Source: a virus. Taken from it: a stretch of 44,680 nt of DNA. Below are positions 1 through 44,680 of the stretch, in pieces (the first letter of the stretch is position 1; the number at the start of each line of letters is the position of its first letter). Position numbers and translations under genes: made by a program. The notes under the pieces are model-generated. The model worked only from the letters and a program-made list of their open reading frames with translations, had not been told where the DNA came from and did not search any database. The stretch lies in the UHGV virus genome UHGV-0024713. One strand, given 5' to 3'.

Positions 1-9
1 AAAAAAAAA

Positions 10-34
10 GCGCCGAAGCAAAATGCGACGGCGC
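10..34 (-). terminator. Terminator-like hairpin (GCGCCG-N13-CGGCGC) with A9 on its 5' side on the + strand, so it is hairpin plus U-run only when read on the minus strand
   Basis: Perfect 6-bp inverted repeat preceded by aaaaaaaaa at 1-9; no T-run follows on + strand. Confidence 0.25.
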
Positions 35-105
35 TAACCAATAAGAGACAATGAGACGGGGGTATTATTACACGCGTGCGCGCCCGTTTCAATATTCCAA
101 AGGAG

Positions 106-134
106 TTGACACCCTGCGGTTTTAGGTGTAGTTT
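106..134 (+). promoter_or_regulatory. sigma70-like promoter candidate upstream of 166..495
   Basis: TTGACA at 106-111, 17-nt spacer, TAGTTT at 129-134; GGAGA RBS at about 154-158. Confidence 0.35.
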
Positions 135-165
135 CGTTGGTCATTAACCAACCGGAGACAGAACA

Positions 166-495
166 ATGAATATCGACGACGCAATCGAAATGTTAACTAA
201 GACTGTTTGCAGTGAGACTAGCCGGTCATGGGCGTATACCGATGCCGTGGGTGCGGTGCTATTTGAAATCGAACGTCTGCGACTTACCGAAAAAGAATTG
301 CGCGCGAAGCTGGAATTACTCAACGGTACGGCAGCCAGCAAGCTGCAAAAGCACAATGAAGAAATGGAAGAATACAAAAAACAGGTTATCCGTCTACGTG
401 AGGAAGGTAAATCCTGGGCTATGATCGCCGAGCTAACCGGAATCAACCAGAGCACCGTGCGCTCCTGGGTACGCAATAATAAAACTTCCAAATAA
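166..495 (+). CDS. Small DNA-binding protein with coiled-coil centre and C-terminal helix-turn-helix; putative regulator
   Basis: 109-aa ORF with RBS; C-terminal segment SWAMIAELTGINQSTVRSWV has HTH character; antisense ORF 144..491 is low-complexity. Confidence 0.5.
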   Translation: MNIDDAIEMLTKTVCSETSRSWAYTDAVGAVLFEIERLRLTEKELRAKLELLNGTAASKLQKHNEEMEEYKKQVIRLREEGKSWAMIAELTGINQSTVRSWVRNNKTSK

Positions 496-499
496 GGCT

Positions 500-2770
500 A
501 TGACCATGAGTTTAATTAAATTCGCCGTAACAAGACCCGCTAAAAAAGGCGAAAAAGCCAGGGCGGAAAACTTCCAGATGACCACCGATGAATTTTTCGA
601 ATTTATCAATGACGCGAAAGAAATCTCCTCGGTGCATATCAACAAGACCGAGGATAAAGCCGAGTATGCGCGCCGCAAGCGTAAGGCCGATGGCATCGTA
701 GCGTATACCAGTGATGGCTTACGCCGCAAGACCAGCGCGGTGGACCGCTCGATCCTGTTCTTTGATATTGACCGCACCGACACTCGCACCTTGCGCCGCT
801 GCCGTAAGGCTTTCATCGACGCGGGTCTGGAACACGTATTTCACACCACTACCGGCGACCGCCACCCGCTGAAAGGAGGCACGCGTTGCGCTCGCTTCCT
901 GGTACTCACTGACAAGCCTGTACCGGCTGAAGACCTGGGCCGCGTCCAGTATGCACTATTACACCAACTGGGGCTGTCAGATGTGGACTTCGACGATTGC
1001 ACGAAAGACACAAACCGCCTTATGTACCTGCCTCACCAGCAATCGGTTGTTAAGTGTCACTATGGCAAGCGCGCCCGCGTCCGTCGTCTGCTCCGCCTGG
1101 CTGACAAGCTGGGGGTTGAGAAAGAGGAAGTTCGCCGCGAACTGACCCAGGGCGACGACGCAGTGGCAGACGGCATTCTGGACTGGTGCTTCCAGGCAGG
1201 ATTCGAGGAGTTATCTTCCGGTCGCGGTTATGAAGTGCCATGCCCTAACGAACACCTGCACAGCGGCGAAGGGTCGACGGCTATCATGGTCAAGGATGGC
1301 GAGATCCGTTTCAAGTGTATGCACACCGGCAACGAGTGTTGCTCGGAGCTAAATAGACACCAGCACCTGGCGCTACGTCTCATCGGGATACCGGACCACC
1401 TGAACGTCGAGCCACACAATATGTCCCGTAAGCAAATCGCCGCCATCCTGCCAGGTCTGGACGACGAGGAAGTCGAATCCTTATATGATCACATTGTTGA
1501 TGCGGTTGGCGACGGCGAAGAATACGGCGTGTGCACCGATGCGGATCTGGATAACGAGCCGGTCGCACTATTCAGTAAGCACGACCCGATTATCGAGGGG
1601 TTGATTAACTTTAAATCGACCTGGTACATGGCGGGTGAGTCGAATATCGGTAAATCGTTCTACGTGCTGGGCCAAATGGGCGCTGTTGCCGCCGGTATTC
1701 CGTTCGGCGGTGCGAAGGTTGTCCAGTCGCATTGCTTCTATTTCGATGCGGAAGGTGGCGAAGCCTCCCACCAGCGTAAGGAAGCATTGCAGATCAAATA
1801 TGAGCACGACCTGGACAAGCTGCACATTATCGACCTGCAATCTCGCGGCTGGGATATCACCAGCAAGTCCGGTTTGCGTGAAGTTATCAGCTTCATCAAC
1901 CGCACCGCTAACGGCGAACCGGTTGGCCTGGTGGCGTTCGACTCCCTCAACCAGACTGTTGCGCTGCGGTCTGCCGATGCTAAACCGTTTGACGAGAACA
2001 ACGCCAGCGATATGGGTGAAGTGGTCAAAGCGCTGAAGGCCATCGCGGAAAATACAGGTGGCAGTGCGGGCGTCATCCACCACCCGGCTAAAGGTGCAAA
2101 CGGCAGCAGAACCCCACGCGGGTCCGGCGCGCTGCATGGTGCTGTCGATTCTGCGTTCTTCCTGGAACAGCCGGACGACAACCAGCCCGGACAATTGAAC
2201 CTGTATCATGAGAAGTCACGTAACGGCATCAAGCAAGCGCCACGCGGCTTCGTCCTGCTCAAGTGCAAGGTTAAGGTGGATCTCCGCAAGTCCGAGGCGT
2301 TCGAGGCGCACCAGTCCACCAGCACCGGGCCAGACTTCGGCGACGTGGTCGCCGGATGGGACGTCAAGCCGATTGCCTCCACGCCACGCGACGAGACTCT
2401 CTATCTCGTACCGGTTGCCCTGGCACCGTTCGCTATTGAACAGGCGAAGGCAGCGGGCAAAGCAGCAGTTAAGGAAGAGAACACCGCCGGACCGCGCAAC
2501 GAAAAAGAGAAAGTGCTTTATGCGGCCCTGGAAAAACTGATGGAAGATAACCCGGACCATACCGGATTCAGTAAATCGGCAATTGTCCGCCAGGCGGGAT
2601 TGGCAAAAGGTGGCACATCGACGAAGGCAATCGACGATATGGTCGAGCGCGGCGTACTCGGTTTTTATACAGACCCACACACCGGGGCCATCTATGGGTC
2701 GTCTAATATCGTCATAAAAACGAATATACCCATCACGCTTTCAGCGACCGATGACGACCTGAGTGATTAG
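500..2770 (+). CDS. Primase-polymerase / helicase fusion (PrimPol-like N-domain, Zn-ribbon, P-loop helicase core, C-terminal extension)
   Basis: N-terminal ILFFDIDR acidic motif; Cys/His cluster CPNEHLHSGE...KCMHTGNECC; Walker A GESNIGKS, Walker B-like LVAFDSL, VIHHPAKG...GSGALHGAVD typical of RepA/DnaB-like P-loop helicases. Confidence 0.7.
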   Translation: MTMSLIKFAVTRPAKKGEKARAENFQMTTDEFFEFINDAKEISSVHINKTEDKAEYARRKRKADGIVAYTSDGLRRKTSAVDRSILFFDIDRTDTRTLRRCRKAFIDAGLEHVFHTTTGDRHPLKGGTRCARFLVLTDKPVPAEDLGRVQYALLHQLGLSDVDFDDCTKDTNRLMYLPHQQSVVKCHYGKRARVRRLLRLADKLGVEKEEVRRELTQGDDAVADGILDWCFQAGFEELSSGRGYEVPCPNEHLHSGEGSTAIMVKDGEIRFKCMHTGNECCSELNRHQHLALRLIGIPDHLNVEPHNMSRKQIAAILPGLDDEEVESLYDHIVDAVGDGEEYGVCTDADLDNEPVALFSKHDPIIEGLINFKSTWYMAGESNIGKSFYVLGQMGAVAAGIPFGGAKVVQSHCFYFDAEGGEASHQRKEALQIKYEHDLDKLHIIDLQSRGWDITSKSGLREVISFINRTANGEPVGLVAFDSLNQTVALRSADAKPFDENNASDMGEVVKALKAIAENTGGSAGVIHHPAKGANGSRTPRGSGALHGAVDSAFFLEQPDDNQPGQLNLYHEKSRNGIKQAPRGFVLLKCKVKVDLRKSEAFEAHQSTSTGPDFGDVVAGWDVKPIASTPRDETLYLVPVALAPFAIEQAKAAGKAAVKEENTAGPRNEKEKVLYAALEKLMEDNPDHTGFSKSAIVRQAGLAKGGTSTKAIDDMVERGVLGFYTDPHTGAIYGSSNIVIKTNIPITLSATDDDLSD

Positions 2771-2781
2771 TTTTTGCGCGC

Positions 2782-2826
2782 ATTGGTTGCCATTTTGAGT
2801 GTTTTTATCTGGCCGTATTGGTTGCC
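2782..2826 (+). promoter_or_regulatory. Direct-repeat pair of ATTGGTTGCC motif (copies at 2782-2791 and 2817-2826)
   Basis: Two identical 10-mers 35 bp apart directly after the primase-helicase stop; same motif recurs at about 10 other intergenic loci. Confidence 0.4.
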
Positions 2827-2876
2827 GTGTAGTGTGAGTATAGTGAATAGTTATGCAATAAATCTGCATAAACTAA

Positions 2877-2978
2877 GCGGGACAAAAAGCGGGACGGACC
2901 AGGGGCGGGACAAAGCGGGACAGCACCCCTGTCCCGCCCCGGATGACGCGGCCTGGCGGGGAGCGGGACAGCGGGACA
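2877..2978. repeat. Iteron array A: six direct GCGGGACA octamers plus one inverted copy, including palindrome GCGGGACAGCACCCCTGTCCCGC (2915-2937)
   Basis: Octamers at about 2877, 2889, 2905, 2915, 2963, 2971; inverted TGTCCCGC at 2930-2937; no credible ORF. Confidence 0.7.
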
Positions 2979-2984
2979 GCACCC

Positions 2985-3034
2985 CAGTCTTTCAGACTAG
3001 ACGGGGGGTCTGGCACCCCCCTCGTCTGAGACTG
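2985..3034. other. Long G/C-cored stem-loop A (CAGTCTTTCAGACTAGACGGGGGG-loop-CCCCCCTCGTCTGAGACTG), near-identical copy at 20035-20083
   Basis: Imperfect extended inverted repeat with G6/C6 core; partner differs mainly in the loop. Confidence 0.6.
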
Positions 3035-3097
3035 CATAAAATCCTGGACTGCATAACACACGGCAACATGATGCAAAGTGCGGTCGTCGATGAACTA

Positions 3098-3107
3098 GGC
3101 AACCAAT
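3098..3107 (-). promoter_or_regulatory. Single reverse-oriented copy of the recurring motif (GGCAACCAAT on + strand)
   Basis: Matches reverse complement of ATTGGTTGCC within the non-coding hub. Confidence 0.3.
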
Positions 3108-3188
3108 GCGAGTTGCAGAATGGTGGGTGAAAAATGCAGTTTGCAGTTACAGCAGATAGCGATCAACTTTTTCATACGCATGATTAAT

Positions 3189-3229
3189 ATTGGTTGCGTC
3201 CGCCCTGGCACCTTGCTATATTGGTTGCA
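3189..3229 (+). promoter_or_regulatory. sigma70-like promoter with embedded motif pair upstream of 3248..3556
   Basis: -35 TTGCGT (3194-3199) inside motif copy 1, 17-nt spacer, -10 TATATT (3217-3222) overlapping motif copy 2 ATTGGTTGCA (3220-3229). Confidence 0.5.
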
Positions 3230-3247
3230 CACCAACATGAGGACTGA

Positions 3248-3556
3248 ATGATGAAAGCGATTATCTGGAATTACTCCCTAGCCGTGGCAAAGTTGGACGA
3301 AGCGAAAGCACTGAACGGCAACATCGACCAGGCGCTTCAGGTTGCGATACTGGCCCACCAATCAATCCGTGATGCGCTCTACCGCATGGGCGCCAGCATG
3401 GACGAACTGAGGCCGTTGCGTATGGCAATCCACGAATACGCGCGGGCATTCTCCCGTGAGCGCCTGGCGTATCGCTTCGGTATTGGCGATAGGGCAGTGA
3501 CAAACGTCGCCAGGATTAAAGCCCAGCGCGAACTATTCGACCAGCTTGCGAAATAA
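3248..3556 (+). CDS. Hypothetical early protein (102 aa)
   Basis: ORF directly downstream of the promoter candidate; no recognisable motif. Confidence 0.5.
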   Translation: MMKAIIWNYSLAVAKLDEAKALNGNIDQALQVAILAHQSIRDALYRMGASMDELRPLRMAIHEYARAFSRERLAYRFGIGDRAVTNVARIKAQRELFDQLAK

Positions 3557-3565
3557 GGGGCCAAA

Positions 3566-3835
3566 ATGGGCCGCAGACGCGCTAAACAGCTTTCGTGGAG
3601 CATCCCACTGCATTGCATACGAATATGGGCTAAGAATGCGACTGAGGGCGATTCTGTATTCTGGTGCTATCGCGACGACGTGAAGCCACTGACGCAGACT
3701 CGCTACTTGCACCAGTTCGCGGCACAACACGATTTCAGGGTGCGGACTTCCTTGCAACCAATGGGAATACGTATTACATTACGCCGGAAGCCCGCCGTTG
3801 AGCGGGTAGGAAAACACTGGAGACTGAGCAAATGA
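3566..3835 (+). CDS. Hypothetical protein (89 aa)
   Basis: ORF in the same-strand early block, 10 nt after the preceding gene. Confidence 0.45.
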   Translation: MGRRRAKQLSWSIPLHCIRIWAKNATEGDSVFWCYRDDVKPLTQTRYLHQFAAQHDFRVRTSLQPMGIRITLRRKPAVERVGKHWRLSK

Positions 3836-3966
3836 TGATAGGCGGATTCTCGCAGGAGTTTATCTACCTGCATATGTGCGAACTTGACTACAAACAAAAC
3901 GGCATCGCTACGGTATGCGATGGCGACACGAAGACTATCGAAGAGATTGAGGAGACAGAGCAATGA
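3832..3966 (+). CDS. Small acidic hypothetical protein (44 aa), translationally coupled
   Basis: ATGA overlap with upstream stop and with downstream start at 3963; not in ORF track because under 60 aa. Confidence 0.35.
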   Translation: MMIGGFSQEFIYLHMCELDYKQNGIATVCDGDTKTIEEIEETEQ

Positions 3967-4580
3967 AATTACTATTCCGCCGTAAGCACGATGGTCGCAT
4001 CCTGAAGCCGATCCAGACCCTGGATTCCTACGTCCGCTTACAAAACGCGGCAGGCAATCGGGTCTGGTGGGCAGTGAAAAACAAGTTGCCGGAAAACTTT
4101 GAGGTACTCACTCACGATATTGAGCGCGGCGATGTGTTGCGTGATATTCGCGACGGTAGTATGTGGGTCGTCGAGTATGTCGGGCGTCATGGCCTGCGTA
4201 TGCAGAACCGCAAGGATGGCGTAGCGGGTATGACGTACTTCGGGCTAATCCACTACGAGCGCGTGGGGCGCAAATACAGCCTGCGTGCCCGCCAGCCGCA
4301 TGAGCGCGCGAACACCGAAGCGGATGCAGTTAACCGAGTAACGCGTGAGGTCGCACAGAAGACGCGCGTAGAGTTCCGCAAGTCACAGCCAGCCTATGCA
4401 ACCTACGACGCGAGCAAAGTGATGGAGCCGATCCGCCAGGCAACGCGTGAAATCATCAATCGCTTTGATGCCGTGACGAATGCACAGCGCCATGCGCAGG
4501 AATACGGCGTTGGATTCATCCGGGTAGAACGTGACGGCAGCATGAAAGCCATCGACCCGCGCTCGGTGATTCTGAAATGA
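3963..4580 (+). CDS. Hypothetical protein (205 aa)
   Basis: Long ORF, coupled to neighbours; no recognisable motif. Confidence 0.55.
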   Translation: MKLLFRRKHDGRILKPIQTLDSYVRLQNAAGNRVWWAVKNKLPENFEVLTHDIERGDVLRDIRDGSMWVVEYVGRHGLRMQNRKDGVAGMTYFGLIHYERVGRKYSLRARQPHERANTEADAVNRVTREVAQKTRVEFRKSQPAYATYDASKVMEPIRQATREIINRFDAVTNAQRHAQEYGVGFIRVERDGSMKAIDPRSVILK

Positions 4581-4714
4581 GTGCGACGATCCGTGATATG
4601 CTTCAGCATAACCGCTTTGAGATAGGCGGTCGGGTATTTCGCAATTACTTCGTGGCGCGTGCCTGGGCGCGCCATATTGGCAAACCAGAGGGGGCAATAC
4701 GATGCTACACGATG
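4577..4714 (+). CDS. Small hypothetical protein (about 45 aa)
   Basis: ATG overlaps stop of 3963..4580 (ATGA); ends overlapping start of 4702..4989. Confidence 0.3.
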
Positions 4715-4989
4715 TGATTTATTGGTTTGGCTTGGCCTGTGGGCTATCCCTGATCACGGCAGTGCTGGGCGCGATATGGGTATTCCTGATTTGGCCCGCG
4801 GGGGAAGCCGCCAGCATTACCCGCATGACGTTTCAGATGTACAAGCGCCGTGGCATCACGGAGCACCCGACCAGGTTGCGCATGTGGTGGCTGTGGTATC
4901 GCGATATGATAGGCGGGCGAACATTCGAAGCCGTCCGGTCGAGTGGATGGGAGTGGAAAGGCGTCGGCAAGTGGTCCATTTTCGATTAA
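4702..4989 (+). CDS. Small membrane protein (95 aa, N-terminal transmembrane helix)
   Basis: Hydrophobic segment FGLACGLSLITAVLGAIWVFLIW. Confidence 0.45.
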   Translation: MLHDVIYWFGLACGLSLITAVLGAIWVFLIWPAGEAASITRMTFQMYKRRGITEHPTRLRMWWLWYRDMIGGRTFEAVRSSGWEWKGVGKWSIFD

Positions 4990-5006
4990 TTATGCAAGCG
5001 TGATAT

Positions 5007-5042
5007 AGTCCCAGTGAGATAAAACTTACTGGGACTTTTTTT
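5007..5042 (+). terminator. Intrinsic terminator
   Basis: Perfect 9-bp stem AGTCCCAGT/ACTGGGACT followed by T7, ending one base before ATG at 5043. Confidence 0.7.
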
Positions 5043-5333
5043 ATGGATAAGCTAAACGAGTGGTTATTCGCCCTTGCGTGTCTTGCTGGTGGATTCGTGG
5101 GCGCACGCATTCATGGCGAGGCAACGAAAGGGCCGTTGAACTTCGTTTTATATGTAGTAGTTGGCTTCCTGTGTGCCATATTTGGTGCGCCAGCTATTGC
5201 CGAGTGGTCTGGCTTATCGGGCGAGCGCACTGTCGCCGGTTTGGGCTTCGTAACCGCAATCTTCTGGATGCCAATCGCCGACCGGATCAGGGAGACTATT
5301 GCGTCGTTCCGACTTCCGGGGGGTGCAAAATGA
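5043..5333 (+). CDS. Holin-like membrane protein (96 aa, about 3 transmembrane segments)
   Basis: Three hydrophobic helices; sits two genes upstream of the endolysin. Confidence 0.5.
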   Translation: MDKLNEWLFALACLAGGFVGARIHGEATKGPLNFVLYVVVGFLCAIFGAPAIAEWSGLSGERTVAGLGFVTAIFWMPIADRIRETIASFRLPGGAK

Positions 5334-5575
5334 TTATCTCCGTCCTGTTGTTTGTTATCATCGGGGCTTCGTCCCTGTTTAACGTGTATGCGCCGTCCGT
5401 CCGGGATGGCTTTTTCGGTCGGGTGCTGTATCTGTTAACGGCAATGGTCTGTTTTATCGGATTGTTGCAAACCGGAGACGTATCTGATACCACCTGGACC
5501 GCGTTAATCTGGCTGTTTGCATTGCGCACGCTGCGTAATGCTGTTTTGAATGGGGTAAAACATGCGATTCAGTGA
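5330..5575 (+). CDS. Second holin/antiholin-like membrane protein (81 aa)
   Basis: Internal ATG of track ORF 5060..5575 overlapping upstream stop (ATGA); 2-3 hydrophobic helices. Confidence 0.45.
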   Translation: MIISVLLFVIIGASSLFNVYAPSVRDGFFGRVLYLLTAMVCFIGLLQTGDVSDTTWTALIWLFALRTLRNAVLNGVKHAIQ

Positions 5576-6053
5576 CAACGGTCTACGATTTACGGCAGCA
5601 TGGGAGCAATTCAGCCCAGTGCCGTATTTTGCGACTAAGAAGGAGCAGGCACGCGGCCTGTACACCTGGGGTTATGGGCATACTGGCACAAATCCGCCGC
5701 GGAGCATTACCCGTGCGGAAGCACTGGAGCTACTCAAGCGCGATGTGGCGTATGCTGAGGACTGGGTGAATAAATACGCGCATAAGAGCATTAACCAGGC
5801 GCAATTCGACGCGCTGGTGGACCTGGTTATCAATGCCGGTCCTGGCCCGATCGTACCGGACCATATCGCCAATGACTTCGATGATGCGGTGCGCCTGGGT
5901 GACTGGGCGAAGGTCCGTGCTACTCTGCCGCAGTTCCGCAAGCAAGGCGGGGAAGTGCTGAAGGGATTAGTCCGTCGAGCAATCGGCAGGCAAGCGCTAT
6001 TCGATGGTAAGCAGTGGGACGTTGCCGAGAAGATCGGACGTAACGCGGCATAA
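5562..6053 (+). CDS. Endolysin, phage lysozyme (GH24-like muramidase)
   Basis: E...Y...GxxTxGYGHTG catalytic-region pattern (AAWEQFSPVPYF...GLYTWGYGHTG) comparable to T4/P22-type lysozymes. Confidence 0.8.
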   Translation: MRFSDNGLRFTAAWEQFSPVPYFATKKEQARGLYTWGYGHTGTNPPRSITRAEALELLKRDVAYAEDWVNKYAHKSINQAQFDALVDLVINAGPGPIVPDHIANDFDDAVRLGDWAKVRATLPQFRKQGGEVLKGLVRRAIGRQALFDGKQWDVAEKIGRNAA

Positions 6054-6069
6054 TACGAGGAGACACAAT

Positions 6070-6231
6070 ATGTTAAAAAGCATTCTTGATCATAACGCCG
6101 ACGCGCTCGCCGCGCTGGCTAAAACCGAAGACCCAGGCGCACGCGCCATTATCGCGGACACAATCAGTCATGCGGGTGTCTTTGATGCGAAGCTGCCGAG
6201 TCCGCCACCGCCCGCAGAGCCAGGGGAGTAA
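6070..6231 (+). CDS. Small proline-tailed hypothetical protein (53 aa)
   Basis: Internal ATG with GAGGAG RBS; C-terminal PSPPPPAEP; no lipobox Cys, so not called an o-spanin. Confidence 0.35.
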   Translation: MLKSILDHNADALAALAKTEDPGARAIIADTISHAGVFDAKLPSPPPPAEPGE

Positions 6232-6237
6232 ACCACA

Positions 6238-6262
6238 AGCCCGGTTAATTCCGGGCTTTTTA
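6238..6262 (+). terminator. Intrinsic terminator after the lysis cassette
   Basis: AGCCCGG-ttaatt-CCGGGCT followed by T5. Confidence 0.65.
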
Positions 6263-6266
6263 TTGC

Positions 6267-6305
6267 TTGACATGCAACCAACTATCAGACCATACTGCGA
6301 CCAAT
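6267..6305 (+). promoter_or_regulatory. sigma70-like promoter (TTGACA-18-CATACT) overlapped by two reverse-oriented motif copies
   Basis: TTGACA 6267-6272; TGCAACCAAC 6273-6282; CATACT 6291-6296; TGCGACCAAT 6296-6305. Confidence 0.45.
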
Positions 6306-6326
6306 CAACAAGAGGAGTATTACACT

Positions 6327-6419
6327 ATGGCACGTAATGATATTTGGGTATTGGCAATCTGGTCCGCCGCGGCATTTATTGGAATGGTAATTTGTGAGGT
6401 GACTTATGGCATTTAAACC
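6327..6419 (+). CDS. Tiny hydrophobic peptide (30 aa), speculative
   Basis: AGGAG RBS 9 nt upstream; hydrophobic core. Confidence 0.2.
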
Positions 6420-6579
6420 GCAACGCGATTCCCGCCCTATGGCGGCACGACCGCGGGCCTCCCAAATGGAGGCGTCATTCTTCCGGGGTCTTTCGTTCCT
6501 GACAAAGAAAGAGCAAGGAAAAGTTATGGGTGAGTTCCGTCGCATGATGGCGGAATTTAAACAGCAAGACAACTCATAG
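6406..6579 (+). CDS. Small basic protein (57 aa), speculative
   Basis: GAGGTG RBS; overlaps preceding tiny ORF. Confidence 0.25.
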   Translation: MAFKPQRDSRPMAARPRASQMEASFFRGLSFLTKKEQGKVMGEFRRMMAEFKQQDNS

Positions 6580-6639
6580 CGCACCGCAGTGTGGGCCGTG
6601 GTATATTGTCCCCGGTCCTCTCAATCAGGAAGATATACA

Positions 6640-7782
6640 ATGCACCCGCAAACTAAAATCACCGACGAGCAATTGATCGCCGAGTTGCAATACGGCACTA
6701 CCGCGAAAGAGATTGCGAAGAAGTACGGCCTTTCCCTACGAAACGTCTACATGCGCAAAGCCCGCCTGTCGAAGAAAGGTATTGGTCACGGTAACGATGC
6801 CGTAATCCGTAAGCGCGTTGCCGATGGCTTCGGCGTTAAGCGCGTATCCGCCCTGGTGCGCGGCAATGGCGAAGAGGTCATGTCGTGGGTTATCACTGAG
6901 CAGGACAAGGAGCGCCAGCTTGAAGCAATGCGCGCCGTTGTCGAAGGTATGAACAGCGAAATCACCCCGGCAGCACCAGTAAGCGCCCCGCCAGTCCCGA
7001 TCCAGGCACTTGACCTACTCAACCTGTACACCGTGTCAGACTTCCACCTGGGCATGTTGGCATGGGGTGAGGAGACTGGCGAGGACTGGGATATGGCAAT
7101 CGCTGAAGACCTGTTTTACCGCTGGTTTGTCGAAGCCTTCGCCCGCGCACCGGACGCAGGCACTGCCGTAATCAATATCCTCGGTGATATGGCGCATTTT
7201 GATAGCCTCGATGCCGTCACCCCAGCTAGTGGTCACATCCTGGACGCAGATACCCGATACCAGAAGTTGGTCCGCTACATGATTCGCATGGTGCGCAACG
7301 TGGTAGACCTGGCGCTGCAAAAACACCACAAAATCAAACTTCTAATCGTCCAGGGGAATCATGACGAGTCGGGCATGATTTGGCTGGCTGAAATGTTCAA
7401 TACTCTGTATGAGAACGAGCCGCGCGTCGATGTGGATACGTCGCCGGATGTCTACAAAATGGTGCAACACGGCAAGACCACGCTATTCTTCCACCACGGG
7501 CACAAAGCGCGCTTCGATGCTATCGAAACAGTCATGATTTCTAAATTCAGACAGGCTTTCGGGTCCAGCGAATACAGCTACGCGCATGTAGGCCACTTGC
7601 ACCACCAGAAGATTGTAGAATCCCGCAACATGATTGTTGAACAGCACAGGACGCTAGCAGCGAAAGACGCCTACGCCAGTCGTGGCGGTTGGATGTCCGG
7701 TCGCAGCGCCAACGTCATTACCTACAGCGCCAACTACGGCGAAGTAGCGCGCTTAACCATTAGCCCGGAAATGTTGAAGTAA
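6640..7782 (+). CDS. Metallophosphoesterase (calcineurin-like) with N-terminal helix-turn-helix
   Basis: Start chosen at internal ATG with AGGAAG RBS; HTH-like TAKEIAKKYGLSLRNVYMRK; phosphoesterase motifs SDFHLG, GDMAHFD, QGNHDE. Confidence 0.55.
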   Translation: MHPQTKITDEQLIAELQYGTTAKEIAKKYGLSLRNVYMRKARLSKKGIGHGNDAVIRKRVADGFGVKRVSALVRGNGEEVMSWVITEQDKERQLEAMRAVVEGMNSEITPAAPVSAPPVPIQALDLLNLYTVSDFHLGMLAWGEETGEDWDMAIAEDLFYRWFVEAFARAPDAGTAVINILGDMAHFDSLDAVTPASGHILDADTRYQKLVRYMIRMVRNVVDLALQKHHKIKLLIVQGNHDESGMIWLAEMFNTLYENEPRVDVDTSPDVYKMVQHGKTTLFFHHGHKARFDAIETVMISKFRQAFGSSEYSYAHVGHLHHQKIVESRNMIVEQHRTLAAKDAYASRGGWMSGRSANVITYSANYGEVARLTISPEMLK

Positions 7783-7803
7783 CGGCAGCCAGTAAGCCAC
7801 CCA

Positions 7804-7828
7804 GCCCGCCGATTTGGTGGGCTTTTTT
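7804..7828 (+). terminator. Intrinsic terminator; TATAAT hexamer just downstream at 7837-7842
   Basis: GCCCGCC-gattt-GGTGGGC (one G-U pair in RNA) followed by T6. Confidence 0.5.
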
Positions 7829-7912
7829 GTGCCTGTTATAATCCACCTTAGATGGCAGGGCCGTCTCCTATGTTGCCGATGGTCGGCGCATATGCACAAA
7901 AGGGCTTATATC

Positions 7913-8464
7913 ATGGCAGAAATCAAAGTTAAGGGCCGACGCGCCAAACTGGACGGACGAGTAGCAGTAACCCCGCGCCGTAAACCAGGCGAGCAAACCG
8001 AGCATACCAATCTCGGACCTGAAATCGAGTACGGAAAGCGCCGTAAAGGCGGCAAATGTGGACGCCCTACTGACTACCGATCCGTTTACTGCGACCAGCT
8101 TCGCCGCTATTTTGCCGACGCAGACGCCTGGCAGGTAAACTACTCCGATAAAGGCGCTGCACAAGTAATCCCCCGCAACAAAATGCCAACCTTCGGTCGA
8201 TTTGCCGCGGAAATCGGCGTGGGCGTAGCTTGCCTGTATCGCTGGGCGCGTGCGCATGAGGAGTTCGCCGAGGCGATGGCGGACGCTATGGAATTGCAGA
8301 AAACTTTCCTGATGGAAGCTGGCGGCGTGACCATCGCGGCAGGCTTCGCCACCTTCCTGCTTAAAGCCAACCACGGCGTCCGGGACGATGTTCCACTGGA
8401 TGACGACGAAGATGATAACGGCGACGTCGTTGTCGAACCTACCGGCAAAGGTCAGGGTGATTAA
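7913..8464 (+). CDS. Terminase small subunit (putative)
   Basis: 183-aa basic protein with HTH-like FGRFAAEIGVGVACLYRWARAHEEF and acidic C-terminus; stop overlaps the large-subunit start (TAATG). Confidence 0.5.
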   Translation: MAEIKVKGRRAKLDGRVAVTPRRKPGEQTEHTNLGPEIEYGKRRKGGKCGRPTDYRSVYCDQLRRYFADADAWQVNYSDKGAAQVIPRNKMPTFGRFAAEIGVGVACLYRWARAHEEFAEAMADAMELQKTFLMEAGGVTIAAGFATFLLKANHGVRDDVPLDDDEDDNGDVVVEPTGKGQGD

Positions 8465-9849
8465 TGCGTAACTATGCGGCAGAACATCGCGCCCTTGAAC
8501 GTGCGATCGCAAAGCGCAACCGACCACCACGCCCGACACGCGTTGCGCAGGCGGTGCGTCTTTACCAGCCTGATTGCCTACCGCACCAGGTCGAACTACT
8601 GCGGGACACGAAGACTAAAATCCTCGGCCTGTGTTCCGGCTTCGGCGGCGGCAAGTCATGGGTCGCAGCCCGTAAGGTAATCCAGCTTTTAACCCTGAAC
8701 CCGGGTCATGATGGCATCGTTACAGAACCGACTATTCCCCTCCTGGTTAAAATCATGTATCCGGAATTGGAAAAGGCATTCGACGAGGCTGGCTTCCGGT
8801 GGAAGTTCAATAAGCAGGACAAGATTTATAGCGTGCTGGTGAAAGGCAAATGGACCCGAGTTATCTGTGAGTCAATGGAGAACTACACACGCCTTATCGG
8901 GGTTAACGCCGCATGGATTGTTGCCGACGAATTTGACACCACGAAGCAAGACGTCGCGATGGCGGCATATCACAAATTGCTTGGTCGTCTGCGTGCTGGC
9001 TTGGTACGACAGTTCGTCATCGTGTCCACGCCTGAAGGCTACCGGGCGATGTATCAGATTTTCGAGGTGGAGAAGGATAGCCAGAAACGTTTGATCCGGG
9101 CGAAGACCACGGACAACCACCATTTACCGGCAGACTTTATCGACACGCTGCGCAGTCAGTACCCGGCGAACCTGATCGACGCGTACCTGAACGGCCTGTT
9201 TGTTAACCTTACGTCGGGCGCGGTGTACAAGATGTTTAACCGGGATGAGAACGCCAGCACCGAAGAAGTGCAGCCGGAAGACACACTGATTATCGGTATG
9301 GACTTTAACGTCACGAAAATGGCGGCGGTCGTGTACGTCAGACGGCAGCGCACTACCGAGAACAAGGAGTTCCGCGACGAGATTCACGCCGTGGATGAAT
9401 TCGTGGACTTGTTTGATACCCCGGCGATGATTGAGGCGATCGAGGAGCGCTACCCCGATCATTGTGCTGCCGGTCGGGTCGTCGTTTACCCGGATAGCAG
9501 CGGCAAGTCTCGCAAGACGGTCAACGCATCGTCGTCAGATATCGCGCAACTGGAAGACGCGGGCTTCGAGGTGGAATACGACAGCGTTAACCCACCTGTG
9601 AAAGACAGATTGATCGCGATGAATACGATGATGTGCAACTCGAAGGGTGTGCGCCAGTATTTTGTCAACCTGGATAAATGCCCTACACTAGCGAAATGTC
9701 TGGAACAGCAGGTTTACGACCTGAAGAAAGGCGAGCCGGATAAAACCGCCGGTGTGGACCACATGAACGATGCCGCGGGCTACCCTATTGCGCACTTGTT
9801 CCCTGTGATTCGTCCAATCGCCGTTGTTCCTACCGTAGATTTCTACTAA
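8464..9849 (+). CDS. Terminase large subunit
   Basis: Walker A CSGFGGGKS, Walker B WIVADEFD, C-terminal nuclease region (IIGMDFN...); canonical position before portal. Confidence 0.9.
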   Translation: MRNYAAEHRALERAIAKRNRPPRPTRVAQAVRLYQPDCLPHQVELLRDTKTKILGLCSGFGGGKSWVAARKVIQLLTLNPGHDGIVTEPTIPLLVKIMYPELEKAFDEAGFRWKFNKQDKIYSVLVKGKWTRVICESMENYTRLIGVNAAWIVADEFDTTKQDVAMAAYHKLLGRLRAGLVRQFVIVSTPEGYRAMYQIFEVEKDSQKRLIRAKTTDNHHLPADFIDTLRSQYPANLIDAYLNGLFVNLTSGAVYKMFNRDENASTEEVQPEDTLIIGMDFNVTKMAAVVYVRRQRTTENKEFRDEIHAVDEFVDLFDTPAMIEAIEERYPDHCAAGRVVVYPDSSGKSRKTVNASSSDIAQLEDAGFEVEYDSVNPPVKDRLIAMNTMMCNSKGVRQYFVNLDKCPTLAKCLEQQVYDLKKGEPDKTAGVDHMNDAAGYPIAHLFPVIRPIAVVPTVDFY

Positions 9850-9860
9850 GGAAACAGACC

Positions 9861-11381
9861 ATGACCGTTAACGTTGACAACCAGCACCCGCTCTATGCGC
9901 GCATCGCGCCAGAGTGGAAAATGATCCGTGACTGCGTAGCAGGGGAGCGCGCCGTGAAGGCGTGCGGGCCATTGTACCTGCCACACCCAGCCAGTGGCGA
10001 CACTACCGACCCGAAATCCCGGGCACGGTATAAGGCGTATAAGCAACGTGCTGTCTTCCTGAACGCCACCGCCCGCACACTGAATGCGCTGTTAGGCGTC
10101 GCCTTTGCGAAACCGGTAAGTCTGGACCTTTCCGGGGCTATGGCTGACCTGATTGACGACGTAGACGGTAGCGGTATGCCATTGCCGCAACTTCTGCGCG
10201 GTGCTATGTCGGAAGTGCTGCAATCGGGCCGCGCGGGCTTTATGGTGGACTACGACCGCCAGGCTAACTTTGATGAACTGGGTAACGTAGTGCCGCAGAC
10301 CGCCGCCGAGATGGCGTCACACCGCCCGCTTATCCGCCTGTATACGGCAGAGCAGATCATCAACTGGCGGCAGACCCACGGCGTCGACACGCTAATCGTG
10401 CTGAAGGAGACGGACGAAATCAGCACCGAAGACCCGGACGACTTCGCAAACCACGAAGTTACGATCTGGACCGAGCTTCGCATGATTAACGGTGCGGCAC
10501 ACGCCCGCCGCTGGTTTTACAACGCGGACACGTCCGAGGTGCAAATGGACTTGCCGCGGGGATTCACCCGCACCGACCTTGTACCACTGGTGGATGCCGC
10601 CGGTAACGCGCTTACGCAACTGCCTTTCTGTTGGTGTGGCGCGGTGGATAACAATGCAACACCAGATGCCGCACCGCTGGCGGATATCGCGTCAATCAAC
10701 ATTAAGCACTACAACGCCGAAGCAGACGTCGCCGAGATTGCGCACATTGTGGGTCAACCTACCCTCATTGCGACTGGTCTGACCCAATCATGGGCGGACA
10801 AGAACCTGAAGGGCGGCATTGCCCTCGGTGCGACTAAGGGCGTTATCCTTGGCCAGAACATGGACGCTAAACTGATTCAGGCCGAGGAGCGCAACTTGTC
10901 TGTAGCACTGTGTGAACGCCGAGAATTGCAAATGGCTAAACTGGGCGCGGCCCTGGTCGAGAAGGGGACCGCACCCAAGACGGCAACCGAGGCGGCCTAC
11001 GATGCGCAGACAGATAACAGTATCCTGTCACTGATTGCCGGTAACGTTGAGAAGGCTTTCAACCGTGCGCTGCAAATCGTTAAGCTGTTCACCGGCGACA
11101 CCGCCGACCAGCGCGTAACGCTGAACAAGTTCTACACTGAAATCACGGTTGATGCGCAGCTTATGACCGCGATGATGGCAGGTGTGCAGACCGGTACTGT
11201 CCGACTGGCTGACTTTATCAAGTGGATGATGGCCCAGGGCGTTATTGATGACTCGCAAACCGTCGAGCAGGTGGAAGACGAATTGCGAAATCAGAATCCA
11301 TTGCCTCAAATGTCCCCCGATGCGGTAGAATCTACCGAAGAAGACCCGGGCAAGGTAGCGGACAATGGCGAAGACAATTAA
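9861..11381 (+). CDS. Portal protein (putative)
   Basis: 506-aa ORF immediately after the terminase large subunit; call by synteny and size. Confidence 0.6.
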   Translation: MTVNVDNQHPLYARIAPEWKMIRDCVAGERAVKACGPLYLPHPASGDTTDPKSRARYKAYKQRAVFLNATARTLNALLGVAFAKPVSLDLSGAMADLIDDVDGSGMPLPQLLRGAMSEVLQSGRAGFMVDYDRQANFDELGNVVPQTAAEMASHRPLIRLYTAEQIINWRQTHGVDTLIVLKETDEISTEDPDDFANHEVTIWTELRMINGAAHARRWFYNADTSEVQMDLPRGFTRTDLVPLVDAAGNALTQLPFCWCGAVDNNATPDAAPLADIASINIKHYNAEADVAEIAHIVGQPTLIATGLTQSWADKNLKGGIALGATKGVILGQNMDAKLIQAEERNLSVALCERRELQMAKLGAALVEKGTAPKTATEAAYDAQTDNSILSLIAGNVEKAFNRALQIVKLFTGDTADQRVTLNKFYTEITVDAQLMTAMMAGVQTGTVRLADFIKWMMAQGVIDDSQTVEQVEDELRNQNPLPQMSPDAVESTEEDPGKVADNGEDN

Positions 11382-12468
11382 TCAATATATGGCGGATCGA
11401 ATGATTCGCCGTCACATCTTCACCCAGCGCCTGAGCAATGATCAGGCGCGGAGGGTGCTGGCTATGTGGGAGAAGTTCCGGCCCACTTTACTGGGTAAGC
11501 TGACCGAGTTACTTGATGGCAAAAAGTCCATGAACAACAAGGCACTTACCACTCTGTTAACGCAACTAGACAAGACCGTCAAAACGGAACTGCGCGCCGA
11601 GTTTAAGGCGCTGGCGGAGAACCTTCAGGAGTTCGCCGACACCGAGGCTGATTATCTCGCTGACACACTAACGGCAGCGATCCGGCCCGCTGTCGCCGTA
11701 CCGGCTGTTGAAGTAGTTGGCGTTGTTACCGGCGCGCAGATTGCAGCGACGGCAATGAAAAACCCGTTCCAGGGTAATACGATGATGCAATGGCCTGACT
11801 CACTCTCTGAGTGGACCAGGACGCAGATCGGTAATCAGGTGCGCGCTGGATTCATCCAGGGCAAGCCGACTATGGAAATTATTGCGGACGTGAGGCGCGC
11901 GCTAGGTGGTCGCAGTGCGCAAGCCATCTCGAGCGTTGTTAAATCCGCAGTCAACCACTATGCGGCTACAGCCCGCGAACTAATGGTAAAAGCAAATGAC
12001 GATATTCTCGAAGGTCGCCAGTGGTTATCTACATTGGACACGCATACTTCTCCCATGTGCCAGCTACGCGATCGCCTGTTTTATCCGGTTGATGTTACTC
12101 CCGACACCAAAGGAAAGCGCGGCGGTAAAGTGGTGGCGGGGTCACAATATGGCGCTGGTCCGGGCAAGTTGCATTATTGTTGCCGGTCGACGGAGACGTG
12201 GAAGGTTAAAGGCATGGAGGATTGGCCCAGTGGTAAGCGTCCAGCACTGAAGGCTGACGCAGGCCGATTGCTGAGTGAGCAGGTCGACGCGCAGACTGAT
12301 TTCTTCTCATGGGTGCAGCGCCAGCCGCGCCATATCCTGGAAGAATTATACGGAGTGCAACGCGCCGACCAGATTATGCGCGGCGTGAAAGTGCCGAAGA
12401 TGTTTACCGATTCTGGCGAACTGATGACTATCGCACAGCTTAAAAACCGGGGGTTATGGCGTGATTAA
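11365..12468 (+). CDS. Head morphogenesis / minor head protein (Mu F / SPP1 gp7-like position)
   Basis: 367-aa ORF overlapping the portal 3' end; call by position. Confidence 0.5.
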   Translation: MAKTINQYMADRMIRRHIFTQRLSNDQARRVLAMWEKFRPTLLGKLTELLDGKKSMNNKALTTLLTQLDKTVKTELRAEFKALAENLQEFADTEADYLADTLTAAIRPAVAVPAVEVVGVVTGAQIAATAMKNPFQGNTMMQWPDSLSEWTRTQIGNQVRAGFIQGKPTMEIIADVRRALGGRSAQAISSVVKSAVNHYAATARELMVKANDDILEGRQWLSTLDTHTSPMCQLRDRLFYPVDVTPDTKGKRGGKVVAGSQYGAGPGKLHYCCRSTETWKVKGMEDWPSGKRPALKADAGRLLSEQVDAQTDFFSWVQRQPRHILEELYGVQRADQIMRGVKVPKMFTDSGELMTIAQLKNRGLWRD

Positions 12469-12790
12469 ATATGCAGCGATAGGACTGGTTATCGGTCTGG
12501 TGGTAGGCTTCTGGCTGGGTGATTCCCACCGCGCTGCCGTTGTGGCGAAAGCGGCGCAACAAGCGCAAGCAAAAGCCCAGCGGCAGCAAACTAAGGTTGT
12601 CGAGCGATCCGTGCAGGCCGAACAGGCCCGCGACGTGGAATACCGGACTATCACGAAAGAGGTTGTTAAATATGTTACGCGTCCTAACCGCCCTGATTGT
12701 AGTTTTGATGCTGAGCGCGTGCGGATCAAGCAACGTGCCGTTGATGCCGCTAACGGAGTCGGCACTGCGACCGCCGTGCAAGTTCGATAA
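12461..12790 (+). CDS. i-spanin (Rz-like inner-membrane spanin)
   Basis: N-terminal signal-anchor helix AAIGLVIGLVVGFWLG followed by Ala/Gln-rich helical periplasmic domain. Confidence 0.6.
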   Translation: MIKYAAIGLVIGLVVGFWLGDSHRAAVVAKAAQQAQAKAQRQQTKVVERSVQAEQARDVEYRTITKEVVKYVTRPNRPDCSFDAERVRIKQRAVDAANGVGTATAVQVR

Positions 12791-12902
12791 CCCGTCCGCA
12801 GACCCCGACGAGGATTTGATGATTGACGTGAAAAATATGGAATGCGGGGCGAAGCTGAGGGCGCAGGTGTTGGAGTTGCAGCAAATAATTAAGGGGCCGT
12901 AA
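12672..12902 (+). CDS. o-spanin (Rz1-like outer-membrane lipoprotein), overlapping the i-spanin in another frame
   Basis: Internal ATG of track ORF 12519..12902; signal peptide plus lipobox LSAC; proline-rich mature part with Cys. Confidence 0.6.
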   Translation: MLRVLTALIVVLMLSACGSSNVPLMPLTESALRPPCKFDNPSADPDEDLMIDVKNMECGAKLRAQVLELQQIIKGP

Positions 12903-12916
12903 TGGCCCATTTTCCG

Positions 12917-13681
12917 TTATCGCGGAATACCGCAAATCTCGTTGAGAGTTTTCACGTCCAGCGCCACCGCCGTGGATTTTGGCTTGTCCGGGTATGGGAT
13001 GAATTGCTCAACTTCAGGCCACGCCTTAACCAGCTTCTTGTCAGTATTGTGCAGGTCCAGCACACCGGTAACGGTGAGTTTGAACGCATCATACTTCGCG
13101 CGCAACTCGCGACGGGCCTTGTCGTTACGGTCAAGGCGCTTACAGAAGTCATGGTCCGCCGGGTAGTCTACGCGACCGCGAGGGAGATATATCGGCAGCG
13201 CTTTCCCGTCCGCGTCAACTTCACATACTGACGCAAGCATAACCTCCTCGAACCCAGGTACGATATCGCCGAGATCGGGGGATAGCTTATTCATGTATTT
13301 ATATTCCCAGTATCCGCGATGTACGCGGTATTGGCGACCATCACCGCTCAAGGACAAGGTGCGAACATTTCCGCCTGCGTTGATTTCGAAAGTGGCGTCA
13401 TAAACGCGGCCTATACCCTTCGGGAGGCCTATGTCATAGCGATATGTTGCCTTGTTGGTGTAGACGCAGACGCAGTATATTGGCGACTTGGCACCTTCTA
13501 GTGCTTCGATGTGTGCGCGTAACTCGGCGAAAGTGCGAATGCCCTCCGGCATACAGTCCAGCGTGATTGCGTACGCCAGGTCGCGAGAGTCCATCATGAT
13601 TGATTTGGCTTCGGTAGCGATTTCATGGTCGCGCAGGATGTTAGCCAGAATCTGGTTTTTAATGTCTTTTGTCAGTCTCAT
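12917..13681 (-). CDS. Hypothetical protein (254 aa), antisense moron
   Basis: Start at internal ATG with GAGGA RBS; opposite strand to flanking structural genes; no recognisable motif. Confidence 0.6.
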   Translation of the reverse strand: MRLTKDIKNQILANILRDHEIATEAKSIMMDSRDLAYAITLDCMPEGIRTFAELRAHIEALEGAKSPIYCVCVYTNKATYRYDIGLPKGIGRVYDATFEINAGGNVRTLSLSGDGRQYRVHRGYWEYKYMNKLSPDLGDIVPGFEEVMLASVCEVDADGKALPIYLPRGRVDYPADHDFCKRLDRNDKARRELRAKYDAFKLTVTGVLDLHNTDKKLVKAWPEVEQFIPYPDKPKSTAVALDVKTLNEICGIPR

Positions 13682-13723
13682 TTTTGTGTCCTCGTGTTGG
13701 GGCTTTCGCCCCATTTGGCTTAG

Positions 13724-14131
13724 TTAAAGTGCTTCTAGAATCTCGTAAAACTTATTCGCCAGCGCCTGGCGGCGTTCGAATTTTTCAGTGATAACCAATT
13801 CCGGGCGGTTAAATAGCTTTGCGTGGGTGTTCCAATTGAGGATTTCCGTTTCCATTATTTTCTTCCGGTTGTAGTCGGTGTTTTTGATGCTAAATTCCTT
13901 GATAGCGTCATTAAGAAAATCAGTCATACACTCAACGTCTGTTCTCTTAACTTCGAACGAACGGGCCTCGATTGGGCTATTTGTGCGAAGTACGACGACT
14001 CCGCCGTGGTAGGTGTCGACTACCATATACTTATAAGTCACCCCATCCCACTCCGGATCGAAAGGGCGCCCAAATACGTCGTCGGCTTTCCACACTTTCT
14101 GGTACGGTGTTTCTTTGATTAATGTTGGCAT
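13724..14131 (-). CDS. Hypothetical protein (135 aa), antisense moron, AT-richer than surroundings
   Basis: AAGGA RBS; preceded on the minus strand by TTGCAA-18-TATATT with motif copies; visibly lower GC by eye. Confidence 0.6.
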   Translation of the reverse strand: MPTLIKETPYQKVWKADDVFGRPFDPEWDGVTYKYMVVDTYHGGVVVLRTNSPIEARSFEVKRTDVECMTDFLNDAIKEFSIKNTDYNRKKIMETEILNWNTHAKLFNRPELVITEKFERRQALANKFYEILEAL

Positions 14132-14160
14132 TTTGTTTTTCCTTCACGTCTCTGTTGGTG

Positions 14161-14184
14161 TGCGACCAATATATTGCAACCAAT
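14161..14184 (-). promoter_or_regulatory. Promoter candidate for the antisense cassette, with motif pair
   Basis: + strand TGCGACCAAT (14161-14170) and TGCAACCAAT (14175-14184); on minus strand TTGCAA-18-TATATT. Confidence 0.45.
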
Positions 14185-14287
14185 ACCAGGATTGCAAGCG
14201 AATTTTGCGATTATTTTTATCGCTGATAATATTAAAGGCGTGAAGTCGAGCGGGTGGCCCGCTCTGCCACAATCCCAGGGGGATAGC

Positions 14288-14992
14288 ATGAAACTTACTA
14301 AAGCTGAATATGACGCGTTGCCGGAAGGTATGAAGGCGCTTTTTGTTGCCGATGGTGACGGGTATAAATCAACGTTCATGACCGCCGAAGAAGTACAGGC
14401 GGAGATCAAGGGTCTGAAAGACAACAACGCGAAGCTGGTTAGCGAGAAGAAAGCAGAAGCCGAACGCCGCGCCGAAGCCGAGCGCCTTGCGAAAGAGAAA
14501 GAGGAAGCCGCCGCGCGCAAAAATGGCGACCTCGAAGCGATCGACAAGTCCTGGAAAGATAAGTTTGCGAAACACGAAGCAGACACATCGGGAAAAATCG
14601 AAGCCTACCGCAAGCAGATCCACGATCTAACCATCGGCAGCGCTGCCAAAGACCTGGCGTCGAAGCTGTTCGGTAAGAATGCCGGAATCATGCAACGCCA
14701 CGTTATGGACCGCCTAACGCTGGAAGACGGCGAAGACGGCAGCTTGAAAGTGCGTGTCTTGCAGGATGGCAAACCGTCCGCGCTGACAATGGAAGAGCTT
14801 GAAAAAGAGTTCCGTAATAACGCCGATTTTGCATCCGTCCTGGCTGGCACGCCAGCCGGTGGCGCGCCTAGCAAACCGACGCAGGTTGTCGAAGATGTGA
14901 AGTCGAAAATCACGATGGGCCACAGCTTCGGTATCACTGACCTTACGAAACAGGCGGGGGATATCATCGCGAAGATGGGCGACGACGAGTAA
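14288..14992 (+). CDS. Scaffolding protein (putative)
   Basis: Internal ATG with RBS; Ala/Glu/Lys-rich coiled-coil sequence immediately upstream of the major capsid gene. Confidence 0.55.
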   Translation: MKLTKAEYDALPEGMKALFVADGDGYKSTFMTAEEVQAEIKGLKDNNAKLVSEKKAEAERRAEAERLAKEKEEAAARKNGDLEAIDKSWKDKFAKHEADTSGKIEAYRKQIHDLTIGSAAKDLASKLFGKNAGIMQRHVMDRLTLEDGEDGSLKVRVLQDGKPSALTMEELEKEFRNNADFASVLAGTPAGGAPSKPTQVVEDVKSKITMGHSFGITDLTKQAGDIIAKMGDDE

Positions 14993-14996
14993 GCAG

Positions 14997-15022
14997 ATCG
15001 CCCGCGAAAGCGGGCGATTTTG
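14997..15022 (+). terminator. Hairpin with GAAA tetraloop and short T-tract (attenuator-like) between scaffold and capsid genes
   Basis: ATCGCCCGC-gaaa-GCGGGCGAT then TTTG. Confidence 0.4.
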
Positions 15023-15089
15023 CTAGTGCGGAAATCTAAGGTAACATTAACGTCACTGGGCGAATGCTCACAACTCAAAGGATTTCGAT

Positions 15090-16190
15090 ATGTCTTTAAC
15101 AGTGTTCCAGCGTAAACTCGTTACCGCGGTTACGCAAATGATCCCCGACAACCTGAACGTTTTCAACGCTGCCGCCAATGGCGCTGTTGTTCTCGGTACT
15201 GGTGAAGTGCTGAAGGATGTTGTAGAAAAAATGTCCGTAGGCTTGATCGCCAACCTCGTTACCGACCGTAATGCCTACGCCCCTGTCGGCACTCCGGCAA
15301 CCGCTAAAGTGCTGGCGCGTATGCTGACCAACTCGGTCAACCTTTCCGCGAAAGTGGGTCCGGTAGCAATCACTAAGGCTATGATGGCTAAGATCGAAAC
15401 CAACGTTAACAGCGTTGCGGCTGAGATTGCGGCACAGGCTACTCAAGCGATTATGCTGCACTACCTGAAAGCGGGTATCGGTGCGGGTAAAGCGGCGATC
15501 GAAAGCAACGCAGCGGCAAAATACACCCAACCGGCGCGCGTTGACGGCGTTGGCGGTCGTACCTTCCCGACCCTGGCAGACTTCCCGCTGGCGGCTTCTA
15601 AGTTCGGCGATCAGGCGTCTTTGATTAAGTCCTGGTTTATGGACGGCGTTACCTGGGCAAACTTCATTGCATACCAGGCGCTACCGTCTGCCGAGCAGGT
15701 ATTCGCAATCGGCGATCTGCAGGTAATGGGTGATGGCCTGGGCCGTCGTTTCATTATCTCCGATGCCGCTGCCGATGCTATGGGTACGGGTAACATGCTG
15801 GGTCTGGTCCCCGGCGCTGTTGCGGTTACCACCAACGGCCTCGATATGCTGGCGCAGGAAAAAGGCGGTAACGAGAACATCGAACGCTGGTGGCAGGGTG
15901 AGTTCGACTTCAACGTGGCTGTTAAAGGCTACCGTCTGAAGGCGTCCGCTCGTACCCCGATCGAAGGCGTCCGCTCGTTCAAGCTGTCAGATATCACCAC
16001 TAAGGATAACTGGGAGCTTGACCAGGGCCAGGTAGACAACGCACCGGCAACCGTGCAGGACGTTGGCGCTGTGGGCGATGGCGATACTAAAGGTCGCCGT
16101 AAAACCCAGGCCGCACAGGAAGTGCCTACCCGTCACATCAAGGAAACCGCTGGCGTACTGGTTACGCTGACGGCTACCACAGCGTCTTAA
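15090..16190 (+). CDS. Major capsid protein (putative)
   Basis: 366-aa ORF after scaffold, followed by a strong terminator; call by synteny. Confidence 0.6.
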   Translation: MSLTVFQRKLVTAVTQMIPDNLNVFNAAANGAVVLGTGEVLKDVVEKMSVGLIANLVTDRNAYAPVGTPATAKVLARMLTNSVNLSAKVGPVAITKAMMAKIETNVNSVAAEIAAQATQAIMLHYLKAGIGAGKAAIESNAAAKYTQPARVDGVGGRTFPTLADFPLAASKFGDQASLIKSWFMDGVTWANFIAYQALPSAEQVFAIGDLQVMGDGLGRRFIISDAAADAMGTGNMLGLVPGAVAVTTNGLDMLAQEKGGNENIERWWQGEFDFNVAVKGYRLKASARTPIEGVRSFKLSDITTKDNWELDQGQVDNAPATVQDVGAVGDGDTKGRRKTQAAQEVPTRHIKETAGVLVTLTATTAS

Positions 16191-16209
16191 TCGACGCACA
16201 TCCCAAATG

Positions 16210-16233
16210 GGCGGGCTTATGCCCGCCTTTTTT
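16210..16233 (+). terminator. Strong intrinsic terminator after the capsid gene
   Basis: GGCGGGC-ttat-GCCCGCC followed by T6. Confidence 0.75.
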
Positions 16234-16248
16234 ATAGGAGTGAATCTA

Positions 16249-16749
16249 ATGTATGGCGACCCGCAAACCTTTGTCGATTATGCCGCGGCGCGAGGCGTTG
16301 AAATTACGATAGGCGATGCAACGCGACACCTTACCATCGTCAATGACTTCCTTAACGGCATCAACTGGATCGGAGAACCAGCGGACCAGACAGGCATCGA
16401 CGCATGGCCCCGCATCAACTACCCATCAGACGGTAAGCCGGTACTGAACACGCTTACTGAAGATTTGGTAGTAGTCCCCGCTGGTCAGATTGTAGACTTT
16501 GCATCAATCCCCGTCGCCGTTGATCAAGCCGTTTACCGGCTGGCGCTGTTGGTGGCTGACGATGTTGATATTTCTCCGATCGGCGATGGTAAGGAGACTA
16601 TCCGCGAAACGGTTGGCCCGGTCACGATGGAGTATGACCCGGCGTCGATTGGTAGCGGGGTATCGTTCCCGTGGTGGGATGGCTTGTTAGGGCACTGGGT
16701 TGATTCTGGCGGTAACGCCGCAGGCAATTTCGACGTATTCAGGGGGTAA
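16249..16749 (+). CDS. Head-associated protein (lambda FI-like position), function unknown
   Basis: Internal ATG with AGGAG RBS; 166 aa. Confidence 0.45.
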   Translation: MYGDPQTFVDYAAARGVEITIGDATRHLTIVNDFLNGINWIGEPADQTGIDAWPRINYPSDGKPVLNTLTEDLVVVPAGQIVDFASIPVAVDQAVYRLALLVADDVDISPIGDGKETIRETVGPVTMEYDPASIGSGVSFPWWDGLLGHWVDSGGNAAGNFDVFRG

Positions 16750-16750
16750 T

Positions 16751-16876
16751 ATGAATCCTGCATTACTCGCGGCTATTATTGCTGCAAATACTAAACAGCC
16801 GCCGGAACAAGAACCGGAACCAGAACCAGAACCAGTACCACCGGCACAGGAGAGTGAAGAAGATGGCGGGCTTTAA
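16751..16876 (+). CDS. Small Pro/Glu-repeat ORF (about 41 aa), speculative
   Basis: ATG 2 nt after upstream stop; contains (GAACCA)n tandem repeat; overlaps the next gene start. Confidence 0.25.
   Translation: MNPALLAAIIAANTKQPPEQEPEPEPEPVPPAQESEEDGGL
16811..16840 (+). repeat. Tandem hexanucleotide repeat GAACCR x5
   Basis: gaaccg gaacca gaacca gaacca gtacca. Confidence 0.7.
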
Positions 16877-17216
16877 TTACGCAGGATTAAAGCGGAAAGT
16901 GAATCCGCTGATTAAAAAATTCGGCATGACGGCTACGGTGACGCGTCCGGGGTCGGTTGACCGCGTAGACGGCGACGAAGTGATAATCCCGCCAACGTCG
17001 TTCGACGTCATCGGTCTTCGAGAGGAGTACAAGCCGAGCGAGATCGACGGGACGCGTATCGTTGCCGGTGATGTGAAGTTTTTGTGTCAGGCCGTCAAGC
17101 AGGTAAAGGTCGGGGATTTGGTTAGCCTGAACAATACAGACTACCGGGTTATCAATCCCAACCCCCTGCAACCGGCGGGCCAGACCATGCTGTTTCAACT
17201 ACAGCTAAGGGGCTAA
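16863..17216 (+). CDS. Head-tail joining protein (lambda FII-like position)
   Basis: 117-aa ORF, internal ATG with RBS; call by synteny. Confidence 0.45.
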   Translation: MAGFNYAGLKRKVNPLIKKFGMTATVTRPGSVDRVDGDEVIIPPTSFDVIGLREEYKPSEIDGTRIVAGDVKFLCQAVKQVKVGDLVSLNNTDYRVINPNPLQPAGQTMLFQLQLRG

Positions 17217-17217
17217 C

Positions 17218-17811
17218 GTGGCTGAAGTCTACTCATTCGCCGCCACTATTGCTACATGGGTGGATAAGACGAAGGAGAACAACGATAAGGCGGTGCGGGC
17301 GTACGGGATGCAAATACTCGGACGCCTTATTGAGATCTCCCCGGTGGGCGACCCTCGCCGGTGGAAGATTAACAAGGCTTATGCAATGGCCCTCCAGCAC
17401 GCGAACAAGGTGAACGCCGCACAGCGTCGCAAGAATGGCGGCAAACTGAAGCGCGGGCAGAAGAAGCACGCCAGTGCGCTGGTATCATTCAAGACTAAAA
17501 ACGGCAACGTCACGTTCCGACAGCGTGGCTGGGCTGCGAAGAATTACACCGGAGGGCGCTTCCGCGGTAACTGGCAGGTTACGTTCGACCGCCCGGCTGT
17601 TGGCGCTATTGACCGCGTTGACAAGGCCGGAACGGCAACATTAGCCGCGGGACGTGAAGTGCTGGCGCATTACGATTCAAGTGAATACGGGTCGATCTGG
17701 TTTACTAACAATGTGCCGTATGCGAAACGACTTGAGTATGGCTGGAGTCTACAAGCGCCTGCGGGGGTTGTTCGCGTCGTAGCGGCAGAAATTAATTCGA
17801 AGGTGAAATAA
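17218..17811 (+). CDS. Tail completion protein (lambda Z-like position), GTG start
   Basis: 197-aa ORF starting 2 nt after the upstream stop; call by synteny. Confidence 0.45.
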   Translation: MAEVYSFAATIATWVDKTKENNDKAVRAYGMQILGRLIEISPVGDPRRWKINKAYAMALQHANKVNAAQRRKNGGKLKRGQKKHASALVSFKTKNGNVTFRQRGWAAKNYTGGRFRGNWQVTFDRPAVGAIDRVDKAGTATLAAGREVLAHYDSSEYGSIWFTNNVPYAKRLEYGWSLQAPAGVVRVVAAEINSKVK

Positions 17812-18233
17812 TGAGCAATACTCTAATCCGCAAGGCGCTTAACAGCGTAGTAGAAGAATTATCGGTTAGCCTGAGCACTAGCACGCGCCAGGTAAAGGTA
17901 AACTGGGAGAACGTGAGCGGCGACCACGCAAACGGCAGCGGTGTCTACTTGGAACCGTATCTGCTTCCGGCCCCGACCCAGTTTGTGGGATTCCAGCAGA
18001 AGGGCCGGATCTATGCAGGCGTGTATCAGGTTGCTGTGGTATTTCCTGCGGGCACTGGCACACAGTATGCGAGCGAACTGGCGGACGCCATCGCGACGTC
18101 TGACAAGTGGCAGGCCGTAAGGCTTACAGGCGCTGCATTCCAGCTTCAGGACGCGCCATACACCAGTTCCGTGATTGAGGATGTTGATCGCGCCCGCATC
18201 GTGGTTACAGTCCCCTACACCTGTTGCGCCTGA
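17811..18233 (+). CDS. Tail terminator protein (lambda U-like position)
   Basis: 140-aa ORF overlapping the upstream stop; call by synteny. Confidence 0.45.
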   Translation: MSNTLIRKALNSVVEELSVSLSTSTRQVKVNWENVSGDHANGSGVYLEPYLLPAPTQFVGFQQKGRIYAGVYQVAVVFPAGTGTQYASELADAIATSDKWQAVRLTGAAFQLQDAPYTSSVIEDVDRARIVVTVPYTCCA

Positions 18234-18294
18234 TTTGGCGCATTTCTGCGCGTGCTGTATCATTAATTCGTATATCTAAACAGGAGCGTTCATT

Positions 18295-19020
18295 ATGGGT
18301 TATCAACTTCCTAACGGGTCCAGCGTCCAGATTGGGTCCGTACTGGGCACCGGCATCGCTGTTACGGCAGCTTCCAACGCCACCGCGTCGATCTCCGACC
18401 TTACGCAAGGTTGCGTTATTACCTGTGCGGCTTCGCATGGTCTGGCTGTTGGCGACGTTGTTATGTTCACTAAAACCCCGTGGGTCCGAGCGCTTAACCG
18501 TGCCTTCATTGTGGGTAAAGTAGCCGAGAACGACGTGACGCTGGCGCGCTTCGACTCCTCTGACGTGACCAAATATCCTACCGGCGCGTTTGGTGTAGGC
18601 ACTCCGGGCGAAGTGGTGAAGGTGTCGAGCTTTATCGACTTCCCTTTCATTACTAACGTTGCCATATCTGGTGGTGATCAGCAGACGACCACCTTCCAGC
18701 CGTTGCAGGTGAACACCGCAATCAGCCTTAACACCACGAAAAACCCGTTGGTCCAGACTTACACCTTCACCCACGACGATGAAGACCCGATCCGCCCAAT
18801 CCTGGAAGAACTGGACGACACACAGAAAACCACTGTGATTAAGTTCACTAACCCAGCGGCAGCAAGCGGCAAGGGCGAGATCCGTATTTACCCAGCTAAG
18901 GTATCTTTCCAGAAGATTCCGTCCTCTGAAGTAAACAACGTGGAAACTGTGCAATCAACTCTGACCATGCAGTCTGATATGGTTATATACCGTAAGGATC
19001 TGGTCGAGGCATTGTCTTGA
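18295..19020 (+). CDS. Major tail protein
   Basis: 241-aa ORF with RBS, followed by a strong terminator and then the tail chaperone and tape-measure genes. Confidence 0.6.
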   Translation: MGYQLPNGSSVQIGSVLGTGIAVTAASNATASISDLTQGCVITCAASHGLAVGDVVMFTKTPWVRALNRAFIVGKVAENDVTLARFDSSDVTKYPTGAFGVGTPGEVVKVSSFIDFPFITNVAISGGDQQTTTFQPLQVNTAISLNTTKNPLVQTYTFTHDDEDPIRPILEELDDTQKTTVIKFTNPAAASGKGEIRIYPAKVSFQKIPSSEVNNVETVQSTLTMQSDMVIYRKDLVEALS

Positions 19021-19050
19021 TTTGGTCGCTTAAATAGCGAGTGATAATAT

Positions 19051-19073
19051 GGGGCCAGCACGGCCCCTTTTTT
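19051..19073 (+). terminator. Intrinsic terminator after the major tail gene
   Basis: GGGGCC-agca-CGGCCCC followed by T6. Confidence 0.7.
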
Positions 19074-19089
19074 ATTGGAGAATACTACA

Positions 19090-19452
19090 ATGGCTAAAGC
19101 ACCACTCTTTACACTTGACCCTAAGCCGACCTTTAAGCTGCCGATTGAGATCCCGCGCCCTGGCGAGAACGAACCAGGCAAGATGACGTTTACCGTACGC
19201 CACCGCCCGATCGATGAATTTTCGCAAACCATGCAGGACACCGAACGGAAGTTGTCGGAATATGACGACAATGACCCGGACGGCTTTAACGTTATGGTCG
19301 AGGCCATCATGCACGTCGCTGAAGGCTGGAATCTGCCGGACGAATTTAACGCGGAGAACGTCCGCCGCCTGGTGGTCAACTATCCTCGCGCGTTCGGTGT
19401 GTTCCACACGTCGTACTATCTCGAACTGATGGGATTGCGTGAAAAAAACTAA
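19090..19452 (+). CDS. Tail assembly chaperone (lambda G-like)
   Basis: 120-aa acidic protein between major tail and tape-measure genes; ends EKN* over slippery heptamer. Confidence 0.7.
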   Translation: MAKAPLFTLDPKPTFKLPIEIPRPGENEPGKMTFTVRHRPIDEFSQTMQDTERKLSEYDDNDPDGFNVMVEAIMHVAEGWNLPDEFNAENVRRLVVNYPRAFGVFHTSYYLELMGLREKN

Positions 19453-19766
19453 TTGAGGCGGCGCGGCGCTTTTATGGCCCGCCGCCACCCTCTGAAGATT
19501 TAGCCGCAAGTTTATGGGGTGCGTCCCCCGAAGATGTTTGTCCGCCTGTTGCGCTATGGCCCGACAACGCGAAGATAGTCGCAGTCTTCACAGATTGCTC
19601 CACGCAATGGCGCACCGGATTTGGTGGCGCATACGGCATAGACTACGGCGTGTTGGAGTGGTTATTTAAGATGCACGGTATCGAAAACGAGCAGCGCGCG
19701 TTTAAAGATATCAAGCTAATGGAACGAATCGCGCTTGATGAAATGGCGCAGCAGAACCCCGCATAA
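19090..19766 (+). CDS. Tail assembly chaperone frameshift fusion product (lambda G-T-like)
   Basis: -1 frame extension of about 105 codons (KKLIEAARRFYGPPPP...DEMAQQNPA) with no own start codon or RBS. Confidence 0.55.
19443..19449 (+). other. Programmed -1 ribosomal frameshift slippery heptamer A_AAA_AAC
   Basis: X_XXY_YYZ heptamer in the last codons of the chaperone gene; the -1 frame is open from here to a stop at 19764-19766. Confidence 0.6.
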
Positions 19767-19770
19767 TGAA

Positions 19771-20029
19771 GCGGGACAAAACGGGACGTCCCGTTTTGTC
19801 CCGCCCCTGCAAAACTGCATATACAATCACTTCAATTGCATAAACTCAAAGCGGGACAGGCGGGACACCCCGTTTTGTCCCGCCCTGTAAATGTGCATAC
19901 CTATGCAGATCTCGTGCATAAAGTAAGCGGGACAGAAAGCGGGACAAACAAGGGGCGGGACAGAGCGGGACAGCACCCCGTCCCCGCCAGTGCTGCCGCG
20001 GTTTTTAGTCGATCGGGACAGGCGGGACA
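19771..20029. repeat. Iteron array B: about 10 GCGGGACA-type octamers in both orientations, including a perfect 34-bp palindrome (19771-19804)
   Basis: GCGGGACAAAACGGGAC/GTCCCGTTTTGTCCCGC; octamers at about 19851, 19860, 19927, 19939, 19955, 19965, 20013, 20022; 19915-19988 is near-identical to 2865-2940. Confidence 0.7.
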
Positions 20030-20034
20030 AACCA

Positions 20035-20083
20035 CAGTCTTTCAGACTAGACGGGGGTCAACGGCCCCCCTCGTCTGAGACTG
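20035..20083. other. Stem-loop B, second copy of the 2985-3034 element
   Basis: CAGTCTTTCAGACTAGACGGGGG-tcaacgg-CCCCCCTCGTCTGAGACTG; stems conserved, loop differs. Confidence 0.6.
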
Positions 20084-20151
20084 AATAAGGTTTGTTTTAA
20101 AATCGCTGATACAATGTCAATCGGCAACTGCATAAAAAAGGGGACTGCATA

Positions 20152-22794
20152 ATGGCAGATCAAGCGGCAGGCATCACGCTCAAGGTCGATGCCTCACAAG
20201 TAAAAACGGCGAATACCGCGCTGGACTCGTTCGCGCAGAAGTCTGAGAACACCGAACGGAAAGTTAAGAAATTAAACGACACCCTCGGCAACTCGAAAAA
20301 GGTAACGAGTGACGCCGCTGGCGGGATGGAAAAGTTAGCGACTGAATCGCAGCGCGCCGCCGACGGCATGACGAAACAGGAGCGACTTGCCAACCGGTTA
20401 GGAATGTCGACCAAAAACCTGGGCTTTGCCTCACGCAACGCCGCATTCCAGTTACAGGATATCGCGGTTACGCTTGAGATGGGTATGCCGGTGCACCGCG
20501 TTATGCTTCAGCAGTTACCACAGCTTACTGGGGCGTTCGGTGGATTGGGTAACACGCTGCGTTATGTTGCTGGCTTCCTCGGTCCGGTAGGGATCGGCAT
20601 CGCAGCACTAACGGCAACGTTAGGCGTAGGAGTGGCGGTTACGTCCCGTGCCGAAAACCAGGTCGCAGCGCTTAACAAGACGCTGGCGCTGTCGGGTAAT
20701 ATCTCCGGCCTCACTGCAAACCAGATCCTGGTGCTATCCGAGAACGCCGAGCGCATGGGCGGGTCCTTCCGTAAGACGCGTGACACAATCCAGGCGCTGG
20801 CGGCGGCGGGTGTGAAAGCGGGTGCGGACTTCGGCACGCTGGCGAAAGTGGTGAATGACTTTGCGAAGGCGTCTAATCAGCCGATCTCTGACGTGGTTGA
20901 ATCCATCTCTAAATTGTCAAACGACCCAGTGGGCGGACTGCGTGCGCTGGCGGATAAGTATCATGTCGTAACCGAAGCGCAGATCCAGCAGGTGCAATCG
21001 CTTGTAGATATGGGGCGTGAAACGGACGCGGTTGCTCTGGCTAACAAAACCGCCGCCGCGTCGTTCGCCAGCATGACCAACGATGTCAAGGCCAACATGG
21101 GTACGCTTGAGCGGTCGATGAACGTCGTTACATCAGCAGCGAAATCTATGTGGGATGCCATCCTGGATGTGGGCCGCGCGCAGTCATCTAATGAGTCCGA
21201 GATGAAAGCGCGTGAGTCCTTGCAGCGCATGACCACGGCTTACTATGCCGAGATGAAAGCGGTAAACGCTGCCGGTGGGGTGGTGACCGAAGCGCAAAAA
21301 GCGCGTATTAACATGCTTTACAGCGAACTGGTCGCCCAGGAAAAGGTGGTGGCGACACTTACCCTGCGCAACCGTGCCGAGCGAGACAACGCCAGCGCCG
21401 CTGACGAAGCAGCAAAGGCGAACGAGGAGGCAAACCGCACCGCCCGCGACCGCGCCGCGTTTGAGAAGGAGTTCGCAACCAACGCGAAGAGGCGCGCCGA
21501 CGAGATCGCCCGCCTCAATTTGCTGAATAAGCGGGGCGTGATTAGCGAAAAAGAACTCGCCGAGGCGGTGAAGCAGGTAAACGAGCGCTACAAAGACCCG
21601 GCCCCGAAAAAGGCCGCGGCTGTTCGCGTGGATTCCGGTATGAAAATGCTGGAGGTTGCACGTAGCGAACTGGCACAGCTTCGAGAATCAGGCAAGCAGA
21701 TCGAAGCCAACGCGTCGACGCAGACCCGAGCGCAACGCGCTCAATCAGCACTTAACAAGCTGATCGCAGATCATGAACAGTTAATCGCAGCAAGCAAAGA
21801 AAGAGCACTAACGGCAGCGGAAAAGCAGCAAATTGCGGGTTTCGAGGCGGTTAAATCGGTACGCGAGCAGATCGTCGAAGAAGCCAAATTGCTGGACGCG
21901 AAAGAGAAGCAGATCAAGGCACATGCCCAGGTCGAGGCATTCATCAAGAACCAGAACGCCGAGCTAAAAGCCACCGCGGCGGGCTATGCGCTTTCTACTC
22001 GCGAAGCGGCTAACCTGCGCGAAGAATTGCAGCTAATTGACCGCCTTCAGCGTGTTGGTGCTAACGATACCGATATCGACAAGGCGGTGTCTAAGCTGCG
22101 TGAAGTTCAGGACGCACAGACCGGTGCTAACGCCTCGCTATGGGATGGATTCAGTCGCGGGCTTCGCGATAGTGTGGATGAAATGGGTAACGGCTATACG
22201 CAGATGACGTCACTCACAAAATTCACGTTCGGCGCTATGCAGGACACGATGAACGAGTTTTTCGAGACTGGCAAGCTGAACGCAAAGGATATGGTTAAGT
22301 CCATCCTGAGCGAATTAATCAAGCTGGCTACATCGCAGGCGTTCAAGTCCATCGTTAGCGCTTTCGGTGGCGACGGCGGCAAAAACGGATTGTTCGGCGC
22401 TATCTTTTCCGGCCTGACTAAGAACGCAGACGGCGGAGCGTACGCAGGGGGCAACCTCGCGGCCTATTCGGGGCAAGTGGTAAGCCAGCCCACCTTTTTC
22501 AGTTATGGCGTCCAGGCGTTCGCTAAGGGCGCAGGATTGATGGGTGAGGCCGGACCTGAAGCCATCATGCCACTGAAGCGCGGCCCGGACGGCAAACTTG
22601 GAGTTGCCGCTGCCGGAGGTGTCGGGGGAATGATTGTAACGACCAACGTTAACATGGGGACCGGTAAGACGGATACCAGTGTTAGCGGACCAGACCCGCG
22701 CACCGCGCAGGCGTTCGGAAAGCAAATCACCGAGTCTGTCAAGGCCGAGATCGTGAAGGCGACGAAACCGGGTGGTGTACTTTACAAACGATGA
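20152..22794 (+). CDS. Tail tape measure protein
   Basis: 880-aa Ala/Gln/Lys-rich helical protein after the G/T chaperone; Gly-rich C-terminal region. Confidence 0.9.
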   Translation: MADQAAGITLKVDASQVKTANTALDSFAQKSENTERKVKKLNDTLGNSKKVTSDAAGGMEKLATESQRAADGMTKQERLANRLGMSTKNLGFASRNAAFQLQDIAVTLEMGMPVHRVMLQQLPQLTGAFGGLGNTLRYVAGFLGPVGIGIAALTATLGVGVAVTSRAENQVAALNKTLALSGNISGLTANQILVLSENAERMGGSFRKTRDTIQALAAAGVKAGADFGTLAKVVNDFAKASNQPISDVVESISKLSNDPVGGLRALADKYHVVTEAQIQQVQSLVDMGRETDAVALANKTAAASFASMTNDVKANMGTLERSMNVVTSAAKSMWDAILDVGRAQSSNESEMKARESLQRMTTAYYAEMKAVNAAGGVVTEAQKARINMLYSELVAQEKVVATLTLRNRAERDNASAADEAAKANEEANRTARDRAAFEKEFATNAKRRADEIARLNLLNKRGVISEKELAEAVKQVNERYKDPAPKKAAAVRVDSGMKMLEVARSELAQLRESGKQIEANASTQTRAQRAQSALNKLIADHEQLIAASKERALTAAEKQQIAGFEAVKSVREQIVEEAKLLDAKEKQIKAHAQVEAFIKNQNAELKATAAGYALSTREAANLREELQLIDRLQRVGANDTDIDKAVSKLREVQDAQTGANASLWDGFSRGLRDSVDEMGNGYTQMTSLTKFTFGAMQDTMNEFFETGKLNAKDMVKSILSELIKLATSQAFKSIVSAFGGDGGKNGLFGAIFSGLTKNADGGAYAGGNLAAYSGQVVSQPTFFSYGVQAFAKGAGLMGEAGPEAIMPLKRGPDGKLGVAAAGGVGGMIVTTNVNMGTGKTDTSVSGPDPRTAQAFGKQITESVKAEIVKATKPGGVLYKR

Positions 22795-22830
22795 TAAAAT
22801 GGCCCTCACAAACAACGTGGGGGCTTTTTC

Positions 22831-23430
22831 ATGGCGCAAGGTACAATCACACTAACTAAAGGAAGTAAGACCGTCACGGGTGTGGGGACGGCGTTCCTGA
22901 GCGAGATCGGGAAGGTCCGCGTATTTACCCGCATCGACGGCAACGACTACACCGGAAAAATTGCAGCATTCAACTCTAACACCGTCATCACCCTGGCGGA
23001 TAACTGGGCAGGTCCGACAAAAGCCGGTGCGGCTTATGAGCTAATCGAAGCGCACGACCCGCGGTCAAACGAATGGCCTTATTACTGGCACATGCAATTG
23101 CAAGGCGGCGGAGACGTGCAGTTGGCTTTCCGGTCCGAGGAATTGCAGTTTGGTAACGGTTACGGTCAGAACATCGCGGACGGCCCGAACGCCGAAACGA
23201 AACAGTTCCCCGTGCAATTCATCGGGCTGACTACTGACAAGTGGTGCAACCCCAAACTGGTTTACAACTTCCTTCGCGGGCACTTCGTCAAGCCGTTTGT
23301 CGTCACCGCGCCGGATGGCGAAACAGGTTTATTCGTGGTCGAGCGTTCGAGCTTGTCGTACACCGACAACGGGCATAACACGGCAACGGTGTCCGCCACC
23401 CTTAAGACTGCTATTGGATTCGTAAGATGA
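22831..23430 (+). CDS. Minor tail protein M-like, with an extra N-terminal domain
   Basis: C-terminal part carries FGNGYGQ...G.NA..K pattern like lambda gpM (FGDGYSQ...); N-terminal 75 aa resemble the tail-fibre N-terminus at 30308. Confidence 0.65.
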   Translation: MAQGTITLTKGSKTVTGVGTAFLSEIGKVRVFTRIDGNDYTGKIAAFNSNTVITLADNWAGPTKAGAAYELIEAHDPRSNEWPYYWHMQLQGGGDVQLAFRSEELQFGNGYGQNIADGPNAETKQFPVQFIGLTTDKWCNPKLVYNFLRGHFVKPFVVTAPDGETGLFVVERSSLSYTDNGHNTATVSATLKTAIGFVR

Positions 23431-24215
23431 ATAAACTCTATCGTGAAGCGACGCGCTTTGACCCATCAGGACGCGTTCGCCTGATTCACATTGACGCTCA
23501 GGACGTGGAACCAGGCGACGGCGCGATCGGAGCGGGGCATCACTATTTTCACTACTGCTTTATTCCGCACACTGCCGAGGATATTGCTGCCGCCGGTGGT
23601 GACGAGGATAAGCTAAAACCTAAATCAATCTTCTTCGGCGGGCAGGAGTTCGAATTTTGGCCCTTCGATTTGTCCGGCCTTAACTTCTCCACATCTACGG
23701 CGGCAGAACCGCAACTAACAATCGTCGATATTGGCGGCATAATAACCCGGCTGTCGCTGAACCACGACCAGCTACTTGGCGCGAAGGTTGAGATCATTGA
23801 TACGTTCGCGAAGTTCCTGGATAACGGGACAGATCCAGACCCGACGCAGAAACGAGTTCAGGAGTATTACATCGACTCCCAGGTGGGCCGAAATCCGGGC
23901 AAGCAAATTACCTTCGCACTATCCTCGCCTGCGGATATGGAAGGGCAGGTCGTTCCCCGTCGCCAAATCATGAATATGTGCGAATGGGCGCTCAACGGGA
24001 AGTACGCCAGCGGGGACGGGTGCACCTGGAACCTTGCGAAGCCCGGTATCAAGTATTACGACGAGCGAGGTAATGAAGTCATTGCGATGGATATGGACCG
24101 ATGCGGCGGCTGTTTGTCCGACTGTTATCTTCGATTTGGGCAAGGGCTTGCGGACCCGAAAGCGGCGGTGCTGGACTTCGGCGGCTTTCCTGGGTCCAGA
24201 TTAATTAAGGGGTAG
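23427..24215 (+). CDS. Minor tail protein L-like
   Basis: Position after M; C-terminal Cys cluster CTWN...CGGCLSDC like the gpL Fe-S motif. Confidence 0.75.
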   Translation: MNKLYREATRFDPSGRVRLIHIDAQDVEPGDGAIGAGHHYFHYCFIPHTAEDIAAAGGDEDKLKPKSIFFGGQEFEFWPFDLSGLNFSTSTAAEPQLTIVDIGGIITRLSLNHDQLLGAKVEIIDTFAKFLDNGTDPDPTQKRVQEYYIDSQVGRNPGKQITFALSSPADMEGQVVPRRQIMNMCEWALNGKYASGDGCTWNLAKPGIKYYDERGNEVIAMDMDRCGGCLSDCYLRFGQGLADPKAAVLDFGGFPGSRLIKG

Positions 24216-24217
24216 CC

Positions 24218-24958
24218 ATGTTAACGAAAAAGGTTAAAAGCGATATCGCCGCGCACGTTGCGGCATGTCTGCCGGAAGAAGCCTGTGGGTTGGTAGTCAT
24301 GGTGGGTCGCAAGCAAGTATTCGTACCATGTCAGAACGTCTTCGAAGACCCGACCGGCGTGCGCTCGCGCAAAGACGCGTTTACAATTAGCGATATGGCC
24401 TGGATGGATGCCGAGGATATGGGCGACGTTGTGCGCGTAGTCCACTCGCACCCGGGTCAGCGCGAGCTAACCCCGTCATTGGGCGACGTTAACGGATGCA
24501 ACGGCAGCGGCGTCGTCTGGACAATTACCAATGAGTATGGCGACTTTATCGAGATCGACCCGGAAGACCCGCCACTGGTAGGTCGCCGATTTGTTCTCGG
24601 AATTACGGATTGCTACGGCCTCGTCATGGACTGGCACAAAAAGCAGGGCGTAAACCTGCCAGACTTCCGCGTACCATACAACTGGTGGGAGACAGGCGAA
24701 AACCTGTATATGGACAATTGGTATGGCGCGGGCTTCCGGGAGTGTGAGGAGAATACACCCGGGGCGATGGTCATCATGCAGATTAGCGCGCCAGTGCCTA
24801 ACCATGCCGGAATCTACCTTCCGGGCAACCAACTACTACACCATATCTACGGCAGCCTGTCGAGCGTCATCCCCTTCCGGGCAGGATTTTTCCGCGACAA
24901 TGTGGTTAAATGGGTACGTCATAAAGACCTACCGGGGAATATCACAGAATGGCAATGA
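24218..24958 (+). CDS. Tail assembly protein K-like (MPN/JAB plus NlpC/P60 domains)
   Basis: HSHP metal-site motif; Cys/His pattern (GITDCYGLV...WHKKQG, ...PNHAGIYL) typical of NlpC/P60. Confidence 0.8.
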   Translation: MLTKKVKSDIAAHVAACLPEEACGLVVMVGRKQVFVPCQNVFEDPTGVRSRKDAFTISDMAWMDAEDMGDVVRVVHSHPGQRELTPSLGDVNGCNGSGVVWTITNEYGDFIEIDPEDPPLVGRRFVLGITDCYGLVMDWHKKQGVNLPDFRVPYNWWETGENLYMDNWYGAGFRECEENTPGAMVIMQISAPVPNHAGIYLPGNQLLHHIYGSLSSVIPFRAGFFRDNVVKWVRHKDLPGNITEWQ

Positions 24959-25566
24959 CCACCTTTAAACTATACGGCGTCTTAGGACGTCGTTTCGGTA
25001 AAGTGCATAAGCTGGACTGCTTCACACCGGGCGAGGGAATCACCGGCCTGTGTGTGAAGTTACCAGGCTTACAGGACTTTCTAATGTCGGCCCACCTGGA
25101 CAACATGATGTTCAAGGTGCGCAAGGGTAATCACACAATGACCGGTTACGACGAGTTGGGCGAGTTCCACGGCAACCGCGTCGTGACCATCGCACCGGTT
25201 ATGACCGGCGCAAAACGCGGACTAGGCCAATTACTGGCGGGCGTAGCCATCGTGGTGGCGTCGTTCTACACCGGCGGCCTTGCGACTGCCGCCTTTGGTG
25301 CTTCCGCCGCTACCGCTGCCGCTATTGGTACGGCGACGTTCTCGTTCGGGATGTCGATGGCGCTGGGCGGTGCTATGCAATTGCTGTCGCCACAGCCGAA
25401 AGGATTGCAGACACGGCAGGACGTGGATAACAAAGCGTCGTATGCGTTCGGCGGACCGGTAAACACGACCGCACAAGGTACGGCACTTGGTGTATTATGG
25501 GGCGAGCGTGAGATCGGCGGCGCTATTATTTCAGCCGGAATCGTAACCGAGGACTTGAACGAATGA
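24949..25566 (+). CDS. Tail assembly protein I-like
   Basis: 205-aa protein between K and J with Gly/Ala-rich hydrophobic C-terminal half. Confidence 0.7.
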   Translation: MAMTTFKLYGVLGRRFGKVHKLDCFTPGEGITGLCVKLPGLQDFLMSAHLDNMMFKVRKGNHTMTGYDELGEFHGNRVVTIAPVMTGAKRGLGQLLAGVAIVVASFYTGGLATAAFGASAATAAAIGTATFSFGMSMALGGAMQLLSPQPKGLQTRQDVDNKASYAFGGPVNTTAQGTALGVLWGEREIGGAIISAGIVTEDLNE

Positions 25567-28500
25567 CGATTGTATACGACGTCACAGGCCATAAAGGCGG
25601 CGGAGGCAAACAGCACACCCCACAAGAGACGCCAGATAGCCTGCATTCGCTGGCTAAAATCCGCATCTTGCTCGCACTGGGTGAAGGTGAGTTCGAAGGC
25701 ATTCCCGACCCCAACGAATTACGGCAGCGCGTTTATTTGGACGGCACACCGATCCAGAACGCCGACAGATCCGAAAACTTCCCCGGCGCGCGCGTGGAGT
25801 TCCGCCCCGGCACACAGCACCAGGACGTGATTCACGGATTTTCCGCGGTGGAAAGTGAGCAAACCGTAGGCGTAAAACTGGAATACGGCACGCCGTGGGT
25901 GCGCCAGATTAACGACATCAGTCTTGACGCCGTGCGCATTCGAATCGGCATTCCGGCCCTGTACACCAACGAAGACAACGGCGACCTGGTGGGCGGGCGC
26001 ATCGACTACAAAATAGTTGTGTATACGGACAACGCTGATCCGCGAGAGTTTACCTTCGCTGCCGTTGGTAAAACAATGTCGCTGTACGAGCGCGATCACC
26101 GCATCGAGTTACCGCCGAACGTGAACGCCGGCTGGCGCGTGGAAGTGCACCGCACAACGGCAGATTCCACATCGGCGAAAGTGGTCAATGATATCCGGGT
26201 GCAATCCATTACGGAGATTATCGACGCCCGCCTGCGATATCCGCTAACCGCGCTGTTGTTCGTGGAGTTCGACGCTAAGGCGTTCCAGAATATCCCGCGC
26301 GTATCCATTAAGTGTAAAGGCCGCAAAGTGCTGGTTCCGAACAACTACGACCCGATTAATCATACCTATTCGGGCGACTGGGATGGCACGTTCAAACGCG
26401 CATGGACGGATAACCCCGCGTGGCACTGGTACGATATTTGTATTACTGAGCGCTTCGGCCTCGGTCGGCGTATCAAACCGCAAATGTTAAACCGGTACGC
26501 GCTCTACCAGATTGCGCAGCGCTGCGATCAACTGGTCAGCGACGGCAACGGCGGGCAGGAAATCCGATTTAAGAATGATATGTACATCCAGTCGCAGACA
26601 GACGCCTGGACCGTGCTTAAGGATTTAGCTGCCATCTTCGCCGGGATGACCTGGTGGGGAAACCAAATGTTGAATATCGTCAGTGACCAACCGGTCGCAG
26701 CAGTGTCGCACACTATCACCAACGCCTCGGTGATTGATGGTCGATTCGACTACGCATCTGGCAGCCAGAAAACGCGGTACTCCACTTTCGCGGTAGCATA
26801 CGGCAACCCGAAAAACCACTATGATGACGCTATCGCAACGGGCCAGCGCGTCGAACTGGTACGCCGCCATAAGATTAACCGTCTGGATATCACGGCGATC
26901 GGCTGTACGCGTGAATCAGAAGCGCAACGCCGGGGGCACTGGGCGCTAATCTCCAACCAGCTTGACCAGCAAGTTAGCTTTAAGGTTGGCATGGAAGGAC
27001 TATTCTTTATTCCGGGTAGTGTAGTCGCGATCGCCGATACAAACATTTCTGGCGGCTTCGAGACACGCGGCGGTCGCCTGTTGCCAGATCCTGGCACGCG
27101 GACGGTGCTGAACACAGACAGCGAAATCACGTTCCGCCCTGGCGATAAATTCCTGGTACGCACCGATAGCGGTAATGTGGAGACTCGCGAGATCGCCAGC
27201 GTCAACGGCAACAAGGTTACGCTAAAAACCGCACTGGATGCCGACCCGATTCCGGACCAGCCGTTTTGCGTTGATGGCGACGATATCCAGTTGCAGAAGT
27301 TCCGCATCACCGACCTGGAATATGACGACTCTACCAGCACTTTTTCAGTGCGCGGGATCGAGTACAACGATAGCAAATATGATGCCGTTGATAATGGCGC
27401 TCGCCTTGACCCTGGCATCTTCACGCAAGTGCCTGACGGCGTAATGAAGGGGCCGGAATCCGTGACCATCACCCCGTCGCAGATTTCATCGCAAGGCCAG
27501 CTAATCACCAACGTGGATATTGTCTTCCCGCCGGTGAAGGATGCCGTTGTGTATGAAATCCAGTGGCGACGTACCAGCTTGCAGAATATGGCGATCCAAT
27601 GGGGTAACGACTGGGTGAACATCCCCCGCACGGCATCGAACGGTGCGCACATCCCGAACGTGTTTTCCGGCAACTATCAGGCACGCGTCCGCGCGATCGG
27701 TATGGGCGAGATTTCATCCCCGTGGGTGTCGTCTGCCATCACGCCGATCGAAGGTCGTCTCGGCGGGCTTAACGCGCCTATCATCACCAACGCGATTTCG
27801 GGCCTCCACCAAATTTTGTGGAAGTGGAACCACAACAACGCCGCGACGGATATCTCTTACACCGAGCTTGAAGTGCGCAAGACTGGTGAAACGGAATGGA
27901 AGTTCTTAACCAACGTCCCATATCCGGGGGCGGAGTACGCCCAAACGTCGCTGGAGTTCGGCATCTACCAGCAGTTGCGCGCCCGTGTAGCGGATAAAAT
28001 CGGAAACCTGTCGGACTGGTCAGATCCGTTTGAAGGCCAGGTGAGTGACAAAGTTGACGAATACATGAAGGGGCTTGATGACGAGTTCTTGACTTCCGAG
28101 GATGGTAAACACTTCCAGGAAGCAATAGACACCATGCCGCAGGGTATTTACGAGGCCATGCTCACCGACGCACAGCAAATGTTTAACGCCCGCGCCGAAT
28201 ATCAAGGGATCTACGCAGAAATCAAGGTGGCGTATAACGTGGCGGTGGATGCTAACGAGGCCGTGGCGCAACTGGAGACGTTGATCGGCACGCGCCTTGA
28301 CGATGCGGAAGCGTCAATCCACACGTTGCAGACCGCGCAAAGCACGCACGAACAAGCGTTCGCCCAGTACCAGCAGACTGTTGCCGCTAAATTCGGGGAA
28401 CAGGAAGCTGCCATCCAGCAGGTACAAACGGCAACGGCAGACGTAGCTGGCGCACTGGCTGAGTATAAGACCCATGTAGCGGCGCAGTTCGGTCAGCAGT

Positions 28501-29009
28501 CCGCAGCTATTGAGCAGAAGATGACGTCTTCGTTTAACCATGCTGGGGGTAGCGCTACGTATAGCCTTAAGGCTGGCGTGACGTATAACGGGACTTACTA
28601 TGACGCCGGTATGCAGCTTTCGGTTGTAGCGGAAGGGGGCGCGGTTAAATCGCGTATTGCGTTCAAGGCTGACCAGTTCTACATCATGCACCCGTCAAAT
28701 GGGTCGCTTTCGTCCGCGTTTATCGTTGACGGGGGTCAGGTGTACATCGACACGGCACGCATCAAGAACGCGTCAATCAACTTTGCGCAGATCACAGACA
28801 CGCTCCAATCCAACAACTGGATTCCGGGGGCCAGGGGCTGGCGTATTGCGAAAGATGGCGGTGCTGAATTTAACGAGGTAACCGTACGCGGCAACTTGTT
28901 CGCGACTACTGGTAACTTCGGATTCTCTGGCGGGTCTGTGCAGATCGACGCTACAGGCGTAAACGTCCCATTACCTGGAGGGGGTCGGGTTAAAGTCGGT
29001 ACGTGGTAA
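25563..29009 (+). CDS. Tail tip / host specificity protein J-like (central tail fibre)
   Basis: 1148-aa protein following M-L-K-I, same order and size class as lambda J. Confidence 0.9.
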   Translation: MTIVYDVTGHKGGGGKQHTPQETPDSLHSLAKIRILLALGEGEFEGIPDPNELRQRVYLDGTPIQNADRSENFPGARVEFRPGTQHQDVIHGFSAVESEQTVGVKLEYGTPWVRQINDISLDAVRIRIGIPALYTNEDNGDLVGGRIDYKIVVYTDNADPREFTFAAVGKTMSLYERDHRIELPPNVNAGWRVEVHRTTADSTSAKVVNDIRVQSITEIIDARLRYPLTALLFVEFDAKAFQNIPRVSIKCKGRKVLVPNNYDPINHTYSGDWDGTFKRAWTDNPAWHWYDICITERFGLGRRIKPQMLNRYALYQIAQRCDQLVSDGNGGQEIRFKNDMYIQSQTDAWTVLKDLAAIFAGMTWWGNQMLNIVSDQPVAAVSHTITNASVIDGRFDYASGSQKTRYSTFAVAYGNPKNHYDDAIATGQRVELVRRHKINRLDITAIGCTRESEAQRRGHWALISNQLDQQVSFKVGMEGLFFIPGSVVAIADTNISGGFETRGGRLLPDPGTRTVLNTDSEITFRPGDKFLVRTDSGNVETREIASVNGNKVTLKTALDADPIPDQPFCVDGDDIQLQKFRITDLEYDDSTSTFSVRGIEYNDSKYDAVDNGARLDPGIFTQVPDGVMKGPESVTITPSQISSQGQLITNVDIVFPPVKDAVVYEIQWRRTSLQNMAIQWGNDWVNIPRTASNGAHIPNVFSGNYQARVRAIGMGEISSPWVSSAITPIEGRLGGLNAPIITNAISGLHQILWKWNHNNAATDISYTELEVRKTGETEWKFLTNVPYPGAEYAQTSLEFGIYQQLRARVADKIGNLSDWSDPFEGQVSDKVDEYMKGLDDEFLTSEDGKHFQEAIDTMPQGIYEAMLTDAQQMFNARAEYQGIYAEIKVAYNVAVDANEAVAQLETLIGTRLDDAEASIHTLQTAQSTHEQAFAQYQQTVAAKFGEQEAAIQQVQTATADVAGALAEYKTHVAAQFGQQSAAIEQKMTSSFNHAGGSATYSLKAGVTYNGTYYDAGMQLSVVAEGGAVKSRIAFKADQFYIMHPSNGSLSSAFIVDGGQVYIDTARIKNASINFAQITDTLQSNNWIPGARGWRIAKDGGAEFNEVTVRGNLFATTGNFGFSGGSVQIDATGVNVPLPGGGRVKVGTW

Positions 29010-29015
29010 TGCTAA

Positions 29016-29039
29016 GGGGCCATCCGGCCCTTTTTTTTT
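29016..29039. terminator. Bidirectional intrinsic terminator between J (+) and the convergent minus-strand gene
   Basis: GGGGCC-atcc-GGCCC followed by T9; the T-run overlaps the minus-gene stop. Confidence 0.7.
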
Positions 29040-30003
29040 AATACATGTTAGGGATGACTAGTAGCGGGGTTGGTACGGCAATATTTTTACTTGGCATCTG
29101 GAATTGCTGCCGTGAGTAGTTGCCAATGACGCGGTTTTTTGCTATGCGCACATTATTGCCCGCCATTCGTATCCCGTTCATGCGAACGTGGTTATAGCCG
29201 CCGTTGTTCTCAATGAGCGCGCCGGTGTATGAGAGCTGGATCAGACTATTACCGATGTACTGGTCACCACCACCGATAGTAATCGTGCGGTCGTAGACAA
29301 ACGGCTTGTTTACCGTCGAGAACGTGACCTGACCCTGGTTGTTTGTCATGGTGATACCGGCCCCCGGTGAAGGCGGCGTATTGTTGAATATTACAAGGTC
29401 CATATCCACCGCAGCCGCCACATCGTCAATGCCACCATAGGACGCGTTGCGGACTATAATACTGCCGCCGTCGAAGCCGACGGATACGTTGCCGTCATCC
29501 CAGCGTGCAAACGGGACACCGCTAACAGGCAAGGGCATACTACCGTTGACGCGCACGCGCTGTGCGTATCGGCAGGTCATTAGCTTAGCTACGTTGGATA
29601 TTGCGGTGAAGTCCGTCGAGTTAGCCACCAGTAAGCCCGCGTTGCGTGAACCAACCGGCAGCACTTCCATTATGACGCCCGCCCATTGTGGTAAACCAGA
29701 GTACGCGCCATACGCATCCTCCCCGCGCAGGGTGATACCACTATTACCGTTGCGAGTAACCGACGTAATGTAAAACGGGTCGGGTATTACCAGGGTCTGG
29801 TCGAATACCTCAATCACGTCAACCGGATTAGTGAGGGCAACGACCAGTTCGGACCCAGGCGTTAGCTGGGTGTTAATGGTCAGCGTCTTGTCAGACTGAC
29901 AGCGCTGATTAAAGGTAGTGCAAAACGACGGCGCGCGTAGCCCGGCGGTTATCTCCATAACCGGACGCCCGTCGTTGTAGTCGATAAGTATTCCAGCACC
30001 CAT
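29038..30003 (-). CDS. Gly/Asn-rich beta-helix-like protein, candidate receptor-binding protein or tail spike
   Basis: Start at internal ATG with GGGAG RBS; repetitive VGFDGGS / IGGGDQY / NNGGYNH segments; co-oriented with the upstream lipoprotein. Confidence 0.4.
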   Translation of the reverse strand: MGAGILIDYNDGRPVMEITAGLRAPSFCTTFNQRCQSDKTLTINTQLTPGSELVVALTNPVDVIEVFDQTLVIPDPFYITSVTRNGNSGITLRGEDAYGAYSGLPQWAGVIMEVLPVGSRNAGLLVANSTDFTAISNVAKLMTCRYAQRVRVNGSMPLPVSGVPFARWDDGNVSVGFDGGSIIVRNASYGGIDDVAAAVDMDLVIFNNTPPSPGAGITMTNNQGQVTFSTVNKPFVYDRTITIGGGDQYIGNSLIQLSYTGALIENNGGYNHVRMNGIRMAGNNVRIAKNRVIGNYSRQQFQMPSKNIAVPTPLLVIPNMY

Positions 30004-30005
30004 TA

Positions 30006-30227
30006 TTACCACTCCCGTGATTTAACTGAAACAGTGCCGGAAAAATTGCCGTCACTATCGGCAGACAGACCAGTGAAACGCATGTCCACATTTCCGGAAG
30101 GGACTTTTTGCCCGTCAACGTAGCGCAACATGCAGCTACCGTAAGCCGTCGTAACGCAATCGCCGTTGTTGCGCTCCACAGCACAACCGGATAAAAGAAC
30201 CGCACAAATCATAATTAAAGTTTTCAT
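30006..30227 (-). CDS. Small outer-membrane lipoprotein (73 aa), candidate superinfection-exclusion protein
   Basis: Signal peptide MKTLIMICAVLLSGC with lipobox LSGC; two further Cys in the mature part; GGAGA RBS; motif-bearing promoter region upstream. Confidence 0.6.
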   Translation of the reverse strand: MKTLIMICAVLLSGCAVERNNGDCVTTAYGSCMLRYVDGQKVPSGNVDMRFTGLSADSDGNFSGTVSVKSREW

Positions 30228-30281
30228 GGTATCATCTCCTATATTTGGTTGAGTTTTAGTATTACACCGCTCGATCAAGAA

Positions 30282-30291
30282 TGCAACCAAT
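30282..30291 (-). promoter_or_regulatory. Motif copy in the divergent region between lipoprotein and tail-fibre genes
   Basis: + strand TGCAACCAAT, reading ATTGGTTGCA about 55 nt upstream of the lipoprotein start on the minus strand. Confidence 0.4.
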
Positions 30292-30307
30292 TTATGAGGA
30301 TTCAGCT

Positions 30308-31903
30308 ATGGCAGCGGGTACACTATCCGTAACGAATAACAGCAAGGCGGTTGTAGGGGTGGGCACAACGTTTACCTCGTTTAACGCCGGCGACTTCTTA
30401 ACGCTGGTGGTAGGACAAGTCCCCTACACCGTAGCAATCGCGTCCATTGAAAGCGACACCGCGCTTACGCTGGTGTTACCGTTCGACGGCCCATCGGCAA
30501 CCGGCCTTGCGTGGGATGGAGTTAAGCGCGATACCATGTCACTGGCAACGATGGGCGTTACCGTACAGGCGCAGAAAGCACTACGCTTTATGATCGCGGA
30601 CGAAAACAACTGGCGCGCAATCTTCGGCGATGCGGAAGAAATCACGGTGACGCTGCCAAACGGGCAAGTAATGCAAGGCATGTCATGGGGATATCTGTCC
30701 TCCTTGCTCAAGGAAGTAGACCCGATTGAGATGCGCGACCTCGCAGCGCAAGCCGAAGCCTCAAAATCGGCAGCGCAAGGATTTCGTAATGAGGCCGAAG
30801 GCTTCAAGACCGAGACGGCTGGCATTCGCGACGCCACCAATCAGATTAAGGCGGATACGCAGGCGATCCACGACGCCACTAATACCATCAAGACGCAGAC
30901 TGACCAGATTAAGACTGATACGCAGGTCATCAAAGACCAGACGAACCAGATCAAGACCGACACCGGCGTTATGAGGGACGAGGCCAACATCGCGAAGACG
31001 GACGCGCAAGCTGCCAGCGCTGCCGCGCGGGGATTCCGTGACCAGGCCGAGGAGTGGGCGCAAAGCGTTAACGCGGATAACCTGCTAACCAAATCAGGCA
31101 ACCTGGCAGGTCTTGCGGATAAAACTGCGTCGTGGGCAAACCTTATGCCTACCGGCCCGCTTCGCGTTGGGGCAGACCCTATTGCCGATCTTGACGCTAC
31201 GACAAAGCGCTGGGTTGCCCTTAACACCAGAATGGACGAGCACATTGCAGGCCTTAATGTTGACGTGACAAGTACAAATATAAAAGTGTATCCGGGGGAA
31301 TGCTATCTTCCATCTGAAGATAAAATATTGCGCCTGGAGGCGCCGAAGACTATCGCGCACAGTGGCTTAACAGCGGCAACGAAGTATTATATTTACGCAT
31401 ATAATGAAAGCGGATCGTTGGGGATTGAAGTCTCAACAACCGAAAATGTCAAATACGGATATAAAGCCAGCACTAAAAAAGACGACCCAAGTCGACGCTT
31501 CATTGGAATGTTTTACTTCACTGGAGGGTCCGAGGTTGCTATTTGCAAATTAATTGACGGTGAGTGTGTGCATTTATTTCCCTGGGGAAGTATTGGGCGA
31601 GTATTAAACAATGGAAAAGCCACTACTGATGCACCTGTAGATTATGAAAAATTTGTCCCTTCGGCATCCTTTACTAGTGTTAAAGTTGCAGTGACTAACA
31701 CCGCAACTACGATTGTTGCCGCTGATATAGGACCGATTGGGTTTGACTATGTAACTAACGTTCAACCGTATTACTGTAAGTTTTTAATAGACATACTTCC
31801 TAATATTGCTGGTGGCGGCTCTCTTAAGTACAAGTATACTTCCGCCCCACAAGACGCAGGAGGTTTTTTCATAGATGTTGCGGGGTATAAATATGACCGG
31901 TGA
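30308..31903 (+). CDS. Tail fibre protein with repeat-rich shaft and AT-richer C-terminal domain
   Basis: Internal ATG with GAGGA RBS; IKxDTQ-type periodic repeats; 3' third visibly lower GC by eye. Confidence 0.7.
   Translation: MAAGTLSVTNNSKAVVGVGTTFTSFNAGDFLTLVVGQVPYTVAIASIESDTALTLVLPFDGPSATGLAWDGVKRDTMSLATMGVTVQAQKALRFMIADENNWRAIFGDAEEITVTLPNGQVMQGMSWGYLSSLLKEVDPIEMRDLAAQAEASKSAAQGFRNEAEGFKTETAGIRDATNQIKADTQAIHDATNTIKTQTDQIKTDTQVIKDQTNQIKTDTGVMRDEANIAKTDAQAASAAARGFRDQAEEWAQSVNADNLLTKSGNLAGLADKTASWANLMPTGPLRVGADPIADLDATTKRWVALNTRMDEHIAGLNVDVTSTNIKVYPGECYLPSEDKILRLEAPKTIAHSGLTAATKYYIYAYNESGSLGIEVSTTENVKYGYKASTKKDDPSRRFIGMFYFTGGSEVAICKLIDGECVHLFPWGSIGRVLNNGKATTDAPVDYEKFVPSASFTSVKVAVTNTATTIVAADIGPIGFDYVTNVQPYYCKFLIDILPNIAGGGSLKYKYTSAPQDAGGFFIDVAGYKYDR
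30760..31060 (+). repeat. Periodic in-frame repeats in the fibre shaft (ATNQIKADTQAI / TNTIKTQTDQIKTDTQVIKDQTNQIKTDT)
   Basis: Recurring cagattaag / cagatcaag / accgacacc units. Confidence 0.6.
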
Positions 31904-32015
31904 ATATTACGCGATTAAAGAGGATGGTAGTTGGAGAGCGATCGGGGACCCTAGTGAAATCATGGAAGACGAAACGCTATCTACGGTAATGCCCCCGAGC
32001 ACGGATGGCAGCTAA
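31893..32015 (+). CDS. Small acidic ORF (about 40 aa) overlapping the fibre 3' end, speculative
   Basis: ATG 9 nt before the fibre stop; ends just before the terminator. Confidence 0.2.
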   Translation: MTGEYYAIKEDGSWRAIGDPSEIMEDETLSTVMPPSTDGS

Positions 32016-32031
32016 TATAAGAGATAAGAGA

Positions 32032-32054
32032 AGGGCCATACGGCCCTTTTTTTT
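32032..32054. terminator. Bidirectional intrinsic terminator between the tail fibre and the end of the minus-strand operon
   Basis: AGGGCC-atac-GGCCCT followed by T8 overlapping the minus-gene stop. Confidence 0.7.
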
Positions 32055-32628
32055 AGTTTGAGTTTTCCCAGTCCATTTTGCGCCGCACCAGTGGGCTTTC
32101 GTAATATTCCTTTCCTTCCACTTCCACCAAAGGCCAGTCGTTCACAATCACGTACGGTTCTGCGATATCCTCAATCACGCCGTGCGCGCTATGTTGCCCG
32201 AACGACACACCAACCAGGATAACACCGGCAACGCGACGGGTCAGATATTCGCGAGCGCAACGGGCCTCAACCAGTCCGCGACGGATGCCGCTGGTGGCTT
32301 TCACCTCGTAGGTCCAAACGGCATCGATCATATGCTCGCGGTAGTCTGGGCCGGACTTAACCTTGCGTTTACCGACCATGATAATATCGCCGCGGTCAAT
32401 GGTATTGGCGCTAAACAGGCCGGTACGCATGAGTAAGCCTTGCGGTATGCAACTACGCCCGCCCGCCTGCCCCTCAAGGTACATGCCCGCAAACATCTCG
32501 CCCAGCACACCGACAAGACGGCTTTGCTTGCACGCGTCAGACTTTAAACGCCACTGGTCAAACTCGATGCTCGCTATCATTGCCGCCAGGTGGAATTGTT
32601 TACCAGATATTTCATATTCGCCGTACAT
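32053..32628 (-). CDS. Hypothetical protein with PD-(D/E)XK-like signature
   Basis: GPDYREHMIDAVWTYEVK (PD, 14 residues, EVK); last gene of the minus operon. Confidence 0.4.
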   Translation of the reverse strand: MYGEYEISGKQFHLAAMIASIEFDQWRLKSDACKQSRLVGVLGEMFAGMYLEGQAGGRSCIPQGLLMRTGLFSANTIDRGDIIMVGKRKVKSGPDYREHMIDAVWTYEVKATSGIRRGLVEARCAREYLTRRVAGVILVGVSFGQHSAHGVIEDIAEPYVIVNDWPLVEVEGKEYYESPLVRRKMDWENSN

Positions 32629-32670
32629 CGTGTGGCCCTCATTGATGCGGGCCGAAGCCCGCGATTAGAA

Positions 32671-33192
32671 TTATTTCAGTGCGCTACGTACCAGTGTTTT
32701 TTCCATGTTGCGGAAGTCTTCCGGCGTCATGAGGATTTTGGACCCATCTTCACCGGTGAGCACGACCATAGGCTGGACGTCTTGGGCTACAACTCCGAAA
32801 TTGGCGGCTTTAACCATCTTTCCCGCAGATGCCGAAGGATGCCACGCCACAGCGGTGGAGATGGGCCAACCTTTAAGGCTGTCGTATTGCGCTGCCGTTG
32901 TATCGATCTGAATCTCGTCATGCACGGTCATGTAAGACTCGCCCAGCAGGGCGGCATACGCTACCAGGTCGACGATATTGTCTTCCTGGTGCTTACGGTG
33001 CTGGCGCACCAGCTTCAGGCAGATCAAGAAGGTCCAGGCTTCTTGCTCGGTCAGGTCGCGACCGGTAAGCGCGTTAAACACGGCGGCGATTTGTTTAGCG
33101 ATGCGTTCTTCTTTCGCGTTGCCATAGCCGTTTTCTTTTCCGCGCTGTTCCATAGTGGTGGCGGCGTTTTTGCAGTATTCGTATGCTTTCAT
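32671..33192 (-). CDS. Hypothetical protein (173 aa)
   Basis: RBS-preceded ORF; no recognisable motif. Confidence 0.5.
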   Translation of the reverse strand: MKAYEYCKNAATTMEQRGKENGYGNAKEERIAKQIAAVFNALTGRDLTEQEAWTFLICLKLVRQHRKHQEDNIVDLVAYAALLGESYMTVHDEIQIDTTAAQYDSLKGWPISTAVAWHPSASAGKMVKAANFGVVAQDVQPMVVLTGEDGSKILMTPEDFRNMEKTLVRSALK

Positions 33193-33245
33193 TATGTGGT
33201 CCTTTTTATGGGGGGCCGTATTGCCTCCCGACGCGTTAACTATAA

Positions 33246-33267
33246 TGCAACCAACCTATTGGTTGCA
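33246..33267. promoter_or_regulatory. Inverted pair of the motif (TGCAACCAA-cct-ATTGGTTGCA) with adjacent TATAAT
   Basis: Palindromic arrangement between two minus-strand genes; minus strand reads TTGCAA-18-TATAGT. Confidence 0.45.
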
Positions 33268-33726
33268 AGTGAATTTTGCAACGTTTATTGCGTAAATTTT
33301 CGGGACCAAATCGCCGCACGCCCGACGAATTGCCGCGATGTTCTTCTCGCAGTCCTCAATGATGACCAGTTCAGACACGTCTGCATAGCAGACCATTTTG
33401 AACACAGCGCACGCCTTAAACTCTGGCGGCGGGGTGTCGTCCAGCATGTGGCGCATAAACAACCGGCCTGTCGGGAATACTTCCAGTTGCCCGGCGGTAG
33501 TCTCCCAGCATTCTCGCTGCCTGTTTGTCAGATACGCGATCTCGAAGCCTTGCTCTTTGTACATGCGCAACAGCGGCAGCATATCCATGTTCAGGTCTTC
33601 GCGAACGTGCGCTTTGTGCCACTTTGCCCAAAAGGTTGATTTCGTTTTTATTCCCGGCACCAGGTCGGCCCTCGCATCGCTTGAACCATTAATAACGCCA
33701 TCAAGATCACAAATCAGTAGTTTCAT
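33256..33726 (-). CDS. HAD-superfamily phosphatase (nucleotidase or polynucleotide 3'-phosphatase-like)
   Basis: N-terminal DLDGV HAD motif I, later Thr and IIED motifs. Confidence 0.65.
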   Translation of the reverse strand: MKLLICDLDGVINGSSDARADLVPGIKTKSTFWAKWHKAHVREDLNMDMLPLLRMYKEQGFEIAYLTNRQRECWETTAGQLEVFPTGRLFMRHMLDDTPPPEFKACAVFKMVCYADVSELVIIEDCEKNIAAIRRACGDLVPKIYAINVAKFTCNQ

Positions 33727-33947
33727 TTTAAGCTCTCAATAAGGGTATGTCGGGCGCTTCGCGCAGTAAAGGAGTTGCACACGAAATGGCAACGCTGAGT
33801 CATGACAAGCCAACCGGTGAGGTCAAGGCCCATGATGCGTCCGGGATGAGACGCGCGCACCACATGATTGCGCCGCGGGTCAATGCCGTAGTCTTTTTGC
33901 ATTCGGTCTACGACCGCAGGGTCGCGGTCAACGATTAAGATATTCAA
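33723..33947 (-). CDS. Hypothetical protein (74 aa)
   Basis: Coupled ORF between the methyltransferase and phosphatase genes, overlapping both. Confidence 0.35.
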   Translation of the reverse strand: MNILIVDRDPAVVDRMQKDYGIDPRRNHVVRASHPGRIMGLDLTGWLVMTQRCHFVCNSFTARSARHTLIESLK

Positions 33948-34413
33948 GGAGTTCTCCTTCGCTCATTATTTCAATTTGTGCGCTGCCGAGGGGCGGCGCT
34001 TCGTCAAATATTATCAATTGCTGGCACTTGTTGTTACTCGGCCCGACCTTACCGGTGACGGCGTGAATGAATCTCACCCGCCAGTCCAGAAGAATTATCA
34101 GGTTTGCAGTCTTCCTGGCCAACTTCGCCCACTTCGTCGACGTGTCCTGATTCAGTAACATGACAGTCCGGCGACCGTGCGCTGCGCATTCCACCCACGG
34201 CAGCGGGTCGGAATACGGCGGATTACACCACTTCCACCCTTTCAACTCTGCCCAGTCCACATCAAGCGCGCTTCGCTCCGCCGTGAAGTAACGTGGTAGC
34301 AGATGATTGGCGTCGCTCGCCGCCATATCGTAACGGAATCGGAACTTACGGCGCAGCGGTTTAAATAAAGCTGGCGGTGTGCGCCAGCTATCTTTCTGCT
34401 CACTCTTCTGCAT
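33928..34413 (-). CDS. DNA N6-adenine methyltransferase (phage Dam-like)
   Basis: NPPY catalytic tetrapeptide in WKWCNPPYSD; size and layout of small phage adenine methyltransferases. Confidence 0.8.
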   Translation of the reverse strand: MQKSEQKDSWRTPPALFKPLRRKFRFRYDMAASDANHLLPRYFTAERSALDVDWAELKGWKWCNPPYSDPLPWVECAAHGRRTVMLLNQDTSTKWAKLARKTANLIILLDWRVRFIHAVTGKVGPSNNKCQQLIIFDEAPPLGSAQIEIMSEGELLEYLNR

Positions 34414-34855
34414 GGTCTTGATCTATCGCGTACAGGGCAATTTTCTTACCACTGTTTAGAACGCGTTGCAGGCGCTTTGCACCCTCGATGCTAAGCGGTC
34501 GGCAATCGGAGTAGCCACCGTTTGTGCGCCACGCCATAAGCACCAAGTCTTTACGGTCGATCTTAGACTGGCGACCTTTAGGTCGTACGTACTCCTCGGC
34601 GCGTTTGCAATGCTCGCGCAGACCTTCGGCAGTGATGCGGTTTAGCGCCACGCTGGTGGTGTATCCTGTGCGCTGCATAATCCCCATCAGTTCGAAGAGA
34701 AGTCCGAAGCGTTCCGCTAACTCCTGGCGCACTTTCTTCTCTCCTTCATATAGCGCCTGGTTGGTGTCCGCTAGCGCGTTCGCGCGTTCGGCTTGTTCGC
34801 GGGCTTCGAGACACTGCGCGGCCCAGTATGCTTTTTCTTCTTGTAAGATTTTCAT
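34400..34855 (-). CDS. Hypothetical protein (151 aa), coiled-coil N-terminus
   Basis: ORF overlapping the methyltransferase start; no recognisable motif. Confidence 0.5.
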   Translation of the reverse strand: MKILQEEKAYWAAQCLEAREQAERANALADTNQALYEGEKKVRQELAERFGLLFELMGIMQRTGYTTSVALNRITAEGLREHCKRAEEYVRPKGRQSKIDRKDLVLMAWRTNGGYSDCRPLSIEGAKRLQRVLNSGKKIALYAIDQDHAEE

Positions 34856-35107
34856 TTATTTAATCTCCGTAGTGCGGATTTCATCGCGTGGGATAAATTT
34901 GCCGTCCATCTCCACCCAGCATACGCCGTAGCGCCATTGGGTGTTACGACCCGTTTGCTCTGTGTACACAGTCTCGCATTTGTAGCGGTCCGCGTAGTAA
35001 ACGCCCACGACACCCGCGATAGGTACGAAAACACAAACGGCAAGCATGAGGGTAAGAATTACCCAAAATCTAAGTTCGCCATAAATGTCGAAAAATAGGG
35101 ATTTCAT
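34856..35107 (-). CDS. Small membrane protein (83 aa)
   Basis: Internal ATG with GGAGA RBS; one hydrophobic helix. Confidence 0.45.
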   Translation of the reverse strand: MKSLFFDIYGELRFWVILTLMLAVCVFVPIAGVVGVYYADRYKCETVYTEQTGRNTQWRYGVCWVEMDGKFIPRDEIRTTEIK

Positions 35108-35155
35108 CGTGTCGTCTCCAGGTATTAAAAAGGGCGTCCAACCGGACACCCTCAA

Positions 35156-35187
35156 TATAATGCAACCAATATGATTAAGCAACCAAT
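35156..35187 (-). promoter_or_regulatory. Promoter candidate with motif pair upstream of 34856..35107
   Basis: + strand TATAAT-TGCAACCAAT...AGCAACCAAT; minus strand TTGCTT-17-TATATT. Confidence 0.45.
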
Positions 35188-35505
35188 TTACGCATAAAAA
35201 TTCGGGTCGCGCGATACGTCTACCAGGTAAAGGTTACTCATGCGGTTGCCGTAGTGCCCTGGTGTGCGCTGGCGACACACAACGGCGTAGCCCGGAGGGA
35301 TTGTATTGCCAGTCTCGATAATCCACGCCACGCGTGCGCCTGACAGCGTTTTGCCGTTGTATTCGATACGTGTGCCACCATCGGCGGTGTTGAGGTTGCC
35401 AATTTTGCAGCCAGTGGACTTCAGACGGATGACACCGGTCTTACTGTCGTAAGTGAAAAGCTGGTTAGTCATTGCAACCGAAAAATCGATGGCTTCGAAT
35501 GTCAT
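35188..35505 (-). CDS. Hypothetical protein (105 aa)
   Basis: ORF overlapping the methyltransferase-like gene stop. Confidence 0.45.
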   Translation of the reverse strand: MTFEAIDFSVAMTNQLFTYDSKTGVIRLKSTGCKIGNLNTADGGTRIEYNGKTLSGARVAWIIETGNTIPPGYAVVCRQRTPGHYGNRMSNLYLVDVSRDPNFYA

Positions 35506-36212
35506 TTTAAATTTTCCTCATTGACCGCTATTGCAAAGCCGCGCGGAGTGAGCGACCGGATTAATTTGGTGCGTGCTGATTTGCCTCCGAGGCGACTATA
35601 CTGCTTCGAGTACCCTTTTTCAACGAATACAGGCTTTTTCTCCGGCATACGGAAGCCGTTGCCGGTCCATAAGCAGGTCAGCTTCGGATACGAATCGCGA
35701 GCGTTGATATATTCCGGGAACAACGGGTGTACGTCATCCTCCGGTAGATAGCCGCCATACTCCCACGGGTCAAACGAGTGGTCTGGCTTACGCCACTGTG
35801 TGGAAAGCACACTGCGCGGATTCTCAATCATATACGGCACCTCAAAGAAGTCACCCAGAAAAGCGGCGATCTTCGCGGTGCGCACTGCCTTAAGCTGAAA
35901 GGCCGGATCTTTTGCACGCTTGCGCGGGAATGCTTGCGCACCGCTAACTGCCAGATCCGTACACGGCGGGAAAGCGTATATGATATCCGGCGTACCGAAA
36001 TCCCCATTCATCGCGCGGTCCACGAAATCCAGATCGATAAACTCATTACGGTATCGGATACCGCGACCATAAATACGGTAGTCCAGGTACGACCCATGAT
36101 CGGCTTCGGAGTAGTTGAAACAGTAGCATTTGTGCCCCATTTCGGCAGCACGCTCTATCATCAAGCCGCTGCCGTCAAACAACGACCAGATAGTCATTTT
36201 TGCAATAGTCAC
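35502..36212 (-). CDS. C5-cytosine DNA methyltransferase-like protein, unusually short (236 aa)
   Basis: Motif I-like LFDGSG, PC-motif FPPCTDLAVSG, ENV-like YMIENPRSV in canonical order. Confidence 0.55.
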   Translation of the reverse strand: MTIAKMTIWSLFDGSGLMIERAAEMGHKCYCFNYSEADHGSYLDYRIYGRGIRYRNEFIDLDFVDRAMNGDFGTPDIIYAFPPCTDLAVSGAQAFPRKRAKDPAFQLKAVRTAKIAAFLGDFFEVPYMIENPRSVLSTQWRKPDHSFDPWEYGGYLPEDDVHPLFPEYINARDSYPKLTCLWTGNGFRMPEKKPVFVEKGYSKQYSRLGGKSARTKLIRSLTPRGFAIAVNEENLK

Positions 36213-37633
36213 CTGCGCCCCTTCTTAGCTTTCATGTATTCCATCAAGTCGTCCTGAATATCTCGCTTACTGTCGCGACGCTCGGCGACCAATTCATCCA
36301 GTGTCCCGCGCGCCTGGATAATGTAGACGAATACCGGACGGGGGTGTCCTGCTTGCATCTGGCGAACCGGCCCTATACGCTCCACAATCTGCGAAAAGTG
36401 CTCATAGTTCCAGGTGTCTGAGAAGATAGCAAGGTGGTGTCCGCCGTCCTGCAGGTTAAGTCCGTGACCCGCCGATGCCGGGTGTGCAAACATGATGGGG
36501 ATCTCGCCCCTGTTCCACGCTTCCATATCCTTATTCCCTTGCTTACCCTTACCCATCGCTACGCCGTGCGGGAATTTCTTCTTGAGACGCGCCAGATCAT
36601 GCTTGTACTGGTATGCGACGAGCAACGGCGCGCCGTTCAACTCCTCCACGATACTTTCCAGCGCGTCCAGTTTGGCGTCGTGAATTTTCACCCATTCATC
36701 AGTGCGCTCGCCGTCTTCGTCGACTTTATACACGGCACCCGAAGCAAGCTGAAGGCACTTAATAGTCTTCGACGCAGCGTTCGCGGCCTCCACAGTTCCG
36801 CTTTCCAGTTCAGCAAATAGCTCCGCTTCGAACTGGTCGTATATTTTGCGGGCTTTCTTAGGCAGGTCCACAACAACAGGCGTATAGATTGGCTTGTCAC
36901 ATCCGAAGTATTCAGCCGCGTCAACGGTAAGGGATACGTCGGACAGACGTTGTTGTATTTCTTTCTCGGAGTTTTTTAGCGGGGCGTGCTGCATAGTGAA
37001 GCTGCCAGGCTTAACCGGCTTGCTAATAAACCAGCGGTCTGTGAATGCCTCATAACTACTGCCGAGGCGTTCGCCACCATCGACAAACCACGTCTGACCC
37101 CATAAGTCCTTCAGCCCGTTTGGTGCGGGTGTGCCGGTTAGGTTAATCCAGCGTTTGACGTGCTTATGCGCAATAGCCGCCAGGGCGCGGGCGCGCTTAC
37201 TGCCCTGCTTGCTGCGGTAGCCTTTCAGCTTAGTGGATTCATCGGCAACAACGACCGTAAAGGGCCACTCGTCGCCGCAATACTCGACAAGCCACTCAAC
37301 CACATCATAGTTAACACAAACCACGTTAGCGTCGCTCTCAAGCGCAGCTATGCGGTCCTTCTCTGGTCCGGTGCCGTCTACTACCAGCAGGGCAGGGAAG
37401 CGCCATTTTTCTTGCTCCGGGGGCCATGTACCGGACGCAACGCGCAGCGGGGCCAGCACCAGTACGCGGTCCTCCTGGTTGGATAGGATGCCGGTCTGGA
37501 ACATTTTATTCAGCGCCCACATAGTCGCGCCGGTTTTACCCGACCCCATTGTCGCCCATATATTGCATCGCTTATGCTTGAGGATGAACGCGGTTATCAA
37601 CTTCTGATATTCGCGACGTCGGAAACGTGCCAT
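36209..37633 (-). CDS. SNF2/DEAD-like superfamily-2 helicase
   Basis: Motif I MGSGKTGA, motif II VVVADESTK, motif III LTGTP; start at internal ATG. Confidence 0.8.
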   Translation of the reverse strand: MARFRRREYQKLITAFILKHKRCNIWATMGSGKTGATMWALNKMFQTGILSNQEDRVLVLAPLRVASGTWPPEQEKWRFPALLVVDGTGPEKDRIAALESDANVVCVNYDVVEWLVEYCGDEWPFTVVVADESTKLKGYRSKQGSKRARALAAIAHKHVKRWINLTGTPAPNGLKDLWGQTWFVDGGERLGSSYEAFTDRWFISKPVKPGSFTMQHAPLKNSEKEIQQRLSDVSLTVDAAEYFGCDKPIYTPVVVDLPKKARKIYDQFEAELFAELESGTVEAANAASKTIKCLQLASGAVYKVDEDGERTDEWVKIHDAKLDALESIVEELNGAPLLVAYQYKHDLARLKKKFPHGVAMGKGKQGNKDMEAWNRGEIPIMFAHPASAGHGLNLQDGGHHLAIFSDTWNYEHFSQIVERIGPVRQMQAGHPRPVFVYIIQARGTLDELVAERRDSKRDIQDDLMEYMKAKKGRR

Positions 37634-37637
37634 ATCT

Positions 37638-37871
37638 TTATTCCGCCTTTTTCCAGACTTCGGTTTCACTGTTCCAATTCCTTTTTGTGGCGTCGTAGTT
37701 GGTGCGGTGCCCGATGTGCACACCCGTCGCCCGGAAGCTCTTAAATTTTTGCCAGCATACCGTCAACGGCAGCGGGTCATTCATGCCCGCGATAAACCAT
37801 ACGCGATCGCCCGGTTTACATTCGCCCAGCTTGGTGAGTCGGTAATGATCTTTCATCGTCATGTCTCCCAA
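37638..37871 (-). CDS. Hypothetical protein (77 aa)
   Basis: Small ORF between the helicase and zinc-ribbon genes. Confidence 0.4.
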   Translation of the reverse strand: MGDMTMKDHYRLTKLGECKPGDRVWFIAGMNDPLPLTVCWQKFKSFRATGVHIGHRTNYDATKRNWNSETEVWKKAE

Positions 37872-37899
37872 AAATGGCGGGACAAGCCCGCCGTATTAG

Positions 37900-38073
37900 T
37901 TATTTTTGTTCCGCACGGTAGCGGCGCTGCCGTTCGCGCTCTTTCTTATTGCGGCACGATTTGCACTCGGCCCGATACCCGTCTGGACTGCGCGCAGTTT
38001 TACCGGTGTATTTGTGGAACTGGGATAGCGGCTTGACGCAGCCGCAGTTACTACAACGTTTTTCTTCAATCAT
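37900..38073 (-). CDS. Small zinc-ribbon protein (57 aa)
   Basis: CSNCGC...CKSC four-Cys pattern; start at internal ATG. Confidence 0.4.
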   Translation of the reverse strand: MIEEKRCSNCGCVKPLSQFHKYTGKTARSPDGYRAECKSCRNKKERERQRRYRAEQK

Positions 38074-38113
38074 CTCTAAAATCCTCGATATGGCTAACCG
38101 GCACACTATACCG

Positions 38114-38392
38114 CTACGCGACCAATTCAGCAACCAATAAATCACAGTCGGCTATGCTGTCGATGACGCGAACGTCAGCGCCTCGGCGGGCCATTCGCTC
38201 ATGTTCACGTACCTGGTGCGGCTTCGGTTTTCCTCCTGGGCGCTTCACTTCGACGAACACTATTTTGCCGTTGATGATGATAATCAGGTCGGGCGCACCT
38301 ACGCGCCCCTCCCAGGCCATTTTGCGGCAGAATCCGCCTACCTCTTTCACCCGTCGCATCAGGTGTCTTTGGATCTTGCCCTCGGGTGTCAT
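38114..38392 (-). CDS. VRR-NUC domain nuclease
   Basis: PDLIIIINGKIVFVEVKRPGGKPKPHQ (PD...EVK) and size typical of VRR-NUC; start overlaps the polymerase stop. Confidence 0.7.
   Translation of the reverse strand: MTPEGKIQRHLMRRVKEVGGFCRKMAWEGRVGAPDLIIIINGKIVFVEVKRPGGKPKPHQVREHERMARRGADVRVIDSIADCDLLVAELVA
38118..38138 (-). promoter_or_regulatory. Promoter candidate with motif pair inside the 3' end of the VRR-NUC gene
   Basis: Minus strand ATTGGTTGCTGAATTGGTCGCG then TATAGT; -35 TTGCTG, 17-nt spacer. Confidence 0.4.
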
Positions 38393-40683
38393 TATTTCCT
38401 GTACCTGTACATGATGTCGCCTTCCGCGGCAAGCGGGAAGCCTTTCGCCCAAACCGGCAGGTCGCACATCAGCGCGCACAACTCCTCGGTTGTGTAGTCG
38501 TCAGTGTCCGGAACTTCGGTGATCAGTTCATCGTGTACCGACAGTACGATCTCATAGCCAGCGGCCTCAACACCCGGCATGGACCATGCGAGAATATCGC
38601 GGCACAGCGCCTGCACTATGTTTTCCGTCAGTTTGCCGCCGTAGGTATACTGGAAGCCCCACTGGCGCGTAGTCTGATTCTCGCCCTGGTATTTGATGCG
38701 GGTACTGGTGCGCTTCTTGCCGGTGTCTTCGGCAATCTCGGTCGTGACAGACAGCGCAATGCCTGGATAACTCATAATACGCCCCGACGGCAACTCAATT
38801 TTAAGCCACCACCCCGCTGCGTTCGGGTCGTCGCGCTCCTCGTCGAAGGTTGGGTCATGCTTCGCCTTCGTGCGAACAATCTTGAGCGCTTTCTTGCCAT
38901 CAGGGCGAACGTGCGCGCCAGCCCAGTATGCCTTGCCAGGGTTGCGAATTGCGCATAACACCGCATACTCAAGCTCGGCCCAAAATGCTACGGTCTTCGG
39001 GTGGGCCTCACGCCACATGCGTTTGATCGCGTCGCATGTCAGCCACACGTTTTTAGGCAGTATGTAGGTTGGACGCTCGTCTTTCTTGCCAGGCTTCGGC
39101 GGGCGCTTCGCTTCGTTAATGCGAGCGTACTCATAACCACGCTTCGCCGCCGCCCAAATGTGATCCGGGAATGTGCCCTTCATGACGTCTGCCATCGCGT
39201 ACAGGTCCAGGCCCAGGTTTTTAGCGAACTGCAAGAACGCCGCGACGCCGCCACCGTAGCCCAGGCCAAGCTCGCAAGCCTTCCCGATCTGACGTAAATC
39301 CTTGCGGTTGGCTTTAATGTATTCCGGATCGAGGCCGAACATCTTACCGGCAGTCTCACAATAAATATCGCGACCGGCCCTAAACACCATTAGCGCGGTT
39401 TTCTCGCCAGCGATCCAGGCAAGCCCGCGCCCTTCCACGTTGGAGTAATCCGCTACGACAAACTTCTTACCCTTAGCAGGGATAATGCACCCGCGAACGG
39501 TTGAGGCGGTTAACTTCGATATGTCATACGCCCAGTGCGCGGTGCCGCGTAACAGGGAGTTGATACCGTTGGTGAGCATGTGCGACCGGACCCAAAACGA
39601 GACGTCGCTTTCTCCTTCGCGGCGTTTAATCTTCCCTTCGTGGTCGTCACTATAATCGCCGCGCGCCAGGTTTTGAGGCTGAAAGCCTTTACCAGCCCAG
39701 CGCAGCGTGCGCTTTGCTCCTCCATACTGAAGACAACCACGGCGGCGACCGTCGGCAGACAGACCATTTACGAGCGGATTGTACTTAGTCGATGCCGTTG
39801 ATGACGCACCGAGACGCATCTCAATCAGCGCTTTGCCCTCGTCGGGGAAGTCCGGGTCTTCAAGCAAATCGTTCAGCGTGGATTTCTGCGCGTTATGGAT
39901 CGTGAACGCCGGGGCGATATCACGCAGGATTGGCAGGAAGTCGTTGCCTGTTAGCTTACCGCCGAACCGCTCCCATGCCTCCTCCTTCAATTCTTCCTTA
40001 TGCGCCTGCACCGCCTTGATCGCGGCGTTCGCCAGGTCAACGTCCACATGGAAGCCGCGGTCATTAATCAACTGGTCGATGAGCAGGATTTCGTCTTCTT
40101 TCGGAGAGTTGCCCCAGTCCGGTATGCGCCAGTAGACTTCGCGCATTGCCACAATATCCAGCGCGGCGTAGCGCAGGAATTTGGCCCACTCTTCAGGGTG
40201 TGTCTCGCGCGTGTAACGGCGGATTTTGTAGGTTTTAGGGGTAGGCTTACAGAACCGTTTGATCAGCGCCTTGCCGGCCTTATCCTTTGCGTGTTCCGCG
40301 TCAACGCCCAGTACCTGACACTGCATATCGAGGCTACCCGGCAGCGCGTGGCGGAATGCCATAATCATGGTATCCTCGATCTGGCTTACCGGCAGGTCGA
40401 TGCCCCACTTCTCACGGATAACCAGGCGGTCGAACAGGAGGCCGTTAGCCATCACTATTTTAGCCTTCTTGCGCGATACCCGGCGCAGCGCCTTGCGTAG
40501 TTCGCGCGGCATTGTGGGGGACTCAGTGGCATCCCATGTCTGCACGCGGCCCTCGTCGATGGCGTAGGTGCAAATCATAATCTCGGTTGATGGGTGTTCT
40601 GCGTAGGCGTACGCGCCTACTTTCTTCAGGTCCACACCGCTAAATGTCTCGGTGTCGAGAAACAGGCGTTCGAAGTCTTTCAT
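38392..40683 (-). CDS. Family A DNA polymerase with 3'-5' exonuclease domain
   Basis: Exo I FLDTETFS; motif A DYSNVEGR; motif B RQIGKACELGLGYGGG; motif C VLSVHDEL. Confidence 0.9.
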   Translation of the reverse strand: MKDFERLFLDTETFSGVDLKKVGAYAYAEHPSTEIMICTYAIDEGRVQTWDATESPTMPRELRKALRRVSRKKAKIVMANGLLFDRLVIREKWGIDLPVSQIEDTMIMAFRHALPGSLDMQCQVLGVDAEHAKDKAGKALIKRFCKPTPKTYKIRRYTRETHPEEWAKFLRYAALDIVAMREVYWRIPDWGNSPKEDEILLIDQLINDRGFHVDVDLANAAIKAVQAHKEELKEEAWERFGGKLTGNDFLPILRDIAPAFTIHNAQKSTLNDLLEDPDFPDEGKALIEMRLGASSTASTKYNPLVNGLSADGRRRGCLQYGGAKRTLRWAGKGFQPQNLARGDYSDDHEGKIKRREGESDVSFWVRSHMLTNGINSLLRGTAHWAYDISKLTASTVRGCIIPAKGKKFVVADYSNVEGRGLAWIAGEKTALMVFRAGRDIYCETAGKMFGLDPEYIKANRKDLRQIGKACELGLGYGGGVAAFLQFAKNLGLDLYAMADVMKGTFPDHIWAAAKRGYEYARINEAKRPPKPGKKDERPTYILPKNVWLTCDAIKRMWREAHPKTVAFWAELEYAVLCAIRNPGKAYWAGAHVRPDGKKALKIVRTKAKHDPTFDEERDDPNAAGWWLKIELPSGRIMSYPGIALSVTTEIAEDTGKKRTSTRIKYQGENQTTRQWGFQYTYGGKLTENIVQALCRDILAWSMPGVEAAGYEIVLSVHDELITEVPDTDDYTTEELCALMCDLPVWAKGFPLAAEGDIMYRYRK

Positions 40684-40850
40684 TGCTTTATCCTCACTAC
40701 GGCGTCAGCGTTGCCGATCATGGAGAAGATGCCGTCGGAAAGGGTTATCTCCTCGCCGTTGTTGCGAATCTCGGCAACGGTGAAATATTCGCCCAGCAAT
40801 TTGGACCACACCTGCATTCCGACTTTTACTTCGCTGGCTTTAATACGCAT
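40680..40850 (-). CDS. Small hypothetical protein (56 aa), coupled to the polymerase gene
   Basis: Stop overlaps the polymerase ATG (ATGA); under 60 aa so absent from the ORF track. Confidence 0.4.
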   Translation of the reverse strand: MRIKASEVKVGMQVWSKLLGEYFTVAEIRNNGEEITLSDGIFSMIGNADAVVRIKQ

Positions 40851-40862
40851 TTTTCATTGTCC

Positions 40863-40889
40863 TATTAAAAAGCCCGCATTAAGCGGGCT
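40863..40889 (-). terminator. Intrinsic terminator (minus strand) after the SSB-like gene
   Basis: Minus strand AGCCCGC-ttaa-TGCGGGCT followed by TTTT. Confidence 0.6.
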
Positions 40890-40908
40890 TGAATAGAGGG
40901 CTTTGCCC

Positions 40909-41691
40909 TTAACGGCGGCGACGTTTACGTGGTGCTTCGTCGTCGTCTTCGTCCTCATCTTCGTCATCGCGGGGCTTACGACGCTTGCGAGGTTTTGCAT
41001 CTTCCTCATCGTCATCGTCATCGCGGCGCTTTGATTTTTTGGACTTGCGCGGCTTGTCATCTTCGTCATCGTCATCACGACGTTTTGACTTCTTAGACTT
41101 GCGCGGTGCTTCGTCTTCGTCGTCGTTGTCCAGGTCTTCATCAGAGCAAGAAGACCCGCCACCCCCGAAGGCTTCCCCGTCTTCACGGAAGCGCAGCCCC
41201 AGCAATCCCGCACCGAGTCCCTTGCCGTTGGTGTTGTTCCACGCCCAAATATCGAGTGACACGTTGCAATAGCAACCGGAATAGATTTCCTGGCCTTCGA
41301 TCTCGTCGCCTTCAACCGTCAGACCTTGTTCAGTCTGCTTCTCGCCAAGTGACGTTTGGATGTTCGGCTGTTTGAACGATTTGGCGTTGATGTACAACAT
41401 GCCTTCAAACTCTTCGGTTACTTCGTCGCGCTCGTCACCGTCGCGAACTGCGCATTCCTTAGAGTCCTGTGCGTAATGGCGGTCCATCCACTTATCGGCA
41501 TTCTTCTCGGATTTCAGCTTGTCGGTGAGCACTGCGCGCGCTGCCGCTTCCACTTTGTCCACCTGCGGATCTTCTTTATCCAGAAGAATCACGGCACGGT
41601 ATGCCGGTTTTTGTCCATCCTGTTTAGGGGTGTCACGTTCCCAAATTTTCAGGAAACATACGCGCACATTTTTCAGGTTGACTTTAGCCAT
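40909..41691 (-). CDS. ssDNA-binding-like protein (DUF2815-type by recollection) with long alternating acidic/basic C-terminal tail
   Basis: Start at internal ATG with GAGGA RBS; N-terminus MAKVNLKNVRVCF; C-terminal 85 aa made of PRKSKKSKRR / DDDDEDD repeats; position beside the polymerase. Confidence 0.45.
   Translation of the reverse strand: MAKVNLKNVRVCFLKIWERDTPKQDGQKPAYRAVILLDKEDPQVDKVEAAARAVLTDKLKSEKNADKWMDRHYAQDSKECAVRDGDERDEVTEEFEGMLYINAKSFKQPNIQTSLGEKQTEQGLTVEGDEIEGQEIYSGCYCNVSLDIWAWNNTNGKGLGAGLLGLRFREDGEAFGGGGSSCSDEDLDNDDEDEAPRKSKKSKRRDDDDEDDKPRKSKKSKRRDDDDDEEDAKPRKRRKPRDDEDEDEDDDEAPRKRRRR
41005..41120 (-). repeat. Tandem DNA repeats (about 55-57 bp units) encoding the charged C-terminal tail
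   Basis: tcatcgtcatcgtcatcgcggcgctttgatttttt... repeated with variation. Confidence 0.6.
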
Positions 41692-41746
41692 TTTCCAATT
41701 CCTCATTTTCACATGTATCGGGGTTATTGTGAGCCACCCCGTTCGG

Positions 41747-41772
41747 CTTGGTTGCCAATCTACTTGGTTGCG
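41747..41772 (+). promoter_or_regulatory. Direct pair of CTTGGTTGC(C/G) motif variants upstream of the SSB-like gene
   Basis: CTTGGTTGCC (41747-41756) and CTTGGTTGCG (41763-41772). Confidence 0.35.
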
Positions 41773-41781
41773 CCTAAGCGG

Positions 41782-42024
41782 TCAAGCATTTTCATTAAAA
41801 AGATTTCGGGTCACGTAGTTGGTGGCGTTCTCGATCCAGCTTAGCGGCGGGCGTTCGATGTTCTTTTCCACCCAGGCGACGGCAACTTCGCTATAGCCGT
41901 CATCCAGCCAGCGGGTCGGATGGCGAATCATCCACGCCACCATTAACACGCCTTGCACGCAATGCAGGATAAAGCCCAGCGCGCCGAGCAAAAACATCAA
42001 TAAGATTGCGAATACTTTATTCAT
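41782..42024 (-). CDS. Small membrane protein (80 aa)
   Basis: N-terminal hydrophobic helix; overlaps the upstream gene stop. Confidence 0.45.
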   Translation of the reverse strand: MNKVFAILLMFLLGALGFILHCVQGVLMVAWMIRHPTRWLDDGYSEVAVAWVEKNIERPPLSWIENATNYVTRNLFNENA

Positions 42025-43447
42025 TGCTTAAGTCCTCGTCAGTAGCTTCCGACCACGCAGGGCGAGGGTCGTCGATTGGTGCTAATACCGGTTTGGCGGG
42101 TGCGCGCGTGATTTTATCACACAGCTTCGCCCACACTTTTGGTTTTTCGTCCTTCAATACCTTCTCTGCATCCGTAGGGCTGAGCAATGTTTCTTTGTAC
42201 ATCACATCGCGCTTGATCCGTGCCTTCGTGAAGATTTCAATCACTTCGCTCTCGTCCGCCCACTTGCGGATTCCTTCCTTACCGGCAACCATCTTGAGGC
42301 CAAGCGATTCGCCATCACCCGCCATTACAGCCTTAAACACCGCGGACTCGATAGCCTTGATGTGCTGGCGCATTGCGTCCAGGCCTTCATAAGCCTTGCG
42401 CAGTTCCGCGGCGGTCATAGCGCCTGGTGTGGCTTCCTTCTTGCCACGCTTCGCACGTCGTGCCGCCTTCCTGGCTTCGCGGGCCATATTGCGGTCATGG
42501 TTGGCGCATTCTTCCTCTGTCGCAATACTCACGTCGTCGCCCAGGTCTTCGTCGGTTGCCGTTGGGGGTGTCATAGTGTCGATTGCGGCCTTAGCGCGGG
42601 CACTACACTGATCCGCAAATCGGCACCACTGGCACGCATCAACGCTGGGACGGAAGTCGGCACGGGTAAGTCCCCTCTTGCCTCGGGAATACGCCTCCAG
42701 TGAGGCAATAGCGCGCTTGGATGCAAACTTCGCGAATATCTCCAGCGCTTCTACCGAAATATCCCACTCCGACGCCCCGCCGCAATACGGCTGGAAGATA
42801 ACCAGGCGAACGGTCGTAATGTCGTACATAGTTTGCAGCTTGCGCAGCAGTCCGAGCGCGTACAACATAAGCTGTTTGTTCTCTTTCGCCTCGACCTTAT
42901 GCCGCCCGGTCTTCAGGTCGCCAACAATCAGCATGTACGTCCCATCGGTCTTTTTCATGACCATGACCATATCGGCAGTACCGAACGTTTTAATCCTGTT
43001 GCCGTCGATCTCGTAGCCTGAGTGAAGGACGCGGGTCAGATCGGCGCGCATCTCAAGCTGGACAAACTCCGCCACTTCGAGGAGCGGTCGCCAGTGGTCG
43101 ATGTACGCGTCGCACTGTTTCACCATGTCGTCGTTGACCAGTACGCCGCCTTTCGGTGCTTTCGGGTGTGCCTTTACCGGCCCCTTTCCTTCGTTCTCGA
43201 CGTAGCACCCTTTATACGTCTTCGCGGTTATCAGCTTCTCACCGGCGATAATGCGGTTTAGCACCACTTCAGATACGGTGTGCATACTCGTACCGTTAAT
43301 CGCGGCTTGCCCGGATTCGTTCGGGATATCTTTTTCCACCACCAGGGCCGCAGGGCAACCCATCCACTTTTTAGCACCGGATGGCCCAAGTAATGAGTGT
43401 TCTGTATTGCTACCGGATTGCGTTTTACGTTTTGGTTTAATCGCCAT
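42017..43447 (-). CDS. PD-(D/E)XK nuclease, Cas4/RecB-like (DUF2800-type by recollection) with C-terminal Cys cluster
   Basis: 476 aa; CQWCRFADQC Cys cluster typical of Fe-S Cas4-like nucleases; position in the replication operon. Confidence 0.6.
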   Translation of the reverse strand: MAIKPKRKTQSGSNTEHSLLGPSGAKKWMGCPAALVVEKDIPNESGQAAINGTSMHTVSEVVLNRIIAGEKLITAKTYKGCYVENEGKGPVKAHPKAPKGGVLVNDDMVKQCDAYIDHWRPLLEVAEFVQLEMRADLTRVLHSGYEIDGNRIKTFGTADMVMVMKKTDGTYMLIVGDLKTGRHKVEAKENKQLMLYALGLLRKLQTMYDITTVRLVIFQPYCGGASEWDISVEALEIFAKFASKRAIASLEAYSRGKRGLTRADFRPSVDACQWCRFADQCSARAKAAIDTMTPPTATDEDLGDDVSIATEEECANHDRNMAREARKAARRAKRGKKEATPGAMTAAELRKAYEGLDAMRQHIKAIESAVFKAVMAGDGESLGLKMVAGKEGIRKWADESEVIEIFTKARIKRDVMYKETLLSPTDAEKVLKDEKPKVWAKLCDKITRAPAKPVLAPIDDPRPAWSEATDEDLSNE

Positions 43448-43626
43448 TATTCCACCCGTGTAAACTGGACAATTACATATTTCACATTTGCCAGGCCCGC
43501 TTTTTCGACTCGGCGCTTAACTTCATTTTGCGCGTCCACAAAGCAATTGCTTGCGTTGGTGTTTTCAACAATAAAAGAAGTGTGGTCGTTTAATTCGTGG
43601 CATGTTGCCAGCACGAAGAATTTCAT
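43447..43626 (-). CDS. Small hypothetical protein (59 aa), translationally coupled
   Basis: Start overlaps upstream stop and stop overlaps the nuclease ATG (TAATG). Confidence 0.4.
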   Translation of the reverse strand: MKFFVLATCHELNDHTSFIVENTNASNCFVDAQNEVKRRVEKAGLANVKYVIVQFTRVE

Positions 43627-43877
43627 TATTTCGTCTCCCAGCGGTCAATCGTTCTTGCTTCGGATGCAACCGCAAAGCGAACATATTCCAGATTGGAGTC
43701 CGCCCAAATATAAAAGTCGGGGTTAGTAAAGGTGGTGCGCTTAATTTGCGCGGGGGTGTTACGGCGTTTATCTATTACGGCAACTCGTGACTGAAAGCTG
43801 CCGATGCGTTCGAATAGCCAATAGTACGGGCGCTGGTCGCGGGAGTCCACCGCCTCAATTAGCGTGAAGCGTGCCAT
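43626..43877 (-). CDS. Hypothetical protein (83 aa)
   Basis: GAGGA RBS; first gene after the upstream terminator. Confidence 0.5.
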   Translation of the reverse strand: MARFTLIEAVDSRDQRPYYWLFERIGSFQSRVAVIDKRRNTPAQIKRTTFTNPDFYIWADSNLEYVRFAVASEARTIDRWETK

Positions 43878-43890
43878 TGTCTCGTCCTCT

Positions 43891-43917
43891 AAAAATAGGC
43901 CCGCAGATTAGCGGGCC
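43891..43917 (-). terminator. Intrinsic terminator (minus strand) after the charged-repeat protein gene
   Basis: Minus strand GGCCCGC-taatct-GCGGGCC followed by TATTTTT. Confidence 0.6.
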
Positions 43918-43925
43918 GGATAATA

Positions 43926-44441
43926 TTAATCTTCCAGTTCGAAATAAGTTTCGACGATTTCTTTAAGATCTTTGTGGAAGTCTTCGACGTCTTCATCTTC
44001 CAGCTTGGCGATTGATTTGATCTCGAACGATTCCAGCAGGTCGTCAAATTCGTCGTTCGCGTCGTCGTCGTCACCACCGGCAATAATAGCGGCATATTGT
44101 TTGATTTCGTCGCGCATCTCCGCCAGCGGATCGGCATCTTTCTTGCCTTTGCCTTTCGCCGGGGCTTTTTTAGATTTAGCCGGTTTTTCGTCTTCGGCAT
44201 CATCGTCGTCATCTTCTACGACTTCTTTTTTGGCCTTACCTTTCGCAGGGGCTTTTTTAGATTTAGCCGGTTTTTCGTCTTCGGCGTCATCGTCGTCATC
44301 TTCTACGACTTCTTTCTTGGCCTTAGACGGCTTCTTGTCTTCCTGCTTACCAACGGCAGCGCCAACGGTTTCATAATGCTTAGCGATGGTTTCCAGTGCT
44401 ACTACGCCGCGAGTAATCAGGTTTACGATTTGTTCAAACAT
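43926..44441 (-). CDS. Highly charged tandem-repeat protein (171 aa) with alternating poly-Asp/Glu and Lys/Ala-rich blocks
   Basis: Two near-perfect 28-aa repeats KKEVVEDDDDDAEDEKPAKSKKAPAKGK; GGAGA RBS; own terminator. Confidence 0.65.
   Translation of the reverse strand: MFEQIVNLITRGVVALETIAKHYETVGAAVGKQEDKKPSKAKKEVVEDDDDDAEDEKPAKSKKAPAKGKAKKEVVEDDDDDAEDEKPAKSKKAPAKGKGKKDADPLAEMRDEIKQYAAIIAGGDDDDANDEFDDLLESFEIKSIAKLEDEDVEDFHKDLKEIVETYFELED
44150..44320 (-). repeat. 84-bp tandem duplication (2 copies) inside the charged-repeat gene
   Basis: ...cgccggggcttttttagatttagccggtttttcgtcttcggcatcatcgtcgtcatcttctacgacttc... repeated with 2-3 substitutions. Confidence 0.7.
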
Positions 44442-44646
44442 GTTTTATATCTCCGATTGGTTAAGTTTAGGTGTCGGCAGTTAACTTCGTCGGTGGCCTT
44501 AACATATTGCCAGGTTACGCGTTCTCCCGTTCGGGTAGTGGACCTGGTTATATAATCACGGTTGGGAATCCTGACACTTCGATCCGGCCCCTGCGTTGCC
44601 CCTCTCCAGTTTGCGTCCTGCATCCTGTCGACGAGGTGCATATTAG

Positions 44647-44656
44647 ATTGGTTGCA
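44647..44656 (+). promoter_or_regulatory. Motif copy ATTGGTTGCA near the window end
   Basis: Exact 10-mer; a variant GATTGGTTAAG also at about 44454-44464. Confidence 0.35.
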
Positions 44657-44680
44657 TGAGGGAGTCAACAACTAATTTCA

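Follow-up and report, generated by a model that had tools for sequence, protein, structure and literature searches.

The closest described counterpart of the locus analysed here is nmad5 of the Dhillonvirus phages SM_S22 (CDS6) and SM_A8 (CDS7), studied by Yamashita et al. 2025 (PMC11846954); both gene and slot are the same as here. In that study the gene is dispensable for plaques, an engineered delta-nmad5 phage being viable; nmad5 cloned alone is toxic to E. coli; and escape from Tmn is conferred by nmad5 K216E and not by nmad5 deletion, the anti-Tmn gene of SM_S22 being ORF35 (PMC11846954). Tmn senses the replisome-membrane protein T2 RIIB (PMC13001434). Our window, the whole 44,680-nucleotide stretch of UHGV virus genome UHGV-0024713, comes from a Dhillonvirus, i.e., an HK578-like coliphage. 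Nmad5 identity among close Dhillonvirus phages is 83–93%, and K216, within T-D-K-K-L, is common to the studied gene and the window, where residue 216 is the wild-type K. Because gene, slot and K216 are the same, the published traits (dispensable, toxic to clone, K216E escape) apply here. The 334-aa 'long' form of Nmad5 in PMC11846954 is an over-extended ORF call. Whereas SM_S22, the phage of the published experiments, has no gene upstream of nmad5, the window carries an extra 135-aa gene. The pair had been singled out by a sequence-only reading as a candidate for an undescribed two-gene system. In our analysis the region is probably a modular moron-type accessory-gene slot of Dhillonvirus, not a two-component system, and it is not undescribed, the record of phage SO-1 already flagging its slot occupant as a possible moron.

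The two genes lie on the minus strand at 12917–14131, between the spanin genes and the scaffold gene, as the sequence-only reading had placed them; its coordinates, strand, flanks and lengths (135 and 254 aa) agree with ours. The upstream flank encodes the Rz/Rz1 spanins (phrog_2536, phrog_5672) and the downstream flank the head scaffolding protein (phrog_206). The first cargo gene, at 13724–14131 (minus strand) in the ORF listing, encodes the 135-aa protein from an ATG at 14131, with a Shine–Dalgarno sequence GAAGGA at 14140–14145 (minus strand), 8 nt 5' of the ATG; in other phages the unrelated 109-aa allele has this 5' UTR as well. After a gap of 42 nt follows the second cargo gene, nmad5, at 12917–13681 (minus strand), whose 254-aa product matches Pfam PF18757 and phrog_1965. 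Counted from its first ATG, the nmad5 ORF spans 12917–13714 and 265 aa. Its true start, however, lies at the ATG at 13681, for a product of 254 aa; the upstream ATG at 13714 falls within a hairpin stem and reads ACG in relatives. The Shine–Dalgarno sequence GAGGA at 13689–13693 (minus strand) lies 7 nt 5' of the ATG at 13681, and relatives are annotated with an nmad5 of 765 nt.

Both ORFs are real genes, as judged from purifying selection (dN/dS of about 0.12 for the 135-aa gene and 0.119 for nmad5). Their compositions differ. The 135-aa gene is AT-rich, as had been noticed beforehand, with a GC content of 0.456 (z -2.5, second lowest among 51 genes), and in this gene composition does depart from the surroundings. 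In nmad5 it does not: GC of 0.529 (z -0.22) and GC3 (z 0.00) are backbone-like. Neither the 135-aa protein nor Nmad5 has a hydrophobic or transmembrane segment, so a membrane-protein exclusion function is rejected for both; at pI values of 5.75 and 7.6, a DNA-mimic role is also unlikely for the two proteins. From their sequences, both are shown to be proteins of predicted soluble, cytoplasmic character under purifying selection. An Rfam scan of 12700–14400 gave no known RNA.

The gene pair is bracketed by regulatory signals of its own. A predicted sigma-70-like promoter and leader, conserved across loci, occupies 14154–14197 (minus strand), with a -35 element TTGCAA at 14192–14197, an 18-nt spacer and a -10 element TATATT at 14168–14173. 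No second promoter-like site lies within 12300–14500, and the TTGC core and the -10 element are kept in 19 of 19 aligned loci, with a variable spacer, in keeping with the earlier proposal that the genes have a promoter candidate of their own. The promoter includes a ATTGGTTGC box at 14176–14184 (minus strand), a motif that recurs genome-wide, and the promoter region a degenerate box, ATTGGTCGC, at 14162–14170 (minus strand). The motif linked to the -10 element, TATATTGGTYGCAC, has five copies in the window where 0.41 would be expected, without the linker hairpin (see below) at those sites. Since the slot promoter bears the phage's own ATTGGTTGC boxes, the unit appears to be wired into phage regulation. 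The leader contains an inverted repeat, TTGGTCGCACACCAA, forming a weak hairpin (-3 kcal/mol). At the other end, where the o-spanin gene (plus strand) and nmad5 (minus strand) converge, lies a hairpin, GGGCCGTAATGGCCC, at 12894–12908, which is predicted to be terminator-like in each direction (folding energies of -12.4 and -13.3 kcal/mol). This hairpin is kept in 19 of 19 loci, and sequence identity breaks immediately beyond it. From these sequence predictions and their conservation, the slot would be set apart from the operon around it by a promoter and a terminator of its own, and we infer that host RNA polymerase reads it early, apart from the late structural operon.

The position of the locus, between head-morphogenesis/spanin genes and scaffold/capsid genes, is what might recommend one or both products as structural or morphogenetic (a decoration protein, a protease or an assembly chaperone). 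The unit, however, is antisense with its own predicted promoter and terminator, neither protein matches a structural family, nmad5 deletion mutants are viable (PMC11846954), nmad5 is absent in HK578, SO-1 and others, and the 135-aa gene is absent in most relatives. We consider a structural role scarcely credible.

Comparison with relatives shows how freely the slot changes content. Among 18 distinct related genomes we find eight slot configurations and at least five unrelated cargo genes, i.e., those for Nmad5, the 135-aa ORFan, a 109-aa protein (phrog_24635), a 172-aa protein like a beta-clamp domain, and an ORF of about 53 aa; in GenBank phages these number 148 (Nmad5), about 61 (109-aa), 16 (clamp-like) and 7 (135-aa). 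Neither gene of the window is kept in all relatives, four of the 18 genomes lacking nmad5 and 13 of them the 135-aa gene. In HK578 the 135-aa gene stands alone, nmad5 being reduced to the first four codons, fused to the terminator; SM_S22 and others have nmad5 alone; SO-1 lacks nmad5; and Teewinot keeps residues 1–61 of Nmad5 only. In Serratia and Erwinia phages 135-aa homologues occur without an Nmad5 neighbour, and elsewhere Nmad5 is found alone or with three other upstream genes. The slot is dispensable for lytic growth, on the basis of natural absences for both genes together with the viable delta-nmad5 phage (PMC11846954); for the 135-aa gene that basis is natural absence.

These distributions bear directly on the proposal that the two genes were acquired horizontally as a co-functional pair (toxin–antitoxin, abortive infection, exclusion or anti-defence) in which the small protein controls the larger. 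A single promoter, the 42-nt gap and predicted co-transcription are what such a pair would have, the first gene is AT-rich, and the toxicity of nmad5 alone (PMC11846954) resembles that of a toxin encoded behind a small partner. But either gene occurs without the other, as described above, and the published toxicity and phenotypes come from SM_S22, which has no upstream gene. Neither protein matches a PADLOC model, and Pfam and NCBIfam return nothing relevant. Nmad5 has the composition of the backbone, and SM_W22, which has both genes, remains Tmn-sensitive. The pair reading is largely refuted by presence and absence, and we regard it as very unlikely; the genes assort independently, so that 'cassette' in the sense of a two-gene system has to be dropped. 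Nor does joint horizontal acquisition hold, Nmad5 being fully ameliorated and occupying the slot in about 148 records. The suggested moron character survives in part: the unit is accessory, with its own predicted promoter and terminator and variable presence, but nmad5 is not deviant in composition. Four genomes carry both genes, co-transcribed by prediction, which leaves room for a possible facultative functional interaction.

Within the accessory-slot reading, the promoter and leader, facing away from the scaffold gene, and the terminator shared with the spanin gene would bracket zero to two cargo genes; where there are two, the genes are joined by a conserved hairpin linker, and swaps take place at start and stop codons. 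In the window, the linker hairpin GGGGC-GAAA-GCCCC is at 13698–13713 (minus strand; -12.4 kcal/mol, z -3.3), within a conserved linker of about 40 nt that reads stop-CTAAACCAAA-hairpin-AACAACGAGGA. It is not followed by a U-run on the coding strand. The linker hairpin is found in 11 loci and as a single copy in the window, and the linker recurs at the 135/Nmad5, 109/Nmad5, clamp/Nmad5 and 109/clamp junctions, its conservation being independent of which genes adjoin. The conserved flanks reach the ribosome-binding site on one side and start at the terminator on the other, with sharp breaks between, and the boundaries of cargo replacement coincide with start and stop codons. In EP23, a leftover 3' end of the 109-aa gene follows the clamp gene.

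A site-specific cassette-exchange device (integron-like or PeSL-like), with the linker hairpin as recombination site, would be in keeping with one hairpin joining any cargo pair, with replacement edges exactly at start and stop codons and with the 109-aa remnant in EP23, and it has a precedent in the PeSL promoter/stem-loop cassettes of T4-type phages (PMC2839356). The hairpin, however, occurs just once in the genome and has no associated recombinase, the endpoints of the HK578 deletion fall outside it, and homologous recombination across the conserved flanks accounts for every junction. A dedicated exchange device is highly improbable.

The two cargo proteins had both been described as unknown, which holds for the 135-aa protein and not for its neighbour. 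The 254-aa protein, as noted above a gene product with published phenotypes, is a full-length Pfam PF18757 (Nmad5) protein (E 2.2e-55; score 188.3 bits, the gathering cut-off being 27), with residues 12–264 of the 265-aa ORF aligning to profile positions 1–206 of 206. The family is present in about 148 GenBank phage records; a scan of genome contigs for Nmad5 confirmed a single locus and is uninformative, confirmation being bound to Dhillonvirus sequence. Across 11 diverse aligned proteins, drawn from six groups of phages, the residues M1, R2, G104, T213, W221, P222, L246, G251 and P253 are invariant. The protein here bears the signature T213-x-x-K/Q-L217-x-x-x-W221-P222-E223, the N-terminal M-R-L and the C-terminal L-N-x-x-x-G-x-P; a partly conserved A-D-H motif at residues 175–177 could be functional. 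We found no sequence relatives of Nmad5 in the PDB, and its AlphaFold2 model (pLDDT 63) is without an enzyme-like fold.

The name of the family bears on how the Tmn phenotype is read. PMC11846954 takes Nmad5 for a DNA modification enzyme. If it were a DNA-modifying enzyme, or a cofactor that such an enzyme cannot do without, Dhillonvirus DNA would be modified, and defence systems would read the modification. The Pfam name points that way, as does the position of Nmad5 between aGPT-Pplase1 and a dU hydroxymethylase in Yuavirus and Vojvodinavirus; of 341 phage records, about 62 have Nmad5 inside a thymidine-hypermodification cluster, so that a modification-linked role is possible for the family; the Tmn escape mutation lies in nmad5 (PMC11846954), and an adaptor could work for the Dam and Dcm methyltransferases that the phage encodes. 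Against this, no hydroxymethylase, kinase, aGPT-Pplase, radical-SAM or PLP enzyme is present among the other proteins of the window, and aGPT-Pplase, 5-hmdU kinase and dU hydroxymethylase are likewise not encoded in genomes of its type. About 80% of the phage records with Nmad5 are Dhillonvirus, lambdoid/Stx or Vibrio phages, and none of the contexts sampled outside the Yuavirus and Vojvodinavirus clusters has modification genes nearby. The 11 sequences share no invariant residue set of catalytic type, the model shows no enzyme-like fold, and deletion of nmad5 keeps Tmn sensitivity, unlike the loss of a sensed modification (PMC11846954). The enzyme reading is improbable here, and with hypermodification partners, invariant catalytic residues and an enzyme-like fold all missing, 'DNA modification enzyme' is a questionable label. 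Membership in PF18757 stands, the association with modification genes being contextual and not a sequence criterion.

As a tentative alternative, Nmad5 may be a non-catalytic binding or adaptor protein on complexes of DNA replication and metabolism, and not DNA-modifying here; its contacts would be made by the T-x-x-K-L-x-x-x-W-P-E surface and the L-N-x-x-x-G-x-P tail. The idea of a replisome adaptor is drawn from gene neighbourhood and analogy. In Stx and mEp235 lambdoid phages Nmad5 follows immediately on N; in Vibrio phage Athena1 it precedes the replication gene O; and in Yuavirus and Vojvodinavirus it has the genes for DNA polymerase and hydroxymethylase as neighbours. A clamp-like protein is an alternative occupant of the nmad5 slot.

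The 135-aa protein has no match in Pfam, PHROGs, PADLOC, NCBIfam or the PDB. It is a near-ORFan, with three clusters among 5.8 billion proteins, and occurs in 14 phage records (7 in the GenBank-phage tally). A profile search of 1.8 billion representatives gave five matches, two of them true; the other three were dropped as repeat proteins with inflated multi-stretch scores. Its AlphaFold2 model (pLDDT 68) yields no informative fold match, and a search of BFVD returned uncharacterised phage proteins only. Because confidence in the AlphaFold2 models is moderate for both proteins (pLDDT 63 and 68), a fold relationship may have been missed. Several candidate identities were rejected. A borderline Cas10d match (E 0.0098) was put down to chance, since it fell to E 0.49 once the family profile was used; the 135-aa allele is no diverged homologue of the 109-aa one (hhalign probability 0.3%); and the small neighbour gene is neither the anti-Tmn gene (SM_S22 ORF35) nor the KpAvs2 trigger Ksap1, both of which map elsewhere in the genome. 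SM_W22 carries a 135-aa homologue and Nmad5, yet Tmn still inhibits it. Of the defence-type functions proposed for such genes, the link of Nmad5 to Tmn is on record (PMC11846954), but neither protein matches a PADLOC defence or toxin–antitoxin model at E <= 1. With considerable doubt, the 135-aa protein could be a strain-specific host-takeover or counter-defence factor.

In sum, the window's cargo consists of a rare 135-aa allele and a wild-type nmad5, by prediction co-transcribed and independent in evolution, each protein presumably working alone at the host–phage interface. A bolder reading, which we think rather unlikely, makes the slot a regulated 'cargo bay' of stand-alone proteins, each modulating the host replisome or host immunity, the 135-aa protein representing a new counter-defence or host-takeover family and Nmad5 a non-enzymatic adaptor that touches the Tmn-monitored pathway through its conserved T-x-x-K-L-x-x-x-W-P-E surface. 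If that is true, the Nmad5 family carries a wrong name, and it would occur in hypermodification clusters because enzymes are targeted to replicating DNA, not because of catalysis. The first impression of a new two-gene system is in any case corrected. The label 'DNA modification enzyme' is in use in phage-therapy engineering work without supporting enzyme features in Dhillonvirus, and doubt over it bears on the reading of the Tmn escape mutation. For engineers, a natural dispensable slot with defined exchange edges, in a therapy-relevant coliphage genus, is a possible payload site. The 135-aa ORFan, together with the other genes that can occupy the slot, provides a handful of candidate host-interaction factors that can be put to the test.

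Set against known mobile and accessory units, the locus is partly alike and partly distinct. The Nmad5 proteins of Pseudomonas M6 and SN1, Yuavirus and Bordetella Vojvodinavirus share with the Dhillonvirus protein a C-terminal region of about 80 residues with T-x-x-K-L-x-x-x-W-P-E and L-N-x-x-x-G-x-P, and likewise the N-terminal M-x-R-L motif. The Nmad5 of these thymidine-hypermodifying phages, however, has about 186 aa as opposed to 254 aa with a lineage-specific insert of about 50 residues, and it is encoded between aGPT-Pplase1 and dU hydroxymethylase, whereas the Dhillonvirus genome is without such enzymes. Lambda genes such as ral and sieB, in the N-to-cIII interval of the pL operon, are accessory. 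That interval of lambdoid phages is the exact position of the Nmad5 homologues of mEp235 and the Stx phages, which supports an early, non-essential, host-directed role; the lambdoid transcript from pL is N-antiterminated, whereas the unit here is stand-alone and antisense. With the PeSL regulatory cassettes of T4-type phages and the hyperplastic regions in their genomes (Arbiol et al. 2010, PMC2839356), the slot shares the swapping of non-essential ORFans between close relatives and the bounding of swaps by a conserved sigma-70 promoter and a stem-loop. PeSLs, however, have many genomic copies and act as terminators, whereas the linker hairpin here is single-copy and lacks a U-run. With phage morons (HK97 gp15; SO-1 gp07, a 'possible moron gene product') it shares the addition of a transcription unit to a conserved late module, presence/absence polymorphism, dispensability and one gene of deviant composition. 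It differs from them in that Nmad5 is backbone-like, in that the slot promoter has the phage's own ATTGGTTGC boxes, and in that the host phage is virulent, which leaves no repressed prophage from which the genes could be expressed.

The window represents the genome of a virulent coliphage of the HK578-like genus Dhillonvirus, and its region 12400-14700 matched 159 phage records at 80-95% identity, nearly all of them Escherichia or Shigella Dhillonvirus. The gene order of the sequence-only reading was recovered, with the portal, the head morphogenesis protein and the Rz/Rz1 spanins upstream, scaffold and major capsid downstream, and two minus-strand ORFs in-between, at 13724-14131 (135 aa) and, as called, at 12917-13714. 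The true start of the second gene, nmad5, is really the ATG at 13681 (12917-13681, 254 aa), because a GAGGA Shine-Dalgarno lies 7 nt before it, the alternative ATG at 13714 forms part of a hairpin stem and is replaced by ACG in relatives, and the annotated length in relatives is 765 nt. A 156-aa ORF at 12440-12910 on the minus strand, antisense to the Rz/Rz1 spanin genes, is low-complexity (Ser- and Leu-rich) and has no annotated counterpart among relatives, and is on both grounds almost certainly spurious.

This accessory-gene site, or slot, was collected by scaffold-gene anchoring from 18 distinct genomes, in which eight configurations were found. The 135-aa gene followed by nmad5 (window included), a 109-aa gene followed by nmad5, and nmad5 alone each occupy four genomes; a clamp-like gene stands alone in two, including Sodalis phage SO-1; and single genomes carry the 135-aa gene alone (HK578), the clamp-like gene followed by nmad5 (EP23), the 109-aa gene followed by the clamp-like gene, and an ORF of ~53 aa followed by nmad5. 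Presence and absence at this junction therefore vary among close relatives, and the pair proposed as an undescribed two-gene system fails the co-occurrence test, each gene being found without the other. In HK578, the type phage of the genus (locus records L007 and L015), ATGAGACTGACG, the first four nmad5 codons, is fused to the terminator, and the linker hairpin and nmad5 Shine-Dalgarno are also kept just downstream of the 135-aa gene; to judge from its sequence, this slot is a clean natural nmad5 deletion from an ancestor with both genes. Only Nmad5 residues 1-61 are left in the slot of vB_EcoD_Teewinot, a Dhillonvirus of 41.8 kb, ~3 kb shorter than its relatives, and another natural nmad5 loss. 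The 135-aa and 109-aa first genes have their 5' UTR and their 3' boundary in common, but encode unrelated proteins. In GenBank phages, records number 148 for Nmad5, about 61 for the 109-aa gene, 16 for the clamp-like gene and 7 for the 135-aa gene. The slot is thus modular and dispensable, bracketed by a predicted promoter and terminator, with cargo that assorts independently.

The clamp-like occupant (172 aa; L013 2840-3406, L014 2839-3396, L016, L024 2480-2998, and SO-1 gp07, L030 5082-5600, each in its own numbering) is similar to the central DnaN beta-clamp domain (phrog_947 processivity factor, E 1e-9; Pfam DNA_pol3_beta_2, E 1e-4, below cut-off) and has homologues in about 270 phage records. 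Its PHROG-based annotation as a 'RusA-like Holliday junction resolvase' looks like a mislabel. The SO-1 record labels its own slot occupant a 'possible moron gene product'.

The promoter candidate of the sequence-only reading was borne out as a predicted sigma-70-like site on the minus strand (TTGCAA at 14192-14197, an 18-nt spacer, and TATATT at 14168-14173), the sole such site across 12300-14500. Its TTGC core and -10 element are conserved in 19 aligned loci, the spacer is variable, and identity extends to the ribosome-binding site of whichever cargo gene is first. At the other end, the predicted terminator hairpin GGGCCGTAATGGCCC (12894-12908, terminator-like on both strands; -12.4 and -13.3 kcal/mol) is conserved across all loci and common to the slot and the convergent o-spanin gene. 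Any two cargo genes, irrespective of identity, are joined by a linker of ~40 nt with a GNRA hairpin (GGGGC-GAAA-GCCCC, about 13698-13713 between the 135-aa gene and nmad5; -12.4 kcal/mol, z -3.3). This hairpin, present in one copy only in the genome, is not followed by a U-run on the coding strand and is therefore not an intrinsic terminator; an Rfam search of the slot region matched no family. A terminator behind the spanin genes seemingly interrupts the plus-strand late operon, and in 12300-14500 the scaffold gene is preceded by no sigma-70-like promoter on the plus strand (12894-12908 and 14132-14287 considered).

The 9-mer ATTGGTTGC has 13 exact copies in the window (0.57 expected), at 2782, 2817, 3099, 3189, 3220, 3754, 14176, 30283, 33258, 35162, 35179, 38130 and 44647, most of them intergenic in promoter regions and many paired 14-35 bp apart. 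Ahead of the small-gene/lysis/packaging operon, TATATTGGTTGCACACCAAC (3217-3236, plus strand) is one base off the slot promoter TATATTGGTCGCACACCAAC. The 9-mer is a candidate for an operator or for a promoter element specific to the phage, perhaps one used by the sigma70_r4/HTH protein encoded at 166-495. Since the slot promoter carries these phage boxes, the slot may be wired into phage regulation. Host RNA polymerase would transcribe it early, independently of the late operon.

The first gene is indeed AT-richer than its surroundings (GC 0.456, z -2.5, second lowest of 51 genes; GC3 z -1.2), whereas the compositional deviation does not extend to nmad5, which lies near the genome mean (GC 0.529, z -0.22; GC3 z 0.00). 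Both genes are under purifying selection (dN/dS about 0.12 for the 135-aa gene; median 0.119 for nmad5) and thus functional. Synonymous sites of the cargo have diverged far more than those of the neighbouring scaffold gene over the same phages (dS 0.51 for nmad5 and 0.12 for scaffold, the latter with dN/dS 0.017), which fits an exchange of old alleles.

The larger protein, taken initially as unknown, belongs at full length to PF18757 (Pfam 'Nucleotide modification associated domain 5', E 2.2e-55) and also to phrog_1965, a family without assigned function, and has published phenotypes. Mutants of two Dhillonviruses that escape the defence system Tmn, expressed in E. coli, have in common a Lys-to-Glu substitution in nmad5 (K216E in SM_A8, 'K296E' in SM_S22), reversion of which restores Tmn sensitivity; nmad5 deletion gives no escape, and cloning failed owing to toxicity (Yamashita et al. 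2025, PMC11846954). K296 corresponds to K216, which is wild-type in the window and lies within T-x-x-K/Q-L-x-x-x-W-P-E, the most conserved motif of the family. The 334-aa 'long' Nmad5 of SM_S22 (CDS0006, L032 2006-3010) shares ~200 nt with the annotated scaffold gene; it is an over-extended ORF call through the promoter region into scaffold, the real protein having 254 aa, so that the N-terminal truncation stated for SM_A8 Nmad5 is probably an annotation artefact. Because SM_S22 has the Nmad5-alone configuration, all published nmad5 phenotypes were obtained with no small gene of any kind upstream.

The name Nmad5 derives from gene neighbourhood. [quoted passage not shown] Among the products of the window are Dam, a DNA polymerase of family A, helicases of the SNF2 and AAA_25 types, nucleases and SSB, but none of the hypermodification partners (hydroxymethylase, kinase, aGPT-Pplase, radical-SAM or PLP enzyme). 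Of the 341 phage records matching Nmad5, about 80% come from Dhillonvirus, lambdoid/Stx and Vibrio phages. Its positions in the representatives inspected are early or accessory ones: immediately behind N in mEp235 and one Stx phage, in front of replication gene O in Vibrio phage Athena1, and in C130_2 and Serratia Smarc2 at the end of the early genes, next before lysis. In addition, the residues invariant across six phage groups (M1, R2, G104, T213, W221, P222, L246, G251 and P253) include no catalytic-type set, and conservation of an A-D-H motif is only partial. We tentatively favour Nmad5 as a non-catalytic binding or adaptor protein at complexes of DNA replication or DNA metabolism, given the replication or early genes adjoining it in other phages, the beta-clamp-like protein as an alternative slot occupant, its toxicity to the host, and an escape allele that alters the surface within the signature motif and is gain- rather than loss-like. 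Tmn, moreover, directly binds and thereby senses T2 RIIB, a replisome-membrane protein (PMC13001434), which points the same way.

The 135-aa protein had no match in Pfam, PHROGs, PADLOC or NCBIfam, and has 3 clusters among 5.8 billion proteins and just two true relatives in 1.8 billion cluster representatives. Its AlphaFold2 model (pLDDT 68) comprises a low-confidence N-terminal beta-sheet and three helices, for which fold searches returned only generic helical bundles (PDB) and uncharacterised phage proteins (BFVD). Neither cargo protein has a hydrophobic segment (pI 5.75 and 7.6), and each would act alone in the cytoplasm. Homologues of the 135-aa protein with 52-56% identity occur in Serratia phages and one Erwinia Drexlerviridae phage, in unrelated gene contexts with no Nmad5 nearby. 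The homologue in SM_W22 (L031 1801-2319) has 172 aa, because 36 residues of its C-terminal helical part are perfectly duplicated in tandem (RKKIMETEILNWNTHAKLFNRPELVITEKFERRQAL, twice). SM_W22 carries this homologue and Nmad5 and is still inhibited by Tmn (PMC11846954); against that Tmn, therefore, the small protein does not serve as an anti-Tmn factor. Nor is the small gene the published anti-Tmn ORF35 or the KpAvs2 trigger Ksap1, both located elsewhere in the genome. Its accessory, patchy, AT-rich and horizontally scattered nature suggests, as a rather doubtful best guess, a strain-specific host-takeover or counter-defence factor.

In sum, this is a real, neatly organised accessory locus of an ordinary kind, half of it already studied. 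The moron-type insertion first proposed holds as an accessory unit with predicted promoter and terminator, but not as a paired new system. The PeSL-bounded hyperplastic regions of T4-type phages (PMC2839356) match by analogy only, as their defining feature is a repeated composite motif, whereas the linker hairpin here is single-copy. Closest overall are the classic phage morons, the Pfam Nmad5 family and the Dhillonvirus nmad5 already published.

Follow-up and report, generated by a model that had tools for sequence, protein, structure and literature searches.

A predicted −1 ribosomal frameshift of the G/GT type in the tail module of a Dhillonvirus genome

The window analyzed here is the entire stretch of viral DNA UHGV-0024713, 44,680 nucleotides in length. 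In its tail module, the gene for a putative tail assembly chaperone ends at a TAA codon and is overlapped by a long open frame in the −1 register, and the question is by which route, if any, this second frame is translated. An initial annotation had proposed a programmed −1 frameshift at A_AAA_AAC producing a fusion of the lambda G-T kind, and had placed it at 19443-19766. The first of these positions is indeed the first base of the heptamer, but the chaperone gene itself starts at 19090. The locus was judged, with a probability of about 0.9 and from sequence comparison, to encode a programmed −1 ribosomal frameshift of the phage G/GT type, which would yield a predicted G-T fusion of 225 aa. 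This reading is supported by the anatomy of the locus, its synteny, the domains of the two products, the conserved heptamer, a gapless junction, the profile phrog_17368, the pattern of selection and a downstream hairpin. The sequence-level predictions of the G/GT type all held, in support of the frameshift as first proposed.

Positions 18200-20200 were compared with phage genomes by megablast, and 159 phage records matched at 80-95% identity, the best being Sodalis phage SO-1 (94.8%). Since nearly all of the records are Escherichia/Shigella phages of the genus Dhillonvirus, the window is, by these matches, a Dhillonvirus (HK578/SO-1-like) siphophage/coliphage genome. The order of genes in its tail module is the lambda-like V-G-T-H-M-L-K-I-J. 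Homologues of lambda M, L, K (JAB + NlpC/P60) and J were found 3' of the tape measure gene, and the ORF at 24949-25566, of unassigned family, occupies the position of lambda I. The G-T pair lies between the genes for the major tail protein and the tape measure protein, which is the location that the G/GT class calls for. The features of the region are listed in Table 1.

Table 1. Features of the tail module around the G-T locus (positions of the window)
Feature	Position	Strand	Basis or remark
Tail terminator gene	17811-18233		Upstream of tail tube gene
Major tail (tube) protein gene, lambda V position	18295..19020	+	Pfam PF08813 Phage_tail_3, E=2.3e-32; phrog_584 major tail protein
Terminator-like hairpin GGGGCC-AGCAC-GGCCCC, then T-run TTTTTTATT	19051..19076	+	Consensus scan
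G-like tail assembly (tape measure) chaperone gene, 0-frame product, 120 aa, 14.0 kDa	19090..19452	+	PF08748
Predicted G-T fusion, join(19090..19449,19449..19766), 225 aa, 25.6 kDa	19090..19766	+	Conceptual translation
Slippery heptamer A_AAA_AAC (P-site AAA, A-site AAC)	19443..19449	+	Direct sequence reading
T-like −1 frame segment, 105 codons + stop, DUF1799 domain	19449..19766	+	PF08809; phrog_680
0-frame stop TAA directly 3' of heptamer	19450..19452	+	Possible 'shifty stop' contribution (putative role)
Probable stimulatory hairpin, outer stem GGCGGCG (19457-19463) / CGCCGCC (19480-19486)	19457..19486	+	Spacer of 7 nt after heptamer
Tape measure protein gene, lambda H position	20152..22794	+	Pfam PF06791 TMP_2, E=5e-44; PF09718 Tape_meas_lam_C

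The terminator-like hairpin lies downstream of the major tail protein gene and ahead of the ribosome-binding site of G, and is probably an attenuator that would reduce expression of the chaperone relative to the tube protein. On the other side of the pair, a non-coding repeat region of about 385 bp (19767-20150) parts T from the tape measure gene. The 8-mer GCGGGACA was counted 19 times in the window (2 expected), mostly in two clusters within non-coding DNA, one of 10 copies (19771-20029) and one of 6 (2877-2978). The regions that contain these clusters (19767-20150 and 2770-3250) both carry TGCATAA-type repeats and a hairpin of about 50 nt (20036-20084 and 2986-3034, respectively); they are named 'region A' and 'region B' in the SO-1 record. 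The segment 19771-19804 is a perfect 34-bp palindrome, given as a terminator in the HK578 record. The two repeat regions resemble arrays of binding sites or a promoter-terminator module. In lambda and in the T1-like phages no such module stands between G/GT and the tape measure gene.

The upstream gene starts with ATG at 19090, preceded 9 nt upstream by GGAG (19077-19080), and its final codons are CGT GAA AAA AAC TAA. Its product was matched to Pfam PF08748 Phage_TAC_4 over residues 1-120 (profile positions 1-124) with E=1.4e-23 and 83.9 bits (gathering cutoff 21.1), which bears out the earlier assignment as a tail chaperone. An identical protein is present in public Dhillonvirus records, where it is named tape measure chaperone or tail assembly chaperone, and in 44 G homologues the C-terminal Asn is at least 90% conserved. 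An AlphaFold model of G built from an alignment reached a pLDDT of 85.7; the single-sequence model was poor (pLDDT 55). The model had no significant match among solved structures. In BFVD it matched models of the 'tape measure chaperone', including entries of 129 aa and 236 aa from Serratia phage Scapp and one of 210 aa from Klebsiella phage Solomon, and these lengths may be read as short and long isoforms annotated in some relatives.

In the −1 frame a TGA stands at 19440-19442, and no further stop follows until TAA at 19764-19766; the open stretch begins at 19443, the first base of the heptamer. It comprises 107 codons, of which 105 lie beyond the slip, in agreement with the length first given for it (about 105 further codons). 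No ATG, GTG or TTG codon was found in this frame before GTG at 19650 (codon 70), and no Shine-Dalgarno sequence, so that the lack of a start codon and ribosome-binding site of its own, part of the original argument, held up when the frame was searched. The segment was matched to Pfam PF08809 DUF1799 with E=1.1e-20 and 74.1 bits (gathering cutoff 26), residues 25-101 of T covering positions 1-80 of the 80-position profile. As the domain begins 45 codons ahead of the first possible T start codon, it could not be made from a start of its own. Variation within the genus was scored in 19 distinct Dhillonvirus sequences, in which 194 of 677 sites are variable. The T frame is free of stops in all 19, and its variable sites are divided 22/9/69 among codon positions 1/2/3, a pattern that indicates purifying selection on the T frame.

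The heptamer is in X_XXY_YYZ phase relative to G and is followed directly by the G stop, as had been claimed for the end of the chaperone gene. No more than 10 nt are shared by the two frames and these are taken up by the heptamer, which is therefore the sole place where a −1 joining could occur. The predicted junction reads ...LREKN|LIEAARR..., or ...LREKK|LIEAARR... if the P-site tRNA alone slips. The chance of a phased X_XXY_YYZ motif at one fixed position is 1/256. Within long open frames of the window 37 heptamers were counted, and five of these, both strands included, also have a nearby 0-frame stop and a long −1 ORF. Since the pattern occurs five times it is insufficient by itself, and the case is carried by the other evidence. 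Among the five, only the heptamer at 19443 lacks a start codon near the junction (none for 69 codons); in two of the others an ATG and its ribosome-binding site come directly after, and in the remaining two an in-frame TTG or GTG is found 14-31 codons downstream. The heptamers GGGGGGT / AAATTTA (5318-5335 on the + strand; 35505-35514 on the − strand) were considered as frameshift sites and set aside as ordinary overlapping gene junctions, having an ATG and a ribosome-binding site a few bases on.

Sequence collections were searched for the fused protein. The profile phrog_17368 (213 positions) is covered by G at 1-107 and by the −1 product at 148-212; because it spans both halves, phage protein sets already include fused members of this family. 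The exact 225-aa fusion was not found in a collection of 15 billion proteins, and a profile search gave no natural or deposited in-frame G-T fusion carrying both Pfam domains among the 120 matches listed of 130. With the conceptual fusion as a single query, only three matches were obtained in a set of 5.8 billion proteins. Searches of PDB sequences with the fusion and with an alignment profile gave nothing significant. Conceptual fusions from ten distant phages were aligned without gaps from G to T. Neither R117 nor L121 varies, and A124 hardly does; L121 is the first codon read in the −1 frame.

The T segment was used in a tblastn search and was found in 1161 phage records. These belong to Dhillonvirus, to T1-like Drexlerviridae (Tunavirus, Tlsvirus, Rogunavirus, Braunvirinae and Webervirus) and, at 30-40% identity, to Ralstonia phages, Stenotrophomonas phages and others. 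A comparison set of 129 loci was assembled from 16 annotated regions and 113 IMG/VR loci, metagenomic phages included. T is in the −1 frame relative to G in all 125 loci with an intact junction. At the homologous position and phase, A_AAA_AAC was found in 102/129 loci and G_GGA_AAC in 19/129, which answers the earlier suggestion that conservation of the heptamer be checked in relatives (121/129 together). Of the 121 loci with a heptamer, 120 have the G stop immediately behind it; in L083 the heptamer is kept though the stop is displaced 6 codons downstream. A_AAA_AAC is invariant across all the Dhillonvirus sequences. The exchange of one heptamer for another with phase and position kept indicates that slipperiness, not sequence, is maintained, as selection for slippage predicts. 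The peptide used in the first IMG/VR scan (KKLIEAAR) covers the junction and so favours A-rich junctions; in a second scan, with peptides outside the junction, A_AAA_AAC was found in 31 of 35 loci.

In four of the 129 (L010 and L129, from Klebsiella phages Diencephalon and JVSB2; L006, KingDDD; L011, phiJLA23) there is only a tetramer, A_AAG or A_AAA_G, one codon upstream. A_AAG is the best-ranked tetramer in E. coli according to Sharma et al. (PMC4066793). The Diencephalon group has a GTG inside the overlap, so that T was called by annotators as a separate gene, and it may be that some members of the family slip on a tetramer or initiate T independently. Four T1-like contigs from IMG/VR (L102, L109, L127 and L128) read GTAAAAACTAA near position 601, one A fewer than 31 other T1-like loci, which puts T in the +1 frame. 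The missing A is likely a homopolymer sequencing error, and could be a real length instability of the slippery run. L071, L082 and L083 were considered as in-frame fusions and turned out to be ordinary −1 arrangements in high-GC genomes.

Signals flanking the heptamer were also sought. The 40 nt that follow it fold with a minimum free energy of −22.1 kcal/mol, within the top 0.1% of all 40-nt windows of the genome and the top 0.6% of those matched for GC content. The segment 19441-19486 (46 bases) has the lowest variability of the G-T region within the genus, with 2 variable sites in the 19 Dhillonvirus sequences against about 13 expected (binomial 3e-5, for a segment picked post hoc). The same alignment columns pair in T1-like phages. 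Across 31 distinct sequences, pairing is possible in 86.7% of cells, versus 34-56% when the partner strand is slid, and both sides have changed in three pairs; this covariation comes mostly from the single split between Dhillonvirus and T1-like phages. In 63 distinct relatives, the folding energy after the heptamer had a median percentile of 0.14, with 32% below 0.05. As the covariation is mostly one split and the folding is not universal across relatives, the hairpin is regarded as a probable stimulator of slippage within the Dhillonvirus/T1-like clade and not in the family as a whole. No Rfam family reached its gathering score in the window, and only chance-level matches fell in 19380-20160. 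The search for an upstream Shine-Dalgarno-like stimulator gave just a weak GGGA 8 nt upstream of the heptamer, which is not conserved.

From these features the following course of translation is proposed. Most ribosomes on the G gene would stop at TAA 19450, giving the 120-aa chaperone G, and a minority would slip back by one base at A_AAA_AAC. The slip would be a tandem one, the tRNA-Lys on AAA 19444-19446 in the P site and the tRNA-Asn on AAC 19447-19449 in the A site re-pairing with AAA AAA. Slipped ribosomes would next read CUA (19449-19451) and go on through 105 codons to give the 225-aa G-T, with DUF1799 in its C-terminal half. Slippage is probably made more frequent by the GC-rich hairpin 7 nt downstream, and perhaps also by the adjacent stop codon. 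On the model of lambda, the tape measure protein would be coated by G and by the G portion of GT, the T part would recruit the tail tube protein, and neither G nor GT would be present in the final virion.

The expected GT:G ratio is low. As a −1 site in E. coli, A_AAA_AAC is markedly weaker than A_AAA_AAG because re-pairing of the A-site tRNA from AAC to AAA is poorly tolerated (PMC4066793, PMC5009743), and the efficiency of the slip may therefore be low. A low yield would suit a chaperone pair of the lambda type, which in lambda is needed at roughly 30:1 (PMC5009743). The near-universal adjacency of the stop is suggestive of a contribution by the 'shifty stop' effect (Weiss et al., 1987, as cited in PMC5009743). 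In Dhillonvirus and T1-like phages the adjacency is retained by way of a CUA leucine codon in the −1 frame. CUA is the rarest leucine codon in E. coli. Because the stop abuts the heptamer in nearly every locus and the adjacency is kept through CUA, a composite signal can be envisaged, tentatively and at rather long odds, in which a weak heptamer, an obligatorily adjacent 0-frame stop and a hairpin act together, slippage competes with termination, and the GT:G ratio is set by release-factor kinetics and host physiology. Together with the terminator and repeat module, by which G/GT is uncoupled from the tape measure gene in Dhillonviruses, such a signal would, if true, give the lineage its own tuning of chaperone stoichiometry.

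Three other explanations of the open frame were weighed against ribosomal frameshifting. A separate T protein could arise by independent initiation, or by termination and reinitiation at the G stop, from ATT at 19452 (overlapping the TAA) or from an internal GTG, TTG or ATG. The SO-1 and HK578 records do annotate gp16, a 104-codon ORF starting at the equivalent of this ATT, and in the Diencephalon/JVSB2 lineage, which lacks the canonical heptamer, T is called from the GTG in the overlap. However, the −1 frame has no ATG, GTG or TTG before codon 70 and no Shine-Dalgarno sequence precedes the ATT, and starts at 19650-19671 would remove most of DUF1799. The codon at the ATT site is not conserved as a start, being AAA in T1-like phages and ATC, AGA or similar elsewhere, whereas the heptamer is conserved, and the residues upstream of the site (K and L121) are conserved as protein. 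A separately initiated T is thus considered very improbable. That the −1 ORF is not expressed at all, the heptamer and open frame being a coincidence or a decaying remnant, would agree with the absence of the fusion from the 15-billion-protein collection and with the many annotation pipelines that skip the ORF. Against this stand the significant match to PF08809, the homologues similarly arranged in more than 1000 phage records, and the stop-free T frame of the 19 Dhillonvirus sequences with its variation heavy in third positions; the selection pattern effectively excludes non-expression, which we regard as the least credible of the alternatives.

The fused frame could also be reached at the level of the transcript, if RNA polymerase slipped on the A7 run (19442-19448) and added one A, so that some mRNAs encoded G-T in one frame. 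The run of seven A's is present, and the four T1-like contigs differing by one A show that its length is unstable, at least in sequencing or replication. Appreciable slippage by the E. coli RNA polymerase usually needs about nine A's, and A7 is shorter. Transcriptional slippage is known to occur at homopolymer runs (PMC5009743), but 19 related loci use G_GGA_AAC, a classic tandem-slippage heptamer containing no long homopolymer. The motif's fixed phase with respect to G, and a structured element at the 7-nt spacing typical of ribosomal stimulators, also point away from the polymerase, and this route is held to be highly unlikely. Slippage of the ribosome at A_AAA_AAC is the reading retained.

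Sixteen annotated records (five from Dhillonvirus, and others from T1-like and Klebsiella phages) were examined for the way in which the locus is annotated, and none has a joined (ribosomal slippage) CDS. A literature search on Dhillonvirus/HK578 frameshifting and DUF1799 returned no description of the site among the papers covered. With no joined CDS, no description in those papers and the fusion absent from the protein collection, this instance is seemingly unannotated, not unknown in kind. In the Dhillonvirus records (L003, SECphi18; L093, Teewinot; L002, UDS3lw; L001, SO-1; L092, HK578), the annotation of G is inconsistent, often 'tail length tape measure protein' or 'major tail protein'. 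T is missing, cut into fragments of 31-38 aa or started at ATT, and spurious antisense ORFs are placed over the T region; the 31-38-aa fragments make up a separate PHROG, phrog_14875. The phage very probably makes the long chaperone form by ribosomal slippage; the arrangement is the ordinary, well-known one of lambda G/GT, and it is unannotated in the Dhillonvirus records examined. The main value of the result lies in annotation, since the joined coding sequence (Table 1) corrects the proteome of a genus widely used in studies of E. coli phage-host interaction and defence; the understanding of frameshifting or of tail assembly is unchanged by it.

In lambda, G/G-T is made by −1 programmed frameshifting at G_GGA_AAG (Levin et al., 1993; Xu et al., 2004; 2013; 2014; as reviewed in PMC5009743). 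The initial annotation had likened the window's pair to it in position and logic, and the comparison is borne out. In both, two overlapping ORFs lie between the tail tube and tape measure genes, the second ORF, read in the −1 frame, lacks a start of its own, and a canonical heptamer is found near the end of G; the remaining tail module has counterparts of H, M, L, K, I and J. As read from the sequence, the window's G-T has the features of the G/GT class of Xu, Hendrix and Duda (2004). The pair does not fall into the families of lambda gpG and gpT, which are presumably PF06894 and PF06223: its halves belong to PF08748 and PF08809, no other chaperone or T family matched at E≤0.1 in Pfam, and the NCBIfam search gave no match. 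The heptamer is A_AAA_AAC and not G_GGA_AAG, and, unlike in lambda, the 0-frame stop abuts it and a strong hairpin follows. The lambda frameshift is not known to need a downstream structure. The terminator-like palindrome and the 385-bp repeat region between T and the tape measure gene are further differences. The likeness to lambda is thus, on these comparisons, one of logic and synteny and not of sequence family.

The same heptamer is used in the insertion sequences of cluster A_AAA_AAC_1, which we take to be IS1 insA-insB'. There, it has been proven to direct frameshifting in E. coli at a low level; unlike the window's locus, the element makes a transposase and has no established stimulator (PMC4066793). 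In Acinetobacter phage Loki, AAAAAAC abuts the stop codon of the chaperone in gp12/gp13 (PMC5313236); a tblastn search from an Acinetobacter PF08748 protein, as a check of homology to the window's G, did not retrieve Loki. The closest parallel is offered by the T1-like (Drexlerviridae) phages and the allied Klebsiella and Serratia siphophages, which have the PF08748 and PF08809 pair, with T 35-40% identical. In the T1-like phages the heptamer is identical and stop-adjacent, and the hairpin occupies the same alignment columns, with stems GGCGGTTT/AAACCGCC in place of GGCGGCG/CGCCGCC. Unlike in the window, their tape measure gene begins within about 25-40 nt after T. Judged by domains and signal, the window's pair has its true relatives in the tape measure chaperones of the T1-like phages, whose signal is identical.

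Follow-up and report, generated by a model that had tools for sequence, protein, structure and literature searches.

In this E. coli phage, an HK578/SO-1-like Dhillonvirus, the tail-chaperone and tape-measure genes are separated by a gap of 385 bp, a conserved and non-coding copy of the repeat-and-hairpin block found after the primase-helicase gene. The gap (region A) most likely provides the replication initiator with a second binding site, much like oriR of Bacillus phage SPP1. We assign a probability of about 0.6 to the reading in which region A is an iteron-type initiator-binding module, acting as a second origin or a fork barrier, to which a conserved extended -10 promoter of the tape-measure gene is joined. 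The repeats and their conservation, the joint change of octamer in the two blocks, the linkage to the primase-helicase gene and the prediction of a winged helix in its product are documented below. The block itself is already annotated as a repeat region in the record of Sodalis phage SO-1 (GQ502199, 11214-11597), where the homologous "region A" is likened to a "region B"; both names are retained here.

Organization of region A and of its counterpart after the primase-helicase gene

The window, i.e., the whole analyzed stretch of 44,680 nt, contains the following elements in and around region A:

19051-19067, plus strand: canonical intrinsic terminator (GGGGCCAGCACGGCCCC, then TTTTTT), 3' of the tail-tube gene and upstream of G
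19090-19766, plus strand: chaperone G (19090-19452, Pfam Phage_TAC_4) and its -1 frameshift extension T
19767-20151, plus strand: region A, the whole non-coding gap from the G-T chaperone to the tape-measure gene
19771-19804: perfect 34-bp palindrome comprising GCGGGACA, ACGGGACG and an inverted copy of each (four sites)
19805-19850: AT-richer block 1, with TGCATA / TTGCATAAA motifs
19851-19884: second site cluster, two direct GCGGGACA and one inverted, an imperfect hairpin
19886-19926: AT-richer block 2, TGCATA-CC-TATGCA ... TGCATAAAGTAA, the first part of the ~190-bp core common to region B
19927-19972, plus strand: four direct GCGGGACA sites, 12, 16 and 10 bp from start to start, in the same layout as in region B (2877-2922)
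19973-20012: GC-rich spacer containing a degenerate inverted site, GTCCCCGCC; region B has this inverted repeat in intact form (2904-2940)
20013-20030, plus strand: two direct sites, TCGGGACA and GCGGGACA, 9 bp apart
20035-20083: long imperfect hairpin, CAGTCT..CAGAC..GGGGG / CCCCCC..GTCTG..AGACTG, not followed by a U/T tract
20107-20115, plus strand: extended -10 promoter-like TGATACAAT, 37 nt before the tape-measure ATG
20126-20152, plus strand: two CTGCATAA motifs around the ribosome-binding site AAAAGGGGA, the second overlapping the tape-measure ATG
20152-22794, plus strand: tape-measure protein gene (TMP_2, Tape_meas_lam_C)

The slippery A-run of G is located at 19441-19449, and the -1 frame (T) remains open until the TAA at 19764-19766. 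Since T ends at 19766 and the tape-measure gene starts at 20152, the gap spans 19767-20151, and the first-pass annotation was right to describe these 385 bp as non-coding. It had also counted about ten octamers in two orientations, in agreement with the ten exact GCGGGACA copies (eight on the plus and two on the minus strand) found within 19771-20029 and the 13 CGGGAC cores. The entire window holds 19 exact copies of GCGGGACA against 2.05 expected, and none of 100 shuffles reached 19. The CGGGAC cores are divided among region A (13), the segment 2771-3249 (7) and the other 43.8 kb (13), the densities being 34, 15 and 0.3 per kb, respectively. The cluster of a short motif far above background, which is one mark of an iteron-type origin, is found in region A; another such mark, a position in or beside the initiator gene (here the candidate, the primase-helicase), is found in region B and not in region A. 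DnaA boxes were rejected as an identity for the sites: the TTATGCAGT-type 9-mers differ, by eye, from TTATNCACA at two consensus positions. Literature searches for the octamer itself returned only irrelevant matches.

The arms of the palindrome (19771-19787 and 19788-19804, 17 nt each) are 100% complementary and gapless, and the stability prediction suggested at the first pass gave -19.8 kcal/mol (z = -8) for the palindrome as single-stranded DNA. Its perfection, stressed in that annotation, holds in the source phage but is strain-specific: relatives read GCGGGAC-AGGCGGGAC|GTCCCGTTTTGTCCCGC, with conservation limited to the central CGGGACGTCCCG and the outer sites, so the sites are kept without conserved pairing of the intervening spacers. 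In the region A alignment, the CGGGAC core columns are 0.90 identical, compared with 0.81 in the remaining spacer. The presence of sites in two orientations, together with their retention without spacer pairing, fits a protein reading double-stranded DNA and not an RNA or DNA stem.

The AT-richer block 19805-19850 had also been recognized correctly (~42% versus ~54% G+C around it). Together with the segment 20085-20125 it ranges between 36 and 42% G+C; these stretches are only moderately AT-rich, and at ~42% G+C they would make weak unwinding elements. Eight of the 12 window copies of TGCATAA belong to regions A and B. Cumulative GC skew tracks gene orientation and gives no signal at either region, and GC or AT skew, following gene orientation only, was rejected as an origin marker.

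The counterpart of region A is the following block:

2771-3249, plus strand: region B, non-coding block directly after the primase-helicase gene

Region B begins 1 bp past the primase-helicase stop, and region A is in the tail operon, at a distance of 17 kb. Segment 2850-3034 of region B is homologous to 19890-20083, a core of ~190 bp common to both, and sequence variants have been swapped between the two regions among phages. The blocks are in direct orientation with one hairpin each; the stem-loop reported at the first pass is indeed present at 20035-20083 and has a near-identical copy at 2985-3034. Region B further contains a sigma-70-like promoter (TTGCGT-17-TATATT, 3192-3220) and five copies of TTGGTTGC, and it is located where the early primase-helicase operon gives way to the lysis/structural genes downstream.

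Conservation of the spacer and replacement of its octamers

The spacer is present in all 159 matching GenBank records, as well as in more distant relatives. Thus, the word "insert" in the first-pass annotation is misleading if a recent event was meant, since every Dhillonvirus record found has the spacer. It persists in lineages whose tape-measure identity is as low as 38% (eiAU), and between 11 and 14 cores are kept in each of the 17 distinct region A copies examined. In the Guernseyvirinae, which serve as outgroups and have a different tail module, the tape-measure gene is contiguous with T, which supports the earlier statement that chaperone and tape-measure genes are normally adjacent. The proposed conserved non-coding cis-acting element is likewise supported, being genus-wide and lacking a conserved ORF. 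A conserved small ORF in the spacer of relatives, named at the first pass as the finding that would speak against such an element, was absent from the 17 relatives compared: frame-breaking length changes (segment lengths of 241-244 nt) and stops in the sole long plus-strand frame (6/17) rule it out. The spacer ORFs annotated as hypothetical proteins in some records are not genes. Dhillonviruses, with 159 matching genome records, are common phages of E. coli that are used in collections for therapy and biocontrol, and payloads engineered between the chaperone and tape-measure genes would disrupt a conserved element.

Relatives have hairpins at the same position with other sequences. Among close relatives the hairpin arms are nearly invariant, in a sample biased by the use of the 5' arm as the search pattern; the near-invariance of this arm suggests a sequence-specific reader.

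The primase-helicase gene is the sole neighbor of the repeat block that is kept in all lineages. A common scaffold, comprising GAATAGTTATGCA..TGCATAAA, the sites, the hairpin and CGGCAAC, follows the homologous primase-helicase genes; relatives retain it at the two locations, A and B, and the octamers within it differ. Besides GCGGGACA, the relatives carry GTGTGGCA, GTGTGCCA, GGTGCCA, GGGAT(C/A), CGCCCCG, TTGCGAGT and GGGGGAGA, including the following assignments (loci are given by our own handles):

GCGGGACA: L040, L045
GTGTGGCA: L041, L042
GTGTGCCA: L043
GGTGCCA: L044
TTGCGAGT: VLCpiS11a
GGGGGAGA: St162

Wherever both copies are readable, the octamers of regions A and B are identical. A phage of the GTGTGGCA type has GTGTGGCA sites also upstream of its tape-measure gene (L135), the GGGAT(C/A) motif is found in both L137 and L138, eiAU has CGCCCCG at both regions, and VLCpiS11a contains a second TTGCGAGT cluster in the late region, after a head-morphogenesis gene. 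Two like blocks, the second of which breaks the late structural genes, were observed in the source phage, L135-L137, eiAU and VLCpiS11a. On sequence comparison, the octamer change shared by the two regions is the decisive evidence for reading region A as an initiator-binding module; a common octamer type could also reflect gene conversion between the copies, not selection for one reader. When viral contigs were scanned for relatives of the GTGTGGCA type, 78 unrelated loci and no Dhillon-like one were returned, and the locus needed was obtained by protein look-ups. In unrelated viral contigs, arrays of CGGGACA were found inside genes of the PHROG "replication initiation O-like / DnaD-like" (L046, L048, L054) and directly after other AAA_25 (RepA-type) helicase genes (L049/L051, L056).

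Candidate readers of the octamer

Three features of the early region are relevant to the question of which protein reads the octamer:

166-495, plus strand: small protein of 109 aa with an HTH (HTH_23, Sigma70_r4_2), encoded upstream of the primase-helicase
500-2770, plus strand: primase-helicase, 756 aa, candidate octamer reader (PHROG replicative helicase-primase, Pfam AAA_25)
2501-2716, plus strand: C-terminal winged-helix domain of the primase-helicase (residues ~668-739), predicted by AlphaFold2

The octamer is most likely read by the predicted C-terminal winged-helix domain of the primase-helicase. In this protein, matches to primase PHROGs (residues 17-179) are followed by AAA_25 (359-533) and the predicted winged helix (~668-739), which is the three-part order, in one polypeptide, of initiators of the P4 alpha / pRN1 ORF904 type; these two primase-helicases likewise end in a winged helix (PMC2777425). 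No D5_N or SF3 match was obtained for the protein, its core being AAA_25 (RepA/RecA-like). The C-terminal domain was modeled with pLDDT of 81-91 and the topology H-S-H-H-S-S, and Foldseek retrieved winged-helix proteins for it with weak scores (best E = 0.0099, none at or below 0.001). By BLASTP, the domain has no similarity to the C-terminal ends of the CGGGACA-adjacent helicases or to O-like initiators.

Apart from the N-terminus, the winged helix is the most variable part of the primase-helicase. Residues specific to the GCGGGACA group fall in the N-terminal 240 positions and in ~560-756, including the winged helix, and none in 241-560. The seven octamer types track primase-helicase lineages, and the winged helix varies; the apparent link of winged helix to octamer type is based on seven sequences, in which specificity is confounded with phylogeny. 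The N-terminal domain is an unlikely reader because in a natural variant the N-terminal 200 aa are only 33-37% identical and residues 600-756 are 94-100% identical, and GCGGGACA is kept. The small HTH protein was excluded, since its HTH half shows almost no variation among phages of four octamer types; it is probably the reader of the invariant TTGGTTGC motif.

Other replication genes of the phage encode a T7-like polymerase, a Gp2.5-like SSB (annealing protein), a SNF2-type helicase and exonucleases; the annealing protein and the exonucleases would fit recombination-dependent concatemer synthesis. [quoted passage not shown]

Escapers of the OLD defence in HK578 map to the helicase-primase and to the promoter of its operon, and OLD senses hairpins at origins (bioRxiv 10.64898/2026.07.10.737580); the initiator-binding reading may account for the mapping to the helicase-primase. 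The natural series of specificity switches (GCGGGACA, GTGTGGCA, GTGTGCCA, GGTGCCA and others) could be used to dissect recognition by the winged helix and to build orthogonal phage replicons.

Possible function of region A and comparison with known systems

We infer the identity of the binding protein, DNA melting and the origin or barrier activity of region A as follows. The RRGCGGGACA sites would be double-stranded-DNA binding sites of the phage replication initiator, one protein occupying both region B, beside its own gene, and region A in the tail operon. Cooperative binding at site pairs 8-12 bp apart, beside the AT-richer blocks, would melt the DNA, upon which the RepA-like hexameric helicase would load and the primase would prime; the conserved long hairpin, extruding in the melted strand, may be the loading or priming signal, similar to ssiA/ssiB of RSF1010 oriV. 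The outcome at region A would be either a second origin or, as has been proposed for SPP1 oriR, an initiator-bound barrier that stalls forks arriving from region B and leads to recombination-dependent concatemer synthesis. The final ~60 bp of the spacer would constitute a separate extended -10 promoter, restarting transcription of the tape-measure and distal tail genes. Regions A and B, the 10-bp motif RRGCGGGACA and residues ~668-739 of the reader are thereby offered as candidates for the cis sites, motif and protein of replication start.

In SPP1, oriL resides in the initiator gene, oriR breaks the late genes and gp38 binds both, so that oriR is a described origin-like block interrupting late morphogenesis genes (PMC6316719). 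For the second block, a role in stalling forks and in switching replication to the synthesis of concatemers has been proposed (PMC6316719; PMC3485210). The two systems share a pair of similarly organized blocks (repeats and an AT-richer stretch), one of them at the initiator gene, and in both the other block breaks an otherwise conserved late morphogenesis order and is bracketed by transcription signals. Furthermore, oriR is accompanied by moron genes, which L136 and eiAU likewise have beside region A. The two systems are alike in function and not by descent, their proteins being non-homologous: SPP1 combines the host replisome with a loader, a DnaB-type helicase and an origin-binding protein of its own, each separate, whereas the source phage has a fused RepA/AAA_25 primase-helicase and its own T7-like polymerase. 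In addition, oriL lies inside gene 38 and region B after its gene; oriR is located among head genes and region A between the tail chaperone and tape-measure genes; and the conserved long hairpin of regions A and B has no stated SPP1 counterpart. The placement of a cis-acting element within a late operon, described as unusual at the first pass, is so in a relative sense only, given the oriR precedent (PMC6316719) and the annotation in GQ502199; nor is the element confined to this place, a second copy following the primase-helicase gene.

Three further systems resemble the two regions in part. Satellite phage P4 has, like the source phage, direct and inverted octamers at two genomic locations, its ori and crr; the P4 octamers are read by the C-terminal winged helix of alpha, a single primase-helicase polypeptide. 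P4 alpha combines a DnaG-type primase with a superfamily 3 helicase, while the protein considered here has an AAA_25/RepA-like helicase and an N-terminal domain matching only phage primase families; no sequence similarity between the two was found. RSF1010 RepA belongs to the same Pfam family (AAA_25) as the helicase here, and the weak match to RepA (1G8Y) was the only one in PDB sequence searches with the primase-helicase. In oriV of the IncQ plasmid RSF1010, which comprises iterons, an AT-rich region and the ssiA/ssiB hairpins, the ssi sites come after the iterons, as the conserved hairpin comes after the iteron-like sites in regions A and B. However, RSF1010 has a separate RepA helicase, RepB' primase and RepC, the dedicated RepC reading 20-bp iterons, and its two ssi hairpins are on opposite strands of one origin, in contrast to one hairpin in each of two direct-orientation blocks. 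Lambda ori combines iterons, an AT-rich stretch and a palindrome, and the very same CGGGACA core is arrayed inside the O-like genes of L046, L048 and L054. Lambda-type origins are inside O-like genes, whereas regions A and B are intergenic in a phage lacking such a gene.

A rather doubtful extension of the initiator-binding reading is that regions A and B represent a two-site replication control widespread in virulent siphophages (Dhillonvirus, Eiauvirus and some Guernseyvirinae). In such a control, the winged helix of a RepA-type primase-helicase would read rapidly re-specified octamers, the late-operon copy would be a programmed fork barrier or second origin timing the concatemer switch, and the palindromic sites together with the long hairpin, once extruded in single-stranded form, would be the structures that the hairpin-sensing defences OLD and Lamassu recognize in these phages.

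The most probable of the alternatives, still unlikely, is transcription control, with the octamers as operators of a phage activator or repressor for the tape-measure promoter and, in region B, for a middle/late operon promoter, and with the hairpin ending or pausing upstream transcripts. The conserved promoter predicted at the 3' end would give part of the spacer a role in transcription: TGATACAAT fits the sigma-70 extended -10 consensus TGnTAnAAT at a suitable distance from the gene, does not vary among the 17 distinct region A copies and also occurs in L135. The strong terminator just upstream of G makes re-initiation ahead of the tape-measure gene sensible, region B is at the early / lysis-structural boundary with its sigma-70-like promoter, and SPP1 oriR is likewise flanked by transcription signals (PMC6316719). 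Nonetheless, TGATACAAT is absent from L136, L137 and eiAU, where the sites and hairpin are retained, and TTGGTTGC, a general promoter-associated motif of the phage (19 copies versus 2 expected), is missing from region A. The 13 sites, located 80-340 bp upstream of the -10, far exceed the needs of a promoter, the sole nearby HTH regulator is constant across octamer types, and in unrelated elements the same arrays are found alongside replication genes. The hairpin was ruled out as an intrinsic terminator, since it is followed by AATAAGG with no T tract, and the terminator scan listed no plus-strand terminator in the spacer.

An RNA-level element, in which the hairpins form an RNase III processing or stabilizing site or a small RNA setting the chaperone : tape-measure ratio, is improbable. 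T7 and lambda processing sites are RNase III substrates with long imperfect stems, which the imperfect stem of ~20 bp resembles; the hairpin position is also kept in lineages with different hairpin sequences. The spacer folds far better than its shuffles (z = -7.7), yet the value for the reverse strand is the same (z = -7.7), which is what inverted repeats in DNA should give. Spacer pairing in the palindrome is not conserved while the sites are, these sites occur in two orientations, the same module follows a different operon in region B, and the wholesale octamer switch between lineages is typical of altered protein specificity. The spacer has no Rfam match at gathering thresholds; below them, only chance matches to microRNA hairpins and one antisense RNA family were obtained (E at least 0.011).

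Marginally less probable again is a functionless duplicate of region B, spread by illegitimate recombination and maintained by gene conversion, or a recombination or pac-like terminase site: the exchange of variants between the regions, the second copy of VLCpiS11a elsewhere, after a head-morphogenesis gene, and several database records and metagenomic contigs starting or stopping inside region A or B are in its favor, but core retention in 17 of 17 distinct copies and down to the distant eiAU argues for selection, and the small terminase gene (7814-8464), near which the predicted headful packaging starts (PMC9022532), is 11 kb from region A. Contig ends at these regions are the usual outcome of assemblers at a 190-bp repeat, and this repeat breaks short-read assemblies of these phages.

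Organization of the repeat block

Region A, the non-coding spacer between the tail chaperone and tape-measure genes, is best filed, on sequence grounds, as a duplicated iteron-type origin-like module, one copy of which lies in the late operon. The second copy (region B) directly follows the primase-helicase gene. The first-pass annotation describes a real feature and was right to read the spacer as a cis-acting element.

Features of the two regions and their surroundings
500-2770: primase-helicase gene
2771-3249: region B, non-coding
19051-19067: canonical, strong intrinsic terminator between the tail-tube gene and G, upstream of G
19441-19449: A-run slippery site of the G-T frameshift (GAAAAAAAC), opening into the -1 frame
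end at 19452: chaperone gene G (Phage_TAC_4)
up to 19764-19766: open -1 frame (T), ending at this stop
19767-20151: region A
19771-19804: perfect 34-bp palindrome, one of two 5' site clusters that A has in addition to B
19851-19884: second, imperfect site cluster, likewise extra relative to B
20035-20083: long hairpin
37 nt before the tape-measure start: extended -10 element TGATACAAT, in the 3'-terminal part of the spacer, unchanged in every Dhillonvirus copy
start at 20152: tape-measure gene (TMP_2, Tape_meas_lam_C)

Several public records lack the T part or annotate it wrongly. The conserved small ORF that would have spoken against a cis-acting element was not found in the spacer, its only long plus frame (aligned segment of 241-244 nt) containing stops in 6 of 17 relatives.

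The window contains 19 exact copies of the octamer GCGGGACA versus 2.05 expected, with 10 of them within 19771-20029, in agreement with the approximately 10 octamers initially counted there, and 6 within 2877-2978. The spacer holds 13 copies of the CGGGAC core, region B (2771-3249) has 7, and the rest of the window (43.8 kb) another 13; the aligned sites yield the consensus RRGCGGGACA. Regions A (19890-20083) and B (2850-3034) have in common a core of ~190 bp, composed of (i) a TGCATA/TATGCA...TGCATAAA stretch, (ii) four direct sites spaced by 12, 16, and 10 bp, (iii) an inverted site, (iv) a GC-rich spacer, (v) two further direct sites, and (vi) the hairpin CAGTCTTTCAGACTAGACGGGGG-loop-CCCCCCTCGTCTGAGACTG, the stem-loop reported at first reading. 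The AT-richer block noticed earlier is also real, the AT enrichment of such blocks in region A being only mild, and GC skew across the genome is uninformative as an origin marker. The 3' end of the spacer, with its extended -10 element, reads as a separate functional part.

Conservation and octamer switches in related phages

Over 1.1 kb around region A, the window shares 92-93.5% identity with Sodalis phage SO-1 and with the Escherichia phages GeorgBuechner, bob, and mckay, all from the genus Dhillonvirus (HK578/SO-1-like virulent siphophages). Matches to the 385-bp spacer were obtained in 159 phage records, and in 152 of these they cover at least 80% of its length. The chaperone and tape-measure genes, described in the first-pass annotation as normally adjacent, are so in Klebsiella phage VLCpiS11a. 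The block itself has been recorded before: the SO-1 record (GQ502199) carries a repeat_region annotation on the stretch equivalent to region A and has region B directly 3' of the "replicative helicase/primase" gene. The published literature found establishes no function for it.

In 17 distinct sequences each of region A and region B, the sites are retained (11-14 cores per spacer), whereas loops and inter-site spacers vary. Mean pairwise identity is 0.90 for core columns versus 0.81 for other spacer columns (Mann-Whitney p = 0.0004, the columns not being independent), and the apparent invariance of the hairpin 5' arm is partly an artefact, since this arm served as the search pattern. The 34-bp palindrome is indeed perfect in this phage owing to its AAAA/TTTT pairing, but relatives have GCGGGAC-AGGCGGGAC|GTCCCGTTTTGTCCCGC at the first palindrome, with the sites kept and that pairing absent. 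Variants marking region B of one phage appear in region A of another, which indicates that the two copies exchange sequence.

Homologous primase-helicase genes of related phages are followed directly 3' by the same scaffold built of different octamers.

Octamers after the primase-helicase gene in relatives (L numbers denote contigs or loci; identity is that of the primase-helicase)
L040, L045: ~69%, GCGGGACA
L041, L042: 68-70%, GTGTGGCA
L043: 68%, GTGTGCCA
L044: 66%, GGTGCCA
Klebsiella phage VLCpiS11a: 48%, TTGCGAGT, including a perfect 20-bp palindrome
Salmonella phage St162: 43%, GGGGGAGA

A hairpin follows the sites in every tabulated locus whose sequence reaches far enough (the L041 and L044 contigs stop inside the repeat block), and its sequence is partly or wholly different among relatives, e.g., GACGGGGTG...CACCCGTC in L042. 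Every genome with both copies readable has the same octamer at both places. The 27.6-kb contig of the GTGTGGCA phage starts within a region A that precedes the tape-measure gene and contains GTGTGGCA sites, the hairpin, and TGATACAAT, and it ends inside region B, again with GTGTGGCA sites; the assembly clearly broke at the repeat. GGGAT(C/A) is found at A and B alike in the L137/L138 phage (tape-measure identity 52%), as is CGCCCCG in Edwardsiella phage eiAU (38%), where the alignable segment is AAATCGCCCCG.GCGCCCGCCCC.GGGGCA.TTATTGATTTA. VLCpiS11a has its second TTGCGAGT cluster between the head-morphogenesis and spanin genes, and St162 has a single cluster only. These comparisons indicate that a second, late-region copy is recurrent, that its position can differ by lineage, and that its specificity tracks the one found beside the primase-helicase gene, although gene conversion could alternatively maintain the shared octamer type.

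Candidate reader of the sites

The primase-helicase is the only neighbor of the repeat block retained in all lineages compared. Its N-terminal part matches phage primase families, the core is AAA_25 (RepA-like), and the C-terminal domain was modeled by AlphaFold2 (pLDDT 81-91) as helix-strand-helix-helix-strand-strand. Foldseek matched this model weakly to winged-helix proteins (MarR, ArsR, CAP, histone H1, ORC), the best match having E = 0.0099 and none reaching E 0.001. Divergence is highest in the C-terminal domain and at the N-terminus, and residues that are constant within the GCGGGACA group but differ in the other sequences lie only outside the conserved core, with ~9 in the N-terminal 240 residues, none in 241-560, and 9 in ~560-756 (5 of these in 681-756). 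A natural variant with N-terminal 200 residues only 33-37% identical and residues 600-756 94-100% identical retains GCGGGACA. The few sequences available point to the C-terminal part as the candidate octamer reader.

Such an N-terminus, a domain swap within an essential replication gene, occurs in some Dhillonvirus primase-helicases: in P0005 (L141), ~200 residues are replaced (33-37% identity, the remainder being 89-100% identical), and P0002 is similarly divergent, as judged by reading the sequence.

The small HTH protein encoded upstream (166-495; HTH_23, Sigma70_r4_2) was rejected as the specificity-setter, its HTH half being nearly invariant across four octamer types. This sigma-70-region-4-like protein more likely reads TTGGTTGC, a plausible assignment for a motif that is kept in all compared lineages and occurs 19 times in the window (2 expected), mostly in intergenic promoter-like places.

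Association with replication and alternative readings

A pattern search of viral contigs for two adjacent sites returned Dhillonviruses and unrelated elements. Three IMG/VR contigs (L046, L048, L054) carry CGGGACA arrays inside PHROGs "replication initiation O-like / DnaD-like helicase loader" genes, a layout shared with lambda, whose origin lies inside the initiator gene, and in L049/L051 and L056 the arrays begin directly after other AAA_25 helicase genes (~680-750 residues). None of the arrays on these contigs lies beside an identifiable transcription factor. The contexts in unrelated elements indicate that CGGGACA arrays accompany replication initiators. Arrays inside O-like genes translate to repeated ..RD..GT.. 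peptides (NRDMIGTESGTG, KRDSSGTAAGQQRDK), the motif thus being constrained both as iteron and as coding sequence.

In the proposed mechanism, the initiator would bind the sites of both regions as iterons. Region B would serve as an origin adjoining the initiator gene, and region A would be either an additional origin or, when occupied by the initiator, a barrier comparable to SPP1 oriR. The octamer sites of P4 also occupy two loci, ori and crr, and the pairing of an iteron-adjacent hairpin with a helicase of the RepA family is reminiscent of RSF1010 oriV and its ssi hairpins. With its predicted winged helix, the phage protein would join primase, helicase, and winged helix in a single polypeptide, as do P4 alpha and pRN1 ORF904 (PMC2777425). 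[quoted passage not shown] This link is indirect; the region A and region B palindromes are candidate OLD triggers. SPP1 has moron-like cargo beside an origin-like block, and small minus-strand genes without known function likewise lie between the T frame and region A in L136 (1353-2101) and eiAU (L140, 24366-24719), with TTGGTTGC motifs at their start.

Pure transcription control by the sites accounts for the promoter (TGATACAAT) in the spacer, but leaves unexplained the 13 sites, located up to 340 bp upstream, and their linkage to replication genes; moreover, the phage's own promoter motif is absent from region A (zero copies of TTGGTTGC), and the promoter is lost in relatives that retain sites and hairpin. 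An RNA-level element is weakened as a reading, since both spacer strands fold equally well, the sites are found in either orientation, their pairing is not conserved along with them, and no Rfam family matches the spacer. A functionless duplicate or packaging site is unlikely, region A being retained down to 38% tape-measure identity and headful packaging being predicted from the terminase region (PMC9022532).

The TTGGTTGC motif resembles a promoter or operator code used throughout the phage; its positions, often paired and intergenic, include 2783-3228, 33247-33266, 35162-35186, 41748-41771, and 44648, the copies at 3190-3228 overlap the -35 and -10 of TTGCGT-17-TATATT, and it is retained in Eiauvirus and Guernseyvirinae relatives.

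The ~190-bp A/B repeat is an assembly hazard for the Dhillonvirus-like group. The vB_EcoS_WFI, PTXU06, Zar3M, and BMA1 records both end and begin exactly at ~3148/3149 (...GCAGTTTGCAGTTA | CAGCAGATAGCG), inside region B and 115 bp past the hairpin, which reflects a convention common to them or else a genuine physical end. Published predictions are of headful packaging or of a 10-nt cos end at another position. Assemblies and records also tend to break inside A or B, as seen for the L041 end and L135 start (Logan ERR11172925_9173), the start of eiAU KF772233, and the records H69 and H70 among the spacer matches.

What the first reader, a model, noticed from the sequence alone, without database searches (positions are those of the whole stretch)
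29038..30227. Antisense lipoprotein plus beta-helix cassette between J and the tail fibre: candidate exclusion lipoprotein with receptor-binding protein
A 73-aa lipoprotein (lipobox LSGC, two extra Cys) and a 321-aa Gly/Asn-rich repetitive protein are transcribed together against the late operon, flanked by bidirectional terminators and a motif-bearing promoter. In several siphovirus groups the terminal receptor-binding protein is encoded next to a small outer-membrane lipoprotein that blocks the same receptor (T5 Llp and Cor-type proteins). This pair could be an uncharacterised receptor-binding and exclusion module.
Basis: partly seen in the sequence, partly recalled or inferred. Interest (0 to 1): 0.7.

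Follow-up and report, generated by a model that had tools for sequence, protein, structure and literature searches.

The report
Known LptD receptor-binding and exclusion cassette

Summary
The window is a complete Dhillonvirus-type siphophage genome. Both genes exist as described. The 73-aa lipoprotein lies at 30227..30006 and the 321-aa protein at 30003..29038, both on the minus strand and 2 nt apart.

- **Lipoprotein.** It is 93% identical to Oekolampad's partner lipoprotein. It belongs to the family of Rtp45, whose structure on LptDE explains superinfection exclusion.
- **Module exchange.** Comparison with other Dhillonviruses shows the cassette is a swappable module. FhuA/Cor-type alleles replace it between about 28819 and 30180.

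The functional reading is supported. Three details are not:
- The protein is not a beta-helix, and I found no internal repeats.
- Only one terminator flanks the cassette.
- The module is not uncharacterised.

Both exact protein sequences are already in public collections. Novelty: already known. Interest: low.

The parts
28819..29009 (+). 3' end of the J-like tail-tip gene (full gene 25563..29009). It encodes the last ~63 residues of J, and this stretch changes together with the downstream cassette. It is the likely docking region for the separate RBP.
   Evidence: Nucleotide homology to the FhuA/Cor-type Dhillonviruses bob and SSL-2009a stops at 28818. Homology to TheodorHerzl stops at 28920. 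The protein alignment of J C-termini groups by cassette type. J domains: PF24801, PF13550 and PF09327.
29014..29033 (+). GC-rich hairpin between the converging J and RBP genes. It is a strong intrinsic terminator for the + strand (10-T tail). On the minus strand it is followed only by TTAGCATTA.
   Evidence: Terminator scan; sequence read on both strands.
29038..30003 (-). Receptor-binding protein of the central tail fibre (321 aa, DUF6453). It is the orthologue of Oekolampad RBP (bas18_0025), which binds the LptDE translocon.
30006..30227 (-). Superinfection-exclusion lipoprotein (73 aa) of the Rtp45/SEOeko family. It has the signal peptide MKTLIMICAVLLSG, lipid-anchor Cys15, Ala at +2, and a Cys24/Cys32 pair.
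   Evidence: Pfam PF24052 at 77 bits. 68/73 identical to bas18_0026. Match to Rtp45 chain 9rps_D at E=6e-8, with the two Cys aligned to the two Cys of the Rtp45 chain; the paper reports a Cys30-Cys38 disulfide in Rtp45.
30228..30307 (.). 80-nt divergent intergenic region. It holds the presumed promoter of the cassette (minus strand: TTGCAT-N17-AATACT with TGn) and possibly the tail-fibre promoter. It is 97% conserved in Oekolampad.
   Evidence: Sequence; alignment with Oekolampad. Promoter function is inferred: the generic scan did not call it.
30282..30291 (-). Copy of the window-wide motif ATTGGTTGCA, overlapping the candidate -35 element.
   Evidence: 17 sites against 3.4 expected; none of 100 shuffles reached 17.
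30308..31903 (+). Lateral tail-fibre gene (context). The probable true start is ATG 30308, which has a GAGG ribosome-binding site and matches the Oekolampad annotation, rather than ATG 30281.
   Evidence: ORF list; sequence. Oekolampad's lateral tail fibre starts 80 nt after the lipoprotein gene. PHROG 1980 tail fibre.

Best explanation
This is the LptD-type host-recognition cassette of a Dhillonvirus.

[quoted passage not shown] It recognises the essential outer-membrane LPS translocon LptDE from outside the cell. It inserts its loop-bearing tip into an opened LptD barrel and contacts extracellular loops 3-5 and 11.

**The 73-aa lipoprotein.** It is made in the infected cell, lipidated at Cys15 and sent to the inner face of the outer membrane. 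There it binds LptDE from the periplasmic side and pushes a hairpin up the barrel lumen. This displaces loop EL4, so the RBP of incoming or released sister phages can no longer bind (superinfection exclusion, and protection of progeny from cell debris).

**Expression and exchange.** The two genes form one small operon read against the tail operon, from a promoter in the 80-nt gap before the lateral tail-fibre gene. The whole unit, including the last ~30-60 codons of J, is exchanged horizontally among small siphophages as a receptor-specificity module.

**Shown versus inferred.** The binding modes were shown experimentally for Oekolampad RBP and for Rtp45. For this window they are inferred from 92-93% identity and synteny.
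For: - **Sequence:** 295/321 identity to Oekolampad RBP and 68/73 to its lipoprotein. Full-length match to PDB 9RPT/9RPW/9RQI chain 'Tail fiber protein' at E=1e-196. Lipoprotein match to 9RPS chain D (Rtp45) at E=6e-8, with both Cys aligned to Cys in that chain.
- **Literature on the RBP:** Oekolampad's receptor is LptD, found through resistant lptD mutants (Maffei 2021). Cryo-EM shows RBPOeko on open LptDE. LptD D352Y and Y671N abolish binding and infection (Dunbar 2025).
- **Literature on exclusion:** Rtp45 bound to LptDE displaces EL4 by up to 20 Å.
- **Synteny:** the order J, RBP, lipoprotein, lateral fibre is the same as in Oekolampad.
- **Modularity:** 60 of 157 related phage records carry the whole cassette. 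The others match only the flanks and carry Cor-type cassettes.
- **Substitutions:** the 26 differences from RBPOeko fall at positions that vary across the family (mean entropy 2.2 against 1.5 overall). The N-terminal ~25 residues are nearly invariant across the family.
Against: - Nothing was measured for this phage. LptD dependence is inferred.
- The Oekolampad lipoprotein itself could not be expressed by Dunbar et al. Its exclusion role rests on 35% identity to Rtp45 plus synteny.
- I could not read the original Rtp paper. The authors cite it when naming Rtp45 the exclusion lipoprotein of Rtp.
- 26 substitutions in the RBP could in principle shift fine specificity.
- The promoter is hand-read and was not called by the consensus scan.
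- The minus-strand terminator has a poor U-tract.
- Virion incorporation of the RBP has not been shown by proteomics in anything I read.
Confidence: 0.9

Rival explanations
1. The architecture is the same, but the 26 substitutions have retuned the RBP to a different receptor or to a markedly different LptD allele. The phage would then not be LptD(K-12)-dependent like Oekolampad.
For: The substitutions concentrate at positions that vary across the family. Black et al. place the conserved residues at the base rather than at the predicted LptD-binding end. More distant DUF6453 proteins occur in Klebsiella, Salmonella and Citrobacter phages and prophages, whose receptors I do not know.
Against: 92% identity and 96% similarity with no indels. 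Much more divergent family members share LptD: Rtp44 is 33% identical to RBPOeko, and RBPs of other LptD-dependent phages keep the same predicted fold at low sequence identity. Cassette alleles match known receptors 'without exception' in Maffei et al.. The partner lipoprotein is equally conserved.
Confidence: 0.05
2. The 321-aa protein is a host-directed 'membrane protein' or moron, as PHROG 1265 and several GenBank records label it, and not a virion receptor-binding protein.
For: PHROG 1265 is labelled 'membrane protein, moron'. Several records annotate it 'membrane protein'. The gene is transcribed against the structural operon.
Against: There is no hydrophobic segment (maximum 19-residue Kyte-Doolittle mean 1.2) and no signal peptide. 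The orthologue binds the extracellular face of LptDE as a soluble protein, and LptD mutations that block binding also block infection. In Citrobacter prophages the homologue sits directly after J on the same strand, among tail genes.
Confidence: 0.01
3. The lipoprotein is a Cor-type FhuA blocker, or another kind of small outer-membrane lipoprotein such as an o-spanin, and not an LptD-directed exclusion factor.
For: There is a weak PHROG 1119 (Cor) hit at E=2e-4. The signal peptide is identical to that of Cor in phages bob and SSL-2009a.
Against: The Cor hit covers residues 1-31 only, and the mature parts do not align convincingly. The strong matches are PF24052, PHROG 4281 and Rtp45. The gene always travels with the LptD-type RBP, while Cor travels with a different gene pair. 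It is not in a lysis cassette and has no i-spanin partner beside it.
Confidence: 0.02

Closest known systems
Phage Oekolampad (Bas18, Dhillonvirus) RBP bas18_0025 plus lipoprotein bas18_0026; PDB 9RPT/9RPW/9RQI (Dunbar et al., PNAS 2025; Maffei et al., PLoS Biol 2021)
   Same: Same gene order, strands and spacing downstream of J. The proteins are 92% and 93% identical with no gaps. The fold is the same. The intergenic promoter region is 97% identical.
   Different: 26 RBP and 5 lipoprotein substitutions, mostly at family-variable positions. Nucleotide identity over the cassette is only ~87-88%. The rest of the genome is closer to phages that carry a different cassette, for example phage bob.
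Phage Rtp Rtp44 (RBP) and Rtp45 (exclusion lipoprotein, PDB 9RPS chain D), Drexlerviridae
   Same: Same two-gene module after the gpJ homologue. The lipoprotein shares the lipobox, the two-Cys pair and the central conserved stretch. The paper reports RBPOeko and Rtp44 at 33% identity with rmsd 1.1 Å between models.
   Different: Only about one-third sequence identity, in a different phage family. TheodorHerzl carries a second, more divergent allele of the same two-gene module in Dhillonvirus (RBP 34% and lipoprotein 43% identical to the window's).
Phage T5 pb5 (RBP) and Llp (exclusion lipoprotein) acting on FhuA
   Same: Same logic: a separate tip RBP binds an outer-membrane protein, and a small lipoprotein binds the periplasmic side of the same receptor to prevent RBP binding.
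   Different: No sequence or structure match in my searches. The receptor is different. Llp acts by long-range allostery, whereas Rtp45 physically displaces loops.
Cor lipoprotein with the FhuA-type cassette of other Dhillonviruses (bob, SSL-2009a; N15/HK022-like)
   Same: It occupies the same locus between J and the lateral tail fibre. The Cor gene is on the minus strand and has the identical signal peptide MKTLIMICAVLLSGCA.
   Different: The mature lipoprotein is unrelated. The accompanying genes are two plus-strand ORFs (100 and 223 aa) instead of one minus-strand DUF6453 gene.

Membership tests
LptD-binding RBPs of small siphophages (DUF6453 / PF20051; RBPOeko, Rtp44) | Full-length sequence membership in DUF6453 and homology to RBPOeko | tested here: met
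   PF20051 at 407 bits against a cut-off of 25, covering 4-297 of 321. 295/321 identical to bas18_0025. 9rpt_C at E=1e-196.
LptD-binding RBPs of small siphophages (DUF6453 / PF20051; RBPOeko, Rtp44) | Fold of the solved RBP (all-beta, lectin-like sandwiches) | tested here: met
LptD-binding RBPs of small siphophages (DUF6453 / PF20051; RBPOeko, Rtp44) | Encoded immediately downstream of the gpJ homologue, paired with a small lipoprotein gene | tested here: met
   J ends at 29009, the RBP is 29038..30003 (-) and the lipoprotein is 30006..30227 (-). The layout is identical in Oekolampad.
LptD-binding RBPs of small siphophages (DUF6453 / PF20051; RBPOeko, Rtp44) | Physical binding to LptDE and LptD-dependent infection | not testable with these tools
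   Shown for Oekolampad only. Needs plating on lptD mutants and pull-downs.
Rtp45-type exclusion lipoproteins (PF24052 Phage_lipoprotein) | Family HMM above threshold and homology to Rtp45/SEOeko | tested here: met
   PF24052 at 77.3 bits against a cut-off of 27. 93% identical to SEOeko. 9rps_D at E=6e-8.
Rtp45-type exclusion lipoproteins (PF24052 Phage_lipoprotein) | Lipoprotein signal peptide with lipobox, and no inner-membrane retention signal | tested here: met
   MKTLIMICAVLL-SGC with Cys15 and Ala16 at +2. Outer-membrane sorting follows from the established Lol +2 rule (an inference).
Rtp45-type exclusion lipoproteins (PF24052 Phage_lipoprotein) | Cys pair corresponding to the Rtp45 Cys30-Cys38 disulfide | tested here: met
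   C24 and C32 align with the two Cys of 9rps_D. The disulfide is described in the paper.
Rtp45-type exclusion lipoproteins (PF24052 Phage_lipoprotein) | Confers exclusion of LptD-dependent phages when expressed | not testable with these tools
   Not demonstrated even for SEOeko, whose expression failed.
Cor superinfection-exclusion lipoproteins (FhuA) | Homology of the mature protein to Cor | tested here: not met
   PHROG 1119 hit at E=2e-4 covers residues 1-31 only. In the alignment with Cor of bob and SSL-2009a, identity is confined to the signal peptide.
T5 pb5 / Llp | Sequence or fold similarity to pb5 or Llp | tested here: not met
Right-handed beta-helix tailspikes/fibres | Parallel beta-helix fold with short repeated coils | tested here: not met

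The most novel reading that the evidence does not exclude
The cassette may be bounded by built-in recombination linkers. On one side this is J around codon 1086-1120. On the other it is the signal-peptide coding sequence of the lipoprotein, which is identical between LptD-type and Cor/FhuA-type alleles. Specificity and matching immunity would then always be swapped as one unit. The last ~30-60 residues of J would act as an allele-specific docking adaptor for the RBP, whose N-terminus is nearly invariant. In addition, the 26 substitutions at variable positions could represent natural variation that escapes LptD resistance alleles such as D352Y or Y671N.
Probability: 0.3. Interest if true: 0.3.

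Novelty: already known. Interest (0 to 1): 0.1.

Why it matters
It matters little as a discovery. The module, its receptor (LptD), the RBP-receptor structure and the exclusion mechanism were published between 2021 and 2025, and both exact protein sequences are already in public collections.

Its practical value is annotation. The genes that records label 'hypothetical protein' or 'membrane protein' can be renamed LptD-binding RBP and LptD-directed exclusion lipoprotein, and the phage's terminal receptor can be predicted as LptD. The mapped module boundaries may help anyone engineering receptor swaps in small siphophages.

Tried and rejected
- **Single-sequence AlphaFold** of the 321-aa protein gave an unusable model (pLDDT 32). 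I repeated it with a 63-sequence alignment.
- **Beta-helix hypothesis:** rejected by the fold searches and the repeat test.
- **Cor membership of the lipoprotein:** rejected, because only the signal peptide is shared.
- **T5 pb5/Llp homology:** no match.
- **NCBIfam:** it has no model for either protein. The only hit is a sub-threshold TraV signal-peptide match.
- **Terminator-like hairpin inside the lipoprotein gene** (30063-30047, minus strand): considered as an attenuator and rejected. The stem is broken in Oekolampad, and the number of terminator-like sites in the region is at chance level (6 against 4.8).
- **Generic sigma-70 scan:** it found no promoter in the 80-nt gap. The candidate promoter is hand-read only.
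- **Original Rtp paper** (PMC1367250): not held, so I could not verify the Rtp45 exclusion phenotype at source.
- **RNA genes:** tRNA and Rfam scans of the window were empty.

Full report
**What the window is.** The 44,680-base window is a whole small-siphophage genome of the Dhillonvirus type. Its first 25 kb match Shigella phage 1b, Escherichia phages bob, SECphi18 and YD-2008.s and others at about 91-92% nucleotide identity over 96-98% of the query. The finding region matches about 150 phage records, almost all of them Escherichia Dhillonviruses.

**Checking the observation.**
- The ORF list and the sequence show J (25563..29009, +, 1148 aa). Its Pfam domains are FNIII-A_GpJ, Phage-tail_3 and Phage_Tail_Tip.
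- A GC-rich hairpin with a 10-T tail lies at 29014-29033.
- A 321-aa ORF runs 30003..29038 on the minus strand. A 73-aa ORF runs 30227..30006 on the minus strand. The two are separated by TAA-TA-ATG, with GGGAG upstream of the second start.
- An 80-nt gap follows, and then the lateral tail-fibre gene.
- The lipoprotein reads MKTLIMICAVLLSG-C15-A..., with C24 and C32 in the mature part.
- The 321-aa protein has 10.6% Gly and 8.7% Asn, against 7.9% and 4.1% in the window's long ORFs. It has no significant internal repeat (z<=1.3) and no hydrophobic segment.
- Both ORFs are unquestionably genes: PF20051 DUF6453 at E=5.5e-122 and PF24052 Phage_lipoprotein at E=8.9e-22; PHROG 1265 and PHROG 4281.
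- The 'motif-bearing promoter' is real as a motif. ATTGGTTGCA with up to 1 mismatch occurs 17 times against 3.4±1.6 expected. One copy lies 55 nt upstream of the lipoprotein ATG.
- Promoter activity itself is only inferred. The generic scan called nothing in the gap.
- Only one terminator touches the cassette, and it is strong in the + direction only.

**What it is.**
- A sequence search of all PDB chains gave one hit for the 321-aa protein: 9rpt_C (also 9rpw and 9rqi), 'Tail fiber protein', E=1e-196 over residues 1-321.
- These entries belong to Dunbar et al., PNAS 2025 (PMC12685063). That paper reports the cryo-EM structure of Shigella flexneri LptDE bound by the receptor-binding protein of BASEL phage Oekolampad (Bas18, Dhillonvirus).
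- Direct comparison with the Oekolampad genome (locus L001) gives 295/321 identities with no gaps for bas18_0025. It gives 68/73 for the adjacent lipoprotein bas18_0026. Gene order and strands are identical.
- The lipoprotein also matches 9rps_D, 'Phage lipoprotein' (Rtp45), at E=6e-8. Its two mature Cys align with the two Cys of that chain. The paper describes Rtp45 Cys30-Cys38 as a disulfide.
- To test the fold claim I collected homologues, aligned 63 of them and predicted the structure. The result was pLDDT 85.7, pTM 0.86, and all-beta with long antiparallel strands.
- Foldseek gave 9rpt_C as the single significant hit.
- Black et al. 2025 (PMC13035648) describe AlphaFold models of this RBP family, including Oekolampad's. 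[quoted passage not shown] The protein is therefore not a beta-helix.

**How it works (published for the orthologues, inferred here).**
- Maffei et al. 2021 identified LptD as the terminal receptor of Oekolampad and six other small siphophages through spontaneous lptD deletion mutants. [quoted passage not shown]
- Dunbar et al. showed that RBPOeko inserts deeply into an opened LptD barrel. The interface is about 1,700 Å² with 20 hydrogen bonds, and the contacts are mostly with EL3-5 and EL11.
- LptD D352Y, Y671N, EL5/EL11 duplications and the imp4213 EL4 deletion block infection. The two point mutants abolish binding in vitro.
- For exclusion, Rtp45 binds the periplasmic side of LptDE near strands 5-8, sandwiched between LptE and LptM. 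It sends a hairpin up the lumen and displaces EL4 by up to 20 Å, which is incompatible with RBP binding.
- The Oekolampad lipoprotein could not be expressed. Its role, and that of the window's 93%-identical protein, is inferred from 35% identity to Rtp45 plus synteny.
- Ala at +2 after the lipid-anchor Cys predicts outer-membrane sorting. This follows from the established Lol rule and fits the Rtp45 binding site.

**Comparative genomics of the locus.**
- With a 4-kb query, 60 of 157 records carry the whole cassette. The others match in two pieces, flanks only, and are annotated with Cor or 'super-infection exclusion protein'.
- Phages bob and SSL-2009a carry two plus-strand genes (100 and 223 aa) and a minus-strand Cor gene at this site.
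- TheodorHerzl carries a second, divergent allele of the same two-gene layout. Its RBP is 34% identical and its lipoprotein 43% identical.
- BLASTN breakpoints: homology to bob and SSL-2009a is lost from 28819 to 30180. Homology to TheodorHerzl is lost from 28921 to 30213.
- The swapped unit therefore includes the last ~30-63 codons of J, whose protein sequence groups by cassette type. It ends inside the lipoprotein signal peptide, which is identical (MKTLIMICAVLLSGCA) between this protein and Cor. This explains the weak Cor PHROG hit limited to residues 1-31.
- The genome backbone is closest to phages such as bob, which carry the other cassette. The cassette itself is closest to SP1, PC2 and Oekolampad. 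This is consistent with the horizontal exchange noted by Maffei et al..
- Across 63 family members the N-terminal ~25 residues are nearly invariant. Residues 31-45, 61-80, 91-110, 241-270 and 295-310 are variable.
- The 26 differences from RBPOeko fall preferentially at variable positions (mean entropy 2.2 against 1.5).
- In Citrobacter prophages the DUF6453 gene follows J directly on the same strand, with no lipoprotein gene called.

**Comparison with known systems and novelty.**
- The pair is a member of the LptD-type RBP / Rtp45-type lipoprotein module by every sequence, fold and synteny criterion I could test. Binding and exclusion phenotypes cannot be tested here.
- It works like T5 pb5/Llp, but it is not homologous to them. 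Its exclusion mechanism also differs: steric loop displacement rather than allostery.
- It is not a Cor homologue beyond the signal peptide.
- Both exact protein sequences are already in public collections, on a contig of 44,821 nt.

**Verdict.** Already known. Interest is low (0.1).

**Residual, mildly interesting points:**
- The precise module boundaries.
- The J C-terminus that changes together with the cassette.
- The unexplained ATTGGTTGCA motif.

Noticed in passing
window 2782-2826, 3098-3229, 3753, 6273-6305, 14161-14184, 30282, 33246-33267, 35161-35187, 38129, 44647: The 10-mer ATTGGTTGCA (up to 1 mismatch) occurs 17 times against 3.4±1.6 expected by chance. Sites are often in close pairs, or an inverted pair at 33246/33258, and several lie just ahead of start codons. 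It may be a phage-specific promoter (-35/UP) element or a regulator binding site. The copy upstream of the cassette is conserved in Oekolampad.
   Followed up: partly
window 30181-30227 (-): The signal-peptide coding part of the LptD-type exclusion lipoprotein is shared with the Cor gene of FhuA-type Dhillonviruses (bob, SSL-2009a). The peptide MKTLIMICAVLLSGCA is identical and the mature parts are unrelated. The right-hand recombination boundary of the module therefore lies inside the gene.
   Followed up: yes
window 28819-29009 (+): The last ~30-63 residues of the J-like protein differ according to which RBP cassette follows, while the preceding J sequence is conserved. This suggests the stretch is the RBP docking adaptor.
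   Followed up: partly
window 30281-30310: The mechanical ORF for the lateral tail fibre starts at ATG 30281. ATG 30308 has a GAGG ribosome-binding site 8 nt upstream and corresponds to the annotated Oekolampad start, 80 nt from the lipoprotein gene. The protein is probably 531 aa rather than 540 aa.
   Followed up: partly
window ~31090-31903: Nucleotide homology of the lateral tail-fibre gene to relatives stops around 30800-31200. This fits the variable distal receptor-binding part of lateral fibres reported for Dhillonviruses.
   Followed up: no
L005 6001-6945 (Citrobacter metagenome scaffold), and phage records: DUF6453 proteins 50-55% identical occur in Citrobacter and Salmonella prophages directly after J on the same strand, with no adjacent lipoprotein gene called. 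Weaker homologues occur in Klebsiella phages (~31%), Yersinia phage PY54 (25%) and, for the C-terminal two-thirds only, Gordonclarkvirinae podoviruses. I do not know the receptors of these. The first 34 residues are 76% identical to a protein of Citrobacter phage HCF1, the only stretch of the query that record matched.
   Followed up: partly
window 30047-30063 (-): A terminator-like hairpin with a T-run lies inside the lipoprotein coding sequence. The stem is not conserved in Oekolampad, so it is probably chance.
   Followed up: yes
whole window: No tRNA genes and no Rfam family reached threshold anywhere in the genome.
   Followed up: yes

What the first reader, a model, noticed from the sequence alone, without database searches (positions are those of the whole stretch)
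30308..32015. Mosaic tail fibre: repeat-rich shaft, AT-rich C-terminal domain and a tiny trailing ORF
The fibre has periodic IKxDTQ-type repeats (about 30760-31060) and its last third (about 31250-31903) is visibly AT-richer than the rest of the genome, suggesting a horizontally exchanged receptor-binding domain. A 40-codon acidic ORF overlaps its stop and may be a chaperone remnant.
Basis: partly seen in the sequence, partly recalled or inferred. Interest (0 to 1): 0.5.

Follow-up and report, generated by a model that had tools for sequence, protein, structure and literature searches.

The report
Mosaic tail fibre with mini-chaperone gene
This E. coli phage has swapped the receptor-binding tip of its side tail fibre for a foreign, AT-rich module, and the swap brought along a 40-codon gene that is the cut-down front end of a tail-fibre assembly chaperone and still appears to be kept by selection.

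Summary
The window is a Dhillonvirus-like E. coli siphophage. Gene 30308-31903 is its lateral tail fibre. It has a conserved N-terminal anchor, 16 heptad repeats (30737-31072) and a C-terminal 222-aa all-beta module. That module lies in the lowest-GC stretch of the 44.7 kb (0.42 against 0.54; GC3 0.37 against 0.65).

Backbone homology to other Dhillonviruses stops at the LDATTKRWV joint (about 31216) and resumes at about 32020, just before a shared terminator. So roughly 0.8 kb was exchanged as one cassette. It replaces the usual tip that ends in an S74 intramolecular chaperone.

The new module belongs to a large family with no Pfam match. It is always C-terminal and ends G[YF]x[YF]xR.

The trailing ORF (31893-32015, 40 aa, net charge -7.5) lies inside the cassette. 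In related fibres the same position, with the same 11-nt overlap, holds either a full 107-166-aa Caudo_TAP chaperone or a 39-42-aa mini-ORF. The mini-ORF aligns to the N-terminal segment of those chaperones, which the literature describes as the fibre-binding part. It shows frame-specific purifying selection (pN/pS about 0.2).

The fibre mosaic is ordinary. The conserved headless chaperone is a modestly novel variant, and its function is inferred, not shown.

The parts
30308..31903 (+). Lateral tail fibre gene (531 aa plus stop)
   Evidence: phrog_1980 'tail fiber protein' covers aa 10-324, E 5e-82. Syntenic with the annotated lateral tail fibre genes of AV129 and Oekolampad. GAGGA lies 7 nt before the ATG.
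30308..30730 (+). Conserved N-terminal anchor region (aa 1 to about 140)
   Evidence: Nearly invariant among the window, AV129 and Oekolampad. 87-93% nt identity to L005. The AF2 model shows a small beta domain plus helices, at low to medium confidence. BASEL papers describe this end as the virion attachment part (PMC8594841).
30737..31072 (+). 16 heptad repeats, the predicted coiled-coil shaft
   Evidence: Lag 7/14/21 identity exceeds all 5000 shuffles. I/F/M at heptad position 2 and T/A at position 6. AF2 gives one long helix at aa 139-253. Copy number and sequence differ in L005 and Oekolampad.
31190..31216 (+). Joint motif LDATTKRWV, the left recombination boundary
   Evidence: DNA homology to AV129 ends at 31203 by blastn and at about 31215 in the MAFFT alignment. 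D-A-x-T-[KQ]-x-[WYQ]-[VA]-type motifs precede the module in P0002, P0003, P0004 and P0009.
31217..32020 (+). Exchanged cassette of about 0.8 kb (tip module plus mini-ORF)
   Evidence: No backbone homology between 31204 and 32020 for AV129, or between 31087 and 32018 for Oekolampad. No DNA match in the phage or E. coli collections. Lowest GC in the window.
31235..31900 (+). C-terminal all-beta tip module (aa 310-531), no Pfam match, putative receptor-binding domain
31880..31885 (+). SD-like GCGGGG inside the fibre's conserved (A/G)-G-Y codons
   Evidence: Lies 7-12 nt before ATG 31893. The same position reads GGAGGG, GGAGGC or GGAGGA in L006, L008 and L013.
31893..32015 (+). 40-codon acidic mini-ORF, a truncated Tfa-like gene (N-terminal segment only)
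   Evidence: Orthologous mini-ORFs in L005, L006 and L012. Full Caudo_TAP genes at the same site in L008-L010, L011, L013 and L016. hhalign probability 91%. pN/pS about 0.2 in this frame only.
32031..32054 (.). Shared hairpin plus T-run terminator between the fibre operon and the convergent gene 32053-32628(-); right cassette boundary
   Evidence: AAGGGCC-ATAC-GGCCCTT followed by T6. Conserved in AV129, Oekolampad and L005, where backbone homology resumes.

Best explanation
The gene encodes the lateral (side) tail fibre of a Dhillonvirus-type siphophage, built from exchangeable modules.

Modules. A conserved N-terminal part anchors the fibre to the tail. Sixteen heptads form a trimeric coiled-coil shaft. 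After the joint motif LDATTKRWV comes a 222-aa beta-sandwich tip, which is the likely receptor-binding domain. By analogy with other Dhillonviruses it probably binds a surface glycan such as O-antigen.

The swap. The tip and the following 40-codon gene were acquired together as one cassette of about 0.8 kb from an AT-richer gene pool. They replaced the usual tip, which ends in an S74 intramolecular chaperone.

The small gene. It is the truncated front end of a Tfa-type (Caudo_TAP) tail-fibre assembly protein. It keeps the short N-terminal segment, which in Tfa proteins contacts the fibre tip. It has lost the conserved C-terminal helical trimerisation domain. Its start lies 11 nt before the fibre stop, and its Shine-Dalgarno-like sequence is encoded by the fibre's conserved G-G-Y codons, so it is probably translationally coupled to the fibre. 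Its acidic 4.4-kDa product most likely binds the nascent tip module, either helping it fold or trimerise or staying bound as a cap.

Shown: the composition break, the recombination boundaries, module family membership, homology and synteny of the small ORF with Tfa genes, and purifying selection.

Inferred: trimeric state, receptor class, translation of the ORF, and its chaperone or cap activity.
For: Composition and boundaries.

Different best hits. The 4-kb region around the fibre gene matches 158 Dhillonvirus-type records, with backbone homology of 85-86% across the N-half. The C-half has no DNA match. By tblastn it hits only 248- and 255-aa proteins encoded just after the tail host-specificity gene of two Stenotrophomonas phages.

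Module family. 592 representatives; 121 of the 150 best end within 5 aa of the protein's C-terminus, all with the G[YF]x[YF]xR ending, on proteins of 200-2048 aa.

Fold. The AF2 model has pLDDT 91 and is all-beta. The closest solved structure is the trimeric beta-sandwich tip of the Bdellovibrio Bd2133 fibre, which that paper says 'substitutes for the S74 chaperone' (PMC10769870).

Relatives. The AV129 and Oekolampad fibres carry Peptidase_S74; this fibre does not.

Mini-ORF.
- The same 11-nt overlap occurs in 8 of 8 loci that have a downstream gene: four full Caudo_TAP genes and four mini-ORFs.
- hhalign of the mini-ORF profile against the Tfa N-terminus gives E 1.1e-6.
- Window versus L005: pS 0.46, pN 0.10 (Fisher p 3e-4). 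Window versus L006: pS 0.87, pN 0.26 (p 8e-7). In the two other frames dN/dS is 0.8-2.7.
- The mini-ORF is 56% identical between the window and L006, while their tip modules are only 41% identical.

Tfa domain logic (variable N-terminal domain binds the fibre, conserved C-terminal helices trimerise): PMC9608196, citing the Mu Tfa structure.

Dhillonvirus lateral fibres target O-antigen: PMC11990801.
Against: - No experimental or expression evidence exists for the 40-aa product.
- The window's own SD-like element (GCGGGG) is weak.
- Only four mini-ORF instances were found. Scans of the viral, metagenome and genome collections found no more.
- Some fibres with the same module have no downstream gene at all: L007, L015 and the Stenotrophomonas phages. 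The module can therefore fold without any Tfa-like partner, which weakens the case for an essential chaperone role.
- The mini-ORF does not match Pfam Caudo_TAP. That model covers mainly the part that has been lost.
- Lower GC in the module than in the rest of the fibre is seen in several other loci. Part of the GC drop may therefore be a property of the family rather than a sign of recent transfer.
Confidence: 0.65

Rival explanations
1. The small ORF is a dead relic of a deleted Tfa gene. It is not translated, or it is translated without consequence. It looks conserved only because the cassettes are young or because the DNA serves another role, such as spacing before the terminator.
For: In L012 an obviously decayed, out-of-frame Caudo_TAP C-terminal piece lies right after the mini-ORF, showing that these genes do get broken. 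Fibres with the same module exist without any downstream gene. The gene caller skipped the ORF in L005. The SD is weak in the window.
Against: Substitutions are strongly biased towards synonymous changes in this frame only. Against L006, synonymous sites are saturated (pS 0.87) while pN is 0.26, and the two proteins are still 56% identical. All four copies keep their length to within one codon at the aligned C-terminal end (39-42 aa, the longest carrying two extra N-terminal residues), plus the start and the 11-nt overlap. In L012 the N-terminal 42 codons stayed intact while the rest decayed.
Confidence: 0.2
2. The peptide is expressed but is not a folding helper. It could be a permanent virion component that caps or extends the fibre tip and takes part in receptor choice, as Mu Tfa stays on the fibre. 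Or it could be a regulator that masks the tip.
For: Literature reports that the Mu and Ur-lambda Tfa proteins remain on mature fibres and contribute to host recognition (PMC9608196). The trimerisation domain thought to drive assembly is missing here. The strong negative charge (-7.5) is conserved. The Bd2133 tip fold has a peptide-binding pocket at the trimer apex (PMC10769870).
Against: There are no data on virion composition. A 40-aa peptide has little surface for receptor binding. The fold similarity to Bd2133 covers only about half of the module.
Confidence: 0.2
3. The AT-rich last third is not foreign. It reflects the amino-acid composition or local mutational bias of a fast-evolving receptor-binding domain that has been inherited vertically in this lineage.
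For: The module is lower in GC than the N-terminal part in most loci examined: L005, L007, L008, L011 and L012.
Against: GC3 falls from 0.65 to 0.37, so the shift is at codon level and not only in amino-acid content. There are sharp DNA homology breakpoints at a joint motif and at the terminator. The 4-kb region matches 158 relatives, yet the last 800 bp match none of the 50,697 phage records, and the two relatives examined, AV129 and Oekolampad, carry S74-ending tips. The same module sits on T5-like, lambda-J-linked and other unrelated fibres.
Confidence: 0.05

Closest known systems
Dhillonvirus lateral tail fibres (e.g. Oekolampad Bas18 gp27, AV129, RuthEpting Bas85 Gp29)
   Same: Same locus, downstream of gpJ and the DUF6453 and lipoprotein genes and convergent with the gp26-like gene. 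Near-identical N-terminal anchor. Heptad coiled-coil shaft. Described as O-antigen-targeting fibres with N-terminal coiled coils (PMC11990801).
   Different: Those fibres are about 607 aa and end in a T5-like tip with a Peptidase_S74 intramolecular chaperone. This one is 531 aa, ends in an unrelated beta-sandwich module, and has a separate 40-codon gene after it.
Tfa / Caudo_TAP (PF02413) tail-fibre assembly proteins (phage Mu Tfa, lambda Tfa, P2 G)
   Same: The gene lies immediately after, and overlaps, the fibre gene. The mini-ORF is homologous to the N-terminal segment of bona fide Caudo_TAP proteins that follow fibres with the same module. In Tfa proteins the N-terminal domain is the fibre-binding part (PMC9608196).
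   Different: It lacks the entire conserved C-terminal helical domain (...APDIxWP), which defines the Pfam family and is thought to trimerise and drive assembly. At 40 aa it compares with 107-194 aa for family members.
Bdellovibrio bacteriovorus MAT fibre Bd2133, C-terminal tip domain (PDB 8OND/8OK3)
   Different: Only 102-115 residues align, at 12% identity, so it covers about half of the 222-aa module. It comes from a bacterial predator, not a phage. No sequence-level relationship was detected.
Bordetella phage BPP-1 Mtd (major tropism determinant), beta-sandwich domain
   Same: It is the only PDB sequence hit of the module profile: E 0.003, profile positions 10-84 against Mtd residues 68-140. 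It is also a distal receptor-binding protein of a tail fibre.
C-terminal tip module of Xanthomonas phage XAJ2 'DUF2793' protein, Rhizobium phage Palo tail fibre, and Stenotrophomonas phage Bhz63/phiSHP3 248-255-aa proteins
   Same: Same whole-module fold (TMq 0.86, 26% identity to XAJ2) and same sequence family. Encoded at the distal end of tail gene clusters.
   Different: They are stand-alone or sit on other N-termini. None has a known function or receptor. No trailing mini-ORF in L003, the Bhz63 locus that was checked.

Membership tests
Dhillonvirus lateral tail fibre | Conserved N-terminal anchor sequence | tested here: met
   aa 1 to about 150 are nearly invariant against AV129 and Oekolampad. 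phrog_1980 E 5e-82.
Dhillonvirus lateral tail fibre | Genomic position: after gpJ and the small RBP/lipoprotein genes, convergent with the gp26-like gene | tested here: met
   Same gene order as in AV129, Oekolampad and L005.
Dhillonvirus lateral tail fibre | T5-like tip ending in a Peptidase_S74 intramolecular chaperone | tested here: not met
   PF13884 is found in the AV129 and Oekolampad fibres but not in this fibre. The C-terminal 230 aa are unalignable.
Unnamed C-terminal tip-module family (phrog_34307-like; ends G[YF]x[YF]xR) | Significant profile or sequence match over the whole module | tested here: met
   phrog_34307 E 3.9e-21. phmmer finds 68 representatives at E<=1e-10, most covering query residues 15-235.
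Unnamed C-terminal tip-module family (phrog_34307-like; ends G[YF]x[YF]xR) | Located at the extreme C-terminus, with the terminal motif and an invariant final Arg | tested here: met
   The window protein ends ...FIDVAGYKYDR. 121 of 150 hits end within 5 aa of their C-terminus. R222 is invariant in alignment A2.
Unnamed C-terminal tip-module family (phrog_34307-like; ends G[YF]x[YF]xR) | Receptor binding at the fibre tip | not testable with these tools
   Only positional and fold analogy is available.
Caudo_TAP / Tfa tail-fibre assembly proteins (PF02413), for the 40-aa ORF | Match to the Pfam model above the gathering score | tested here: not met
   No Pfam hit even at E<=1 for the window or L006 mini-ORFs. 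The full-length neighbours score 50-98 bits.
Caudo_TAP / Tfa tail-fibre assembly proteins (PF02413), for the 40-aa ORF | Conserved C-terminal helical domain (...L..W..Y...L.R.D...AP.I.WP) | tested here: not met
   Absent. The ORF stops 5-6 residues after the conserved Pro that precedes this domain.
Caudo_TAP / Tfa tail-fibre assembly proteins (PF02413), for the 40-aa ORF | Homology of the N-terminal (fibre-binding) segment to family members cognate to the same fibre type | tested here: met
   hhalign probability 91%, E 1.1e-6, over 29 columns aligned to Tfa residues 3-31.
Caudo_TAP / Tfa tail-fibre assembly proteins (PF02413), for the 40-aa ORF | Encoded directly downstream of its fibre gene | tested here: met
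   The start lies 11 nt before the fibre stop, as for the four full Tfa genes in L008, L011, L013 and L016.
Caudo_TAP / Tfa tail-fibre assembly proteins (PF02413), for the 40-aa ORF | Promotes folding or trimerisation of the fibre | not testable with these tools
Mtd-type DGR-diversified receptor-binding proteins | C-type-lectin fold variable region with an associated template repeat and reverse transcriptase | not tested
   Only a weak sequence hit to the Mtd beta-sandwich domain (E 0.003). No CLec-fold hits in the fold searches. DGR components were not searched for.

The most novel reading that the evidence does not exclude
The 40-aa acidic peptide is a working minimal tail-fibre chaperone or tip cap. 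On this reading, in this fibre family the short fibre-binding N-terminal segment of a Tfa protein is enough by itself, and the conserved trimerisation domain that defines the Caudo_TAP family is dispensable. The segment has been kept as a stand-alone micro-gene in several phage lineages, and it travels with its cognate tip module as a two-gene exchange cassette.
Probability: 0.4. Interest if true: 0.6.

Novelty: new variant of a known kind. Interest (0 to 1): 0.4.

Why it matters
Swapping receptor-binding tips is the standard way phages change host range, so the mosaic itself only adds one more tip type to the Dhillonvirus repertoire. That tip belongs to a large family with no Pfam match and no known receptor.

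The more useful point is practical. The exchange unit here is the tip plus a 120-bp micro-gene that gene callers tend to miss. It was called in L006 but not in L005, and it has no match in any protein library used here.

If the peptide is needed for fibre folding or function, chimeric-fibre engineering and host-range prediction that move only the annotated fibre gene would fail.

It would also give a natural test of which half of a Tfa chaperone is sufficient for function.

Tried and rejected
- DNA tandem-repeat search of the shaft found nothing. The repeat exists only at protein level.
- Searches with the C-terminal domain:
  - The k-mer-indexed protein search with the single sequence gave no hits. 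The exhaustive HMMER search was needed.
  - DNA searches of the cassette in the phage and E. coli collections gave nothing.
- Searches for more mini-ORFs:
  - tblastn of the 46-aa ORF against phages gave nothing.
  - Pattern scans with the mini-ORF alignment gave no hits in viral contigs or genome contigs. The single metagenome hit (L014) lies inside a long high-GC ORF on the other strand and is spurious.
  - A scan of viral contigs with the single module sequence found nothing.
- The upstream ATG 31875 with its perfect AGGAGG was considered as the start. I rejected it because neither the ATG nor the SD is conserved in L006, and the SD is lost in L005. ATG 31893 and the 11-nt overlap are universal.
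- Programmed frameshifting at the T-run GGTTTTTTC (31862-31870), fusing the ORF to the fibre, was considered. I rejected it because a -1 shift leads to the wrong frame, a TAG at 31872-31874 closes the ORF's frame, and the T-run is absent in L006.
- The full-length fibre model was of low confidence (pLDDT 59) and was used only for the coarse domain order.
- The Mtd similarity is too weak to build on.
- Literature searches found no report of a stand-alone N-terminal Tfa fragment, but the search was narrow.
Full report
**What the window is.** The 4 kb around the finding matches 158 phage records, almost all Escherichia phages of the genus Dhillonvirus. The best is AV129 at about 88% DNA identity, but no record covers more than 79% of the query. 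The local gene order is:
- gpJ-like tail tip gene, 25563-29009;
- two minus-strand genes, a DUF6453 protein and a Cor-like phage lipoprotein;
- the fibre gene;
- a convergent 191-aa gene, 32053-32628.

This is the same order as in AV129, Oekolampad (Bas18) and a metagenomic Dhillonvirus contig, L005.

**Checking the observation.** All four elements are real.
- The ORF is open from 30281.
- The 'IKxDTQ' periodicity is a run of 16 heptads at nt 30737-31072. I/F/M dominates position 2, K/R position 3 and T/A position 6. Identity at lags 7, 14 and 21 (26, 33, 23) exceeds the maximum of 5000 shuffles (20). It is a protein-level repeat; TRF sees nothing in the DNA. A monomer AF2 model makes it one long helix, aa 139-253. 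This fits the 'elongated N-terminal coiled coil' described for Dhillonvirus fibres (PMC11990801).
- The last third is the most AT-rich DNA in the window. GC is 0.424 against 0.561 upstream. GC3 is 0.367 against 0.638. The seven lowest of all 600-bp windows lie at 31201-31501, about 4 sd below the mean.
- The small ORF exists and overlaps the fibre stop.

**The exchange.**
- blastn homology to AV129 runs from 29001 to 31203 and resumes at 32021. Homology to Oekolampad stops at 31086 and resumes at 32019.
- The left boundary is the codons for LDATTKRWV (31190-31216). After this point the AV129 sequence is unalignable. Similar D-A-x-T-K/Q motifs precede the same module in unrelated fibres, so this looks like a shared recombination joint.
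- The right boundary lies just 5' of a hairpin plus T-run terminator (32031-32054). The terminator is part of the conserved backbone.
- The intervening 0.8 kb has no DNA match in 50,697 phage records or in 5,426 complete E. coli genomes.
- AV129 and Oekolampad fibres are about 607 aa and end in a Peptidase_S74 intramolecular chaperone. This fibre is 531 aa and has none.
Both fail, so the exchange is supported.

One caveat applies. The module is lower in GC than its N-terminal partner in several other loci too. Part of the drop may therefore be a property of this module family rather than a measure of how recent the transfer was.

**What the new tip is.**
- Pfam has no model for it. PHROGs has an unannotated one, phrog_34307, E 4e-21.
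- An exhaustive HMMER search found 592 cluster representatives at E<=1e-3. The nearest (P0001, 84% identity) is the fibre of contig L005.
- Among the best 150 hits, the module sits at or close to the C-terminus of proteins of 200 to 2048 aa. In 121 the match runs to within 5 residues of the end, and all of those finish with G[YF]x[YF]xR. In the other 29 only the first, better-conserved half aligns.
- Hosts of the module include fibres with the same Dhillonvirus-like anchor, a T5-like L-shaped fibre, and stand-alone proteins of about 250 aa encoded just after the host-specificity gene of Stenotrophomonas phages.
- With a 30-sequence alignment, AF2 gives a confident all-beta model (pLDDT 91).
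- The best viral predicted structures are a Xanthomonas phage XAJ2 protein (TMq 0.86) and annotated tail fibres.
- The only PDB sequence hit is weak, to the beta-sandwich domain of BPP-1 Mtd (E 0.003).

Everything points to a distal, probably receptor-binding tip. The receptor is unknown. The O-antigen suggestion rests only on what is published for Dhillonvirus lateral fibres (PMC8594841, PMC11990801).

**The small ORF.** It lies wholly inside the exchanged cassette, ending at 32015 where backbone homology resumes at 32019-32021. It is therefore not a leftover of the ancestral Dhillonvirus fibre end. I looked downstream of other fibres that carry the module.
- P0004, P0005, P0016 and P0011 are each followed by a Caudo_TAP (PF02413) gene of 109, 107, 128 and 166 codons.
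- P0001 (L005), P0002 (L006) and P0008 (L012) are followed by ORFs of 40, 39 and 42 codons.
- P0009, P0003 and Stenotrophomonas phage Bhz63 (L003) are followed by nothing.

In all eight loci with a downstream gene, the ATG lies exactly 11 nt before the fibre stop (..GGnGGnTAYnnnTATGnnnGnTGA). The fibre's conserved G-G-Y-x-Y-x-R-stop codons therefore also supply the SD-like element and the start codon. This identifies ATG 31893 (40 codons) as the start, not ATG 31875.

The mini-ORFs align with the first 30 or so residues of the full proteins. Compare MTGEYYAIKEDGSWRAIGDPSEIMEDETLST with MHAELWAVRGSSYRAISSEQDLQDDEMLHT. Profile-profile comparison gives probability 91%, E 1.1e-6. The Pfam model matches mainly the C-terminal two-thirds of the full proteins, which is the part the mini-ORFs lack. 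According to the literature read here, Tfa proteins are modular. A variable N-terminal domain binds the fibre tip, and a conserved C-terminal helical domain mediates trimerisation and assembly (PMC9608196, summarising the Mu Tfa structure). The window's ORF is therefore the fibre-binding end of a Tfa without its conserved domain.

**Relic or gene?** The Nei-Gojobori counts outside the overlap are:

| Comparison | pS | pN | Fisher p |
|---|---|---|---|
| Window vs L005 | 0.46 | 0.10 | 3e-4 |
| Window vs L006 | 0.87 (saturated) | 0.26 | 8e-7 |

- The two alternative frames give dN/dS ratios of 0.8-2.7.
- The window and L006 peptides are 56% identical although their tip modules are only 41% identical.
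- All four copies keep length (39-42 aa), strong negative charge (-6.5 to -7.5) and the overlap geometry.
- In L012 the 42 N-terminal codons are intact, while the rest of the Tfa gene survives only as a shortened, out-of-frame fragment. This looks like the intermediate state and suggests the front end is what selection keeps.

This argues for a translated, functional micro-protein. The sample is only four sequences, and no expression data exist.

**Mechanism proposed (inferred).** The peptide is made by translation coupled to the end of the fibre gene. It binds the nascent tip module the way the N-terminal segment of its full-length relatives does. It then either assists folding or trimerisation or remains as a cap. 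The YYAIK-EDGS-WRAI pattern suggests a beta-hairpin, but this was not modelled. Because some fibres with this module have no partner gene, the role may be auxiliary rather than essential.

**Comparison and novelty.** The mosaic fibre is textbook phage biology, and the variability of this very locus in Dhillonvirus is published (PMC8594841). The tip type is new for the genus within the collections searched and has no Pfam annotation, but it is one member of a large family. The stand-alone, selected N-terminal Tfa fragment fails the defining tests of Caudo_TAP membership, namely the Pfam match and the C-terminal domain. It is nonetheless clearly derived from that family, and I rate it a new variant of a known kind. 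My limited literature searches found no report of such a fragment.

**Verdict.** The fibre mosaic is ordinary and the mini-chaperone is of moderate interest. Interest score 0.4.

Noticed in passing
window 29038-30012 (-) and 30006-30290 (-): Between gpJ and the fibre lie two minus-strand genes. One is a 324-aa DUF6453 protein (phrog_1265, labelled 'membrane protein'). The other is a small phage lipoprotein (PF24052) with weak similarity to the Cor superinfection-exclusion protein; its likely true start is MKTLIMICAVLLSGC. In L006 and L013 the DUF6453 gene is on the same strand as J and the fibre instead.
   Followed up: partly
window 13351-13900: Second-lowest GC stretch of the window (0.44-0.48), spanning the 5' part of ORF 12917-13714 (-) and the 3' end of ORF 13724-14131 (-). 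It may be another foreign patch.
   Followed up: no
window 43926-44441 (-): A 171-aa, extremely acidic and lysine-rich ORF with an internal duplication of about 28 aa (KKEVVEDDDDDAEDEKPAKSKKAPAKGK twice). It lies in another low-GC area (43150-43950).
   Followed up: no
window 30758-30937 versus L005: Inside the heptad array the window and the otherwise close contig L005 drop to 49-68% DNA identity. The array differs in heptad number between relatives: the window resembles AV129 and L005 resembles Oekolampad. This is a second mosaic patch within the shaft.
   Followed up: partly
window 32017-32031: A 7-nt direct repeat, ATAAGAG twice, sits exactly at the right cassette junction between the mini-ORF stop and the terminator. 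L005 has a 17-nt insertion at this spot.
   Followed up: partly
L012 3442-3737 (NCBI assembly GCA_039652315.1): An intact 42-codon mini-ORF is followed by a shortened, out-of-frame remnant of the Caudo_TAP C-terminal domain (...[34 protein letters not shown]). This appears to be a snapshot of the truncation process. A sequencing error cannot be excluded.
   Followed up: partly
window 31880-31903 and L005, L006, L008, L011, L012, L013, L016: In every locus with a downstream gene, the fibre's conserved last codons (G-G-Y-x-Y-x-R-stop) also encode the SD-like element and the start codon of that gene. The overlap is always 11 nt.
   Followed up: yes
L003 3926-4693 and L004 3926-4672 (Stenotrophomonas phages Bhz63, phiSHP3): The same tip module occurs as a stand-alone protein of about 250 aa directly after the Phage-tail_3 host-specificity gene of GTA-like tail clusters. 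This suggests it can attach to the tail by a very short N-terminal adaptor.
   Followed up: no

Follow-up and report, generated by a model that had tools for sequence, protein, structure and literature searches.

A narrowly distributed phage protein of predicted PD-(D/E)xK fold and a DUF6378 protein at the end of the Dhillonvirus replication operon

Genes and signals at the operon end

The window, by which we mean the whole 44,680-nucleotide stretch of viral DNA that was analyzed, belongs to Dhillonvirus, the HK578/SECphi18-like siphophages of E. coli. The 1.9 kb around the two genes considered here, termed A and B (Table 1), is matched at 80-95% identity by 157 phage records, nearly all of them E. 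coli Dhillonvirus and with Maverick, SECphi18, mckay, HK578 and the BASEL Dhillonviruses among them. Both genes belong to a leftward operon on the minus strand and lie at its distal end; the operon begins with a DUF2800/PDDEXK_1 exonuclease, an Enc34-type single-stranded-DNA-binding protein, a family A DNA polymerase, a VRR-NUC protein and an SNF2 helicase, continues with a 236-aa methyltransferase-like protein, an HNH-like protein, a 151-aa protein, a Dam methyltransferase and a 74-aa protein, and ends with a HAD phosphatase, gene B and gene A. An earlier note, made from the DNA letters and their translations, had proposed that two open reading frames close a replication operon at this place, and the proposal is borne out: the coordinates, minus-strand orientation and ATG starts of both were confirmed, and a conserved terminator follows gene A and faces a converging tail-fiber gene. 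The name 'DNA ligase' attached to the 151-aa protein finds no support in Pfam or NCBIfam; the protein is far too small for a ligase, and the name is probably a propagated misannotation.

Table 1. Positions of the genes, codons and nucleic acid elements discussed in the text
Feature	Position	Strand	Evidence or label
GC-rich hairpin AAGGGCCGTATGGCCCTT, A-run before and T-rich tail after; bidirectional terminator of gene A and the converging tail-fiber gene	32031..32048	-	scan, conservation
Gene A, 191 aa, 21.5 kDa, ATG start; predicted PD-(D/E)xK-fold nuclease, last gene of the operon	32053..32628	-	phrog_10558
E108-V109-K110 codons, invariant E-x-K within strand 101-112	32299..32307	-	
Peptide GPDYREHMIDAVWTYEVK, gene A residues 93-110, as quoted in the earlier note	32299..32352	-	
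D81 codon (G80-D81 invariant), opening strand 81-87 and proposed as the catalytic Asp	32386..32388	-	
E44 codon; invariant Glu within helix 34-54, which forms alpha-1 of the nuclease core	32497..32499	-	
Perfect GC hairpin GCGGGCTTCGGCCCGC with UUCG loop and no T-run, in the 42-nt spacer between genes B and A; GAGGG and the gene A ATG come next	32647..32662	-	
Gene B, 173 aa, ATG start; DUF6378-domain protein	32671..33192	-	phrog_9871
Conserved C-terminal module of gene B, residues ~141-173, QPMVVLTGEDGSKILMTPEDFRNMEKTLV...	32674..32772	-	alignment
Indel-rich, hypervariable middle of gene B, residues ~93-140	32773..32916	-	alignment; homologue lengths
DUF6378 (PF19905) domain of gene B, residues 17-85, predicted helical (low pLDDT)	32938..33144	-	E 5.5e-10
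Promoter-like TTGCAA-18-TATAGT over a palindrome with a 9-bp stem, where the HAD phosphatase gene ends, just upstream of gene B	33239..33268	-	
74-aa ORF two genes upstream of gene B, Ksap1 orthologue	33723..33947	-	
151-aa protein	34400..34855	-	named 'DNA ligase' by PHROGs (phrog_10530) and by RefSeq for SECphi18
VRR-NUC protein (PF08774)	38114..38479	-	E 6.6e-06
476-aa DUF2800/PDDEXK_1 protein, adjoining the Enc34-type single-stranded-DNA-binding protein	42017..43447	-	

The terminator hairpin lies directly 3' of the gene A stop codon and is conserved in 13 relatives, where the stem variants GGGCC and GGGGCC keep the pairing. A 46-aa ATG open reading frame on the plus strand (31875..32015) overlaps the 3' end of the 540-aa tail-fiber gene and stops just short of this shared terminator, and some records annotate odd products at or beside the 3' end of gene A ('olfactory receptor', 'putative tail tip protein'). 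Between genes B and A, the UUCG hairpin recurs in 15 of 16 relatives in an alignment that did not capture the L020 region, with single-base variants in three and including relatives whose protein A is 57% identical; it may act as an mRNA-stabilizing or processing element, or as an attenuator that sets the level of gene A. The promoter-like site ahead of gene B matches the consensus at 9 of 12 positions and is conserved in sequence among relatives, but comparable sites are about equally frequent in shuffled sequences, making a promoter of their own for genes B and A a weak possibility. The palindrome at this site overlaps the HAD stop codon, and its center is inverted in two relatives (L012 and L019; CCAATAGGTTGG to CCAACCTATTGG) with the pairing kept. 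A second conserved hairpin, at approximately 33211..33229, precedes the ribosome-binding site of gene B.

Gene B had been described as lacking any recognizable motif, which proved wrong, as it matches Pfam DUF6378 at 39.8 bits against a curated gathering cut-off of 27.1. The domain was likewise matched in 27 of 27 gene B homologues tested, and it is widespread in phages, with 315 records from Vibrio, Xanthomonas, Klebsiella, N4-like and other phages. Weaker matches of gene B lead to phrog_474 and phrog_1167, both labeled 'phosphofructokinase', and some annotators give DUF6378 relatives the name 'nucleotide modification associated domain 1'; these labels are annotation only, and a search of the literature on DUF6378 and DUF1599/Nmad1 found nothing functional. 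In gene B, the domain is joined by a hypervariable linker and by a conserved C-terminal module of 30 residues that is specific to Dhillonvirus. The T1-like phages place DUF6378 at the C-terminal end of proteins of 230-300 aa. Homologues of gene B measure 130-199 aa at 64-95% identity and retain both the N-terminal helical domain and the C-terminal module. The middle is an indel hotspot between otherwise near-identical phages, where some variants carry a segment of approximately 25 residues (for example DLSVRLDGEINAYNSAMRVAEG) and others have deletions that take the protein down to 130 aa; recombination cassettes and host-sensor selection are both possibilities for these indels. The predicted structure of gene B was too poor to use (pLDDT 46.6), and a profile search against the PDB came back empty.

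Conservation, predicted fold and invariant residues of gene A

Gene A is a real gene under strong purifying selection, with dN/dS of approximately 0.04. Compared with 13 Dhillonvirus relatives, it shows 96-98% protein identity at 88-93% nucleotide identity and dN/dS values of 0.03-0.05 (median 0.048 over all 105 pairs), and compared with the more distant relative L016 it retains 77% amino-acid and 74% nucleotide identity. This degree of conservation is about that of the neighboring HAD and Dam enzymes and far above that of gene B, the 74-aa protein and the 151-aa protein. A DNA search found gene A in 157 records and tblastn found it in approximately 158, as against 158 records with the DNA polymerase gene, and it is therefore a core gene of Dhillonvirus. 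The phrog_10558 match spans the protein end to end, and the gene product is a 'hypothetical protein' in every record listed.

The family to which gene A belongs is small. A search of 5.8 billion clustered proteins yielded 7 clusters, an exhaustive phmmer search of 1.8 billion cluster representatives just 8 proteins, and a profile search of 5.8 billion proteins just 17 members, with a Pfam domain in 0 of the 17. All matches come from phage-sized contigs, and the distribution comprises Dhillonvirus and part of the T1-like phages of Klebsiella, Enterobacter and Pectobacterium. Gene A itself has no sequence match in Pfam, NCBIfam, PADLOC or the PDB (phmmer), and neither ten family members scanned singly nor the family profile run against the PDB matched a curated PD-(D/E)xK family. 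Gene A can be described as a new, very narrow, phage-only sequence family, of a fold that is predicted below to be a well-known one, in a well-sequenced phage genus.

An alpha-beta-beta-beta-alpha-beta core, whose absence the earlier note had named as grounds against a nuclease, is present in the right order in the AlphaFold2 model of gene A (H34-54, E59-61, E81-87, E101-112, H122-130 and E133-143), where a further strand and helix precede it at the N-terminus and a sub-domain is added at the C-terminus. The best of five models has a pLDDT of 83.2 and a pTM of 0.81 from an alignment of seven sequences, the five ranging in pLDDT from 61 to 83, and residues 71-100, the D81 strand included, are modeled at a pLDDT of 55-66. 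On this model, gene A very probably has the PD-(D/E)xK (restriction-endonuclease-like) fold. Its best structural match is I-Ssp6803I (PDB 2ost), a PD-(D/E)xK homing endonuclease of Synechocystis with 9% sequence identity, from which gene A differs by its additional N-terminal strand and helix and its C-terminal sub-domain. The archaeal Holliday junction resolvase Hjc (PDB 2wcw, 1gef, 1ob8 and 1hh1) and fusellovirus D212 (2w8m) are also structural neighbors. BFVD holds a wider set of same-shaped, uncharacterized phage proteins of 150-200 aa, two of which are named 'restriction endonuclease'. A Foldseek search of the model against the PDB gave nothing significant, the best non-significant match being the nuclease subunit of the SPARDA complex. 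Profile alignment by hhalign was insignificant both with the VRR-NUC protein of the window (probability 0.3%), where the sole aligned piece sets GDIIMV of gene A on PDLIII of VRR-NUC and is suggestive rather than evidence, and with an approximate P. furiosus Hjc sequence as query (probability 0.2%).

The alignment of 18 family members covers three clades, namely Dhillonvirus with its 55-58% identical relatives, a metagenomic T1-like group and the Klebsiella/Enterobacter phages, and extends down to 27% identity. Thirteen positions are invariant across it: A15, E22, R37, G40, E44, G64, R68, G80, D81, E108, K110, A148 and W165. Four of these, E44, D81, E108 and K110, are kept in three further members that were found independently, in phages Sabo, K70PH128C1 and ATCEA85. 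In the canonical PD-(D/E)xK arrangement, a Glu lies in the helix before the sheet, an Asp starts a strand and an E-x-K motif lies within a strand, as in the E-D-ExK of Hjc. In the model, E44, D81, E108 and K110 would occupy these catalytic positions, their spatial clustering being read from the topology alone. D81 stands in the context RGD81IIMV, 27 residues ahead of E108.

This assignment only partly agrees with the motif first proposed for gene A, which paired P94-D95 with the E-x-K. The latter half stands, since E108 and K110 are invariant in 18 of 18 sequences, but P94-D95 is not conserved and the proposed catalytic Asp is D81. P94-D95 already varies among the closest relatives (GNQY, KDYA and GPNY), and it lies in a low-confidence basic loop, GKRKVKSGPDYREH (pLDDT 55-66 over residues 81-100), that is found in Dhillonvirus and the closer relatives only and is deleted in the other clades. 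D102 is likewise lost. As a bare pattern, PD...(D/E)xK is weak: PD-x(5-30)-[DE]-x-K arises in 3% of gene A shuffles and in 5 of the 59 window ORFs of at least 150 aa (stop-to-stop), and D-x(5-30)-[DE]-x-K arises in 57% of the shuffles.

Gene A, DUF6378 and Dam genes across phage lineages

In every lineage of gene A carriers examined, a DUF6378 gene and a Dam methyltransferase gene lie within approximately 2.5 kb of gene A, the DUF6378 match of ATCEA23 being marginal (E 0.006). DUF6378 is often present without gene A, and gene A was never seen without nearby DUF6378 and Dam genes. The Dam-family methyltransferase is encoded two to four genes upstream of gene A, in the same operon and not adjacent to it, in all carriers examined, often with a second methyltransferase. 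Genes for A and DUF6378 occur in two arrangements, in tandem in Dhillonvirus and convergent across the lysis cassette in T1-like phages. Relatives at 55-58% identity keep the order of DUF6378, gene A and a converging tail-fiber gene, with a 4-nt overlap of the first two in one case.

The distant homologues of gene A reside in T1-like phages that have a different replication module (Erf, DUF3799 exonuclease, primase and helicase). In these carriers, Dam is followed by two or three small ORFs, gene A, holin, lysin and spanin, with gene A as the last gene before the holin, and the DUF6378 protein (230-300 aa) ends the converging operon approximately 2 kb away. We saw this block in Klebsiella, Enterobacter, Pectobacterium and metagenomic phages (loci L022-L027, L031, L033 and L034) and not in T1 itself, where the 36 kb examined contain Dam and lack both gene A and DUF6378. 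The recurrent block has one or two DNA methyltransferases, and one of its small ORFs is GcrA- or sigma70_r4-like. A search that started from DUF6378 matches met the same arrangement three times, with the unannotated neighbor in each case a member of the gene A family (Pectobacterium phage Sabo, E 5e-38; Klebsiella phage K70PH128C1, E 7.5e-53; Enterobacter phage ATCEA85, E 4.4e-66).

At the level of gene order, these patterns are suggestive of a functional link between gene A and DUF6378, and the two may share one pathway. The T1-like lineages are mutually related, and the link therefore amounts to effectively two independent observations; the company of gene A, DUF6378 and Dam may instead reflect synteny inherited among related siphophages rather than function. 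A pairing of gene A with gene B as toxin and inhibitor was dropped because the T1-like phages hold the two genes in different, convergent operons. The linkage provides a first genomic point of entry to DUF6378, which is widespread in phages under misleading labels such as 'phosphofructokinase'.

Candidate functions of gene A and its place among described determinants

We consider it reasonably probable that gene A encodes a small metal-dependent DNA endonuclease of PD-(D/E)xK fold with an active site formed by E44, D81 and E108-x-K110, and we infer both its catalysis and its substrate. In the proposed enzyme, E44 would be contributed by helix alpha-1, D81 by the start of the second core strand and E108-x-K110 by the third core strand, and the gene would be transcribed as the last cistron of an early/middle operon for replication and DNA modification. 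The role that we tentatively prefer, at well below even confidence, is that of a structure-selective nuclease that would trim or resolve branched replication or recombination intermediates ahead of packaging; almost equally likely is a restriction-like role or one in the degradation of host DNA. Junction processing is favored by the structural neighbors Hjc and D212, by the status of gene A as a constrained core gene and by its position as the last early gene before late/lysis functions. The same position is held by rusA and rap in lambdoid phages.

Several features temper this preferred junction-processing role. The phage already encodes a VRR-NUC protein, which like gene A is a small phage PD-(D/E)xK nuclease of the replication module and is named 'putative Holliday junction resolvase' in one relative record, along with the RecB-like DUF2800/PDDEXK_1 exonuclease, and with VRR-NUC present the phage may not need gene A as a resolvase; T1, moreover, manages without gene A. 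The two small proteins are unrelated at the sequence level, as the hhalign comparison above indicates. Gene A departs from Hjc in lacking a profile match (Pfam is silent and hhalign with the approximate Hjc sequence was insignificant) and in its spacing, with 27 residues from the Asp to the E-x-K and a basic loop between them. Gene A would be the third PD-(D/E)xK-type nuclease in this 45-kb genome, besides the VRR-NUC and DUF2800/PDDEXK_1 proteins.

The strongest rival, which we rate as rather unlikely, holds that gene A is a restriction-like nuclease that degrades host or competitor DNA or counters defenses by cutting DNA without the phage methylation, so that the methyltransferases encoded upstream would shield the phage DNA and DUF6378 would share the theme of DNA modification. 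The constant Dam-family gene upstream of gene A and its frequent second methyltransferase fit this reading, as do the 'nucleotide modification associated domain 1' label on DUF6378 relatives, the two BFVD relatives with restriction endonuclease names and the many structural neighbors among the restriction enzymes of types II and IV (NhoI, DpnI, MspI, HhaI, PaqCI, SwaI and HinP1I). However, a minimal PD-(D/E)xK core cannot tell substrates apart. Compared with type II/IV enzymes such as the NhoI/BisI family, DpnI, MspI and HhaI, gene A has no DNA-recognition or modification-reader domain, shares no sequence similarity and belongs to a lytic phage rather than to a cellular defense locus. E. coli is itself Dam-positive, and GATC methylation would not separate phage DNA from that of such a host. 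T1, which has Dam but not gene A, also speaks against this rival, as does the lack of PADLOC matches and of any escape or anti-defense phenotype at gene A in the searchable literature.

It is improbable that gene A is not a nuclease at all, either through a false-positive fold call from a shallow alignment or through recruitment of the fold for binding or regulation without catalysis. More speculative still, and a long shot, is a conserved phage module for 'offensive restriction' with three parts, namely gene A, the DUF6378 protein and the Dam-family methyltransferase. If so, the nuclease would destroy DNA without the phage modification, whether of the host, a prophage or a co-infecting phage, or a nucleic-acid component of a defense, the DUF6378 protein would be a regulator or cofactor of the nuclease, and the whole would be a virus-encoded system in tailed coliphages. 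The homing role raised in the earlier note, in which gene A, as a free-standing PD-(D/E)xK endonuclease like its best structural match I-Ssp6803I, would spread by cutting relatives that lack it, is very unlikely because gene A is not a sporadic mobile gene: its position is the same in 157-158 of 158 Dhillonvirus records, among which no presence/absence polymorphism occurs. It also has a dN/dS similar to that of the neighboring enzymes, keeps its synteny at 55-58% identity and occupies the same slot in all T1-like carriers examined.

The nuclease annotation of gene A is useful rather than surprising, and should the enzyme prove to be an ordinary nuclease for junctions or host DNA, better annotation would be all that is gained. 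It does make the gene testable, with a nuclease call, residues to mutate (D81, E108, K110 and E44, not P94-D95) and a constant company of DUF6378 and Dam, in a group of phages (SECphi4, SECphi6, SECphi18 and BASEL Bas14-18) that are workhorses of current phage-defense research. A search of the literature found no published phenotype for gene A, and the SECphi18 protein accessions yielded nothing functional. The Dhillonvirus determinants described so far map outside gene A, namely Ksap1, anti-Tmn ORF35, 'Nmad5', the portal protein, the single-stranded-DNA-binding protein and the DNA polymerase.

Several published findings were considered as leads to genes A and B and then set aside. In Dhillonvirus, the anti-Tmn protein (PMC11846954) is encoded by ORF35, which is absent from PhiSMA8, a phage that has both A and B; Retron-Eco7 is triggered by a flap endonuclease; in SECphi18 it is the portal protein that triggers RAZR; and the Dazbog/HpaII methylation result concerns the Bacillus phage SPR. 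Ksap1 of SECphi18, known as the trigger of the Klebsiella Avs2 defense, KpAvs2 (PMC11564622), is neither gene but the 74-aa ORF two genes upstream of B. SECphi18 gp51, which goes by the RefSeq name 'acid phosphatase', carries exactly the published Ksap1 residues K30, L39, L47, T50 and F60. The orthologue in the window, at 55-90% identity, ranks with the operon's most variable proteins and has V30 and M39 with F60 retained, the first two being SECphi6-type substitutions reported to aid evasion of KpAvs2 (PMC11564622).
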